Of a DNA stretch of 64,000 nucleotides, positions 1 to 64,000 are shown piece after piece. Position 1 is the stretch's first letter. Every line of letters begins with the position of its first letter. The stretch is from Oikopleura dioica (Eukaryota > Animalia > Chordata), in assembly GCA_907165135.1 (NCBI GenBank), contig OU015567.1, positions 10,168,001 to 10,232,000 of the forward strand, written 5' to 3'. Under the pieces are notes generated by a model. The model worked only from the letters and a program-made list of their open reading frames with translations, was not told where the DNA came from and did no database searches. The position numbers were made by a program, and so were the translations under genes.

Positions 1-289
1 CTTTCAAATCTTTCGTCGGGGCGGAATATTTTTAAATATTTGCACCTTTCCGTTTCTTTTTCATGCGTTTTGGAATTTGATTTTGTCTCCAGGAGGGATT
101 TTGGATTAAATCTGCCGTGCCCGTGTTTGATCTCGAAATAAACAGCCTTTTACGTGAGAAACTCTATAATTACGATAATGATATTTTTAGCCGAAAACCA
201 AAGCAGGAAGTCGAAAAAATAGCCGTTTACTATGTAAAAAACCTTAGTGGGGGCCTTGAAAAAACTGTTAAAATTCGTTGAAAACGAGT

Positions 290-1545
290 TGTTCCAACAG
301 AGCGGTCCAATTACAGTAACTCCAGCCGCTTAGAACGTTCCGGCTGGGCGCGGTTACATCAACTCTCACGCGGTAAGCGCTGTTGGAATTCCTGAGCTCA
401 GGTGTCGGCTCAGATCAGCAGTGCCTACCCGAGTTGCCGAGCAATTTGCATTTTAGAAAAATCATCGCAATTTTCAAATTCGAAATCATTCCAAAATGCC
501 AGAACCCACGCGCGCGGTGAGGGCGACGGTAATCGCGCCCCAAAATGTGTCACTGCCGAGGTTGAGGCTTTCGAGGAAAAGCGATGTAATTTGCAAATCA
601 TGAGGAATTTTATGAAAAAAGACGAAATATCCAACTCATCATTTTCTTTTTTAGAATGGAAGAAAAAATTGGTTTTAGAAATGAACTTCTTTGACGATCC
701 GGATGAGGCTCAAAAGCTAAGTTCTTTTGAATCCTCTCTCCGGATACGGCTTTTCTGACGAGCTATGACCGGCTTATGACAATTTTCAAAATAAGAATTT
801 TCATTTTTTTGCTTATTTTTTCTTCGTGGATTTGAAAAATCAACTTACTTGATCCATGGCTGCATGTAATTGGAAGTGATCTGCTCGGTTGGGTAGACAC
901 AGTTGAATTCGAGCAGATCCAGTTCTCGAGCAATCGCGGCGCTATAAAGTGTGTCAGTCACCTGTCACATGACCCGAGCCATGTCCGACAAGAGCGGAGA
1001 GCGACTCTTACCTTTCCGACGCGTCGTGCTTCAACACGTTGGTAAACTTGTAGTCGCTTACGTACGTCTCGTTTTTCCCGTTGATTCCTGAAGGAGAAGG
1101 GTTTAGAAATTTCATTAAAAGTTCTGACAGGTGAAAATCAGGGAAGAAGTGATAATTGAACCGCGACCTAAGCTGAGCAATCTATCAAAAAAAGCCTAAC
1201 GTGGCTTTTCATTAAAAATGTTTTAGACCCTGACTCAGATTTTCTACACAGGCTGTCGAGGTTGACCCTGGCTCGCAAAATTTAGATAAAATTGAAATTG
1301 CGCGTGACTACGGTATCAGATGATGTTTGGCGGAGGTAATTTACCTGTAACTTCTTCCACCAACATGTTGCACTTTGTAAAGTCGTCCCTAATCTTGAGG
1401 ACAACGTTGCCATCGTCGTCCTTTTCGCCGCCGCACTCGGGGTCATTCAAACTTCATTATGGTTCTAGATGGGCGTCACGTGCTGCGCAAAAATCGCTCC
1501 GAGAAAACACACTCACAAATTGGACAATTAGCTGATTTGGAAAAG
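290..1545 (-). CDS. Zona pellucida (ZP) domain protein, partial multi-exon model; probably continues beyond the window start
   Basis: Spliced exons at ~1345-1450 (LNDPECGGEKDDDGNVVLKIRDDFTKCNMLVEEVT), 1012-1087 (GINGKNETYVSDYKFTNVLKHDASE) and ~850-940 (AAIARELDLLEFNCVYPTEQ) have phase-compatible GT-AG introns. The Cys spacing and terminal F-x-C-x-Y-P motif fit a ZP-N subdomain. Both ends of the gene are unresolved. Confidence 0.55.
1221..1260 (-). repeat. Copy of a ~40-65 bp dispersed repeat (CTCGACAGCCTGTGTAGAAAATCTGAGTCAGGGTCTAAAA)
   Basis: Matches 61565-61604 at 37/40 nt; related copies lie at 5605-5638 and 22185-22282. Confidence 0.8.
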
Positions 1546-4433
1546 GAAAGAAAATTACAGCTATCTCGTGTATTGAAAACGTGACAATAATAATAAGAAC
1601 AAAAAATTAGCCTCTTGTGCTCGCCTCAAAATCACAGCTCCTCCAAAAATGAGCAGCACCGTATTCAAGCATTATAAATAGAATTTGTAGCGATTTCCGA
1701 AAAAAACAGCGAAAACTGATTTTCACGACGCTACATGTTTCGGCTAGTCAAGTTAGTCGAAAATTTTGGTGGCGGCGAAAACTCTTGACCGCATCTATCC
1801 GGAAAGAGGCTGGCTTCGGAGGAGTGCTATTAATTAGATGAAGAAAAATGAACGGACATTCCCAGGCTATGTATACCGCGCCGAATAGAACCTTTTCGGA
1901 GGAGGTGGAGGAATAGGGGAGCGGCCCTTGATAATCTCCTACCGCGGAAGATCTTACAAGGGGCGGTTTACTCATAACACGACTACGGGTTTATTGGGGG
2001 TAACTGTCCCAATCTATATAAGAAGCGTGTTTAGCATTTTTAGACATTTTGCATTTTGGCTTCTTCTGGAACCATTCCTTTATCTCGTTTAACAACTGGC
2101 AGGTGGCGCATCACTGAACAAACAAATTAAGCTTCAGTAAGGATGAATTGAATGTGGCCAGCCTGGCAAGTGTGTTTTTCCACCCAAGTCTGATGACGCT
2201 CGAAATGCGACAAATCTGAGAGATTGGAAGAGCAACACACTTGTGCCAGCTTTCGCCGCTGACTCGTGGCTCAATTAGGCAATCAACTGACGATCTCTCT
2301 TGCTCAAATCACCGGCAGCGCGAAAATTACAGGATTTTGAAAAAGACTAAATTCAAAGTTCAAAATCAGCGCTTTTCAAACTCGAGTTCGGCAATTTGAA
2401 GATTAAGTAAATCGATAAGGAAGTAGACTGGTTTAACTTTCGTGGAAAGCGACTCACTTTACAGAAAAGAGACGAAAATTTTAGAAAAGAAAAAAAGGAC
2501 GTAAAAATGCGCGAAATTGTTTGAAACAATTAATGAATTGAGAGGCCACAGCTTGGTGAAAATGCGGGCTCAGACCCTTAGTATTAAATTTAATCTGAGT
2601 TGTTCCTTTCAATTTAGACTTTTATGCTAAAGAATTATGCCGAGAGGTCAACTAAATTTGCAATGGATTTTATTTAAGAACCCATAAAAATTTTAAAACA
2701 AAATAAAACAATTGAGAAGATCCCATAAAATCCAAATAGCAAACCCCTAACTGTAAAATTGAGGAGTCGACTTAGTTGGGTTAAACTAGCCAAAACGGTG
2801 GATAATTATAGATCGCTTCATTGTTAAGCACACGACCATTACAAAATCCCCAGACCACATGGGAGAAAGCCGATGCGGTCGGATGTCTGCGCTGTCACTC
2901 AGGAAGTCACTCCTCGTAATTGAAGGACTTTGACTCGCGTTATCCATGCGAGTGAGAATAATCCTTATCTTCATGTCTTGTTTCTATATCTTTTCTGTTC
3001 CCTGATAATAACTTTTCTACTGGTTGTAATTACTAATTATCCTACTCGGCCACGTGGGCAGAAAATATCGTCGTTGATTCCAAGTGAAAAAGATTTATTT
3101 TGTACTTACGTGAAATAAAAACCTAAAGTTGAGTTGAATCGAAAAGTTCCATCAGCTCGATAAGAAAAAAGCAAGAATTGTTAGAAGATATCAAACCTTG
3201 ATGAAGCCACAACTGGTCACCGCAACCAGAGTTGCCCAAATAAACCGCTCCGGTTATTAACCCACGTGGTGCCGTCAGACGGCTGCGGGTTAAGAATTTT
3301 AAGATTCCGGCCCACTTCAACTTAGAGTGTTGGATGTTTTATTATTATGGTATTATTTCGAATTCCAGAAAAAGAAATTTGGGTCTTATTGCAAGTATTT
3401 CTGATTATCAAAAAAAAATGAAATAATATTTTTAGAAAAGAAGAAAAATGAACTTTCACGCGTCTAAGAACAAAACCAACTAACAACCCTAAAAAGTCAT
3501 TTCAACCCTTCACCGAAAATTATATGCTAATGAGGCTCAAGCTAACGCCCTTAGAAGAGCTTCAAATCTACCCCTACCCTTTCCCACGCTTCCAGCGCTT
3601 TTGTTGTTCTCTCGTGACAGCAAATTAGGGAATTCGCGGTTCACAAATATGCGCCCGACCCGCGCTGGAAGAGTGACCCTTTCACGGAAATTGCATTTTT
3701 TGGAGGAGCTCTTAGGATTCTTGCTTTGAGAGTGTCTGTGTCAGAAAGAGAGTCCAGGTCAGAAAGAGGTCGTGGCGAGAGGCATGGAGATTTGTTGGTC
3801 TTTTTGAATTTTTAACCCATGCGCGTAACTTGACCATTTTTTTGGCAAAACTCGGTTTGTATTCATTTGTTATTTTTTAATTATATCTTGACTAAAATTC
3901 TACCTAAAAAGCGAGCTTTTTTGCTTGATTGCCAAAATATTGGTTGGTTAACGCGCATGGGTTAATGAAAGTATTCCAGTTTTGTTTGAGGTTTTCTCAT
4001 ATTGAGCTTTTATGTACTTTTGGTTTTTTTAATCATTTTCGGAGAATACTGGTTTTGTTAAACAAGTGCCTGAGAAAGGAGCCATCGCGGAGCCACATTG
4101 AATTCCTCTGGATGTACTGCGGCGAGACGGTGATTGCGATTTCTTTTCCGCCACACGTGACATTCACGTCAGTTCCAATTCGCGGCACTTCAATCGAGCG
4201 CTGTTCCACACTTTTACATAGATACGAAAATTGTTCAAAATTGATTCGTTTGCATTCTTTTAAACGGCCCTATCTCCTCAAAATTCTTAAGGGTATCGAG
4301 ACGTTTTTCGAAAAATTTTAAGTTCAGATAATTTTACACCAAATGATAGTAATCCTCTATAATACAGTCAAATAGAAAGCAGATTAAGGGGATTTCAAAA
4401 GTAACTGTTCTTTTTGGTACGTTTTTGCTTTAA

Positions 4434-4817
4434 GGGGGTAGATATCAAGAATCGGATTTGCTGTCAGTGATTTCTCAAATTTTTAACATAGTGACCCCCT
4501 TATTTTTTCTGCTCAATATTTATTTCAGGCAGTTATCTGTTTCCTATGGAAGCCAAAAATTTAGATTTCTTGAGCTTTCGAGGTGCTATAATGCAAATCT
4601 GGCACCTCCGATTGTCGCCAAAATGACCATTTTAGGAAAGTTAGCGATCTTTGACGAAAAATTTTGTTAAAATTTTCTTTGAAATTCGAAATTTCGGCTT
4701 CCATAGGAAATAAAAAAAGGTCTAAAGTTTTTGTTTCCAAAATAAAATAAGGGTGTTACTATTTTAACTTTGGGAGAAAAGTCTGACAGAAAATGACGAT
4801 TCTTGATATCTACCTCC
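4434..4817. mobile_element. Non-autonomous foldback MITE with TTAA target-site duplication (Kolobok-like termini)
   Basis: TTAA occurs at 4430-4433 and 4818-4821. The termini GGGGGTAGATATCAAGAATCG and CGATTCTTGATATCTACCTCC are inverted (20/21). Imperfect inverted arms continue ~140 bp, e.g. TTCCTATGGAAGCC versus GGCTTCCATAGGAA. There is no transposase ORF. Confidence 0.8.
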
Positions 4818-5604
4818 TTAAAGGGTTAACTTTTAAAAAGCAAGTTTAGCCAAGTCAAAAGAGCTTTTATTTAATCTGCTCCTAACTCCCTAAACAGCGA
4901 AACTGTGAGCTCACGTGACTCTATAACCCGAGTGGAACGTGTTATCCACCGCGCGAATCTAACTTCAACAACGGATTAGCGCGGTTTATGGTCCCCATAT
5001 CAGGTGCACCATGGTATCAGAACCGCACTATTTCGCGGATTAAACCGCCATCATCGCCTGGTAATAATGAGCAAGGCGATAAAAAATGTTATGAAAGCCT
5101 GTTTTTCTGTTCGCAAGATCTTTTAGAAACTTCTAACAAAGACAATTGCTCTAAAATGGAACATATGGCCAAAAATAAACGAAAAAATTGTTCGTCCAAA
5201 AATTTGGACAGACTTCTTTCCATTTTTGACCCAATTTCCATCTCACAAAATTGAAGATTGAAATCGAGCTTGTAATAACAAAAACGCACTTTGTCGCACC
5301 ACGAGGGGGAGGATAAATATTTGAACCTCGTACTTAGTAGCCGAGACATCTCCATTAGCCCGGCTGATCCAATATTTCGAGGCATTATGCCACCTCACGT
5401 TTTTGGCACAAAAAAACGGCTTTCATAACAATTACTGTCCGATAAAATTGGCACGCAACGGTGTCTCTGTGACGTGAAACCCTTATTTTCGTTGCAGACA
5501 TGCTTTTCTCAGCTTTTCTCCAGGAAGTTTCATAGAGACCCCCTTATTTAGTCAAAAGACAAAAGAAATAATGCGATTCTCTTTCCGAGAATACCAAAGC
5601 TGGT

Positions 5605-5638
5605 CTCGGCAACCTGTGTAGAAAACCTGAGTCAGGGC
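5605..5638 (+). repeat. Copy of the dispersed CCTGTGTA...CTGAGTCAGGG repeat
   Basis: CTCGGCAACCTGTGTAGAAAACCTGAGTCAGGGC is near-identical to the copies at 1221 and 61565. Confidence 0.75.
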
Positions 5639-8560
5639 TTTTTTCAAATCCATTCGCTCATTATCAAGATCCGTCTATTATGGCAATTGTATAACTTGTT
5701 CTCCTAGGAATCAATTTCGGGAACAAATGCGCCACTTCTGCCTCAATTTGTCGCTCATTACTCCTCATTTGAGCATAATCATTATTTTTGCATTTCAAAC
5801 GTGATGAGTTCAATTTCGTGAAAAGGCGGCCGTGAGAAGGGCTCGTTTGTCAAACAGGAAAACCGACGAAAGTTGCGTCACTCGACGCCCCAAACCTAAA
5901 TTTGACGGAACGAGGCGACCGAAAGAAAAATAATAAAATGGTGTCGAATGAACCAAATTAAGGATAACTTGATTTAGGCATAACGTGCTAATGTTGGCAA
6001 AACAGGAAAAATTGGCGGAACATGGGTACTTCCGGGGGAAGAAAGCTTTTAAAAATATAACTGTATTATTAATTCAAAAATAGACACTTGTTCCAAGCTC
6101 CGAGGCAACTAGATGTTATTTTTTCTTTAAATTTTTATTGGTAAATTTTCGAAAATTCATATTTTTCTTTCTCAAAATTCGAAATATAAAGTGGTCGGAA
6201 TTTTATGTCGAAGAAGGCAAAAAACAAGTTCACAAGATCCCTTCATTTCCCATCAAATTTGTGGAATTAGAAGCAAGAAAAAGCAAATTTCAAAGCTTTA
6301 CATTCGCCGCAAGACTTTCCAAATTGAGATGTTAGACGAACCCACGAAGTTAGATCATCTTCGAGTTGTTGATAAACGAAGAGAATAAGGAAAAATAAAT
6401 ATTTTCAAAATAAATTTGGATTTTCAAATTTTCAAGTGCGATCTTGTCGCGAAAAGGGGTTGAAAAATAAATTATGAAAATTATTTTAATCAAATTTTAT
6501 GTAATTTTATCTTCAAAGATTCGCCTCTAGGAAAAGAAAAGACAAAAGAAAACGAAATATAAAGTTCTAATTTTGAATCCGTGAAATTTCATTTTCTCTC
6601 GTAAATTTTAGAGACCTAATTAAATTATTTTGCAAGAATAAAAAACCATCGAAAAAGACGGTCTATATTTGAAGCGATGTCTAACTCGATGTCAGGACAT
6701 TCGCTTTTTGAAGACTTCAACGTGATGAGTGACGAAAAAAACGAGTTTTCGCAAAAAAGTGACAGATGTTGTTTTCGTATTTTGGCTTGATTCTGACCGC
6801 TGTCAACATCTCGAATTCGCGTAATAGAAAAGGCGACAAATTGCCACTATCAGAGGCAAATAACGTCCTTCATCGTGTGATAAAGACTTTGCGGTTTGAT
6901 TACGCGACGAATTGCTGAAAATGGCGCAATAATTGACCGATTGGACATTCAATTCTTTGATACTGTCAACTTTTAAACGTGATCGATGGAAGAAGAAGTT
7001 TTAACTATTCTAGCAAAGAAAAACTCTGCCCAAAATTCTGATGACATTTTTGACCAATCAGATGTCCGCATTTAGCCGATATTCCAATCAGATTTCAGAA
7101 AAAAATTCTTCTTTCTTTGTAGATTTCTGGTAGATGACTAAAACAAGAAACTTTTTCAGAAAAATCTGAATTTTTTCGGTTGTTTTTTTGGAACTTTATT
7201 CTTTGGAATCAAAAGTCAAGCAATGCCATTTTCAATTTCCATTGCGCAAGATAAAAAAGAGCGAAGTCGAGAAATGCACGAGGAATTAGCTCGCCAAGCG
7301 TCGCGATAAAACCGAATTTTCTCCGAAATCCTTGCTTTTACGCTCTAAATCTCAATCCCTTCTTTCCTAATTTTGATGGAACCTCTAGCAGCGTCCCTCT
7401 TTTGTCTTATCAGCGTCGCATGGACACAGAGAGAAACGTTTTTGGGAGTATTTTGACATTGTCAGAGGAGCATTATCAGGAGCCGCTGATAAAAACGCTG
7501 CGTAAAAATACAGAAAAATGTCTAATCCACTAACGTGGACCCAAAAGAAAATAACTTTGTTGGACAAGGGCTGAGGAGATTTCTAGCGCGGATAAGCGCC
7601 ATTTTTTAGAATCCTATTCAACGAAGACAATTATTCAATCGAGTCTTTAATTTTTATTAGTCATAAATGAGCATCCTTAAATTTAAAGTACAGCGGAATT
7701 GACACCCTTAATTTTGAATCGAAAAACCCAACTAAAAGTTTTTTAGTTAATTAAAATATTTCGATTGCCGGAAAATTGAACTAAATAGCAAAGCATCTGA
7801 TATAAAAAACCTAGAATAATTGATGAACAAAAAATTGTTCGAAAATCAGATTTTCGTATCCATTCCTGAAATCAAAAGCGGCCCCAACGGCAGCAAGGCC
7901 GAGCCCTACTAAACCCTTAAACATTACCATTTCAATATTCTTTATTTCCGCCTTCTTCTATTCTAGGCGTTCGAAATATCCCTTTTTCTTCGCGAAAAAA
8001 CGCAAGTTCCTTTATCAAAAATCTTCTCGCCACGACACTCTTTCTGACTCTTCGTTGATTCAATCCAACTTCGAAATATTTTCTTTGGAGCTCTCTTTCT
8101 TGACAGTCTCTTTTTCGCAATATAAGCAAATTTCTCGTTACTTAGGCTTTTTTGGTAGGTTTGGATAGATTTCTCGCCATTTTCGCGCCGCCGCTCGCGA
8201 GAACTCATTTTTTCGACTCGCGAGCGCCCTCCCGTCACCGCTGCGTCAGGCCGCGCAAAGTTGCCAACAGCGCCAGAAGGAAAAATTGAGAGCGGACTCT
8301 TGTATGTTAGTACTGTCTATTGAATAAATAATCGAGGCTTGATAACCTCGGAAATTGAAAAAAAGCAGCGAGGATCTTCAAACTGCAAGACAGTCGCTTT
8401 TTTATCTCAAGAATACGTGGCCAGTGATGAAGGTCAAATAAAAGATGAAAATAACGAGCTGGTTCGAGAAGACGATTTTACTCAAAATTTGTGTACCGTG
8501 GTATGAGTTATCCAATAACAATTTTCCCTTGTGAATTTCAATTAAAAAAAAACAGTAAGA

Positions 8561-9098
8561 TCATTTTTCAAGAGTAATATTCCATCGAACATGTAAATTC
8601 CCATATCGTTTAAATTCAACAACACCATTTTCCGATCGCAAGTTGTGCTCCGATTTGTCGACTTTTCCATTACTGTGGTTGATGTCATTCGCATGCGCTT
8701 TGAATCTAACTCCCTCCCCTAGAAATAAACATTTTCTTTCGTTTGATGTCTTTACCATTTTTAGTAATTTTCAGCTTCCAAGTCTTGTCCCATTTATCCC
8801 CTGTCCAGCTTTTGAAATGCGTGAGCGTCCATTCACCTTCTGTTACTTCAAAATTTTGACCAGCTCCGTGGACCTCGAATTTCATATTGAAGTGAATGAA
8901 GCCAGCTTCCATCGCATTCAGAATCCGGCGGATGGCTCTTTCGTTGTGGGATTCTCGCACTGATCTCGCGTCGTTTTCAAAATAGTGGCCGAAGCCGGTT
9001 TTCCAGTAGTGAGGCCCGAAAGATAGAAGAATCTCCATTTTATTCTTATTGATGAGATCGAGTTCATGTTGCTCATCTGGAAACGCCTCTCGATTCAT
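8561..9098 (-). CDS. Hypothetical two-exon protein
   Basis: The open frame 9098-~8800 and a second frame ~8720-8561 (GEGVRFKAHANDINH...VRWNITLEK*) are separated by a short AT-rich intron-like gap. No family recognised. Confidence 0.45.
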
Positions 9099-9155
9099 TT
9101 TATTCTTTTACATTATTGAAGTGAATCTTCAGTTCGAATTTTTGCATCTCCCGGC

Positions 9156-9478
9156 CAGGGTTCGGTAATTTGAGCTCACGCTAAAACTCAAGGAAACAAA
9201 GCTTGAGACTCACGTTTTTTAATTTGAGTTTTGAGAACTCAGAGATGAGAGCTCACGTGAGAAATCAATTCTGGCGATCCATGAGCCAATCAAGGAAGCG
9301 CTCGCTTAATTTGAGTTTTGAAAACTCAAAACTCTCAAATCTCCCAAAAACTCAAAACTCTCGAAACTCTCAAATCTTCTCAAAATGATTTCTCAAGTCA
9401 CTTTGAGTTCTCAATTTGAGGAAATTTGAGCGTCTAGCCAATATGAGTTTTAGCTTGAGCTCAAATTACCGAACCCTG
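9156..9478. mobile_element. hAT-type MITE, 323 bp, with 8-bp target-site duplication
   Basis: The TIR CAGGGTTCGGTAATTTGAGCTCA is a perfect 23 bp match and extends to ~35 bp with 1 mismatch. The exact TSD CTCCCGGC is at 9148-9155 and 9479-9486. The interior is rich in TGAG/CTCA subterminal motifs. Confidence 0.92.
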
Positions 9479-9808
9479 CTCCCGGCGCATATTTGCCGAA
9501 CAAATAGCATGATCTCGTCAAATTTACCAAAGCACGGGGGATTTACAGTACTTCGAAAAAAATATCTCGCTCGTAAAAATATTTTCTAATGAATCATTAG
9601 TAATGATGTTTTTAAATCAGATCTTAGATCTCGCGCCTTCAAATTTTTATTTCCTTAGTGTTACAACCGTTTCAAATCATATTTTTTATAATTGTAGATT
9701 ATTCTTATCAAAATATAGAAATACTAAATATTAATGAGTAATCTAAGAAAGTTGATTGAGTAGCTTCCTGAAAAAAAACATTTTTGTCTTCCTGTTTTGA
9801 AAAAGAAA

Positions 9809-11395
9809 ATGATGAATTGTTCAGAGAGAACGTGGTTGAACGAAGACGGCTTGGAAATAAGCTGCATTGAGTGGACTCCAGATGTGGTCGAATTTGAGTA
9901 CAAATTCTTGTTCTATCTTTCGCATGCTTTCGGTGATAAGCAACAGATCGAAGAATTTTATCGGGATAAGATTGATTTGCTGACGGAACATAAAGACGGG
10001 TCTCTTTTTTAGTTCCAAGCAAAGTAGCTTTTTCGAGAAAAAATTTTCAGACCCTTTTTTCAGTGGCGTTGTTTTAACTCATTATGTTCAGCAAGTCTCT
10101 GCTACTCCCTCATGTCCGAAAATCGTGAGTTTCTCAAATCCTACATTTCCGAGCGCCCTGAATTTTTCAAATCGCAGAATCGGGGATCGGTCTAATTCTT
10201 ATTGAACCTCAATCACAAGAAATCTATTTTTCTGACCTTCAGCCGTTTTTTCAGTCTCCAGAATCAAAAGACAAGCGGTTAATTAATCGCCCTCAATAAT
10301 TTAGCTAATTCATTCTGCCGCGCTCCGAAAAAACTTATCAGCACCGAAAAAAGCTCCCGAAACCCAGCTCGACGCCAGCCGCTGCGCACGTGATCTAGGT
10401 CTGTTGGTCAAGCAAGCGAGGGAGAAATACCGTGGTTTGCCGGTTTTCTTGGAAGGTGTCAGTGAGTCAGCGTTGATTTCTACTTCCGCTCTTGTCGAGA
10501 AAATCGGAAAAGTGGACTTTTTGGTTTTGGATCGACCGATTTTTCCAAGTGAATCAGGTAGTAGTACCGTTTACTACCGTAAAAATTACGTAAACCACGG
10601 TTTAATTTAAGACAGCTGGATGGAAACAGGCTTATCGTCAATTTTGCCGGTTAGGTTCAAAAAATCTCGTAAATCGCGCGACGTTTTAATCTAAATTAAA
10701 TCTAAACGCTCTTTGAAACAAAAATTTAATTTCTCAAAAATTCTCAAGAGCGTCCTGAAATCGGGCAAATTTGACGTTTGAACCAGTTGATTTAGGTGTG
10801 GAACTATTTATTCTCGCAAGAAACCGACTTTTGAAAATTAAGGAAGGCTTTTTGGTTTTTTAATCTTCCAAAAGAAACTTATAAAGCCTCAAAGGTAGGT
10901 AACAAAAACAGCGGCGGGATTGAAAAGAATCAGGAAATGCCAAAGTTTACAGGAATGTTGGAATTAATGGCTCATTTCCGACCGCTCAAGTAACTCAATT
11001 AACTTTCTTTCTTTTGATATCCACGTCAGAAACATAACCGACTTGAATTTACAATTTGAGGGGCCAGCTCAAAGACACTCCATCAATCGCCTTTTTATCG
11101 AAAGATGATCCAACTTCTCAAGAGTCAATGCGGTAAGCTGAACTTATTCGAGTAAATAAGGAGGGCAATTTTCAGTGTATTAGAGGGGAACATCGATGAA
11201 ATTCGATTCGTTGATGACCACTCGACAGAAAAGAAAATTGATGGACTTGAAAATACACCCATGCGTAAGTCAAGAAAAAATCGTTAACTTGAAGTTTTCA
11301 AACCCTGTCTAGAGACTGAGCAGCTTCAAGAGCTGAAGAAATGGATGATCTTGAAATTGATTCAGAAGCCTGTCACAGTAGTCTTTAATTCTTGA
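9809..11395 (+). CDS. MGLL: Monoglyceride lipase-like alpha/beta hydrolase, divergent (probable pseudoenzyme)
   Basis: Exon translations align with MGLL motifs: WLNEDGLEISCIEWTP (cf. LVNADGQYLFCRYWKP), FLFYLSHAFGD (cf. LIFVSHGAGE), KYRGLPVFLEGVSESALI (cf. DYPGLPVFLLGHSMGGAI) and ELKKWM (cf. EINMWV). Confidence 0.7.
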
Positions 11396-11631
11396 CAGAT
11401 ATTCAAGTACTGAACTTGAAGCAATACTATTGATAGTATCTTTGGCGTTGTCAAGTTTGAGGACTACTGTGGCCCTTTGTTTACAACTTCCAATTTTCAA
11501 GCGACGTTCTAAAAGGGAGTGACTCTTCCTTGATTTCAAGAAAAATTTTATTATCTTTATGACACATCTTTTCAACTATTAAATAATATATTATCTTTTA
11601 AAATCAATACAGCTTTGTTTAACAATATTTT

Positions 11632-14600
11632 TTACATATAAACATCATCAACATAATACGAGTTTTGAATGAAAAAGAACTTCTGCATTCGATCAACCAA
11701 GGACGGTTCAGGAAGATCCACCTCGTCAGGATAGTACATCGGCGGTGGCGGGACATTGATTGGCGCTGCATCGAGTGGCAATGCACGAGAAGTCGAGCCC
11801 GGCTTGTGACTTTCCCAGAAGGATCCAAACGGCGCTAGAATGATCTTCGATCTTGGAACTGTTACTCGAGTTATGTTGGGTTCGCCACGCTCGTTGATTT
11901 CCGTCATAAGTGGAGGTAGAACACGACGAATTCTTCTTCGCGGCAGAGTGACAATATTTTCTTCCATATTTTTACTAAAAATATTCATAAACCATCGTCG
12001 ATAATTGAAAAATTAACCTTTTCTCAGTTTTGCTTTCAACTTTTGCTTGAGTTTGTATAATCGGCGGAGCAGACATCGGCGCTTTTTCCCTTTTCGTCTT
12101 CGATTCAACAAAAAGTCGCAGTCCATCGATCCAGGATCCTTTTCCATAGTCCGCGTTGATAGCTTTTGCGGACCAAGATTCGACGAAGCGTTTTATCGCT
12201 TGCGGATTCGCCAAAGCATCAACCTTTTTGATTATTAAATTTTCTTCATCTTCGATATCGACGCTTCTCAGAAGTTGGAATCTTTCTTCAGAAATGTCCA
12301 AATGTAGACGCAAAAGGAAGACATTTCCGTATCTTGTCGATTGGCGATCTACTGTATGCAACCAGCGCATGGAACTCGAAACTATTTCTTTCTCCACGTC
12401 CCAAAGTGTCCTGTCAAGGCGAGCGTAAATCAGCTGGTTTGATAAATCCACGTGGAAAGCAGCAATTGTCCGTTCAGACTGCGCGTTTAGTAAGAAATCA
12501 ACGAGGTCGGAGAAGATTTCTTCGTTTGTTAATGTTCCAAGCAGCTGAATTTCGAATTTATCACGTAATCGAATTTGGAAGTTATGAATGGGAATCAAGG
12601 AAGACTACTCGTAAATTCTCCAAAGTACCTTGACAAGCTCTGTATAAAAATCGAATTCATTTGTGACAACAGTTCCATCTTCAAAAGACGCCAATAATGC
12701 TGGATACCACGAGTGATGCGCGAACTGACCCAATCCAGGCCACGTGACAAGTCTCGGTGTTCTAGCTGTAGTTGCTTTGCTCCTCGCAGAGTATTGTCTA
12801 AAGTCATTCTTTTATAAAGAAAGAGTGTTATTTGCTTCACCTGGTGGATGGCCTTGAGAGATCCTCAACAGTAAGTTCATCGGAATCGAGCACGAGCGCT
12901 TCAAGTGGGGGCAAGGGGCTGGGTCGTTGGAGAGATGGTGTTTTCGGTGTAACAAACTTGGAGGGTTTGTAACACGTCGGCGATTTTGAGATTTGTGTTT
13001 TGGGAAGAGCGACTTCCGCGGCAATCTCCGGCTCTGCGCTCACTTCCAAAGGTATTACGGAGGGTACTTGCTCCAAAGGACCACTTTCCGTTTTTGTCGA
13101 AAACGAAATTTGCGCAGAATTAACTGGTAACTGCTCAATAAGAGAGTTTCGCGGACTAGGCAAAGCAGGAGCAAGGGTAAATGGCACCCGTCGGGCATGT
13201 TCGCGAACTTTGAAATTTTTCGGCTTCAGATTTCGGGAAGCCTAGAATCGAATTTTTCTGACTCAGAATATAGCCTATCATTTGTTATGAAAACTGATAA
13301 GAATTTAAAGATAGGGTGCGTTTTCGAGCTACCCCTGAAGAAACATTGATTAGATAATTACTCTGCCTAGTTACAGTTAGTAACTACTGATTGTTAGTAA
13401 AAAAGATTACCGTTTCCTCCCTGCGAGCTTTTAGCTCAGCCTCTTTTCTCACACGCTCTGAATCGTTCTCTATTTCTAGCTCTTTTTTTCTCACGCAATA
13501 CCTTGTTCCTCAATTTCTGCCTGTTTTTCTGCCTCCTGAGCTTCATCTTCTTTATTTTGCTCCGCGACAATTGCCGCTTCCATTTGCTGGAGCAGCAATG
13601 ATTTTTGCACCAAAGGTGGGGTGGGCGCGGCTTCTTGTCGGAGCGGAATTGGCACGAATTCTTCTTCATCCTCTTCTTGCGGGAGAGCTGTGAGGGAGGA
13701 GAAGTTGTACTCTGGTCGTTTCCACTTGCCATCTTCGTCGAGGGATTCGAGGTCGGGGATGCTCGATCGGAAGGTCGAATTGGGGATGAGAGTGTTTGAA
13801 ACAGTCGTGTTTGAAATTGCTTGAATTTAAAAATCTATTTATATTGCACTAATAATTATTTACCTGACAAGGCTCTTCCGATTCCAGCTGGCACTGGTGC
13901 ACCTTCGATATTTGATCTTACAGAGGTTTTACTAGCAACTTCCGTGATGGCTTCATCAGGATTTGCATTGACGTCAACCGGAGAACTTGATTGTTGATCC
14001 TCTTGCTCTTCGATTTCATTGTCGACAGTGGGCTCTTGAGAAGGATCTGGCTCGGGCGGCGGAGTCACTGGCGGTTTCCAATTTACATAATCCTCCTCAG
14101 TCGGGATGTGAATATTCGCTCGTTCTCCGAAAGCAACCTAAAACAGGAAGTCAAGCCTTGTCCGCCAGTTCCACTTAATCGCCATCAACGTTCAAAAATT
14201 AGCTAAGAGCAATTTCCTACGAATGTACTGCGAATAGTTCCGAAATTCCTCCTGTCGACAGGGGCTCCGTGAGGGTTTATTCTTTTATTTCAATTTTACG
14301 AAATTGATATTTTAGCAAAATCAGATTCTTACCTTCATATACTTGTCGAATGCCACTCGTTCGATTTGTTCTCTTTCCGTTTTTGAAAAATCTGTTTTTT
14401 GAACTTCCCCTTTTGCCGCTTTGATTTTCGCGATGTCTCTATTCCGCCGCAGTAAATTTCGCGCTTCCTCGTTTTCTCCGTCATCGTCTTCGATCGCTTC
14501 TTCTTCTTCAGGTTCTTCTTCTTCATCGTCGCTAGAATCTCTTGCAGTCATTTTCGGCGCCTCCTCGACTTTCCCCAGTCTCCGGATCATCGTGTTCTTG

Positions 14601-17360
14601 AGATAATCTAAAGAAAACAAAGTTCGCTATTTGCGCAACTGACAACTTTCTGTCCTGCTATTATAAAACGTGTGCAAATTGTAATTGTTTTTACCTTCTG
14701 GTAAATAATCTTTGGCGTTGACGACCTGCAACTCGGTAGAATTTTGAAAAGCGACGATTAGATCACCACTCCCTCCCGCTGAAAAGAGAAAATTGAGAGA
14801 ATGAAACAATTAAGATTTTTCAATGAAAGAATTTTTTCTATTTGGTTTTTGAACTCACCAAAGGACAAAGAGCCAATCGGTCGATTCAGGTCAGCTGTTT
14901 GCCTAGAGAATAAAATTTAGGGAGAAGACTGTAGTTCCTGGAGAAGAATATAGACAATATTATATAGTCTTACCTGAGATCGCCCCGTTCAGACCAGACT
15001 TTTATAATTCCGTCCAGACTTGCAGAGACGGCGAAATTTAGATCCGCCGTGGTGCATAAGCTTGTCACATGATCGGCGTGTTGTTCGAGAGGATCGACCA
15101 GAGTTCCAGGGCCGCTTTTTCTGATGGAGAATTCCATCGATTCAGGCGAGTTCACTGCAATCAAGGGGCATCCGTTGATTAACTCGACGAGATGGCTATC
15201 TTTGACGCTGTCACGTGATATTGGCTCCAAACACTCGTTTGTTGAAGCGTAGATTCGATAGAAAACTAGTTCGCCAGTGACACTTTCTCTCAGTTCAAAT
15301 GAGTTTCTTGAATATCAACCTATAAATTTTAGTAATACTGAAGAGTGATAATATCAAATTGAAAAAAATGATCTGGATATTTTCATGGAAAAAAATATTT
15401 TTGAACTTTTCCCAAGAACGGCGAGGACGGAGCTGTTTCGGCCACTTCGTAAACGCGTGATGGAATGCGAGATCGCCTCTGTAGCGAATAACTCCTGGCC
15501 AGTTTTGGGATCGTAAGAGACTACTTCTCCACTGGATAAACCAGCGAAACAGACGCTAGAAGAACGTGCATTCCATCGAGTTAGACTTCGCTGCGAGGTG
15601 CAGAAGACATCCCAATCGGGGATCAGAAAATCGTTGTCTGGTGTGTAGATCTCGACGCTTTTGACTTCTCTTGATCGAGCCGTTGTGAAGTGGCTCAGAA
15701 GAGGAGCTGGTTTCTCGAACGATGCGACGCCGTAAACTTCAATCCCTCCAGCGACCAGAATGTGAAGGAGCTCGAGATGCTTTTGGTAGGCAAAGTCTTC
15801 GATTGGACCCATTACTTTCACCCTTTTCTTTGGCTTATGCTTATTGACTTCTACCGCGAAAAGCAAGACGTTCTGATAGAATGAAAGCCCGATCCTGTTG
15901 ATGACTAATCCGAGGGTTGAAATAAGAATGATTTCGGAGTCGCCAACCTAAAATTAAAAACCGTTACAGCTCACTTGTCTAAATATTTAGCCAATTAGTG
16001 GTTGGCGAAGTCGCTGAAGTCTGGAAAGGGTAAATTAGCTTATTCAAAGGAGCATTACCTGAACCGCAAGAACATTTCCGCTTCCCGAGTACTCAGACAA
16101 AGTGGGAATACCAAGTTCAATTCGACGAACGGGCCCGTGAAATTGGTGTAATTTCGAGTAAAGCAGGTTGATGTGATAGTCGTAGAGACCGTATTCTCCG
16201 TAAGAAAGGAGGCTTTGATCAGAGCGAGCGAGCATTCCGGCAGAATAACCGACCTAGAATCAACATAAAAAACGTTCTCTTGCTTGAAATATTCTTGTTT
16301 ATCATTTCTCTCGTTTGAAATTGTCTCTAACCTGCCGCCTCTCGAACTGGGGTGATTCTGGCAAGAATTCGTCCATAACAACTTCTGCGCCTTCTAGAGA
16401 CCAGCAAATTATTCGCCCGTCGAGACTTTGGGAGAGAACGAGTTCAGTGCCGGATAAAATGGTCATCGCCGAAATTGCAATAACTTCATGTTGATGGGAA
16501 ACCATCGTGTCGATCAGTTGCCAATCCAGATTCCAAATCTTTAAAGTTCCATCCAACGAACCAGTTATCCAGCGATCACCGGTCGTTTCGATTATTGTAA
16601 TTTGATTGTTGTGAAGTTTGATGAGTTCTCTTTTCTGGTGGTTTATAAGATCGTGCAAAATTATGACCTCTTCATATAGTTGAAATATTTGTGGAAAATT
16701 ATATTTTTTTATTAGAAAAAAAATTTCTTGAATAACTTTGAACTTTTCCTGATCCCAAAATTGCCAACTGACGGTAGTTATTTACTGATAGTCCGATCAC
16801 TTCAAACTTGCTCGACTCTATAATTTTCGCGTTGAAATAATTGGCTCGAAAACGCCTCTTACCGATTTCAGCGCCCATGTTTATCGAATTTAGTCCGAAG
16901 CCAAAGTTCCAACTCGTTACAGTAAACCTTCCACTCGTCGAGTAAAGAATTTCGCCAGATGAATCCCAGACGCAGTGAAGTTTTCTTTGGAAGTTTTGAT
17001 GGTTCGCTGTTGCTTTTCGCTTTCCTTGATCATTGAAGAGAATGAACTTCGATTGAGTTACAGCCAGAAGAACGAATTTTTGCTGCTTCTTGCTTCGAGT
17101 AGGAATCGCTACTAGCTTCTTTACATCTTCTGGAACAGGAATGATTCTTCCAGCAAGATCAATCTTCGGCAATTCTAATCAATATGAAACAATTGATAAA
17201 AAATTAGAAATATAGCCAGTTTACCAATTATTTTTCCCGAAACTTCATCTTCTCTGGCCGGAAATGCTATCGCCAGTTTGTTCCCAATATTCACTGCAGC
17301 AGAAATCGGATGCTCGAAACGATGTTCTTTATATTTTATTCGACTCTTCTTCAACTCCAT
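11632..17360 (-). CDS. Large WD40-repeat protein with low-complexity/charged C-terminal half (WDR87/WDR97-like architecture)
   Basis: Many short-intron exons encode WD repeats (ITGSLDGTLKIWN, SQSLDGRIICWS, HADHVTSLCTTADLNFAVSASLDGIIKVWS), followed by E/K/P-rich exons. The last exon ends ...YYVDDVYM* at 11632. Confidence 0.7.
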
Positions 17361-18513
17361 TTTTAAGTCTCTTTTTTAAGTCTTTAATTCGCGGATTTGG
17401 AGCATAATTCTGGAGTATTGAAAGTGATTGAGAGCGAACACAATCAGGCGGTTGCGCAGTGCTATCTTTACAAAGGAGCGATTGAAATACAAAGCTGTTT
17501 ACTCAAACTATGCTGCAAGCGCAAATAAAGCTCATAAATAGCCCCTCAAGTACATACTCCGAAGATATTTGGGAGAAGCCAGCTTTTTCTATATTTACTT
17601 TTCTTGGATCTTTTGCCACTTCCAATTCAAAATGACGAATTTCGAATGATTTAAAACGGAATGAAATTACATAACCCTGAAGAAGAATGCAACGTTCTTT
17701 TTTTTAAGAAAATTTCGCTTAAAATTAAAGATACGTTGACCCGCAAACAGAAAGATCCATTCAATATTTAGCCAAAAATAAGGATGATGTTTAGTCCAGG
17801 AAAAGGCCCCTTCGCTCGTAATTGGATTGATTACTCGCTTGGGGCCACTTACGAACAAGGAGCTTCGAACTTTCCCATCAATGTTTTACGGGATATTTTC
17901 CGAGAGCATTTAGCACGTGACAAGATGGTAAAAAGGGTGATGGCTTGAAACTAAAGTGGTTTAGTTGTTGCGTCTGGAGTCACGGAGTCGGTTATCAACT
18001 GGAATGGAACTGATTTGGCCCCGGGTGCTTCCACTTTCCCTATTTTCGACATTTCTAAAGGCAATTTTAAAGCTCTTTAATAATATCTCAAAGTGCAGAG
18101 TCCATTAATCTAGCGATGATGTCAGACTGGGAGTGGTGGCTTGAACTTTACGAAAGAATTGTTCGTTGCTGTGCGAATTTGGCCATTCCACTTTCAAAAT
18201 TGGCGCTTGCGCGACACCTAGAATCCCTCTGCGTTTTCACGATCAATTCTGAGTTTTGTCTTTTGCACACAGTAACGGACGCAGGCTTTTGAATTTTCAC
18301 GTTTTTCGATAAAGAGAAACTAAGAAGCAAAAATGAAGGTGAGAAATTCAAATGAGATTTTGCTAACAGAAGAAAACAATCAAAAATAGACTCTAATATA
18401 TTTTTCTTTAATTCTCTCTCTATCAAAGATTCAATTTTAAATAAATCTAAAGCAAATCTAATCATATCAAAATGATATGGTTTATTTAATATTTAAACAT
18501 AATACAATAATTT

Positions 18514-19790
18514 ATGCTAAAAGAATAATTAATATATATAATTAGAGTGTTTTTTATTGATTATTTCGTAGAATCTTATTACTCTTGTGTCCGGAAGCAT
18601 GGCCCAATTCAACCGGTTTGGCACAAAAGAAATCGTCCGACCTGGACTCGATTTTGGCCCCCAACGACTTCCAGGAGCACCAAGCTCAAGCTGGGACCAG
18701 ACGCCAAGCCGAGATATTCCGGGCCGAGATATTCCCGGCCGAGGCAATACTCCGGAACAAACGAGCATTACTCAAACAACAAAAGAAGACTTCGTCAATC
18801 GGCCGGTTTCAAGAGACGACTTCATCGGCTCGATTTTGTCAACCGAGAGCTGCGGCGTCATTGACAAGTTCGCTGACGACTGTCGAATCGCCTCCTGCAA
18901 GGACGAAGACAGAAATAGGATCAACTTCAGCGACAGTGACGACATCGAAGTCGGAGCCATTTGTCGAATTAAATGTCGACAAGTCAAAGCAACCCGCTGT
19001 AGATGCTGCAAAGAAGGATTTATCGTACGGCGAACCACTTTAATTCAAATTAGAATGACCTTTTTAGATTGCGAAAAAATGCCCTGAAGACGGCGATGAA
19101 GATTCTTGCGAATTGACAGCGGACGTGGGTGCTCTTTACGAAGGTCCTGATGCTGTGATTTTGACAGACATCGAAGCTGAAGACTGTCAACAACGATGCC
19201 TGTAAGTAACGATCTCTGACGCTCTCCCTAGTATTTTTAGCGATTCCGGAATCGAAGAATGCATTGCTGCCTCGTACATCAAGTTGAGATTCAACTCTGT
19301 GTGCTGGCTTTTCCACGATGTCTCCGTAAGTTTCGCCTTCTTTTCTCCCATTTTAAACTTCCGCTAGACTCGATATGGAGATGAAATTAGAGACCGAGAC
19401 ATGCCCCAGAATAGAGTTCCAATTGGCAACTCCGGCCCAGGCTCGCGAGAAATCTTCGGCCCCGACTTCAGAAGTGGCAGAACTCAAAACAAGAAAAGAA
19501 ACAAGAAAGCTTTGAAGCCAAAACCAGTTCAAAAGTAAGTCAACAACGATGATAGGCTAGCATCTTATTGTATCGAGTTCATATCAAAAATTTTTCGATA
19601 TATTCTTTCTGCTAATAATTTTTTTACTTTTAGGAAAGGAGTTCTTGAGATTCCTTCATACATGATGCCTGGTGCATCCTCTGCTATGTCCAAACACGTT
19701 CGAGCAAACGGCTTCAGCAACAACAACGACGACAGTGTTATGATGAGCTGGTTCCGAAAGTGCCAACGTAAGTCCTCGAGATGGAACTAA
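18514..19790 (+). CDS. Secreted Cys-rich protein with a PAN/apple-like domain
   Basis: A GA-AG intron at 18523-18571 joins MLK to NLITLVSGSMA, giving a signal-peptide-like start. It is followed by an RDIPG tandem, a Cys-rich module, and GALYEGPDAVILTDIEAEDCQQRC...CIAASY...VCWLS (PAN-like). The 3' end is uncertain. Confidence 0.55.
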
Positions 19791-20641
19791 CACTCTCCGC
19801 TAGCGCGTGAAAAATTATACAATGCTTGCTCTGCTGATTGATGAAATTTCACGTTAAACTTCATTGTTCTTAGCAACGCTGCCATAATTCCTCGTTCCTA
19901 GCCTCACACCTTCTATACATGAAATGTTAATATGAATCCAGTCAATAGATATTGCACTAGAAAGCCAACAGTTTTCTACTGCAAGTCTACTACCTTGCAT
20001 CCCATATTAAATTTGCTATGTATAAAACTAATGATGTCAAAATGTTTCTCTCATTTCTGGCGGTTAATTCACCTATAAGTCACCTAGAACACAACTGAAA
20101 AATAATATTTTTCATTTGTTTGAAAAAAAAATCATTTTCTTTCACTTTCGAGGCTTTCGCTAAATTTCTTGTTCCATTACTATAGTCACAACCGATTCAG
20201 CCGATGATGATGAATACGATTACTAAGACTAGCCTCAAGTTCTTAAAAAATAAAATTCTAAGGTAATTTTTCCGCCAAGAAAACTGAGAAAGAAACAAAA
20301 AAAAGAAACTCTTCAAAGTGTTGATTTTACTCTTTCTAGTTTGAACTCTACCCAATTCGGCGGATTCTGCTTATCTAGTCCTTCCAACGTCCGGAGTGAC
20401 ATTTCCGTCTTATCTCTTTCCCTCCAGACATCCGACAATCGTCCAGCTACTCTTTCTTTTCCTTTCCTAGTCTTGTACAAACTTTGCTCAACTTCTCAAA
20501 ACATAAAAAATAGAATCTCAACACATTCAATTTCTTCTTTTTTTCGCATTATTTTTATGATAAATTAGCCGCTAAAAAGCCTGATGCAGTTTTTAACATT
20601 ATCAAAAAATTGGAAATTTTTTATTTAGCGAAGAAGGAGAA

Positions 20642-21223
20642 CTAAGAGTCCATCTTCTCCAGAATGCGTCGACACACTTGGCCATTATGGGTCGTATCAT
20701 CGAGAAATTGTTTGATCTTTTTACAGGCTGTCCAGATATAAAACAAAAGTATTCAAAAACATGTCAATATTTTATAAAAAAATATCTAAAAATGACCTTT
20801 ACTGAGTTTCGTCAATTTTCGATTCTCTCAATATTTCTTCAACGATGTTGGCATCTGCTTTGTTGGCACTGCCGAACACTTGGAAGGCCTGAATTCAATA
20901 GAAATCAACGAAAAAGTGGTTAAGAAAGACCTGGTGGAGGCAGTTTGATTTATCATCCAGATACGAGTCTTTCTAAAAAGCGACAAAAAAGCAAGAAACT
21001 AAGAGAAACGTTTGTTTACCAAGAAAATGTCCAAAAATCGCTCTGGATTGATGAAACCATCGTAGTGAAAGTTCGCAAAATTGACCATTTCGTGAATTTC
21101 CATGTCCGTCGGATTTTTGCCAGCAGATCTCAGCGCTTTACCGAGATTTCTAGCACGAAGGAAAGTTTCGCCATCTTCGATGAAAAGTTTGTAAACATCG
21201 AGGACTTGTTTTTTCAAATCCAT
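20642..21223 (-). CDS. Divergent calmodulin-like EF-hand protein
   Basis: MDLKKQVLDVYKLF...LGKALRSAGKNPTDMEIHEMVNFANFHYDGFINPERFL forms the N-lobe. Further exons LHQAFQVF and FLDDTTHNGQV resemble C-lobe EF hands. Confidence 0.7.
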
Positions 21224-21666
21224 CTCTTTCTGATTGATTGCGATGCGTTTTAGCTCTGTCTTTTTTAAAGAAGTACAATTAAGGCCTGCATTGCCGTCTG
21301 CATGATTTATTAGAGGCAATCAAATAAAGGCTGTTAATTGAACTTTATTGGGCATGGGTGTTTATGAGGAATTACTGTTTTATGAGATTTTTTTTGAAGA
21401 TTTTTCATATTTCTTTGTTCAAAAGTGCTTGACTAAGTGTAAGTTTTATTCGTTCTCATTTGTCTTTAGCTACATATAACCCGGGTATAACTGTAGATGT
21501 GAACTTACAGCTTGCTAGCCCAGGCAAAGCGGATTGCAATTTCGCCATTTCGTTTTTGCTTTTTTCAATATGCTGAATTCTGACGAGAACACGACGAAAG
21601 TTATATACACAACTAAAGATACTTTTTTTTTCGGCATTTTTGTAGAAGAAATCTAAGAGAAAAGGG

Positions 21667-22183
21667 ATGAAGGATTTTAAGAGATTTGTAGCAGAGCAAA
21701 TCGTAGACTTTATGCAGTTGTATTATCCGCCAAATATTTTGCATGAATTTGTTGTTTACCTGGGCAGTGGGGGGAATAAAACGACTCAGCAGGAGATTGG
21801 TGCACACATTTGTAAAGGAAAATAATGATAGTATTTTTGATACACCATTTTTGAAGCCCCTTCCGGAAGAAAATCAAAGCCTTCGTGATTCAGCAAAATA
21901 TGAGAATCTCGCCTTTGCAGCGCAAATTTACGAGCCCTGGTTCTACGTGATGAGTGGTATTCTCGTCTCCATCCTGCTATCCGTTTTTGGCTGGTTTTAC
22001 ATCATCATCAGGTAGAATAAAAAGAAGATTGTCTTCTATGTTTTCAGAAACATCCAAAATGGGGTCTACCTGACAGAAGAAGAATTTGAAAACGAGTTTG
22101 TTTTTCGAACTTCAACTAATCGAGGCACTTTCCTGCAAGATGAGCTGGGGGATCAGGAAAAGAGCTCGAAATTTGGACACTGA
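21667..22183 (+). CDS. Hypothetical single-pass membrane protein
   Basis: The hydrophobic stretch WFYVMSGILVSILLSVFGWFYIII is followed by a GT-AG intron at 22012-~22047 and an in-phase last exon ending SKFGH*. The start is uncertain. Confidence 0.45.
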
Positions 22184-22184
22184 G

Positions 22185-22282
22185 CTTCGTAACCTGTGTA
22201 AAAAATCTGAGTCAGTGTCCTGAAATGATTTTACATGACCCCGGCTCAGGTTTTCAGACTCAGGTACACAGTTTGCCGAGCC
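22185..22282. repeat. Two inverted copies of the dispersed CCTGTGTA repeat forming a short palindrome
   Basis: AACCTGTGTAAAAAATCTGAGTCAG at 22191-22215 is followed by the reverse-oriented ...GTACACAGTTTGCCGAG at ~22243-22282. Confidence 0.6.
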
Positions 22283-23159
22283 AAAAAATGGTCTAAAATT
22301 TTGAGTTTTGAAAAGGACGAAACTTCAGACGACGTTTTCACCAACACATCTGTCACGTGTTCCACTTAATAAATAAATACTGTAAAGGTCAAAAGAAAAT
22401 ATGCTGCATTAACGTATGATACAAGCAATCGACCCAAAGCCAGTGTCTTAATTAATATGTATTGACAGCGTGAAACAAATATCGGCGGTTCATGAAAATA
22501 ATTTTAACATTTGTACGATAGAAGAGAAATGAGAGGAGGTCAAGGATTTTGTGAAAGCGAAGATGAAGAGAGAAAAGAAAATGAGGAGATTTTTATGATG
22601 AAGAAAGTCGTGGCTCTTATTTGGATGATTATTCCTTTGAAAAAGGTTCTAAAAGATAAATTTAATAACTTGAATAATTGAAAATTGTAAAGAGAAGAAC
22701 CTAGAAAAGATGATTGTAATGGTACTGATCGAAACGCAAAATCACCACAGTCGAAAAAACGCTAAAAGCTCCTCGAACTTGAAATGGGATTCATGAGTTA
22801 TCCGCTATCTTCCGCTATTTATGTATAAAATACCTTAAAAATAATATTTGCATGGCAATTTAATGTCAATAGATTATTGAACCCTTTTGAAGAACGATCT
22901 GTATTTACAGCTTCTTATTTTGAAAAACAGAAATGCTGAGCCAGCTCATTCTGATTAAAAATTATTTTTATTGTAATAAATTTCTTATTAAATCTTTAAA
23001 TTTTTCTGTCCAATGAATCATTTTAGGGAACCAACCAAAGGTTCTCTTTCTCACTTCTCGAAAGAAAAAAAGAAGTCCTTATTTTTCGAGATTTCAAAAG
23101 CCGGCCACGTAAAAAGATTCAAAGAAGAAAAACGGCAGAGAGAGAAAAAATCAGAGAAA

Positions 23160-24681
23160 ATGGACTTATACAGTTGGGCTTCTGTCTTAGAAGGAATTGT
23201 TTGATTGATTTAACATTAAGCGGTAGATCCTTATTTTCAAAACAATAAAACAGACGTTGTCGGAAAATACTCAACTCCTGCTGCTACATTTTGGCTCATT
23301 TGCACATCCTTTCGTTTATTTACAGTCGTTCAAGGTGAATTACAAGCGTTTGACTCAGATACTCATTTTTCTAGTTGTAATTGATACATACGGAAACGAA
23401 TACAGCTTCGATTGCGCTGCTGCTGTTAAAGACAACGTCGGATGCAAAAATCAGTGCTACATGCATTACGCGCCCATTTCTTTGGCTTCTTTTTGGACCC
23501 TCTCGGTAATGCCATTTCTCGGGAACAAGAGTTTATTTTCTTTTTAGATGTTCACTTTGATGGCTCCATTTTTGTTCTTCAACACTTTGCTCAAATGGAT
23601 CAACCTTCGCAATGAGGTAAAATCCTTAACATTTTCCTTGTAGCGCTCGAATCCCGCTAATTACCGCCCACAAATGAAACTTTCAGATCAACGCCGAGAA
23701 AAACGTCGCTCCAAGTTTCATGACTCGGACAATGTCGATAACAAGAAAGAGAAAAGGCCGCCCAAAAGAGCAAATTTGGTGTCCCCTGATTGCTCTTGGT
23801 CTTGTCGTCAAGAAATCGCTTTCAAATATATTTTTTATTTTTTGAAGAAAAAGTTTGAATGCGATTGAAGCTGGCTCTCGTAGTTTTCGTCGAGTGGAAG
23901 ATTTTGAGAACCTACATGAATTTGCAGTGCCGGAAGTTTGGAGAGGTCGAGGATAATCAACCATCGTAAGTTCCATTCGACTGCTTTAGTTTTTTTTCTT
24001 TATTTTCTAGTGCGAACTGCACGGTGAAACGCTTTTGGGATAAATGGCAGTTTTTGACGATCCCGGAAGTTTACGTCTGCAAACCTCATCAATTCAAGTA
24101 CAGTCAATTTTAGAATTTTTATACTTTTATTTTAGCTTTAAAACTTTTTTCAACATCACCCGGGAAGAGTCACTCAGGGGCGGAGTTTGCCAAGGAATCG
24201 GCGATAATGTCAAGTGCTTCATTCCGAAAGCGATTCAGAAGACCTTTTTGAATCTTGTTCTCTTCGCACTGGTAACTTTTTTCGTCTTTGATTTCTGCTC
24301 ACTTTTTAGACCTCTTTTGGTCTGGTCTTTGCTTCCCTCGAACTCGTTCTCACGATCTTCAAGCAGATCTACAGAGCTTACAAAGTGCTTTACAAGAAGG
24401 AACTACAGGATAAGTCCAGAAATCAACCCGGTAGAGGAATCTTTAAAAACAGATAATAAAAAAATATAGATTTAGAAATCACCCATCCAATGGAATTCCA
24501 CGAGTTCAAGACTGGCCGACTCATGTCGACTGAAGAAGAACCGATCTTAGTCAGGAACGTGGCCGAGAGACGCGCTTCAGTAAAGTTCGAAGATGACCGA
24601 AAACCGAGTACGAGTAAAGATACCAAGCCATTAAACAGTTCTTCTTTGAAACGAAGAGACAACAACAACCGTCATTTATAA
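23160..24681 (+). CDS. Connexin (gap-junction protein), intron-rich and divergent
   Basis: MDLYSWASVLEG...KYSTPAATFWLI...FR; E1 = EYSFDCAAAVKDNVGCKNQCYMHYAPISLASFW; E2 ends VKCFIPKAIQKTF (cf. VDCFISRPTEKTIF). Four hydrophobic segments are present. Confidence 0.88.
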
Positions 24682-25277
24682 ATAATAAAAAAACCATCAC
24701 CGTTAGTAAAATCCACCTTTATTTGTGAATGTTTGTTGAAAAGATTATGAATTTCAAGTGAAATTTATTGCAGTATAAATTATAATTTATCCGTGTAAAT
24801 GATTAAATTAAATCCCAGGATTTTTTTCTCTTCAAATGTATCGAAGTTTGAAATCATGTTCGTGTCTGAGAAGATATAGGCTTAAAACTTTTGTGCATTC
24901 GGCTTCCACGTCGTCAAAATCCAAATATTGAATGGCAAGCGAAGATCTACTTGAGATTCGCCCTAAAAATATGAAATTAGTCATATTTCTGTTAAAACAC
25001 TATTCTCTGAATTATTTTCATACATCTCATGCAGCTATAAAAAAGGTTTGATAATGCTTCAATCGTAAACGAGTGTAATGAGGTGAAAAATATGAATAGC
25101 AATTTTTTGAAGTGCATTTGAAGCTGCATGCTCTTTTTTTCGAGATGACCCTTTTATAATGTTGAACTCTTGTTAGAACAAGTGCTCTGACAGGTAATAT
25201 GGTATATGCATACCACATGTATACGACATGCAAAATATATGAATAACTACCTAATGAATTTTCAGTGTGCTTAAGAT

Positions 25278-26451
25278 TTATTCAGCAGAAACGATAGCGT
25301 CGACCATCTCCATGGTTGACTCCATGCTCGAAGTTGGATAAGTTGGCTCGTCAAAGTCAGTGATGCCGTCAAAGTTCGCCTGGACACCTTCGACGGTAAT
25401 TTCTTCACCCTTCTTGGCATAAACCGCTCCCTTTGCGCGTTCTCGTCGGAGCTCACCGGCCCAGCCGCCTCCGACTTCGAAAAGGCCGCCCGTTTTGGAA
25501 GTGTCTTGGTGGCAGAGATAGAGGACGAGTGGAGCGACGTATTCAGGTTTAAGCATGTCAAGAATATCTGGAGGGAGAATGTCTTCGGTCAATCGAGATG
25601 CAGCTAAAAAGACATTTCAAGGACAGCTTTTGAACCCAGGTCATCACGGATGATATGACTTACCGAGAGGAGCAATCGTGTTTGAAGTGATATTATATTT
25701 AGCTCCTTCAATCGCGATCGTGTTCGAAAATCCTTGAATGATTTATTAGAAACTTATCTCGGAGGATGTGCTACCATAAAGGCCAAGTTTGGCAGCGGAA
25801 TAATTAGCCTGGCCGAAGTTTCCGTAGATCCCGGCCGCTGACGACGTAAAAATGAAGCGTCCGAACTTGTTTGCCTTCATATGTTCAAAAGCAGCTTGAG
25901 AGGTTTTAAAAGCGCCTGTCAGGTGGACATCGATAATAGCATTCCAGTCGTCCTCTTAGAGATTAATCAATGGTTTGAAATAAGAATAACAACTTGCTAA
26001 AAAGCTTCTGAAATTACAATTTTCTTACCAGAAATCCGAAGAAGAGATCTGTCACGCAAAATTCCAGCGTTGTTGACGACAATATCAACTTTGCCAAAGC
26101 TATCCACGGCGGTCTTGACGAGTTCGTCACCATCGGTGACGGAGTTGTAGTTCGCAACAGCCTTTCCACCCTTGGACTTGATCAGCTCGACAACAGCATC
26201 AGCAGCGGAGTTGGACGCACCATCACCATCACGGGCACCACCAAGATCATTGACGACCACGCTTGCACCTCGAGAAGCGAACTAGAGCTGAGTTATGGAA
26301 GCCGATTCTCATATCTCACCTGGAGAGCGTACTCTTTGCCGAGACCAGCACCAGCTCCAGTTATAATGGCCACTTGACCATCGTACCTCAACTGGCTAGA
26401 AGCCCGAACGGACGAAGTCGTCAAAGCTTTTCGAGCAAAAGTCTTCAGCAT
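25278..26451 (-). CDS. HSD17B4: Short-chain dehydrogenase equivalent to the N-terminal domain of peroxisomal multifunctional enzyme 2; dehydrogenase domain only
   Basis: Motifs [61 protein letters not shown] and [10 protein letters not shown] are present. The stop follows ...DAIVSAE. The start ATG is inferred across a GA-AG intron. Confidence 0.9.
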
Positions 26452-27358
26452 TCTCTAAGCAAAGTACTTGTACTGGTATGCAAACTGAAACGACTTTTTC
26501 CACTGCCAGGATTTGTTTACCCGCAACGGGCGGGGTAAGTTTATATTGATGACTCAATGCAAAAAATACTTCACCGAATATTCTAATTGAATTGTTCTTT
26601 CAAGGAACTTCTATGATAACTTTACCTTCTTGTTTCTTGAATTTGCAAAACATGTGGTTCTTTGTGAATAGTTTACAGACTCGGATGATATTCAATTTCT
26701 AATGCGTTGCTCTTGAGAATCGCGTTTCGAAGCTAGTCATACGACGAATATATAAATAGCCAGTCTTTCTTCACTCTGCTCAGATTTTTTCAATCTTATT
26801 TTCAGATTTCTAAATGATACTAAAAAAGCTAATTTTCTTATTTTCCACACTAACAATTGCTTTTCGAATTGAAGTTTTACATAAACTTTTTGACCGCTGC
26901 ATATCATGTAAGTAAAATACAAATTGAATTGCACGAAAGACATTTTCTTGAAGGGAGAGTCAATCAGATAACTGAGACACTGGACGTTGAATTCTTGGAT
27001 TTCCAGAAAATTGAAGAAGAATGCCTTCAAGTTTTGGAAACGTATCTGAAGAGAAGGAGAGCTGAGCTTAAACTTCGAGATACTGACAATAAATGAATTA
27101 TTCTATAATTTATGACTATATTTCGAAGGCTATTGTATCCAATTACTGAAACTGTAAAATTTTCCTGTATTAAAAATCATGAGCGAAAATCTTGTTTTCA
27201 AAAAGGATCTTTTTTCTACGTAACTATTCAAGAGTTCAATGCAGATGGCTAACTAGTAAGAAATGATCGCGAAGATAGTCACCTGCCGTGTGAGATACAG
27301 TCGATCGCCCGCTGAGCGCGCACGTAGCACCCTCTTTTGGGCACTCTTCCGAAACTGG

Positions 27359-27365
27359 TATAAAG
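27359..27365 (+). promoter_or_regulatory. Candidate TATA box of the intronless 241-aa ORF
   Basis: TATAAAG lies ~40 nt upstream of the ATG at 27400. Confidence 0.4.
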
Positions 27366-27399
27366 TCTCACACGGGCTACGATATCAGCAAAAAAAAAT

Positions 27400-28125
27400 A
27401 TGAAAGACGTTTCAATCTTGAAGCTTGAAAATCTTCGATCACATCCTGATGCCCAACTTCGAGTTATGGAGACAGATGATGCATATCACCTGCGTCTCTC
27501 ATGCCATTGTGCTACAAAAATTGGTATTCCTGATCACCTCTTCAAAGAAGCCATCTTTTGGCTAACAGCGCTTTGTGGCGGAAAATTCATCAAGTTGGAA
27601 GAGTCTCATTGGAAAGATCCTCATTTCAAGGCGACTTCTCATCTCTTCTGCGAGAAAGACCCAAACCAGGTGTTGAACATTTTGGCCCTCGTCTCTCAAC
27701 GAAAAAAAGCCATGATGATAAATTCCGATCCACGTGCCATCCCGTACAAACTTGGAAGCAATATGCTTTGGAAAGTGATGCTCAAAATGATTTTCAGCGG
27801 GCCAGACATTTGCCTCGTACATGCCTTCCAAGAATTCATTGTTTCTCCAGAAGATTGGGCGGAGATGAACGAAATTCAACATGGTAAATACCAAGATATT
27901 TTCTACGAAAAGAAGAAAGCCAAGAAAGCAGCAGGTCTTCCGACTTCAGTGAAAGAAGCCCTCCAGAAGGCAAACAACAAAAAAGCGCAGTCTGTCGATT
28001 CGCAAGAACCCAACGTTACCAACAAACCATCAAAGAATAAGAAGAACAAGAAAAACAAGAAGAAGCCGAATCGAGGAAAAGCTCCCAACAACATCCGCAA
28101 GACGAAGAAACCAACCAAACTTTGA
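27400..28125 (+). CDS. Intronless orphan protein, 241 aa, Lys-rich C-terminal tail
   Basis: An uninterrupted ATG-initiated 726-nt ORF in AT-rich DNA. It has a globular-looking N-terminal ~170 aa followed by KKAKK...KNKKNKKNKKK. Confidence 0.7.
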   Translation: MKDVSILKLENLRSHPDAQLRVMETDDAYHLRLSCHCATKIGIPDHLFKEAIFWLTALCGGKFIKLEESHWKDPHFKATSHLFCEKDPNQVLNILALVSQRKKAMMINSDPRAIPYKLGSNMLWKVMLKMIFSGPDICLVHAFQEFIVSPEDWAEMNEIQHGKYQDIFYEKKKAKKAAGLPTSVKEALQKANNKKAQSVDSQEPNVTNKPSKNKKNKKNKKKPNRGKAPNNIRKTKKPTKL

Positions 28126-28645
28126 ACTCTGTACCATTCACTGTGCTCATCAAGCTGTTTTTAATCTGGTCCCAAAAATAGAAATAAATGCATAACAATA
28201 TTATGAATATTATATTCAAAATTAATATCTCGACCTTTCTCGAGGAAAGGTTCTTCCTGGCTCTGGAATTGTGAATGATATTCCATCCTGTGCTGACCCT
28301 CGTCAATCTCTGCGAGTTTATCTCGGACGAATGAACTTATCAGAGAAGAAAGAAAAAGGTTATCAACCAAAACCACCAATTCAAATCCGAAAATTTCATG
28401 GAGTCCGACTTCAACCGATCAAGCCTATAAAACCATTTCAACCAATTTCCACCGAGAGAAAGATCGCTAAAAAGGAAGAAAAGCAAAAGAGACGATCGAT
28501 TCTTGATTTTCCTGATCCAAAGTTACCTGATTTATAAGAAAAACGCTCAATAAAAACGATATACAAATTCATGTATTGAAAAATTAGCACAATGAGTATT
28601 TGAGGAGATTGAACAAGGAGAAGAAGCGAATGAAAAAACCTCAAC

Positions 28646-30823
28646 CTATTTTGTATTCATGTAGCGCTTGGAAAGAGATGGCGTCTTTTCGTAATCACGT
28701 GATATCGCGTTAATTTTCGCCCAGCGGTTTTTGATGGTCTGCATTCTTAGATCTTCGTCTTTTTTAGCTTTAGAAATTAACAACAAATTGCAAGCGAGCT
28801 TCGATAAAAAGCTTTCCTTTGGTAGGTTTTCTTCGATCCGCATACAGCCTGTTCAAACTTCCCAACTGAGCAGGGTCCATTTGATATCTCGGCATGATGG
28901 AGCTTTGATATGACATCATTGACACTGGTCGATCTCCAGCGACAGATTGAATGCCATCTAGATCATTACGTCAAGAGCTGTTGAATTCTCGTAAATAAGA
29001 TAATCTTGCCTAAGTTATACGAGTCTGACGTGAGAAGTGAGCAACTGTCATCGAAGGAATCAGAGTCATTGGCACCATCTTTGACGAAGGGCCCACCTGG
29101 CGCGTCTGAAATTATGTTTCTCCATTATATATAATATCACAAAGTAGAGCTTACCGTTTTGACAGTAAGGTCTTTCTCCAACAAAATGAAAGACTCCATC
29201 GTTGAAAGGCACTCCACAAACGCAGCAGCAAAAACATTTGAGGTGCCAAGTCTGATTCAGAGCATGCATTATGTCCTAAAAAGTAATTGTTTCCGTGTTT
29301 CTCCTAATTAATTGAAAGCTCACCCCAATTATTTTCAGACCGCATTTCGAGCAAGAATATGCCATTTCGTCTTCATAGCATTTTCGACAGTAGGGACTGC
29401 CATTTTCTTCTATGTATCCGTGTAGATCTAATCGCATAGAGCATCCTTGGACTAGAATTTATTGAAGAACCAAAAAATCGAAAAAGAATAGTTACTGGAG
29501 CATTTGAAGCATTCTGGATGCCAGTGTTGCCCCATCGCTGTGAAAAATTTTCCACTAAAATCTTCGTAAAACGATTAAAAACAATATTGCTCACTCAATA
29601 ATTTGTTTGCACTGGAAGCAGATGACGACTTTACTGTCAGACGGCTCCGGGGTGGGATTGTGGTAAACTTGTGACATGCCAGCCATCTGAGAGGGGCTGC
29701 TATTTCCGTTCGATGCACCTTGCTGCTTACCACGGCCTAGCCACGTGCTAAGATTGTCGGCCTTTTGACTTGGCGGGGAGTTAACGGGCGGTGATAAAGG
29801 TTGATTGCCAAAACTACTCTCAGAGGGCGACCTTGTGGATACTGAGAAGGAAAATTGTCGTTCTGGAGTTCTTAACGGATTTTCAAGCGATATGAAATTG
29901 ACACTAACTCACTGTTGTGGCCACTTTGGAGCCATTGAAACCTCTTTGACGAGAGGAGATGTCACCGTCTTTGGAACAGGTCTAGAAACGGTCTTTGTAA
30001 CGGGCGAACTTGGTGCAGTTGGCTTTGGAATATGTGCACTGGCCGGTCGGACTGAAGGAGTGATGGAAGGTTTGAGGGGTGGAGGCTTTGATGGTTGGGT
30101 TATTTGTGCACTTGAAGGTCTGTTGATTGTTTGCATCTTTTTGGCGTGAATTGGCGACTGGGGGCGAGATCCAGTCTGATTATTGATTGTCTTAGTTTGA
30201 CGAGAACGAATTAAAAGTACCATATTGAGGATATGAACATTTCTTGCTCCAGGAGTTCCAGGAGTACCTGGCGCTTTCGGATTTTCGTAATTTTGATAAT
30301 TTCCCATCGATTTTTGCGTTGGCATGGCTTTGATTTGTTTCGTCAATGTGAAATTGAGATGCTGATTCTATTCAGTTAGTGGCATCAGTAAATAAAGATT
30401 GAAAACGAAACTAGAGGCTCAAGACTTGGGCGACGGGAAGCAGTTGTACTTGTTGACCCTGTACTTTTATCGAGCGTCAAATTTAGTGAGAAACCAGTAC
30501 TTTTGATCAGCCGCTGAGCTTCAGTATGTGTCAATAATGAGGCGTCTTTTCCATTTATTTGTAGAATAACTTCGATAGTTCTTTACTATCGAGTAAATTT
30601 TTTTGAAAAAATTAGTTTTCGAGCTTTCCTTCATTTTGTTTGATTCCAGCTACATGAGCTTTACCGTTTTGTGTTACTCCGGAAATAGAAAGAGGAGCTT
30701 TGTATTCATAACCGCCTGTGATTCTTATTCCCCACGGGCTTCCACCTTAATATTTATAAAAAAACGAGCCTAGAAATTCTCATTACCTGTCAGTGTCAGC
30801 GCATAAGGATCAGAAACTGGCAT
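28646..30823 (-). CDS. PDZ and LIM domain protein (ALP/Enigma family)
   Basis: The N-terminal PDZ reads GGSPWGIRITGGYEYKAPLSIS. A Pro-rich linker follows, then LIM motifs AMGQHWHPECFKC and ALNQTWHLKCFCCCVCGVPF...PYC. Confidence 0.85.
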
Positions 30824-31140
30824 TTCTTCGTATAAAAATCTCTAGAAAAAAAGCAAAGAAGGGAGTTGTCAGGTCACTGTAGGTGCTTCAGTTGGGACTT
30901 GCTTAGACTCAGTCACCAAAAATCGCGCACAGGGCCCTTTTGACACATTGCCTACTATCAATCACGAACGAAAACATGCATGAAATGGCTAAGGTCACGT
31001 TTAAATCTACTCTACTGCCCTATTTTTAGCTTTGACGAAAATTCTAAAAGGAAATATATAAACAAGCTGTTTATTCACAGAAACAATGCAGCAGAAAAAT
31101 TGTAGTTTTTTCTCCTTTGTCAAGTTTGGTTGTAAACGCC

Positions 31141-32095
31141 TTAGCCAGTCCAGAGACTCTGTCCGTCAGTAGAAAGGGTTTGTTCACCGACACACTGCCC
31201 TTTCTCGTGGATAAGACCTTCAGCATCGCAGCATTTGGTCAACGAGTTGTAACGGGATGTAAGTCCAGTGAGTGGATTCACACAGCATTTTCCTATAAAA
31301 CGGAGTTGGAAATTTTTTTTCTTTGCAAAAGTCATACCTTCGTAATTTTCCCCAGTTTCCTCCAAACACTGTTCTTCTGGCTCCCAGTTTGAATGAACCG
31401 CTGAATTCTTCGTATCCCAAGTTGAAGCTCGAAGACCCATGTACTGGGCAAATTGCAAATCACACTCGCACATTGCTCGTCGACAAGTTGAAATTGACTG
31501 GACGCATTGATACTGCCCTTCTTCGAGAACAACGCGATACTTGAGGTTTTGACTGGTGCATTCTTCGCCATAAATGTCTTTGGCGCACTTCAAAAGTTCT
31601 CACTTATTTTTTTCAAATTTATACTAAATTTTTTCTCGTGGAACGTTTCTTTAGACATTGTCGCCACTGACTACACCCTAAAAATACTTCAAGAAAGCTC
31701 ATATTTTCAGCTCGCATACCCTTATCGAGTCCATCTTTAGCTCTTCCAAGGCCATCATGATATCGATCCAGATTTCCGCGACACTGACATCCGTAATCTG
31801 TCAAATACTCCGAAGAAACATTCCAGTTTTCATTGTAAAAATTCATCATCTCAACAAGGTCGTCATAATTCTTGTCATCGTTGACCATCTGCCTGTTTGT
31901 CTATTGAGAAATTGAAACTTTCAGCAAAGAAATATGCATTTTTACCTGTAAACCAGGTCTCGCTCTGGCTCTTCCGAATTCACTGAAATTAAAGCTCTGA
32001 CTCTCAGAGTACGAATAGTCGTACTCAACGATAGTAGCGTGAGCGGGCGAGAAGGCGAGAAAAAAGGCTGAAAATCTGAATCTCTTTGGAATCAT
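31141..32095 (-). CDS. Secreted phospholipase A2-fold protein lacking the catalytic His-Asp
   Basis: Signal-peptide-like N-terminus; DYGCQC...KDGLDKGCSQWRQC; CRRAMCECDLQFA (cf. C..x.CECDxxxA); C-terminal CC pairs. Confidence 0.75.
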
Positions 32096-32342
32096 GTTCT
32101 AGGCGCTAAATGGCAAACGTGTTCTATCGACGCGCTTTTATGCTTCTTGGTCGATTCAGAGGCATGTTCCAATTACTCGGGAAATCTGCTCCTTGAAATT
32201 TTACGCGGTCATCTCTACAATTTGATTAATTACTTTCCACCGGAAAGAAGGTTTATAGCGGTATCTTAGAAGAAATGACTAGCGATGGCTAGAAATTAAC
32301 TGCTTTGAACAAATAATATTTGTCCCTTTTATCGTACCTGTA

Positions 32343-33195
32343 GAACGGTATCAAGGAGTGCCCGCTTCTCCTTCCCGATTTCCGTGTGCAAACTGAGAGT
32401 GAAACAAAAGAAGCCGCTACAGTAAAATCAACACAGATGATTTGATAGATAGATTCATTCGAGAGCTAGAAAATGTTTGGTCACCATGTTTTCGATGAGC
32501 GCTGGATACGAGTTTTAGAGAGTGTGGAAGTACCGGCTGAAGATCGTTTTGACAATGGACAAGAACCCACCGAGCAAGGATAGTTTCATTCGTATTTGAA
32601 ATCAGTTTGATTTCGAAAGAAAAAAACTTGGATAGAAAAAATGCGTATTCCTTCAATTTATGGTTTGTACGAAAGACTCAAGGTTCTCGTTGACATGCTC
32701 AAAATAAAAGTAACGTATACTGACCTACTCCAACTCGTCGAAGGAAGAGTTGCGTAAATGAAATTATTTCATACATCTTTACACATCGAGACTTGAACAA
32801 GATCATTTGAGCGTCTGCCACGGCGATCCGGATTTCTACGACTCCTCAATTTTGGCCGTTCTAAAGACAAGAATGCCCAAGATCATCCTCGAAAAACTCT
32901 GTCGCCTTCTTTTCGAAGAAATTTCATTGAACAAAGTGTACATCACCCCGCAAGATCTTGGTGCATTTCACCGCAAAAATAAGATCAAAATTTCCGCCAA
33001 AGAAATCCGGATGATCATTCACGAGATCGATCGAAGGTAATAATAGATAATTTAAAGGAAAATATCCATATCTTTAGTAAGGAAGCGAAGATTTCCTTCG
33101 AGGACTTCTCCGCTTTTTTGGCTCGTGACACAATGGAAGAATTCGAAGAGGCGAAGAAACGAATCGAATCTGTTTCAAGTGATAAAACCCAATAA
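32343..33195 (+). CDS. EF-hand protein; 5' exons uncertain
   Basis: YITPQDLGAF...ISAKEIRMIIHEIDR is spliced (GT-AG) to SKEAKISFEDFSAFL...DKTQ*. Confidence 0.55.
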
Positions 33196-33288
33196 TTAGC
33201 AAAATATACTCAATTCTGAATAATCTTGTTTGTTTGTCAAGAAAATGTTTTAGGGAACAATTACTCAATTGTCAATTTGACAATTGAT

Positions 33289-33529
33289 TGTAAGGAGTCT
33301 GCTAAACTGCCTTTTCCCACTGGAAGAATGCCTGCTAATCTCTAAGGACAACAAGGAAGAGTCGGTAGTAGAGTAATCGTTGCTGTATATTTTGTAAAGA
33401 AAAGTTGGAAATAAATAACGAGTTGCTCGGAGGAGGTAAAAGTTACGAATGCCACTTCTGATCGAGCTCGACCGGAGTTGCGCTCGATCAGATAATGATA
33501 ACGTGGGCGAGAGTCTAGCAAACCCTATA
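33289..33529 (-). repeat. 3' LTR
   Basis: 240/241 identical to 37269-37509. On the element strand it reads TATAGGG...CTTACA. Confidence 0.97.
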
Positions 33530-33537
33530 CTCCCCCT
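33530..33537 (-). promoter_or_regulatory. Polypurine tract
   Basis: AGGGGGAG directly abuts the 3' LTR on the minus strand. Confidence 0.85.
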
Positions 33538-33697
33538 GAGACTTGAGCATATGATAAAAATAGTGGCAGGAATAGACTTTGACGCATCTAATGAACAGGA
33601 TCTTGAGAAAGTGCTACATTCTGGATTCGATTCTGCGTTAAAAAACCACGTGGGAGAAAAAGCATGAATCTAGACCAAAATATGTAGAGTAGCTCTT

Positions 33698-34345
33698 CTA
33701 GCGATGGCGAGCGGGCGAATCGGCTGGATCAGGGATTGTGCTCAATAAATGGTCGGCGACGGTACTGTAGTGATAAAGTCTAACCTTTTCAGGCCCCGGT
33801 CGATGATACAGAGCGAGCTCTGTTGGACCTGAAGGGGCAGCATTTTTCGCATAGTTGTAGCTCTTGCTGCTGGAGCTGTTGAAGTTCATCGGTTGAACTG
33901 GGGTTTTCACTCGAGATGATGTCCGCGGCGCTTTCGAATGCAGTTCGACAACTGTACTGTTCGGAGAAGCTTCGGGTCGAGTACGCTTTTGACGTCGTTT
34001 TTGCACTGGAGTGGGTCTCTTTTGTGATTCGACATTTTCTGACGTATTATTTAAATCTGCCACATCACGCGACTTGACATCTAAGTTCTGGGTAGATAGA
34101 GCTTGAGAATGGGCTGAATCGAAAATGGTGCTTTCCCCGGTGGTTCCACCAGTAGTATCATCCGCGACATATTTCACAGGCGAGATATCTGGGTTGATAG
34201 TCTGAACCTGAGACCTTTTGACGGGCGTATAACTCCTCTCCCCCTGAGACGATGAACCCGATTGAGTTGATTTCTTTGGAGGTGGAATTCGCGGTTGAGC
34301 TATTTGATGAGCCTTCGACTTGATAGTCGAGGTGAGGTGAGGAAA
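33698..34345 (-). CDS. Retroelement ORF3: Ser/Thr/Pro-rich tail, no ATG; overlaps the ORF2 end in the -1 frame
   Basis: The frame is stop-free from 34345 to 33698 (FPHLTSTIKSK...SPARHR*). No integrase motifs (HHCC, DDE) are visible. Confidence 0.45.
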   Translation of the reverse strand, partial: FPHLTSTIKSKAHQIAQPRIPPPKKSTQSGSSSQGERSYTPVKRSQVQTINPDISPVKYVADDTTGGTTGESTIFDSAHSQALSTQNLDVKSRDVADLNNTSENVESQKRPTPVQKRRQKRTRPEASPNSTVVELHSKAPRTSSRVKTPVQPMNFNSSSSKSYNYAKNAAPSGPTELALYHRPGPEKVRLYHYSTVADHLLSTIPDPADSPARHR

Positions 34346-36150
34346 CTACGGTCCATTTCGAAATCGTCGATGAATCTCAAATTGTCGAGTCGTCGAGAAG
34401 CGTGACCACTGTGCTCGGTGATGCTGGCCAAAGCTAAATCCGGCATCTTACCGTTTTGTAGAAAGAGCAGATGGCGACGATCGGAATGCAGGTAGAAGTG
34501 GCGTCCATTTAGCATCATCTCCGGACACTCGCATCCCCATTCAATCGCAAAGTGTTCTTTGTGAGTGTTGGAATCCGCGGCTAACCAATATGCCCATTTT
34601 GGAGGGCGAGCCAATCGCATTTGTAGCTCCTGTAGCGCGAGATTCGCGTTTTGTGGCCATTTGGAAACGGCTGTGTCAGTCGCCGAGTTTCTGACTGAGT
34701 AAAGTGGCACAATGCGATGAGAAAAGCTGTCTGTTGCGTTCTTTTCTCCCACTGTCGTTTCAAAAAATGGTCGAACCCAAAGAGGCTCAATTACCGACGT
34801 GAGTTCCTTTAAGTTCCCTGGGGGTTCCATCATCCGCGGTTTCAACAGATTTTCTGGGCCTGGCCTAGCCTCAGACTGCGCGGTGTCTCGGCCAAGGAGT
34901 CTCGCCGGTGGGGGTCCTTTTGTTTCCGCCCCGAACGGAAAATTTCCCGGTTGACCATTCCGAAGCAGCGAAGCCTCATCTTCCTGTTGTGACTTGTCGC
35001 TATTGTCCGGAAATGTGATGTTTAGCACCTCTTTTACTCGCTTCGCTGGGCATCCTTGGTCACGGGAGTTTGGTGATGCAGCTAACGTAAACTTTTTGTT
35101 GTCCGCGGTAACGTTTGTAGCTTTAGATCGCTCATTGTGGGTGATTCGGAAACATTTGACTCGACTTTGAGCCACACCCTTGAGTTTTATCGTTTGGGAC
35201 TTTGTCTTCGTAACAGAGTTGTCGAAATATAACGTAAGAGTTCTTAACTTGTTGTCGACGGCGAGTCCGTCAATCGCCGCGTTGTCGAGAACGTCTCTGC
35301 CCAGTAGATTCGGAAAACCGGCGGGCGTAACCACCAGTTCGACCTTGATTTGTGGTCCATCGTTGAAGGAGAACCGGCAATCCAGTAAACCAAGTGGCCT
35401 TTGCGGCGGTGACTTGGGGTCGAATCCAGAAATGTCGAATGGGCAGGGTTGAAGTTGTTTGAGGATTTGGTCGGGTACGCAATCGACTGAAACTGTAGAA
35501 GAAGCAGCTCCACTGTCCACCTCCATCATGGTGTCAAAACTGTTAGAGCCCACCATGATGGTTGTAGCTGCGAAGTTGGACTTGATTGAATTCTTCGACT
35601 TCAGTTGATAGTATTGGAAGGGTTCCAGTTGTTCTTCAATTGTCGTTTTCATCACTTTCCTTTCGGATTTGTCGTCGCAGTCGGTATCTTCGCTATTCGA
35701 GTTTCCGTCTTTCGGGCTCTTCTTTCGCCTGTTCCATCTACCGCCTTTCTTCTTTTGGAAGTTGACGGAGACAGAGGTATCAACTCTGTTTTGGATGGTT
35801 TGTTGTGCCAGACGAGCAAGTTCCTTTATTGAGAAGACGTTGCTCAGGGAAGGAGAAATCTGGTTGAAAACTTCAGGCTCGTTGGATCGTAACTGAAGAT
35901 AGAGCAGCATGGCTTCTATGACTTCGAAGACATCATCGGCTTCTAGGTCTCGATTTTTGTGAGATTTGAAAGCGGCTTTAATCGCCCCTCTCGCCTCTCT
36001 CATCTTTTTCTGGACTTCCGCGGCGTAGTGCGCGGTTGGCTTCGTAGGGTCGAATTCGATGTCCCATACTTCGGATAAGGAGAGGAAGAAGTGGCTTCTA
36101 TCGCCGAAATTTTTTCTAGAATTGTCTTTGCGTCTTCCCAGGTTGAGCAC
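34300..36150 (-). CDS. Retroelement ORF2: Gag C-part, aspartic protease, degenerate RT-connection and RNase H remnants
   Basis: The protease motifs MEVDSGAASS and NLLGRDVL are present. EPPGNLKELTSVI, FSHRIVPLYSV, WPQNANLALQELQMRLARPPKWAY and HFAIEWGCE...MLNGRHFYLHSDRRHLLFL resemble gypsy RT thumb/connection and RNase H consensus segments. Confidence 0.85.
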   Translation of the reverse strand: MLNLGRRKDNSRKNFGDRSHFFLSLSEVWDIEFDPTKPTAHYAAEVQKKMREARGAIKAAFKSHKNRDLEADDVFEVIEAMLLYLQLRSNEPEVFNQISPSLSNVFSIKELARLAQQTIQNRVDTSVSVNFQKKKGGRWNRRKKSPKDGNSNSEDTDCDDKSERKVMKTTIEEQLEPFQYYQLKSKNSIKSNFAATTIMVGSNSFDTMMEVDSGAASSTVSVDCVPDQILKQLQPCPFDISGFDPKSPPQRPLGLLDCRFSFNDGPQIKVELVVTPAGFPNLLGRDVLDNAAIDGLAVDNKLRTLTLYFDNSVTKTKSQTIKLKGVAQSRVKCFRITHNERSKATNVTADNKKFTLAASPNSRDQGCPAKRVKEVLNITFPDNSDKSQQEDEASLLRNGQPGNFPFGAETKGPPPARLLGRDTAQSEARPGPENLLKPRMMEPPGNLKELTSVIEPLWVRPFFETTVGEKNATDSFSHRIVPLYSVRNSATDTAVSKWPQNANLALQELQMRLARPPKWAYWLAADSNTHKEHFAIEWGCECPEMMLNGRHFYLHSDRRHLLFLQNGKMPDLALASITEHSGHASRRLDNLRFIDDFEMDRSFLTSPRLSSRRLIK

Positions 36151-36620
36151 TGGAGGATTTCTTCACCGATCTGTCGTTCGATGGAGATATCGAGGTGTGA
36201 GTAAACGCAGTTCAAGAATGGTTGTAGTCTGCTTGCGTGACCTTCGACGTGTGCTTTGTAAAATATTGAAAGTCGGCCCAGGAAGTTCGTAAATTCTGCG
36301 TGTGAACTTCCATCGAGTTTGGAGGTGTCTGTCATGTATCGTGTAAATGTGGCTGTGATGTGAGCTTCTTCTCGATAATCCGCGGTTGTTTGGTGACCTT
36401 GGGCGAAAGACTGGGAACGGTTGAGTTCGTGTTTGCAGAGGGTTCCCATCATTTGGTTTATCCGGTCCCGTTCCAAGATGTTTTTGTTGATAATCGGACG
36501 CAAGACTGGCTCTTTCGCCGGGTCAGCTTGTATCTGACTCTCAAGGTCGCGGTTCATGTCCAGAAGTAGTGAGATTCGGACGCCCGCTTCGTATATTGAT
36601 CCCGGATCGTTGTCGGTCAT
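36000..36620 (-). CDS. Retroelement ORF1: Gag N-terminal part
   Basis: A 206-aa ATG ORF ~650 nt after the PBS. It overlaps ORF2 at the A6 run (36110-36115). Confidence 0.75.
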   Translation of the reverse strand: MTDNDPGSIYEAGVRISLLLDMNRDLESQIQADPAKEPVLRPIINKNILERDRINQMMGTLCKHELNRSQSFAQGHQTTADYREEAHITATFTRYMTDTSKLDGSSHAEFTNFLGRLSIFYKAHVEGHASRLQPFLNCVYSHLDISIERQIGEEILQCSTWEDAKTILEKISAIEATSSSPYPKYGTSNSTLRSQPRTTPRKSRKR

Positions 36621-37254
36621 AGCTCAAAATGTGCGAAGTCACGAGATCTTGATCAAAAGTTTTACCTTTTGGGCCCTCAGAAATAGCCAGCAACTTTTTA
36701 CGGTTACTGACAATGACGCTGAGGTGCCGATGTACGCGTTGTCGATCTCGGAGTTCTTGTCTTCTCTTGGCAAATTTTCTCTTGCTGGAAGTGTTTTCGT
36801 AAAATTCTCTGTCTTCTGTGTTTTTGTTTTAGTTTCCGCGGCTTTGTGTCTTCTGATTATTTTCAGAGTGAGTGGTGTTTCGTTTTCGCGTGTGTAGGTG
36901 GGCGTTGCGTCACTTGTCCGCGGCGGGGCCTAGGCGGCGGCGTGGTGGCGCGCGCGAGGTGTTGGAGGTGTGTGTGTGGTGAGCGAAGGAGTGGCGCGGG
37001 CGTGTTCCGTTGCTCGGTGCGTGGGTTTGTTGTTTTATTCTCGCGGCGATTTCGGATGGCGGTGATCAGGGCCAACGGAATTTTTGTGCGCGGCGAGAAT
37101 TTCTGTTTTCGTAATTTTCGTAATTTTCTCTTGAAACGGCGTTTCTAGCGGTTCCAAGGAAAATTAGGAGTTGATTCGTAATCCGCGGTCTCTGATTGGT
37201 CGAAACGGCGAAATTTACTCGTCGGAGAAGTCGTCACTTTTCCAGAATCTGGGT

Positions 37255-37267
37255 CTTCTTGACACCA
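37255..37267 (-). promoter_or_regulatory. Primer-binding site, probably tRNA-Leu
   Basis: TGGTGTCAAGAAG starts 1 nt inside the 5' LTR end. It resembles the complement of eukaryotic tRNA-Leu 3' ends (...UCUGACACCA). Confidence 0.75.
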
Positions 37268-37268
37268 C

Positions 37269-37509
37269 TGTAAGAAGTCTGCTAAACTGCCTTTTCCCAC
37301 TGGAAGAATGCCTGCTAATCTCTAAGGACAACAAGGAAGAGTCGGTAGTAGAGTAATCGTTGCTGTATATTTTGTAAAGAAAAGTTGGAAATAAATAACG
37401 AGTTGCTCGGAGGAGGTAAAAGTTACGAATGCCACTTCTGATCGAGCTCGACCGGAGTTGCGCTCGATCAGATAATGATAACGTGGGCGAGAGTCTAGCA
37501 AACCCTATA
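37269..37509 (-). repeat. 5' LTR
   Basis: Direct repeat of 33289-33529. Confidence 0.97.
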
Positions 37510-37513
37510 GATT

Positions 37514-38248
37514 TTACTGCTGAACAACATGGTTTTGCTTGACTTGCTGTTCATGTTGAGCAAGAGCGCAGAAAGTACAGCACCATGCGGTCATCACATC
37601 ACTAAAATATTCGCATCATTCAGAAAACCGCTCAAGAACTTACGAAAAAGCATCCTTTCGAATTCCATATTTGTCTTTTGTTTCTGAGCGTTGCTTGAAA
37701 GTGACAACAGTTACAATCTGAATGAATTTAAATTGTATAAAAATGAAGCATTTTCATACGATTCTTGAAACGGGAATCATGAACCAAGTGGGGATCCCAA
37801 AGATCTGCATCATTCCAGCAGCGAAGCTCAGAACTCCAGCGATTAAATAGCTGACTGTTCGAGGCATGGCTTTTCGACATTATCAAAAATAGTCTCTCGT
37901 CGACCACAAGAAATTTTTAGAACGCTTCCTTTAGTTTGATCAAGCACGACTTGCGTGTCATAAACTGACCAGCATGGGATGAAAAATGCTTTCAGACAGA
38001 TTCCGAAATCGTTGAAGCAGCCAAACAATCCGTTTGAAAACCTTGGTTCTGACACAATTATCGTTTGCTGTTGCTGGACATAAATTGGTTGAGTTCCAGC
38101 CGGCGGAATGGCAGCTGAAAGTTTTTCATGGCAATTTTCTGCTGTTTCTACCTGATGGTTGCACTAAAACTGGTCTCTGAGCAACATTAGGTGCGATGCT
38201 TTGCGGTTGAATTGAGAAAATATCCTGATTGACCTGATTTTTATCCAT
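37514..38248 (-). CDS. PLAC8/cornifelin family Cys-rich protein
   Basis: A Gln/Pro-rich N-terminus is followed by FSNGLFGCFNDFGICLKAFFIPC and a last exon DVMTAWCCTFCALAQHE...VVQQ*. Confidence 0.85.
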
Positions 38249-38419
38249 GGTTTACCCTCTTTTGAGACTGTTTCGAACTTCATTTTAGATATATAATATT
38301 TAAGATTTGTATCCAGGTGAGATTTTTTTTCAAAGAGCAAATAAAACGATTTTTTTCAAAGATGCTATAGTGTTTATTTGCTGAGTCCACCATTTTTATG
38401 TCAGTACTATTCGTTTGAT

Positions 38420-39358
38420 AAAAATTCCACTATCCGTACCCAGTGTACGATTTCCGGCAATGGATCGGTGGTGTCATAGCTTCGGGCAACAGCGCCAAAA
38501 TCGAATCTAATAACACAAAAAATCACTTCTCTAGTATAATAAAAACGCATAATTATGCTAAAACTAACTTTTCTCGTCTACGCGCCACACTCCATGCCAC
38601 TTGGGTTTTTACTCGACAGATGCAGTACTTAGTTAAGAAACTGTACTAAAAGAGAGAAAGTGAAAACCCCAAAAGAAAGCTTCTCGGCGATTTTAAAACA
38701 CTGACGGATTGGATGACATCATTGATTGAAAGAGTCGAAGAGATTGTTCCGAAATGGCAGAGAGGTCAAATGTCAAAGCATCATCGAGTTTTGCCTGTTT
38801 TATACAATATGTAGGGCATGAAAAACGTCAAAACAGGCTTATGTATAATATTTATTCAATTCCAGGGCTGGTAAAAACACAAAAGTCGGAACACCAACAC
38901 TTCCCGAAGCAATGAAAACAGCCGTTGCGAAGATGGCTCCAGATCGACACGTGGCGAATCGAGTTATTATCCTTGTTTCAGCGATGTATCGCTCGGCTGA
39001 TATCCAGGAATGGTCCTCTTTTCATTTATACTATAAATTTTATAGCAGCTGCTACTTATTTGATTTTGACCGTTGAAAGGCTGTTAAAGAAATTGTCCAA
39101 GAAGAAGGCATCGGTCTTATTTCTGTCGGACTTGATGGATCAGTTGGTGCGATGAAGCCGCTCAAAGGATACGACGTTACTCAAATTCGAGAGCTGAACG
39201 GTATTCGCGAGCAGGTAAGTCTGACAAAAGCTCATGCAATTCCTCGTGCTTCTAAAGGTCGAACAATTGCTACAAGGACGAGGCCGCCTGATCCGTCGAC
39301 AGGTCGACTTCTCGATGAACCGAGGCACTCTTCGTCGTTCAAGTTCTACCGAGCTTGA
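38420..39358 (+). CDS. von Willebrand factor A (VWA) domain protein, degenerate MIDAS; limits approximate
   Basis: The exons DFKTLTDWMTSLIE...RVLPVLYN, TPTLPEAMKTAV...NRVIILVS and AVKEIVQEEGIGLISVGL follow VWA secondary-structure order. Confidence 0.55.
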
Positions 39359-39605
39359 GAACATCGCTGACCTAACTCACTTACAAGAAGTGACAACAGA
39401 AGCAGAAGAATGATCGCTATGAAATCCATTTGCCAACCTCAAATTCAATAAAATTTATACAGTATAAATTATACTCATTCATTTTTGCTCTCCTGTTCAA
39501 ATATTTATGAAAAAGGTCAATCAACTTGACTTATCCCGCTCTTGCTAGCACCAAAGTGTGACTTTTTGAAGAAAAAATGAAAAACAATAAGTGGGTCATT
39601 CGGTC

Positions 39606-41740
39606 ATGATTTTCAATTTTTTGATATTGGCAGTTTCAGGACAGCTTTTCAAAATTTTTCAGGAACCTATTTATCTTTAACAGAAATTTGAATTAATTCA
39701 TGATGAGAAAATTTTTGAAAGCGATACTGAGCCGCCGACAGGTATTTACCGCCATGGAAATATCACGGAACAGTCTGGCCTCAACCGCAGTCGATGAAAG
39801 TTTCAGAGAGCTTCAGTACCGTCGATCCAAATATTCAATTTATACTCTCTGCTGATTCTGAGCATTGTGATATTCTGAATGATCTGTTTGAGAGATATCA
39901 GAACCTGATCCGCAGCCATTTCAAATCGCTAGTTTATTCTTACAGCAAGAAATATGGTGACCCCAGTGGCCATGTTGATACAGTCGAAGTGACAGTCAAG
40001 AACTGTGAAGTTGTTCCTTCGCAAAGTATGAACGAGAGCTACTCCCTCGATATCGAGGAGGGAAGTAATTTCGTCAAACTAAATGCTGAAGCTGAATGGG
40101 CAAGGTTTTCGAATCTAATGAAATCAAGGAAGAGAACTCTTAATTCGAAAGCCTTCCGAAGGGAGTGATCAGAGGTCTTGAATCCTTTGCTCAAATGATT
40201 CACCCAATCAACTACGCACCTTCTGTGAATACAACGACGATCACGGATTTTCCCCGATTTCAATTCCGCGGTTTTCTCATCGACACTTCTCGGCATTATC
40301 TTCCGATTTCAGCGATTAAGGCTCACATCAGGTGAAAAAGAGTTTTTCAAAAATGTCAGAATTCGACTTTCTAGCGCTCTATCGTGGAATAAATTCAACG
40401 TCCTTCATTGGCACATTGTTGACTTAGAGAGCTTCCCTTACGAATCCGAAGTGCTTCCTGAACTGAGCTTCCTGGGCGCTTACACTCCCTCCATGTCTAT
40501 ACGATTAACGAGATCAAAGACATTATCGAGTATGCCCGTCAACGAGGTAACCTGAGTTTTCATGTAATAATAAAAATGCTAAACAACTTCCAGGGATCCG
40601 CGTTGTGCCGGAATTCGACACTCCCGGTCACACATCCTCCTGGGGACCCGGCGCTGGTCCAAATTTTTTGACGCGATGTTACGATCAAGATGGCAATCCT
40701 GACGGAACTCTTGGCCCGATCAATCCCATCTACGCGGAGAACTATCTCCTAATGAAACGGCTTCTCACTGAAGTAGCCCAGGTCTTCGAAGATGCTTACT
40801 TGCACCTTGGCGGAGATGAAGTTCCCTTCGGCTGCTGGAAAAGCAACCCAGATATTACTGAATACATGGCTGCAAATAATATGACAACGTATCCCCAGCT
40901 TGAGCAGCAGTGGGTCCAGGGAATGGTCGAAATCGCGGAGAGTTTGAAGAAGCATTATGTTGTCTGGGAAGAGGTGTTTGTCAATGGTGTGAAAATAAAC
41001 AACAATACTGTCGTTGAGGTAACACTAATAACTGAACGGCACAAATGAAGCAAATGCTTGTAGATTTGGAAGAACCACGACAGTTGAATACAACGATGGA
41101 AGCAGTCACAAAATCTGGACACAAGGAATAGTTTCAAATAAACCCGAAGAACTATTCTTTTCAAAGAAAATTTAAATTTTTATCTATTCTTTTCTTGATT
41201 TTGAATTCTAACAGGCTCTTCTTGCGTCGCCTTGGTACTTGAACTACATCTCTTACGGCGTCGATTGGCAAAAATACTACGTAGAAGAGCCAACCGCTTT
41301 CAACGGAACTGAAGAGCAGAAAAAGCTCGTAATGGGTGGCTCAACTGCAATGTGGGGCGAGTACGTTGACGGAACAAACTTGCTCCAGCGAACGTGGCCT
41401 CGCGCGAGTGCTGTCGGTAAGAAGCACTTGAAATTTAGTATTCACACCGCTATCGCCATTTTCCCGTAAATCAAGTGCTTGATCTTCATTTTCTGAACTA
41501 GCTACTGTATTCTACAGGGCGTATTAGAATGAATCTGTATTTTTAGCCGAGCGACTGTGGAGCGCAAAAGAAGTAAGAAGCACTCAAACAGCTTTGCCCA
41601 GATTGAACGAGTGGCGATGTAGAATGCTAGTGCGTGGCCTCCCAGCTGAACCAGCCATTGCAAATATTAATCTCATGCCTGAATATGGATACTGTCCTAC
41701 TCCTTATGATCACACCAACGATTACAGTGGTCATTTTTAA
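39606..41740 (+). CDS. HEXB: Beta-hexosaminidase (GH20), lysosomal type
   Basis: Motifs [67 protein letters not shown] and WGEYVDGTN...WPRASAVAERLWS. Includes a GC-AG intron near 40100. The HEXA versus HEXB assignment is not resolvable by eye. Confidence 0.93.
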
Positions 41741-42541
41741 TTCAAAATAAAGAGATCTTGAGTCAAGATTCTTGACCTATCGTTCTTCTTCGATTTTTAT
41801 ATGAAGAGCAAACTCTATTAATCAAATTTTCAGCTCATCCGGTTAACACCGCCTTTTTACGAGATTCAAGTGGTTTACACCCAAACACGGAAAAGTGATT
41901 TTTTGCTTTTAAAATTCGCGGCGCGGTGCTTTTTTCTCCGGAAGAGCTCTCGACGGGCGACTTTGATTTATAAAAGGCCATCGCTGCATAGAATTAGGAA
42001 AAGAGGGATTGAGATTCTTATCATCTGCGAGCACTCGTGAAAAGGTTAAAGAGCTCGGATTATGGTGTATCATCGGACTGGTCACTTAGCGCGTCCATCA
42101 TCCCGTGAGAAGGTCGCACGAAAATATTAATACCGTTTTTACTCGATTTGCAAATAGCAAACTTCTATGTATTCTCTTTATTTTATAACCGGTCAGTTTG
42201 TTAGTAAGCGAAAATTAATAACGGAACGAGCCATAATTCTATGAAGACAGAAACGAACCATTATTTCTGTAATTTTATGGAAGGGAGCTATCACTCTTTA
42301 TAATCTTGGATCGATCTATTTTTCAGCATAAATACGAAAGAAGGAAAATTCTTTTCACACAGTGATTTGTAAGAATAAAATGACTTTTTCTCAATTTTTT
42401 TACCCCTTCCAATAAAACGAATTTTTAAAAATGTTCAAACGCTACATAAAATACTATTTTTTCTGTTATTAAATGAACCCGATATTTTCGATTTATTAAA
42501 TACGTTTGACTCGTGGAAATTATGAATAAAATTCTTATTAT

Positions 42542-43633
42542 TTATTGTGCGATTATTATCGACACAATGTCGAAGATGCAAACTTCTTGGAGTATCTTGA
42601 GAGGTTTTAATTCTTGAAAAAAGTCTGCCAAAAACAGTAACCCTTGGCATTGAAATTTCATAAATTTTTTATGCTTTGGGTCAACTGGATTAACTGCGGG
42701 GCCGAGCATTCGGCGCAGGTACAAATGCCGGCGAAACAATGCGCATGTCGAGCCAAGGGATTAATGGAAGTGTGGCTATTTACGAAGCGCTAAAAATACG
42801 CTCCCCTCAAAAAATAGACCCGATATATTACCAAGGGGCGTAAATATACCCACGTCGGCTTGATTAACGAGCGGGGCTAGAATTAACGAGCCGCCGATTT
42901 CTTCTTCGGTACAGAAATAGAGGCACTTCCTTGAGTTTGAAACAGATTCAAATTTTGATCGAGCACCGGAAAATGAGCTTAGCGAGGGTGCTCAAAGAAG
43001 AGCTTATAACTTTTTTCAAGGCCTCAAAAGTTGAGTGAACGAGTTGATATCCCTTTTCCGCCGAAATCGCATTTTTGTAATTGCCGCCTTGAGAAACTTG
43101 ATTTTGAGTGGTTGAAATCAATTTTCAATTTTTTTTTGTTGAGAAAAACATTTTCGAGTAAAAACAATCACTTGTCTATTTACAGAAAATGCCAGTAGAT
43201 TAGGTTCGCCTGCTGGATCGACAGATTGTGGCTTTATTTTCTACCCGCATACAGATGAATGTCAAGTAGACAAGATTCTTCTGCAATCAAAATCTGGAGA
43301 AATAAATATTAAATTAATAATCAAATTCGAACCCTCTCTTCTTCCTTCTGTAAGACTTACACGGTGGAACTTGTAAAGGTCACTCTTAATTTTTTTACTT
43401 CATTCTTTCGGTTGAACATAAGTGGACTAAAATTTAATCCGGACTTGTTACGCGAAGCGCAATAAAAGAGCATCGAATTGAGCGACGTCCGCGTTTTGAT
43501 CAAAGCGCATCAACGATCCATCACTGTAACACTGTTCATTCGCAATCCTTGCGAAAGGGAAGCCAGCAGAGTCTTGTGCCCACATTTTATCTTCAAAAAT
43601 TGACCTACAAATTAGATTCCTACATTTTCTCAA
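42542..43633 (-). CDS. Possible multi-exon hypothetical gene
   Basis: Exon-like segments bounded by AG/GT (e.g. SIFEDKMWAQDSAGFPF...DALLLRF and SDLYKFHR). No family recognised and the model is incomplete. Confidence 0.3.
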
Positions 43634-46600
43634 TTCAAAGTAAAAAATAAATTGGGAGTTTATTTGTTTAGATAATAATAAAAGTTCTGAACTCCTATTT
43701 GATTGAAGCCTCTGAATCAGTTAAATAAATTTGTGAGTTTTGATTTTACGCTTTTTGTTAGGGTTTTCACTCTTTATTTCTGATTCTTGGGCAAAATTTG
43801 CTATTTCCACTGTTTTCGTTAATTTCTAATTATAAAGAAAATTTGTTTACAAAAAATATAAATTACAACAATCTCTTCCTTGATATCACTAGCCACTTCC
43901 AATTTACAAAACTCTCACTTCCCAAAATATCAACAAGCCTTTTTTCTTTGAAATCGCCGCGCTAAATGCATGTCAAAAGGCAGTACCTAAAAATTCCAAA
44001 TCACACATTTTACAATGTTGAAAAGTTTCGGCTCCGTGTCAGTATCATGAAGAAATGCGCGTCCTGTGATCGTGCCGCGCTAGTTCGTCTTAAATGAGCG
44101 CCTAGTGCGATGTACTGGCACTTGTCAGAGTCAGTTGCTTCCTGTAGCCGCGTTCTCGTGCATTTCTGAGGAGCGCTCTGCCAGGTGGCGTTGCAGCGCC
44201 AAGGAGCAGCGCTAAACTTGCGCCGCGAAAAACGCGCTGCGCTCAACGCACTAAACAACGATAGTAGCTACTGACGATTTTTTACAGAGATAAACCCTTT
44301 TACATCGACCTTATTAAATAAACAAATAAAGAAAAAAATCGACGCTCAAATAATTTACAAGAAAAAGAAGCAAGAGATCAAAGAAAAATGAAACTCGGCG
44401 GCCTTGGACTTTTGGTAAGCAAAAATATTCATTTGGCTTCTTAGGCCTTACTAGGATTAGGGTTAGAGGGAACCCTTTTTAGTCAAATGAGTTCAGTTTA
44501 AATTTGATTAAAACCGTTCCTTTGAAAGTTTAACTTTCCAGTCACTCCTTTCTATTAATATCAAATTAACTTGAACTAATCTTTGCGACCGAAAGGTGTC
44601 CCTTTGAATACGGAATATTTGAACTGCCATTGAATAGAAAACTGCCTAATGAGTCGAGCTCACTTTTTGGGGGAGCATTAATTCGCGCATCAATTATAGC
44701 CTTGACGTGCCCAAATCTACTCGCCGCACGTTTTATACTCCCAAGTGACCTTTATATCGCTCTGTTTGTATAATGGCAGTAATCCCTTCTTTGGACAGTT
44801 CGTTTCTAAAAAGCATCGATCGCTAAAGAGTATCAAAAACAAAATAGTCAATTCATGAAGATTATTCTGATCGGATAATATTAAATTTTCTAATATTTCA
44901 ATATTAACCAATATGATGAAAAAGCCGCGTCATTATCGAAACTTGAAGTTATCAAAAATGTATCGACTGAAACCGAACCTGTCAAATATTTTTGTTTTGA
45001 CAAATTGACTTCATTCTTTTTCAAATGAAAGACTCTTTAGACTCTTTAGATAAGACGAAAACTTAAATAAAATATCGATTTTTGAAATTAAAAAGCTACA
45101 GAAAAGTCTTAAAATAAGACTATCCTTCACTTAACTCAAATAACTACCCTAGGAAATCAAAAAAATTTTCGTAAATTGCAATTTTAATAGATAGTTTCGC
45201 GAAAATCACAAATTTCCCGCGAACTTTTTGCGATTTCTTGCTCATCGAATATCAAAAAGCAGCTTCATTACTTTCGCATCACCTTGTCGGCTTATCGGCT
45301 TCGTTTTTTTTTTCACGATGATGATCACCGGAAATGACCATTTTGTGCGTTCCGCGGTGGAAAATCGAAAAAAGAAGCGAGCCTTCGATCACAATTTAAC
45401 CGTGACATGCGATCGAGGACCGACACTCTTTTTGAACTTCTTGGAGGCCGCAGTTTTTTTTTCCTTTTGATGAGGGGGAGCATTTTTAGTAGGAAGAAGA
45501 GAAATTGTCCGGAAGTGTTTGGCGAGGCACCCCTCGAGCTCGCGACACGACAAACAATAAATGAATAGATTGGATAGCACTTCTGATGTTTGGGATACAT
45601 AGGCAGGCAAATTTGAGGGAAAGAAGAAAGAGTGGTTTTCTTCACACTGATTTATAAAAATCTTCAGACATTTTCTCCATCTTTTTATTTTCAAGATCGT
45701 TTTTGGTTATTATTCGAGGATTCGGTAAATTTTTTTTGGCTGCGTAAAACGATTCTCGTTTCTTATTGGCTAAAAGCCCCCATCTTCTATAGATAGTCAA
45801 GTTCATTTCAAGGCAAATCTATCTCCTTCTGACTTTCCAGAATCTGTAAGATGTCTGAATGATTCAAATTACCGCATCTTTCCCTGCTTGTACATATTTA
45901 AATACAGTGATTTGTGATCCTTCTGGCGTCATATGTTACATTACATACATTCTGACCCGCCAACTGTCGAAGAAATTAGCAGCGGTCGGGTGCGATTTAT
46001 CAACCCAACTCAGCGTAAACTATTTGACCCTACAGGTGGACGGGGCTTGCGCTTCCATCGAATGATCCATAAATAATAACAGCTCTTGAAAAGTGGTTCA
46101 AAACGTGTGTCCTCCAGCTTTTACCGTTGCTGGAATGCTAATTGCTCACTTTTTGGACTAAATAATCAACGCTTCAGCATTTCTTCCTCCTCCTTATTTT
46201 TGTATTTTCAAGCCAGATATCCTAAACATTCGGTTTTCTCCCGGACATTTCGCAGCGTAAATCCCCGCGCTCGAGTACTGATCATCCTGCTCGAGCACTT
46301 TCTTAGCGCCGCCCTTCATCTTTTCAAGAAAAAAATTTCGATTTCCCTCGATACAACTCTTGGCCACAATTCAGTAAAAAGAGTGTTCGATGCACTTGAG
46401 TTTCTCTGTTGCTATTTGCGCCCATTGTTATTGCTCCGTTTTCGAAAATGGTAATTTCAAGGGCCCATGAAGAGGAGCAGCTTATTATTACTCGGGGTGA
46501 GAATTAGTTTTGCAAGAAAGGTGGCTTAGTTATGAAATGTTTGGGGCTAAGCGGAATATGGAGATCCACCGGATGATCCGGCCGACGCTTCGGCTCTTCG

Positions 46601-48720
46601 TAACAATGCCGAATATCTTTGCGCCCAAATAGATGATTCCAGACAGCCGTCACCAACACTTTCTCACGATATTTTGGAAATGAAAAGATTACGCCGAATT
46701 TGCGGCTTACCGAAACATAATTATTAAATACCTGCCTATTCATCATAAAAAAGAGCAAAAACGGAGCTCTGCTGTAATTAAGGGATTACCGGTCAATATT
46801 GCTCGTAGGAAAAAAGGTTGACCGAAAAGTTAACTCAATAAATTTTCGGCTAATTAGCCACCACGTGTGCGTTTATTTACCCATCTCCGGAGATCTACAC
46901 CGTGGCTAGCCCAAGCCCATAACCGGTGATTGCCGAGATCGCCGATCCTGCCATTATCCGACATAATTATTATGACGTCGATAAAAAAAGCGCGCGAAAT
47001 TTGAAACCCTCTCCTCCGCTCCCTTTTTACTTCTCCTCTTTTCTCCGTAAAATGAGTTTTACGGCTCTTGAGAGTTGAGAGTGGCGTTTGAACTTACGGA
47101 AAAAACGAGCTGTCATTATGGAAAATGAGGGAGTGAAAAGATCAAACGAGGAGGGTGGTTATTATTTCCTGCGAAAAAAGGCAGTTCAAAGGAAGAGAGT
47201 CAGTAAATAAGTCCTTAGACGGAGGAATACAATAGGAATGCTCTCTTCATCGGGAAATGAATGATTAAGGGTATCTGCCGATGGAACTCGTGCCTAAAAC
47301 CGCGCACCGGACGAGGTTCACACCCAAAGCGATGCATATTTTAAACACATATTGAGAGCACGGCACTTGATCATCACTAAGTGCTGTATTTATCCATCGA
47401 AGACAAAGCCATCAGAATTTTCTTCATGAAAATCCGACGCTCGCTGTCGCCAAAAGCCGATTGCGCGGGGAGGGCTGAGCCGCTCTAATTCAAGCTGCTC
47501 TGACTTTGACGCATTTTTTGAAGCGAAAGAAAAATGCAAAAGCAAAAGTCTCTATTTTTCGCATAATTTGGCTGTCGTAAGGTGATGAATATAAGCTCAC
47601 TGGTACAAAAAGAAGCCTCCGGAAGAGGAAGAATTAAAATTTTTGAAGGATTTTGAACATCTGTGCTTCTAAGGGCTTAAGAAAATGCCATAATCATTCC
47701 TCGCCAGGCGGATATAATAACACATTGAAAAAGGTCGTATGCACGTGACTATGCATGTTAAACACGGTGCGAAAATGTTTTCACTATATTTTGAAGTCGA
47801 AAAGTAGAACGCGGAATTTGTTGAATTCAAAATAACACGCTTTTTTGAAAGGCTAAGTATCAATAAATGCCTCAATTCATTACGGATTTTTCCTAAAAAG
47901 CCGCGCTCATCAATAATAAAAGCTTGATAAACTTGGCGCTCATACAAAATCACCATTAATTTTTCCCGAGAAAAAAAACTGCCCACCGAGCAGCTGCTAA
48001 ATTACTAAGGTATTTATGCTCTACCGTAAATATGGACAGTAAGCGCGTGTGGAGCTGCTATCAATATTTGAGAAGGGGAAGAGCGGAAGTAGAATTTTCT
48101 ATTTTGCAAATTTCGCATCTGAGCAAACACCAGCTGGCGCAAAGTGATAATCGGCTAATCGAACTGTCATTTATGCATTGTAAACTGTCATTTTCAACAT
48201 CACCAGATGAAAAATTAGCTAAGAAACTTATCGAAAGCGAAAAGTCTTTGAACCCAAAAATATCTATTTCTCAACCACAAAGAAATAATTAGCTCCGAGC
48301 ATACGGAAAATAGAAGCGCCCGAATTTCATCCTAATTATTCGCTCCTCAGTCCACTTTTGGCATTGACATTTGGCATGCTAAACATAAATTGCCCCAACA
48401 CATAAGCCTCTCCAGCCAATATCGACAGTTGATTATAATACCGTATTCTCTCCAGAGACGCCGGCAATCAAAAATCAAAAGATTCTAATTTTCAACTCTC
48501 TTTTTCTCAGCTCCAACTAAGGGCGTGATGAAAAAGCTGGATATTTTCAAGAAAACATGCATAAAACTAAGTGTAACAGAGGCAACGCCACTATGATTTT
48601 TCCCGAGCCGCCGGAGCGTCGGGAAAATAGATCAGAAAATGCAAAATAGTATTGTCGAAAATAGAAATCAACTTGTTTCAAAAACAATCTGAATCCCTTT
48701 TCTTACAGTTTTTCTTTTAG

Positions 48721-51700
48721 TTTGCAGCACTTTCGCCCAGAAAACTCAATACACTTTGGAAAAGGGATCGACTGGTGATATCAGCTGTTCCTTCCCCGGC
48801 GATGTGACGCTGATCAACTTCAAACGCGACAAAGAAGTTCTATGGATCAAGTACGGCGATCAGAACCCTTTCTCAACGAGTAACAACCGCTTTCAATCAA
48901 TCAGCTCCAGGCACGGGTCACGTGACCTCGCCGAAAAGGTCAATTTGAGGCAATGAGCTTACGCCATGTAATCAGAGAGATAATTAAAAAATATAAGCTC
49001 GCCAGGGTGAAAGATTAAGAAGCCGAGTATAGAAAATGAGATCGATACAGCTGGGCAACATCAGACATGCCCTGTGGCCGGAAAAAGGTCACGGGCAATT
49101 AAGGCACACTATCTTTGCCAAGGTCTTTTCACAGTTTCTTTACGGTAGTTTTCCTCCAAAAATGAACTTACGGCGACTTGCTTGAAGAATGAGGACTTTT
49201 TAATCAGGATGAAAAGTCCTCATTCTTCAATGATCTCGCTGAAAAACCGTAAAGGTTCATAGCTGTCCTAAAGACTTTTAATGTGGAGCAATGATCAAAC
49301 AGTGTTCCTAATCAAAAATTCTGTTACCGTAAGCTACAGTAATCGATAGTCATTAGTTGATTAAAACGGCGGCTGCGCTCAAGGCAAGCACTCGGAAGAG
49401 AGGCATTAAGCTCATCGCCGCGTATCGAGCGGCTCATCCGAGCGGAGCCGTTTAATTTATAAAAAGATCTTCTTGTATTTATTCTAAATCTGAAATATAA
49501 AATAATCTGAATCTATTTTTTGATTCAAAGATGGGCGGATAAAATCGGCTGGGCAAAGTGCCCATCTTCCACTTTTAGAAGAAAAAATATAAATATAGAA
49601 AAATATGCCGAGCGTATGGGCTGTATATGTAGCATACGGGCGAGTGGATGATCCTTTTCTTAAGGATCTACACTTCGATTATAGCAGACTCTGCTCTCAG
49701 ACGAGGTAGCACCTGGCTAAGGGTGCGCCTCCCCACCGTTCTCATGGAACATAATGTTCATATTACAGTAGCTCAGGAAAGCGAAAAACATATGTTCGTA
49801 AATTTCTCTTTCGGTTTTCTTTTCATCTGCGATTAAAGAAAAAAACTTGGGCACTTAGATGCTTGACAATAAAATCGTTTGTAATCCGGCGATAACCAAA
49901 TATTGTGACCTCAAAACAAGCTCCAGTTCGAAACTCGACTTACGTATCAACTCGGTGCAGCTGGAGGATGAAAATGTTTATGCTTGTGAAAATCAGCGTG
50001 GAGAAGGATACGATATTCATTTAACTGTCACAGGTACTTCGAATTCTCGATCTTTAAAAAATCCTTCAAGGGACTGACTAGAGCTTGAATAGAATTCTAA
50101 GCTGCAGCTGGGTTTATCCTCCCTGTAGTAGAATATTCAGCTGTTGGGTAACAGAATTTTCTACCAAAATTCGATTCAACTTCTGGCCTAAGTTTATGTC
50201 AGGCGGCGAGTGAATTAAAATAATATTTGGCGAAAAGTGAAAACTAGCTTCTGGCGTTGAACACCGCATCAGCTGGCAGCTTTGCGTTAGTTCCAATCAC
50301 GTGGAAAAAAAAGAAGGGACTGACCGGTTAGCAGCAGGTGCGGCGACGACCGGGAGGGACCTTTGACAACGTGTTTAGTGTCAACTTAGGCTGTAATGGG
50401 TTATCTTATGTAACTAATTTGTGAGAAAAAATATCATGCTTGATAAGAAGCTGCCCAGATTTTTAAAGCCCTTATCTTTGGTGCATTGAATTTTGGTTAT
50501 AAACAGCATTTTGAGAAAAAGTCAGGGAAAGGGATGGATAAACAAACTGTGATATTTATACTATCCTTCCGCAAGAGTGGGATTGTGTTAACCGCTGCTC
50601 TAGAAGTTTTGCGGGTAAATAGACGCGTTCTAGCGCTGATAGAATTGCTTCAAAGATTGATGAAAATTTGGAATGCCACGAGAGTTTAATGGCTGAAAAC
50701 TTTAATAAGGGGATCCACATCAATCACCAATTTTCTTGTGCACATTTCTTCTAGTGCTAAGATAGTGACGCCCTTATTTTTTGCTTTGTGAAGCCTTCTT
50801 CGCCATCATTATTCAATTTTCATAAGTCAGTTTTAAATCCCTTCCCTCTAAAATATCCTAAAGCGCAACGATCCTTGATTTACGATACGAAAGGATTTGC
50901 TATGATTATCTTGGTGATAAGCAAAGATGGTGACTTAAAATTTAAGTGAAACCGGAGGTGACAATAGAAGAGGCATCCTCACTCGTTGTGAATAGTGGAG
51001 AGGAGTTGCAAATCGGAACTTGTCGCGCTTCCGGAGCCAAACCGCGCCCGCAAATCCAGTGGATCGACGATACGGGAAGAGTTTACCCGGCAAATGAAGA
51101 TGCTACGTAAGTTATTCAGAATAACTTATTCTGCGAAAAGGGGCTTGCTAGGGAGTGTTTCGAAGAAAAAGGGTTGAAAGAGCAACTTTGGAAAGGAAAA
51201 AAGTTTGCTGTAACCAGGATTCGAACCTGGGTTGTCACGGCCACAACGTGAAGTACTAACCACTATACGATTACAGCTCTGACAGGCGACCTCAAAAAAT
51301 CATTTATCAAAAAATTTTACGAGGTCACTAATTTTTCTGTTTGAGTACTTTTTTGCGTCAACTTTACAGATTTTTTCTGATTGCCCAATTAAAAAATTCC
51401 AACCTCAATTAATCATGTTCCAACACAGTCGATCGCCGATATCTGTGACTCACGGGGTCAGTTTTTCAAGTATCGCTGGTTTTTCGGCTGTACCGCAGGT
51501 AGCAGATTCAGATAGGACACGCTGTGGTCGATGTTGGTTTAGTGAATCTCCAAATTGCTGGATTCGGAACACACTTTCCTTATCATTTCCTTATCAGCTC
51601 TGCTCATTACCTCAAATGTCCGAAATTCAACTATAATTTTAGCAAAAAAGGGAAGCTCATCGACGTTGAGAGCACCTTAATCATCCCCAATTCAAGCAAG

Positions 51701-54700
51701 GACCACCACGACCGTCGATTCTCCTGCAAGATTTCCCAATCAAACCAGGAAGTAGCCACTTTGGCTGTGGAAAAAAGCGTAAACGTCCGCTGGGCACCAG
51801 AAAATACCGACATTATCGGCGCTGAAGAGTTCCTGGAATTGAATGCAGCGGAAATTACCTGTCAAAGTAAGTGCTAATGTACTTAGTTACTGAAACAAAC
51901 ATTTTTGATTACAGGGCGGGTTAAATGTTTGCGTAGCTTTTTTATCAGTCAGATTTTTTCTTCTCAATTAAGATTTTCTAGTGATGGTTTTTTTTTGTTT
52001 ATTTTTGGATGTTTTTTGATGCTGAATTTCGCTTTTTTCTGAGTAACGGGTTAAGATAAAATTTCTCTTCAAAAAACAATAATCCCGCTTCATAACCTGG
52101 ATCAGACGTAAAAAACCTGGCATCATGATCCATAAATCCCCTTGAGAATAACGGTAGATATCGGTAAGATGTAACGCGTCCAGCCGGGCTCAGTCCCGAA
52201 ATCCCACGCCGGCTAAGTACTTGTTTACGATGGCTTATCGCTATTTCTAGTCCGGCTCATTTTGATAAGTGGCCAGGTTCATCTCTAATTCCTCCTGTTT
52301 AGGCTCTTCAAATCCTGCTCCGACGTTTTCCTGGTCCGTTGTCGATGCAAATAAGACTCTTGAAACCGATTATGCTCACTGGACGATTTCAGGTAAAAGA
52401 CTTTACCGGTTGTTTTCAAGTGTTATTCTTCTATGAGAGCTGTTTTACTCAACTATGCGACTTTTCATGTTTTTCCTTTCTTGATCCGCACTGCAAGATT
52501 AATCTAACCAGAGTAATGCCTTATGCAAATGAGTATTTTCAGAATAAACAAGAAAATTTTAATTTTAAGTCGGTAGAGCATCTGGTACTCGGGGAGACCT
52601 CGAGGGACCGGCTGGTCCTCGAATAGCCGCCTTTGGTGCCAACGGTTTTTGAAGAGCTCTTGAAAATTTTCTCGACGCTAATTGTTAAAATAAGCTTTAT
52701 TAAAATATTCATTTTTCAATCGTATAAAAACAATTATAATTCCCTAACGCATAATTCGCCAATCCTGGCTTCTCCTGACATAGCCTTATTTTCCATCCTT
52801 TCTCCTTTGATCTGTATCAAGTACCGCGATAGTAGCTCTTCATCAATTTTTAAATTTTAGACGACGGCGCCACTCTCCGAACAAACAGCATTCTCGCATC
52901 CGACAACAGCGCTGGCTTCCGCTGCATCGCATCAAACGACTTGGCTGAAGAGGCCAAGGACTTTGTCCTCGCCGTCACCGGTAAGTTTGTGTGCCAGAGT
53001 GCAGTTTTTTTTCAACAGTTAGACTACCGTTTGGGTAGTAATGACTTACTGATAGTATTTTTTCAAGTGCCTCAGTTTTGTCTAATTTTTCGGTCCATAA
53101 TAGCCGCTTGCGGCTTTTTCTAGCATCCTTTTTTCGTCTCTTGAACAAGTAAAGCTGAGCACAAGAAAAAATCTATCGTTGTCAATTTGTCGTGCGTAAA
53201 CTAACATGTGTGTCCATAGAACGTCCTCCCGCGCCCTCTGAGTCCATTTCCGGTAAGTCCGCTTCATTCTCCAATCTTCGGCTTAGCCAGCCTCTATCTC
53301 GGCCCACCACGTCAGGAAGCATTGATCTGTACATAATTTCGGCGCCGTGAATTCGCGCGCCGGCGGGTTAAATTTAACCTTCGCGATAATTTCAAGCTTC
53401 GTTAGCTCGAACGCACTTGACGTTGACCCGCTTTTTGGTAAACAAAGGGCTTGTTGTGGCTTACACGCTAGAATTTAGTGTTATTATTATTTGGGGTACA
53501 CTTCCGGCCGCAAGAAAATTCGCGGAATCGCTTCTTTGCGGTCCCGCACGGAGTTAACTTTATTAGCTCATCCCCTCGCGACACATTCTTGTTAACCAGT
53601 TGGTAAAAACAAATAACGATACAACAGGGGAATATTTTCAACTAAGGGCCTCGCATTTCTGTTTTCATTATCATTAAAAAATATTATCAAAGCCTTTTTG
53701 TAAGAAAACTCTTCTTTGGAGTTAAAGCAGTGATACCCTTATTGTCCAATTAAAAATATATTGGTCAATTAGCTCAGACGAGCTCTTAACGTGTAAGAGC
53801 TATAATCTGCTGTGAAGAAAAATTTTGGCAGAAGGAAAATGCTAATGTCGTGTAAATTTCTCGCCCCTATTGTTTTGGCGACAAACGATTTTCAGGGGGA
53901 TGCAAATTGTAATCCCCGGATTATCCCGCACACTTTTTTGGGTCATCGTGTGAGAGACAGAAATTCAGCCAGAAACCTGCTGTTTCGAGGTCCCGTAAAG
54001 ACCCTGCTAAGGCGCCAAAAGACCTTTGTCTCAGCCGGCGTGAAAGGAAGATTTTCTCACGCTTCTCTCAAGGGCGCTTTTGATAAGTCTTATCGGAAAA
54101 ATTACGGAAATGTGATACCGAGACTCTTAAAAATGATCGAAAATGGCAATTTTCTATGCGGCCCTTTAGGAGGAGAAAATTCTACATTTCGGAAAAAATA
54201 CGTGCTGGTGAATTCTGAGCCAAAAAAGCTAAAAACCAGAAAAAGGGATGAGCCACGGAAATGTCATCGAGCGTAATCTGCGCGAACATGGCGATGTCAT
54301 GCTCAACGACTTCCGCCTCTAATTTGTACGAATTAGGGTGAAGCACTTTTGGTTGACCCGCAAAAAAACTGGGCAAGGGAAAAAATTTCACAAAATACCA
54401 AATTTTGCAATTGACTGGAGACGGGACGGGTTCCACGAGGATTGAGCGCCGTAAAATGTCAATTTTCTCGAGCCTAATTTCAAGGAACTTCCTATTTTGA
54501 ATATCCAAGCTAAGGGTCTCCCTAAAATTTTTGGCTCCATGGGCTCTGAAATTGACCATCCAAGATAGAGTGTTGACGCCAGGCAAAACGTCTAGCAGAC
54601 TTTTAAAAGCCCTTGGAATTCGATATTTACGCATACTTCTAGCCCAAACCCACAAGAAAAAGTATTCGCGGCGGATTGTTGTAAGATCAAAGTGGGCTAT

Positions 54701-55696
54701 TGAAATTGTGGGAATGTAGCTGTCAGTTTTCGAATTAAATTGTCCAATTTTGTGCTTGTCGTTTGAGGCGCTGCCAATTTTCCCGGATGGTGCGCTCTCT
54801 TTATTTTTTCGTTTTCACTTTCAAGCACCTAATTTTCGCGCCACTGAAGAGCGCCGCACACGTTCCAATTAGTGCGCAATAATTACGTACATTTTGCGAA
54901 AATGAAAAGTCCACCGCCGGTAATTTTCGTCGTGCAGGCCCTTATTCTTATCTAGAGCGGCAATTATTGGTTTTAAAAGTTTTTAGACTAGTACTGATGA
55001 AAATTTAATCAGAGCCTAACAAACTGAATAGAACACACTAAAAGCATGTTTATTTAATATTTAGAAGTAGATATATTCATACAAATACTTTTCTATTTTT
55101 AAATAACCGATGAAATGTTCATTGAAAAAATCCGCGTTCTCCTCCATGATTTCAATAAAATTTTGGGGATTTTTCTGTAAACGATTTTTTTCGCGACAAG
55201 GCTTTATTTATGACGAGAAAAATATATGCGACCCTTTTGAATGTAACTGTATTTCCACCTGATCAGGACAGAATGAAGCGAAATAATTAAAAACAGTCTG
55301 ACGCGCATTTTAATGATTGTTCTTTTTTCATCTGAAAAGCATCAAAACAGGCCCTGATTTATTAATTCATCGTTTTACCTCACTAATTTGTCAGAAGGAG
55401 AGACCTAAATGTTCTGTTTTAGATTCGATCAGCGGAGGAGCAGCTAAAAATGCGATGGTCTATTCTATTGCTGCTGTAATTTGCATTGTGCTGTTAATCG
55501 CCTTCTGTATTGTTTTGAAGAGGACATGCATAACCAAAAAAGGTAAGAGTCCCTCAATTAGATAATGGTTAATCTTTCAATATTCAAATTTTAACCTTTT
55601 GTTTCAGAAGTCTACAAAACTGAAGACAAGGAGGAGCGAGACTCCCTCGCCGACGCAGAACTCGAAGCTGGGAACAAGAAAGAATACTTTATGTAA
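48721..55696 (+). CDS. CADM: Three-Ig cell adhesion molecule, CADM/SynCAM (nectin-like) type; first exon unresolved
   Basis: V-set (DISC...LRINSVQLEDENVYAC), C2-set (STLII...RRFSC) and I/C2 (SNPAPTFSW...FRCIASN) domains, a TM segment (VYSIAAVICIVLLIAFCIVL) and a C-terminal KKEYFM* (cf. CADM KKEYFI PDZ-binding motif). Confidence 0.8.
49182..49230. repeat. Perfect 19-bp inverted repeat with 11-nt loop (intronic hairpin)
   Basis: TTGAAGAATGAGGACTTTT / AAAAGTCCTCATTCTTCAA. Confidence 0.9.
51206..51277 (-). tRNA. tRNA-His(GTG): tRNA-His (GUG)
   Basis: GCTGTAATCGTATAGTGGTTAGTACTTCACGTTGTGGCCGTGACAACCCAGGTTCGAATCCTGGTTACAGCA folds as a cloverleaf with A/B boxes. A T6 terminator lies at 51197-51202. 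Confidence 0.97.
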
Positions 55697-56045
55697 TTCC
55701 AAGATGACATTTTTAAAAAAAATACTGAACTACTTTTTTGTAAACTAACTGCCTCGACTGGTGCTTGGAGCAACCAGCGTTGATACAATTATTTTTTTTA
55801 AAAGGATAAAAATTATTGACCTGCAAAACGAAGTTGTTTTGTAAAGAGCTTTTCTTCAACGCTTTATTACTGTACATATTTGACACACTCGCTTACTTGC
55901 TATTTATTCGTTGTGTAGATAATTTAATAAACCGTGTATTTAGACCTGCTTATGTTGTTTATCTCTTGCGCAAGATGTAGTGGCTTTCAAAGTTTCACGC
56001 TTGAATTTTTATTGTCAGTTGAAAAAATTTGTACATATTTAGATT

Positions 56046-56297
56046 TCACTTCTTTGCCGCCATAGCTCTTCTTTGAGCAGGTGATGCTGAAGTCTGAGGA
56101 TTTGCGACGGCTTTTCTTTGAAGAGCTGGAGAATTGTAAGGACTTGATTTCGGACTTGCTCGAGGGCTGGCATGGGGAGAGATTCGGCTCATCGCAGACT
56201 TGTTCCACTTCACGCCGAGGAAAGAATTGCTTGAAGTGGTTTTTGGTTTTGAAGAAGTAATTTGGATTCCTTTCATTGAAGTTCTGGTCTCGGTCAT
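56046..56297 (-). CDS. Small basic Ser/Pro-rich protein (83 aa)
   Basis: An ATG after an AG plus A-rich leader opens MTETRTSMKG...SPHASPRASPKSSPYNSP...AAKK*. Confidence 0.5.
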   Translation of the reverse strand: MTETRTSMKGIQITSSKPKTTSSNSFLGVKWNKSAMSRISPHASPRASPKSSPYNSPALQRKAVANPQTSASPAQRRAMAAKK

Positions 56298-56649
56298 TTT
56301 TCGTTTTTTTTTTCTATTTAAAAGATTCTTGAAATTTCTTTTGGTGGAAAAACCGGGACGCGGGTTGCTTATATTCACTAGAACAAATGCGTCATGCACA
56401 CGAGAATCTCGACATGATTTAATATTCATTATGGTCTTCCATGATTGCAAATATCAAACTCGCCCGCGTGAGCGTCAACAACGTAAACGACCTTGAAAAC
56501 TATACCAGACCCACTCACTCTAACAAGTTTTGATTTTAAGTTTTTTTTTTGGAAATTTTCAGCCTGATCAGCTGACGTAAACATATAGTCATAAGAGCAC
56601 CTATTTTAGGCGGATTCAGCTCTGTTGAAAAATATGGAACTGATTACAT

Positions 56650-57851
56650 CTACTGCATAGACATCATTTCATTAAGTGTTTTGTCGAGCTTCTCGGAGAT
56701 TGATCGGTAGTTCATCTTTTCGTTCATAAGAGCCTCGAGGAGACCATCGATGGAAGACTCAAGCTTGTCGACGGATCGTTCAGCAAACTCTGCTCGGGTA
56801 TCCTGAGTTTTGAATTCTTCCTGTAGGCGGGCGATCTTGCTTTCGAACTTTTCTTCCTCCTCGCCGTTCTTGATTGTGATGGCTTCGGTTTCCTTGACCT
56901 TTGCTTCCATTTCTCGGATCTGAGTCTCGAGTTCCCTGGCTAGCAATAAAATGTCACTAGAAAAGCAGTGGATTCTCATGAAACTAAAGCACGCGTAAAT
57001 CTTTATTGAGGCGACCTTCAGCGCGGTTAATTCAGAACGGGCTTACCTTTAGTTTCAAATTCTTCAGCTCGCTCGATGACTCGCTCCAAATCGCCCTCGA
57101 CGACTTTGAGTTTTCGTGAGGCATCTTCGAACTTTTGGTTGGAAATTTTAGCCACTTCATTGGCTTCTTCGAGCTGAGTCTCCATCTGCTCGAGAGACTC
57201 TTCAGCGGCGAAAGATCGCGCTTCACCGGCTTTTCGCGCATCTTCGTTTTCCTGCCCAGAAGACTCGATAGTTTTGCACTTTTCGATGTTCTCCTGAAGT
57301 CGCTCCTTGTTTCGCATGGTTTCTTCCTCGAGGAGAGCAAGTCTTCGTTTCAGAGCGCCGGCCTGCAATTCGGCATCGACGGCTTCCTTAAATTTATTGG
57401 CAAGATTCACCTCTATGATTTCGAAATTCTAGATATCAAAGATGGAGGTCTTCTTATGTTGAATCTGAGATTTTATAACAAGTGCCTTTCGACAGTCTTT
57501 ATCGACCCTTCCACGATTTGAATGTCAAATCGAAGCTGTTCAGATAAGCCCACTAGTCCAAAAATGACCCGAGATAAGAAAGACAAGTCAATGGAAAAGG
57601 CTTTTCCAACTAATAAAATTTACCTTATCAGCAAGCTCAAGCTTCTCGGCTGTGTCCTTGGTGACCGAGATGGTGATATCAAGGTCATCCTCCACTTTGG
57701 CGATCTTTCGCTGGATTTCGGAGACTTCTTTTTCGAACTTAGCGGCGGATTTCTCGAACTCTTGAGCTTCGCCTTCGAGAGAATTGGCCCGATTAGTGGC
57801 GGCTTCCTTCTCCTTGACCATGGTATCCATCTTGTGCTTGATCGACTCCAT
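56650..57851 (-). CDS. TPM: Tropomyosin, divergent
   Basis: Three coiled-coil exons: MESIKHKMDTM..., AELQAGALKRRLALLEEE...RKLKVVEGDLERVIERAE and RAEFAERSVDKLE...LDKTLNEM. Confidence 0.88.
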
Positions 57852-58446
57852 TTTGGGAAAGTGGTGATTTTATATTTGACAACAAAGAACCTAAAATAAT
57901 TTGTTAAATACTATAATGTTACTTTTGTATAAATATTTTTTTTTTATTTTTTTGACGAAAATTTTCAAAACTTTTAGTTTATTTCTCCACATACACCTTC
58001 TTTCTTTTGGATTAATGACGATTAAAAATTGAATAAATAAATCTCTGACAAACCTCGGTTAGCAACGCTGTGGCTGAGTGAGAATTGATTTCAGTTCTTT
58101 TCGACGGTGGCTGGTTCCTACCTCCTCCTAAGTGTTACATTTATGGCGGAGGCTCGGCTCTGTAAAAGCACGCCCCATGCGTGCAGCAGTAAACGCAGGA
58201 TTTAAATCTAATAAAGTTCACAGTCAATAAGCGACGAAACTAGTCTGTTCGAGTATGAACGGGTTAATATACAAGAGCAACTGAGAATTCCTTTCAATTT
58301 ATTCATCGCAGTAACAAATGATCTTTTACAGATCTTTTGAGTTCGGCTTCGGAATTTTCGATAGATCCAATGGTGGAGGAGGAGGGCGTTTTTGGTGACT
58401 GATTCTTGGAAGAGGCTGCTTTTCGATGGTTACACGAGTACTGTGT

Positions 58447-60325
58447 CTAGATACTCGAGCAGGAGGTGGTGGACGATCGTACATAACATTGCTTCATGAG
58501 GATTATAGAACCATTAGCTCTTAGTGAAAATTCAAGCTCAACGAAATCTTTTTTAATCCCTTCACTTGATCTTTGGGAATAAGGACCAATATTAGGATGA
58601 AGCTGGCTCGCCCTGGACATTGCACTCGGCCTTGCACTCAAGCCAGTGGAGATTAAATTACTGATCCGTTGTCCAGCGCTTTCGGGAATTCGAAGGAGTT
58701 CCTCTTCTGAGGCTTTTTCTATCTCGCTCTAAAAATTTATTCTAAAATATAAAAATGATAAATAAATGCAGCATTACATCTTCAGTAAAGGAATACATCC
58801 AAAGATATCTTTGGAAAAGTCCGAGCATAAGCATTTCGATGATGACCAGCTTTTAAAGCTTAAAATTTTCAACAAATAAATCAAGCAACAAGAAATTTTG
58901 AGCTATCCTGATTATGAAGCAGAGTTCCACGGACAGATCCAGAAAGGGGGTAAACGCACTGAAGTGTGCACAGTCCAATGACAAGGGGTTGAACATTGAT
59001 GATGATAAGACTGAGCCGAAAATTGAAGAATTTTTCTCTAATCATAAACATGCTTCCCACATCTTGCAAGTTCTCCGACAAAATTGCGAGGCAAAAAACA
59101 CCCATGGCAGTGCTGAAAAGATTGATAAAAAGTGACATCAGTCCTATGATAGTCGAATCTGAGATCGGCTTACGAGTGACAGACTTTTGACTCTCCTAAG
59201 TAACGGAGCGAAATAATTACTGGATCATCACGTTTTGCAAGCCGCCGCCTAAGCCCTCGGCCAGCAGTAGAACAGAGACCAGAGTCAGTCCAGCGCGAAT
59301 AAGAGGTGGCTAAATCCAGTTACATCCTCTAGTTTTGGCGACAATCGATCAGCCCACCTGGTAGGCGCCCCACCACAGATTTGAGAACCACGCCCGGTTG
59401 CTCCGCTGCAGAGGAAAGCAACAACAACAGAATCGGCAGATAAACACTTGGATTACGGTTCAACACAGTTTTTAGACACCGATAATCATTTTCTTGCGAA
59501 CCTAACCTTGCATCGTCCATTTTTTCTTTTTCACCACTTTTAGAAAATTCTCGAATCCTTCGAAATAATCAAAAATCAGGTTGAAGAGTCCATTCATTGA
59601 AAAAGCAAACGTCATTACTCGGATAAAATCCAAGTAAAGCTAAAAGTTTTGAAAATTTTACGATGAAAACTTTACATTTAATCTTGGCGCAATGCAAATA
59701 ATAAGTGCCAGGACAGATGAGACCGGAGGAACGAGCAGAATTGAATGAATGAAGCCCAGTCTCTTCGTATTTTTGAGGCTTAGTCCTTTACCAGGCTCAA
59801 TTCTTTTTAGTATTTGTGATGTCTGACTGTTTTTCGAGTAAATAAGTGATAGATTGCATAGTCAATTGAGAAAGTTTCACAGAAAGAGCCAGAGAACAAA
59901 GCTTTTAGATAAGCCTTTTAGAATATAATCTCCATTGCTAGAGCGTTAAAAATGCATAAATTAAAATTTGTGTGTTCTATTTTTCCCTTTGATGTTGCTT
60001 TCACGCGAGCCTTTGGTTTCCGAAATGTAGTAGTAGATCGAGATAAAATTGAAAATCGTGAAAGACATGAGAACAACGCTGACCACTAAAAGCGCAAACT
60101 CTCCAGATTCATTGGAACGGACCATGATAACGGACGAAGGTGCTCCAATGGCACAGTATTGCACTAAAAGGAAATTTCGAGGGAAACTTTCACGTTTTCA
60201 CTGTAATTATCACGACTTTTTCGACCGCACATCGTAACGGTCCTGAGAACGTGAGTCGACTTCTTTCTCTTCTTACCTCGATCGGGAGGTATCTGAGCAC
60301 GAACTATTGGATCTCTAAGCGACAT
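58447..60325 (-). CDS. SLC51A: Organic solute transporter alpha (OST-alpha) homologue; 3' end approximate
   Basis: CAIGAPSSVIMVR...EFALLVV (cf. CFSQPPTAAQLLR...ELAL), a poly-Cys tract RFCCCCFP...GAYQ, KFFNFRLSLIIINVQP and R..LLHNQ-LVIIEML joined by a GA-AG intron. Confidence 0.85.
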
Positions 60326-61564
60326 TTTCTCTACTAAAAATTTAAAAACGACTTCTGTATTTTTCATTTGATATGACAAGAGCTTAAATTCTCCGGGATT
60401 TTACAAGCGTAGGATTGAAAGGAATCGACAAACATGGAAATTGTAAAAACTTAATCATGCATTTTTTCTTCGATGATTCGTTTTTTCTTTGCAATTCTTT
60501 AGATGAGAAAAAAAACTGCAGGAACTTCGTAAGGTTGAGTGAGATACTTTGCGCTGAGTAAGAAAGTCAATGTTCCATCTCGGAATGCTCGGTACAGCAT
60601 AGCAGAGATTCTTATTCCGAGAGAGGATGCGATCCGGAGCGAATTTGCGATAGCGCGGCAGCGGAAATACTTAACTTCTAGGGTCAAAATATGAATCCTC
60701 CTTCCCTCGAATTCAAGAATATCTGACACGCTATAGAGGAGCTGCCTGCTTCCCAAATTGATAAAACAGCGTCCACTTTTTGCGAAGCATTGATTGATCT
60801 CAAAAGTGCTTAGTTAGCTCACAAACCCAGACAAGCAGAATTAGAAGACATGCTTTGCGAGGCAGAGCAAGTCAGAGCAGGTGCTCGATCCACTGGGCAC
60901 TCCCAACGCCGCGGTTTCCGCTGGATGTAATCTTTTCGCGCGGCCGGCACCACATGCCAAATACGAAATTTGCTTATTTCCACGTTTGCCAGACAACCCA
61001 GACTAGACCCATCATTTTGAACCTAGAATTCTCTCGAAAAACCAAAACATCGGCAATAACCTTGTCAAAACGAAGCTTATTAAGATGAAATTTTGACTAG
61101 ATCGATAAAAAAAACTCGTTTCTTATTGGCTCTTTGCTAATTTTATGTTTTTTGATTCGCTTATCTGGGATAGCTTGCACCAGCTAATTAAGCAAATTGA
61201 ACTTCAAAAAAGAACCCCTCAAAATTCAAGAACCAAAAAGCGCGAAAAATTACGTGTACTCTTCACCAAGACATTAGTAGTTAAAATTGGAAAGAAGCCG
61301 CAATACTAACGGGCGACGTAGTTCACTCACTCCGCACTTTAAGCTGCCGTTTGCTGCAGTTTTCCGCAAATCGCGACAGCGAGACGTTCCTGTGGGTGTC
61401 GAGATGTGTTAATCATTTGGATTTTTGATGAAGGTGGCAGGAAATTATTCAAATCGAGGAACACGCGCCGCTTTTCAAAGAATCTCTCCAGCTTCCAGCT
61501 CAAGTTCATTTCACCCACAATCGGCCGATTAAAATCTTTATTCTAAACCAATTTCAACAAATTG

Positions 61565-61604
61565 CTCGACAGCCTGTGTAAAAAACCTGAGGCAGGGTCT
61601 AAAA
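61565..61604 (+). repeat. Copy of the dispersed CCTGTGTA repeat
   Basis: 37/40 match to 1221-1260 (reverse); similarity continues ~25 nt further. Confidence 0.8.
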
Positions 61605-62937
61605 GATCTTCAATGAAAGCCCTTTTATAAACCCTTTATTCAGCCATCGCCATCTAAAAAAGTGCTTCAATAATCAACCAAAGAATCAACGTCATCATCC
61701 TTTAAAATTAATCTGTATCGAGTTTACCGGTAATCGGCATTAGAATCATCTCTTACTGGAGCCGTCTTTCTTTACTTTTTGAACTTCCGTTACGTAAGAC
61801 TCGGAAGTCGCAGTTGAACGAAATTGTCAGTCTTCAGACTTGAAGTTGCATGTTTGTCCGGGAAAGAGTGCTGGCTGACTCATGGGCGAAGGAAAAACAA
61901 GTAACTTTGTAAATTACTTATTCAAAATGAATTGAAGCTGATTGAGCGGGCTAAAAAATCACCTGCGGTAATCAAATCGTGGTGAGAGCGAGATTCAAAA
62001 TTAAAATTTTCCGTGATGAAATAAATCGACTTACACTTTGTCGATCCGTGCGTTTAGAAATCCACCGGGTTTTTATACATGTCCATACTTTTTCTAGGTT
62101 GATGACCTCTTACGGCCGAGGAAAACCAGAAGAATGAAGTTAGCGGGATGGTTGAACCGGAATATATTAATCCGACCACGCACCTTGTGATGGCGGCCAA
62201 GTCGCATGATTTCTAAACCGACCCCCCTGATCAACCAGAGATCCACGACATCTCATGCATTATTTTACATCTGGCTGTTAATTCATGCCCCAACCATTCA
62301 GACGGATTAACGTAGGCAGTCCCCCTAAGTCCCGTATCAAACCGGCCTCGTCATTACAGGTTTTACTGTTCATTTAACAAGTTTGCACACGACACTTTCA
62401 TCAATCAACCGATCGGGGAAGTAATTATAAAACCCGACTTTTGTTGACTTATCATAGTGACACCCTTACTAAAACCCTACTTGAAACCTTCATTTTTTGA
62501 ATAAGAAAATGTAAAATTTTCTCCTAAAAAGTTCCACGGTAAAATTCTTTCGTGGAGCAGTTATTTTTCGCTGCCAATCTACAAAGTACTTTCGCGCCTG
62601 GCATCTGAGCAAGAAAGAGGCATTCTCTTCAACCAAAATACGCCTTCTAAAGATGAAATCGTCGAATTCCAGCGAAATGAACGGCCGCTTTTGAATTATG
62701 ATACGTTATGATTTTCAATTCGAAACTTTGAAAATATTTTCTCAAATACAATTTTTCCGCGAAAATCACGTGCGAAATGTTTTGATTCTCACAGCGTTCA
62801 GTCAAAACATAATTATCCGATTTACTTATCATCAAAGAACACTTCAAAAGCTTACGTCTTGAGGCGATTAATAGAACTTCAAGGTGAGCTCATCTTTTTG
62901 AAAAACAAAAACTTTTCGTCGAAAATCAAAAAGAATT

Positions 62938-63019
62938 CGCTGCGAACAGGATTCGAACCTGCGCGGGGAGACCCCAAGAGATTTCTAATCTCTCGCCTTA
63001 ACCACTCGGCCATCGCAGC
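62938..63019 (-). tRNA. tRNA-Ser(AGA): tRNA-Ser (AGA)
   Basis: An 82-nt cloverleaf with a long variable arm, anticodon loop TTAGAAA, and a T-run terminator downstream. Confidence 0.97.
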
Positions 63020-63717
63020 TGATAACAGGCCCGCAGGCGTGTTTCAACAGTTTTTTTGAATTTAGAAGAAGATAGTGTCAAAAATTATGACGAGAAGACT
63101 CTCAGAGTCATGACACATGAGTATTAAATTGATTGAAGTAAGAAAGTCTGCTTCATTGAACCGAATTAATAAAAGAACAAAATATGGTACTTTCAAGAGC
63201 AAAATTAGCATAGATGGCTTACAAGAAAGAGCTTATTTTACCCTGAAAAATTACTATTGATAAGAAGAAGTGCAATTTTATCACGAGAAAATATTCGACC
63301 TGTATATCAAGATACTCCTCTGATCGCCCTTTTTGTTAACCCGTAATTTTCACCCGCCTTTTTGGAAACTCGTCTTTTTCAGCGAAAGTTTTGACAAGAC
63401 TGGAAACTACTGATAACAAATTTAGCGATAGCAATTTTTTCACGGTACAAAAACGAAAGTGAGTGGAGGAAATTTTAAACGAAAATTATCGAGTACCGGA
63501 AGAATGAACAGTTCACTCAGTTTTTTTCGGCCCCAAATTAGCTTTCGCTGGAACCTGTCATTTGTCGGTTGAGTTTTGATTGACAGAAATTGAGGCGGTA
63601 GTTTGCGTGGGGTTTTGTATTCATCTTCTTTTCACGTTTCTACGATTTCGTTTAGGGGCAAAAGGGAAAAGCCAGTATGAGAAAATCTGATGAAACACGC
63701 CTGGGGGCAGATCATCA

Positions 63718-63799
63718 GCTGCGATGGCCGAGTGGTTAAGGCGAGAGATTAGAAATCTCTTGGGGTCTCCCCGCGCAGGTTCGAATCCTGTTCGCAGCG
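63718..63799 (+). tRNA. tRNA-Ser(AGA): tRNA-Ser (AGA), identical inverted copy
   Basis: Identical to the reverse complement of 62938-63019. Confidence 0.97.
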
Positions 63800-64000
63800 A
63801 ATTCTTTTGAACCATCCTTTTATGCGCTTTTCTCCAACTTCGACCCTTTCTGTTAACACGCAATTACCAGCTTTGAAAATGAATGGGCTACAGTTGTTTT
63901 TGGCGCTGTACTCAGCACATTGACTCGGCCAATTTGCATTTTTGGGCGCTAACGAAACTACGACATTAATTTTACACGACTCTTGGCAGACGACGCCTCT

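What the first reader, a model, noticed from the sequence alone, without database searches (positions are those of the whole stretch)
33289..37509. Recently mobilised LTR element encoding Gag-protease plus an in-frame 'ghost' Pol, with no RT core and no integrase
Seen: the LTRs are 240/241 identical, PBS and PPT are intact, and the protease has an intact DSG motif. About 250 further codons stay open and retain recognisable but heavily diverged RT thumb/connection and RNase H segments. The YxDD palm, the RNase H DAS catalytic segment and the whole integrase are missing. Simple recent deletion would leave near-consensus fragments, whereas these are diverged yet stop-free. Inference: an old, self-maintaining non-autonomous lineage that makes its own particles and protease and borrows RT/IN in trans. 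The dead Pol remnant may serve as an adaptor to recruit or heterodimerise with helper RT, like a satellite or defective-interfering retroelement system.
Basis: partly seen in the sequence, partly recalled or inferred. Interest (0 to 1): 0.8.

Follow-up and report, generated by a model that had tools for sequence, protein, structure and literature searches.

The report
Helper-dependent Gag-protease jumping gene
This is a recently inserted copy of a small retrovirus-like jumping gene of the tunicate Oikopleura dioica that still makes its own capsid and protease but has lost its copying and integration enzymes; such helper-dependent elements are known, and the leftover enzyme fragments no longer have a conserved sequence although their reading frame has stayed open longer than chance predicts.

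Summary
Window 33289-37509, minus strand, is a 4,221-nt Ty3/gypsy-type (Tor-like) LTR element of Oikopleura dioica OKI2018_I69. It has 241-nt LTRs with one mismatch, a PBS, a PPT, Gag and a protease with DSG. After the protease come remnants of the RT C-terminus, the RNase H C-half and the integrase C-terminal tail. The RT palm, the RNase H DAS segment and the integrase core are absent.

The assembly holds four full copies with the same deletions, each at its own site with its own target duplication. No autonomous element shares their LTR.

Gag-protease is under strong purifying selection among the copies (dN/dS 0.12). The remnant is not (0.97). Against autonomous relatives it changed about six times faster, and it lost 23 of 95 positions that are invariant in three autonomous families.

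So the [quoted passage not shown] reading is supported. The "adaptor" reading is not.

One oddity remains. All lineage-level deletions are in frame, and no stop is shared, where about six are expected (P about 0.002). This suggests selection for translation through the remnant, or retention of cis signals (an internal PPT and a 3'UTR motif), rather than a protein function.

The closest known kind is the plant "semi-autonomous" GAG-Pro elements. The scan noted the same kind of element on other DNA of this genome (s1-319406).

The parts
37269..37509 (-). 5' LTR (241 nt)
   Evidence: Direct repeat with 33289-33529, one mismatch. It starts TATAGGGTT and ends TTACA.
33289..33529 (-). 3' LTR (241 nt)
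   Evidence: The flanks carry ATC on both sides. The other three copies have perfect 4-bp target duplications.
37251..37267 (-). Primer-binding-site-like stretch; the primer tRNA was not identified
   Evidence: It starts with TGG one base after the LTR. It is 17/18 identical to the same position in autonomous family S (L072) and shares 8 of its first 9 bases with family R.
36621..37250 (-). Untranslated leader
   Evidence: In this genome it is found only in the four copies plus one 82% fragment.
36000..36620 (-). Gag N-half ORF (206 aa; the last ~36 aa are out of frame)
   Evidence: Identical in copies A, B and C. It is 39-41% identical to family R Gag and 67% to family S Gag.
36106..36116 (-). 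G-A6 run where copies A and B lack one base, which splits Gag
   Evidence: A -1 slip at this run would restore the protein read in copies C and D. This is an inference and was not tested.
35605..36150 (-). Gag C-half, the start of ORF2
   Evidence: Aligns to Gag of families R and S in the same frame as the protease.
35185..35604 (-). Aspartic protease (DSG at 35497-35526, LLGRD at 35281-35307)
   Evidence: 56-59% identical to family S. Omega among copies is 0.03-0.16.
34906..35184 (-). Linker after the protease and the first residues of RT, up to deletion junction 1
   Evidence: Omega 0.39.
34588..34905 (-). RT C-terminal remnant (FLG motif, thumb, connection); about 205 aa of fingers/palm are deleted just upstream
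   Evidence: BLASTP to family R aa 786-895, E 5e-27. Relative-rate test.
34432..34587 (-). RNase H C-half remnant; the DAS segment (about 30 aa) and a further 11 aa are deleted
   Evidence: Pfam RT_RNaseH profile positions 49-90 only, below the cut-off.
33698..34431 (-). Pol C-terminal tail, downstream of the deleted integrase core. In this copy it shifts frame at 34343 and so appears as a separate 159-215 aa ORF.
   Evidence: 50% identical to the last 206 aa of family S Pol (P0006) and 37% to family R at about aa 1501-1567. The shared stop is at 33698-33700.
34238..34248 (-). Internal copy of the PPT motif (candidate central PPT)
   Evidence: The same 11 nt as the 3' PPT. It is conserved at the homologous site in family S and in the Bergen element.
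33622..33666 (-). Conserved 3'UTR motif
   Evidence: It is near-identical in this element, in family S (L067) and in the Bergen element (L069), although Gag is only about 40% identical between those families.
33530..33540 (-). 3' polypurine tract abutting the LTR

Best explanation
This is one copy of a helper-dependent ('semi-autonomous') Ty3/gypsy-type LTR retrotransposon lineage of Oikopleura dioica (Okinawa).

Origin. The lineage descends from a single-ORF Gag-Pol element. In-frame deletions removed the RT fingers/palm, the RNase H N-part and the integrase core.

What it encodes. It still encodes Gag and the protease, which selection maintains. It must obtain RT and integrase in trans from an autonomous element whose enzymes accept its PBS, PPT and LTR ends.

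The leftover Pol codons. As protein sequence they are junk, with dN/dS about 1. They are probably retained for two reasons. First, they carry cis-acting nucleic-acid signals: an internal PPT copy, a 3'UTR motif and the 3' PPT. Second, variants that keep ribosomes translating to near the 3' end did better, for example by escaping decay triggered by a long 3'UTR.

Shown here: the structure, the copies, the selection on Gag-PR, the lack of sequence constraint on the remnant, and frame preservation beyond chance. Inferred: trans-mobilisation, the identity of the helper, and the reason for frame preservation.
For: Copies. Four full copies share the same junctions and each has its own 4-bp target duplication. 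LTR pairs differ by 0-2 bases. The LTR and the leader occur nowhere else in the assembly except in one 84% fragment.

Domain map. It rests on family R (1726-aa ORF; Pfam RVT_1, RT_RNaseH), family S (P0006: RT_RNaseH, rve) and the Bergen element L069.

Selection among the copies.
- Gag-PR: 68 synonymous, 28 non-synonymous, omega 0.12, p=4e-24 against 1.
- Remnant: 16 synonymous, 51 non-synonymous, omega 0.97, p=0.89.
- Fisher test between the two: p=5e-9.

Relative rates, element against S.
- Gag 20 against 25; thumb+RNH 36 against 4 (p=2e-7); tail 18 against 5.
- 23 of 95 positions that are invariant in S, R and O are changed in all four copies.
- Codon ML, non-synonymous changes on the element branch against the S branch: Gag 99 against 86; thumb+RNH 90 against 14; tail 100 against 40.

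Frame. No stop and no frameshift in the remnant is shared between copies, where 6.4 stops are expected (P=0.0017). At least 4-6 lineage-specific deletions are all in frame, whereas 0 of 9 indels in dead family R copies are multiples of 3.

Cis signals. They are shared with autonomous family S: PBS 17/18, PPT, and the first 9 nt of the LTR. The internal PPT and the 3'UTR motif are conserved across families.
Against: - No helper with matching LTRs is present in this assembly, so trans-mobilisation is inferred only.
- There is no expression evidence. The two RNA runs laid gave zero reads and are no test.
- Gag diversity (dS 0.2-0.3) far exceeds the remnant's divergence (0.04), and the copies are mosaics. 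Part of the purifying-selection signal on Gag could therefore have been imported by recombination from unsampled, possibly autonomous, relatives.
- Copies A and B share a frameshift inside Gag yet inserted separately. A copy's own Gag is therefore not strictly needed in cis.
- Synonymous sites between the element and family S are saturated, so the branch omegas and the age of the deletion are rough.
- With 36 changes, weak constraint on thumb+RNH (omega about 0.4-0.7) is not excluded.
Confidence: 0.78

Rival explanations
1. The ghost Pol is a functional protein adaptor. Its thumb/connection and RNase H remnants bind or heterodimerise with the helper's RT and recruit it into the element's own particles.
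For: The frame has stayed open through about 150 extra non-synonymous changes and several deletions. The retained RT part is the thumb/connection, which forms dimer contacts in some retroviral RTs (general knowledge, not tested here). Omega for thumb+RNH alone is 0.68, with a wide interval.
Against: Omega is 0.97 over the remnant and significantly above Gag-PR. 23 of 95 positions that are invariant in three autonomous families are replaced. Each copy carries a private lesion in the remnant. The amino-acid replacement rate is six times that of the autonomous sister. An interface would be expected to keep a conserved patch, and none is seen.
Confidence: 0.06
2. The frame is kept open because the Pol C-terminal tail still has a protein function, for example a basic nuclear-targeting stretch or the integrase C-terminal motif. 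The RT/RNase H remnant is then only an in-frame spacer.
For: The start of the tail (the HAS..L..LK motif and IFPHLT) and its last ~45 residues are well conserved between the element, S and O. The long-branch omega of the tail is about 0.47, against 0.37 in S.
Against: Among the copies the tail has 5 synonymous against 26 non-synonymous changes, omega 1.6. Conservation of the tail's end continues at the same level into non-coding 3'UTR. The conserved SSQGER stretch coincides with the internal PPT, which points to nucleotide-level constraint. Three of the four copies are interrupted within or before the tail.
Confidence: 0.12
3. This is ordinary decay. A deletion derivative was copied a few times by chance. 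Frame openness and in-frame deletions are coincidence plus ascertainment, since the reader picked the element because its frame is open.
For: There are only four copies. Recent omega is about 1. Every copy has a lesion. Earlier scan notes list many other defective LTR elements in this genome, so some open frames are expected by chance.
Against: P is about 0.002 for no shared stop and 0.001-0.01 for all deletions being in frame. Gag-PR evolved at the same rate as in the autonomous sister while the remnant ran six times faster. That requires long persistence after the deletion.
Confidence: 0.12

Closest known systems
'Semi-autonomous' GAG-Pro gypsy elements of wheat and barley (RLG_Sabrina_SA, RLG_WHAM), cross-mobilised by RLG_Wilma/BAGY2 (PMC9744471)
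   Same: They are LTR elements whose whole population encodes Gag plus protease but no RT or integrase. They persist for a long time beside a sequence-diverged autonomous partner.
   Different: The plant families have thousands of copies and no reported in-frame Pol remnant. Here there are four copies in a 64-Mb animal genome, a single Gag-PR-remnant reading frame, and no identified partner in the assembly.
Tor elements of Oikopleura dioica (PMC4402516, PMC8008620)
   Same: Same host. Ty3/gypsy-like order of domains. Recent, polymorphic insertions. Homology to O. dioica Gag-Pol elements at 38-44%.
   Different: The described Tor elements are autonomous (gag, pol, often env). The words 'non-autonomous' and 'deletion' do not occur in PMC4402516. 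I could not compare with named Tor1-4 sequences.
In-frame internally deleted defective genomes: mouse IAP I-delta-1 elements, poliovirus and coronavirus DI RNAs ('translation but not the encoded sequence'). Cited from my own knowledge, not checked in the library.
   Same: Helper-dependent deletion derivatives in which the deletions preserve the reading frame, and the translated junk need not be conserved.
   Different: Those are RNA viruses or a mammalian ERV. No interference with the helper is shown here, and the reason for frame preservation is untested.
TR-GAG, LARD and TRIM non-autonomous LTR elements of plants (from my own knowledge)
   Same: Non-autonomous LTR retrotransposons mobilised in trans.
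   Different: LARD and TRIM have no coding capacity and TR-GAG has gag only. This element keeps Gag and an apparently intact protease.

Membership tests
Ty3/gypsy-type LTR retrotransposon (Oikopleura Tor-like clade) | Paired LTRs flanked by a short target-site duplication | tested here: met
   241-nt LTRs. Perfect 4-bp duplications in copies B, C and D, and ATC in this copy.
Ty3/gypsy-type LTR retrotransposon (Oikopleura Tor-like clade) | PBS next to the 5' LTR and PPT next to the 3' LTR | tested here: inconclusive
   The PPT is clear. The PBS-like TGG stretch is 17/18 identical to family S. No matching tRNA 3' end was found.
Ty3/gypsy-type LTR retrotransposon (Oikopleura Tor-like clade) | Domain order Gag-PR-RT-RNase H-IN, with homology to autonomous O. 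dioica elements | tested here: met
   The remnants lie in that order. BLASTP to family R gives E 1e-126, and to the Bergen element L069 E 1e-134.
Autonomous LTR retrotransposon or endogenous retrovirus | Complete RT (YxDD palm), RNase H catalytic core and integrase core | tested here: not met
   No RVT_1 or rve hit. Alignments show these segments deleted in all four copies.
Semi-autonomous GAG-Pro LTR elements (Sabrina_SA/WHAM type) | The whole population encodes Gag+protease and lacks RT/IN | tested here: met
   4 of 4 full copies. No other LTR or leader match in the assembly.
Semi-autonomous GAG-Pro LTR elements (Sabrina_SA/WHAM type) | The Gag-Pro ORF is maintained by selection | tested here: met
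   Omega 0.12. The Gag rate equals that of the autonomous sister. Caveat: Gag is split by a frameshift in this copy and in copy B.
Semi-autonomous GAG-Pro LTR elements (Sabrina_SA/WHAM type) | An identifiable autonomous partner that supplies RT/IN | tested here: inconclusive
   Family S matches the PBS, PPT and LTR end but is seen only in marine metagenome contigs. Family R is abundant and intact in the genome but shares only short terminal motifs.
LARD / TRIM | No protein-coding capacity | tested here: not met
   Gag-PR is coding and under selection.
Defective-interfering-like in-frame deletion derivative | Deletions preserve the frame; the derivative depends on and interferes with a helper | tested here: inconclusive
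   Frame preservation is met. Dependence is inferred. Interference is not testable with these tools.

The most novel reading that the evidence does not exclude
A long-lived Gag-protease satellite retroelement in a chordate, in which selection keeps a dead Pol remnant translatable but not conserved ('translation, not sequence'). The likely reason is that a single-ORF genomic RNA with an early stop is degraded or poorly packaged. If other Tor-derived deletion lineages of this genome show the same pattern (earlier notes s1-319406 and s1-400343 describe in-frame fusions), this would be a general rule shaping defective retroelements with one long ORF.
Probability: 0.4. Interest if true: 0.6.

Novelty: new member of a known kind. 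Interest (0 to 1): 0.42.

Why it matters
The finding shows that the very compact O. dioica genome hosts helper-dependent retroelements that keep their own capsid and protease genes. So far that arrangement has mainly been described in large plant genomes.

It also gives a clean natural contrast within one reading frame. Gag-protease is under strong constraint, while the adjoining Pol remnant is free to change but is not interrupted. If that frame preservation is real, it makes a testable point about how translation, RNA surveillance and packaging shape defective retroviral genomes.

For annotation: two copies are currently annotated as host genes (YSR.g17182 and PAR.g11215).

Tried and rejected
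- Primer tRNA. A genome pattern search for the PBS complement gave only the four copies plus chance-level hits. The tRNAs in the window (His, two Ser) do not match. The Rfam tRNA scan of the genome returned places without sequence.
The 3' halves of family R and the S-like fragment at C5:5489376-5492648 were therefore seen only as coordinates.
- RNA evidence. Runs X11 and X12 gave zero reads. They are probably from another O. dioica lineage and are no test.
- The scan of JGI metagenome contigs with the remnant protein found nothing.
- The look-up of encoding contigs for P0091 found nothing on record.
- A search of the phage collection with the insertion in copy C was pointless and negative.
- The branch-specific codon ML could not separate omega from branch length in Gag and in thumb+RNH, because synonymous sites are saturated (branch length hit its bound). 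I used only the estimated numbers of non-synonymous changes.
- Rejected: a programmed -1 frameshift as the native Gag/Pol boundary. The shift lies in the middle of Gag, and copies C and D and families R, S and O read straight through.
- Rejected: an env remnant as the identity of 'ORF3'. It is the shifted Pol tail.
- No binding prediction was run, because I do not claim binding.


Full report
WHAT IS THERE

Window 33289-37509 holds a 4,221-nt LTR element on the minus strand. The two 241-nt LTRs differ at one base. A TGG-initiated PBS-like stretch starts one base after the 5' LTR, and a purine tract abuts the 3' LTR.

The coding part reads as three pieces in this copy:
- a 206-aa Gag N-half (36620-36000);
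- a 616-620-aa frame (36150-34300) holding the Gag C-half, an aspartic protease with DSG and LLGRD, and about 290 further codons;
- a 159-215-aa frame (34345-33698).

Pfam sees no RT or integrase domain, only a sub-threshold piece of RT_RNaseH.

HOST AND COPIES

The genome has 64.28 Mb in 19 contigs. The only database protein that matches is an Oikopleura dioica OKI2018_I69 gene model, and the assembly statistics match PMC8008620.

The assembly holds four full-length copies, which I label:
- A, this window;
- B, C1:9.88 Mb;
- C, C1:4.32 Mb;
- D, C3:2.57 Mb, in the Y-specific scaffold.

The copies are 96-98% identical and have the same internal structure. Each has different flanks and its own target duplication (GTAG, AGGT, ATAG; ATC in this copy). 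LTR pairs differ by 0-2 bases.

LTR-only and leader-only searches find nothing else except one 82-90% fragment that ends after gag. There are no solo LTRs, and no autonomous element has these LTRs.

READING FRAMES

Copy D reads as one frame of 928 codons. The four copies share a terminal stop at codon 977.

- Copies A and B lack one base in an A run inside Gag: A6 in A and B, A7 in C, AAAAGAA in D.
- Copy A alone lacks one base at window 34343. That ends its ORF2 and turns the rest of the frame into 'ORF3'.
- Copy C has two private 1-nt losses.
- Copy B has one private 1-nt loss.
- Copy D has a private stop.

Three of the four private 1-nt losses sit in homopolymers of 3-5 bases. In a Nanopore-based assembly they could be errors. 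If so, the frames are even more intact than they appear.

ANATOMY AGAINST AUTONOMOUS RELATIVES

I used three autonomous relatives.

- Family R is in the same genome. The searches list about 40 copies. Twenty-five of them were aligned over about 3.9 kb, and eight compared pairwise to one reference copy are 98.4-100% identical. Many have an intact 1,726-aa single Gag-Pol ORF.
- Family S is known only from marine metagenome contigs (L067, L068, L070-L073). It has Gag, PR-RT and RNase H-integrase-tail. Its identity to the element is 67% in Gag, 56-59% in PR and 50% in the tail.
- Element O comes from the Bergen O. dioica assembly (L069).

Relative to these, the element has lost:
- about 205 aa of RT fingers/palm, between 'FPF.AE' and the FLG motif;
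- about 30 aa of RNase H including DAS, plus a further 11 aa;
- about 510 aa from the RNase H end through the integrase core;
- smaller pieces of the tail.

It retains the RT C-terminus (thumb/connection), the RNase H C-half and the last ~240 codons of Pol. All of these deletions are in frame.

SELECTION AMONG THE FOUR COPIES

- Gag-PR: 68 synonymous and 28 non-synonymous differences, omega 0.12, p=4e-24 against neutrality.
- Remnant plus tail: 16 synonymous and 51 non-synonymous, omega 0.97, p=0.89.
- The two regions differ at p=5e-9. Other frames show no coding signal.

LTR pairs within a copy differ by 0-0.8%, while the copies differ by 2-6%. Most differences therefore arose in replicating lineages, not after insertion.

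THE LONG BRANCH

The relative-rate tests use R or O as outgroup.
- Gag changed equally in the element and in S (20 against 25).
- PR changed no faster in the element (13 against 24).
- Thumb+RNase H has 36 element-specific against 4 S-specific replacements (p=2e-7).
- The tail has 18 against 5.

In thumb+RNase H, S and R are 72% identical, yet the element is only 41-49% identical to either. Twenty-three of 95 positions that are invariant in S, R and O are changed in all four copies.

A three- or four-taxon codon model puts about 90 non-synonymous changes on the element branch in 97 codons, against 14 for S. The same comparison gives 99 against 86 in Gag. Synonymous sites are saturated: third-position identity is 0.41-0.57. 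Ages are therefore rough, but constraint on the remnant was relaxed long before the present copies diverged.

One caveat applies. The copies are mosaics, with incompatible site patterns in blocks, and dS in gag (0.2-0.3) far exceeds remnant divergence (0.04). Gag segments have therefore been exchanged with unsampled relatives.

THE PUZZLE THAT REMAINS

If the excess changes were neutral, about 6.4 stop codons should have arisen in thumb+RNase H plus tail. None is shared by the copies (P=0.0017; 0.018 for thumb+RNase H alone).

At least four to six lineage-specific deletions are all multiples of three (P 0.012 to 0.001). In 25 family R copies, by contrast, 0 of 9 indels are multiples of three.

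So the frame, but not the sequence, appears to have been kept.

CIS SIGNALS

The tail contains an exact second copy of the 11-nt PPT motif (34238-34248). It is conserved at the homologous site in S and O, and the conserved peptide SSQGER is its translation.

A ~45-nt 3'UTR motif (33622-33666) is nearly identical in the element, S and O. Nucleotide identity to S stays at about 72% across the Pol stop into non-coding sequence.

Part of what looks like retained 'Pol' is therefore probably retained as cis-acting nucleic acid.

HELPER

The element's PBS (17/18), PPT and first nine LTR bases match family S. No S-type autonomous element is in this assembly. The best match is a 5'-truncated RT-IN-tail fragment at C5:5.49 Mb, 64-67% identical to S.

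Family R is the only abundant intact family. It shares only the terminal TAT.GGG and CA, and 8 of the first 9 PBS bases. The helper is not identified.

READS

Two DNA runs from other samples hold the element across all three junctions. Both alleles are present at 36111 and at 34340. Among the loose ends the tool listed there was none at a junction, which is where a full-length parent would show; four further loose ends were not listed. The RNA runs gave no reads and are no test.

MECHANISM

This is my best reading; the parts not listed as shown under Best explanation are inference.
1. The element is transcribed from its LTR.
2. Its Gag-PR polyprotein is made and forms or joins particles.
3. 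RT and integrase come from a co-expressed autonomous element that accepts its PBS, PPT and LTR ends.
4. Co-packaged relatives recombine, which gives the mosaics.
5. Integration makes 4-bp duplications.

The Pol remnant has no sequence-dependent protein role. It persists as a carrier of cis signals, and because in-frame variants of a single-ORF genomic RNA were favoured. One possible reason is that they avoid a long untranslated 3' region. That last point is hypothesis.

KNOWN KINDS AND NOVELTY

The arrangement matches the 'semi-autonomous' GAG-Pro gypsy elements of wheat and barley (PMC9744471). It resembles in-frame defective genomes of other retroelements and RNA viruses (from my own knowledge). 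The Tor paper I read does not mention non-autonomous derivatives. Earlier notes of this scan list the same kind of element, and other defective Tor derivatives, in this genome. I file it as a new member of a known kind, with one feature worth following up: frame preservation without sequence constraint.

LIMITS

- There are only four copies.
- The identity of the family S host is unknown.
- Synonymous saturation makes the branch estimates rough.
- Some private indels may be assembly errors.
- There are no expression data.

Broken codons were read as X or dropped.

Noticed in passing
L003:5653-6455 (copy C, 3' LTR): An insertion of about 800 nt with 17-nt terminal inverted repeats (starting CAGGGCTG) and an 8-bp target duplication (CTACTACC). 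It looks like a hAT-type MITE that landed inside the LTR of the oldest copy.
   Followed up: partly
window 33622-33666; L067:~3080-3125; L069:~8745-8790: A 3'UTR motif (CATGCTTTTTC ... TTTTTTAA.GCAGA) is nearly identical in three element families whose Gag proteins are only about 40% identical. It is probably a cis-acting signal of this clade.
   Followed up: partly
window 34238-34248; L067:2452; L069:8111: An internal copy of the PPT motif inside the Pol tail is conserved across families (candidate central PPT). The private frameshift of copy C is a G5-to-G4 change in this run.
   Followed up: partly
window 36106-36116: The 1-nt loss that splits Gag in copies A and B creates a G-A6 run. A -1 ribosomal or transcriptional slip there would restore exactly the protein of copies C and D.
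   Followed up: no
G000, e.g. C2:605773-611700 (L012), C5:10103916-10109615: Family R. The searches list about 40 copies. Eight compared over 3.9 kb are 98.4-100% identical to one reference copy. About 20 have an intact 1,726-aa single Gag-Pol frame, so the family was evidently active very recently. The LTR is about 256 nt and the PBS starts TGGTATCAGAG.
   Followed up: partly
G000:C5:5489376-5492648: A 1,110-codon open frame with RT C-half, RNase H, integrase and tail. It is 64-67% identical to metagenomic family S, with no Gag-PR detected upstream. It is the nearest RT/IN source to family S in this genome.
   Followed up: no
L004 (C3:2572080-2576306) and L002 (C1:9880113-9884339): Copies D and B are annotated as host protein-coding genes (YSR.g17182, 738 aa; PAR.g11215, 388 aa). 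Copy D lies on the Y-specific scaffold and is the most divergent copy, with gag 8.4% different.
   Followed up: partly
L069:2757-14574 (Bergen assembly FN653041.1): Two autonomous elements lie in tandem with a period of about 6,127 nt and share the LTR between them.
   Followed up: no
window 51206-51277, 62938-63019, 63718-63799: A tRNA-His gene, and two identical tRNA-Ser(AGA) genes on opposite strands about 700 nt apart.
   Followed up: no
L005 (C3:876707-878076): An older fragment of the same family, 82-90% identical. It holds a partial LTR, the leader and gag with a TAG stop, and ends where gag ends.
   Followed up: partly
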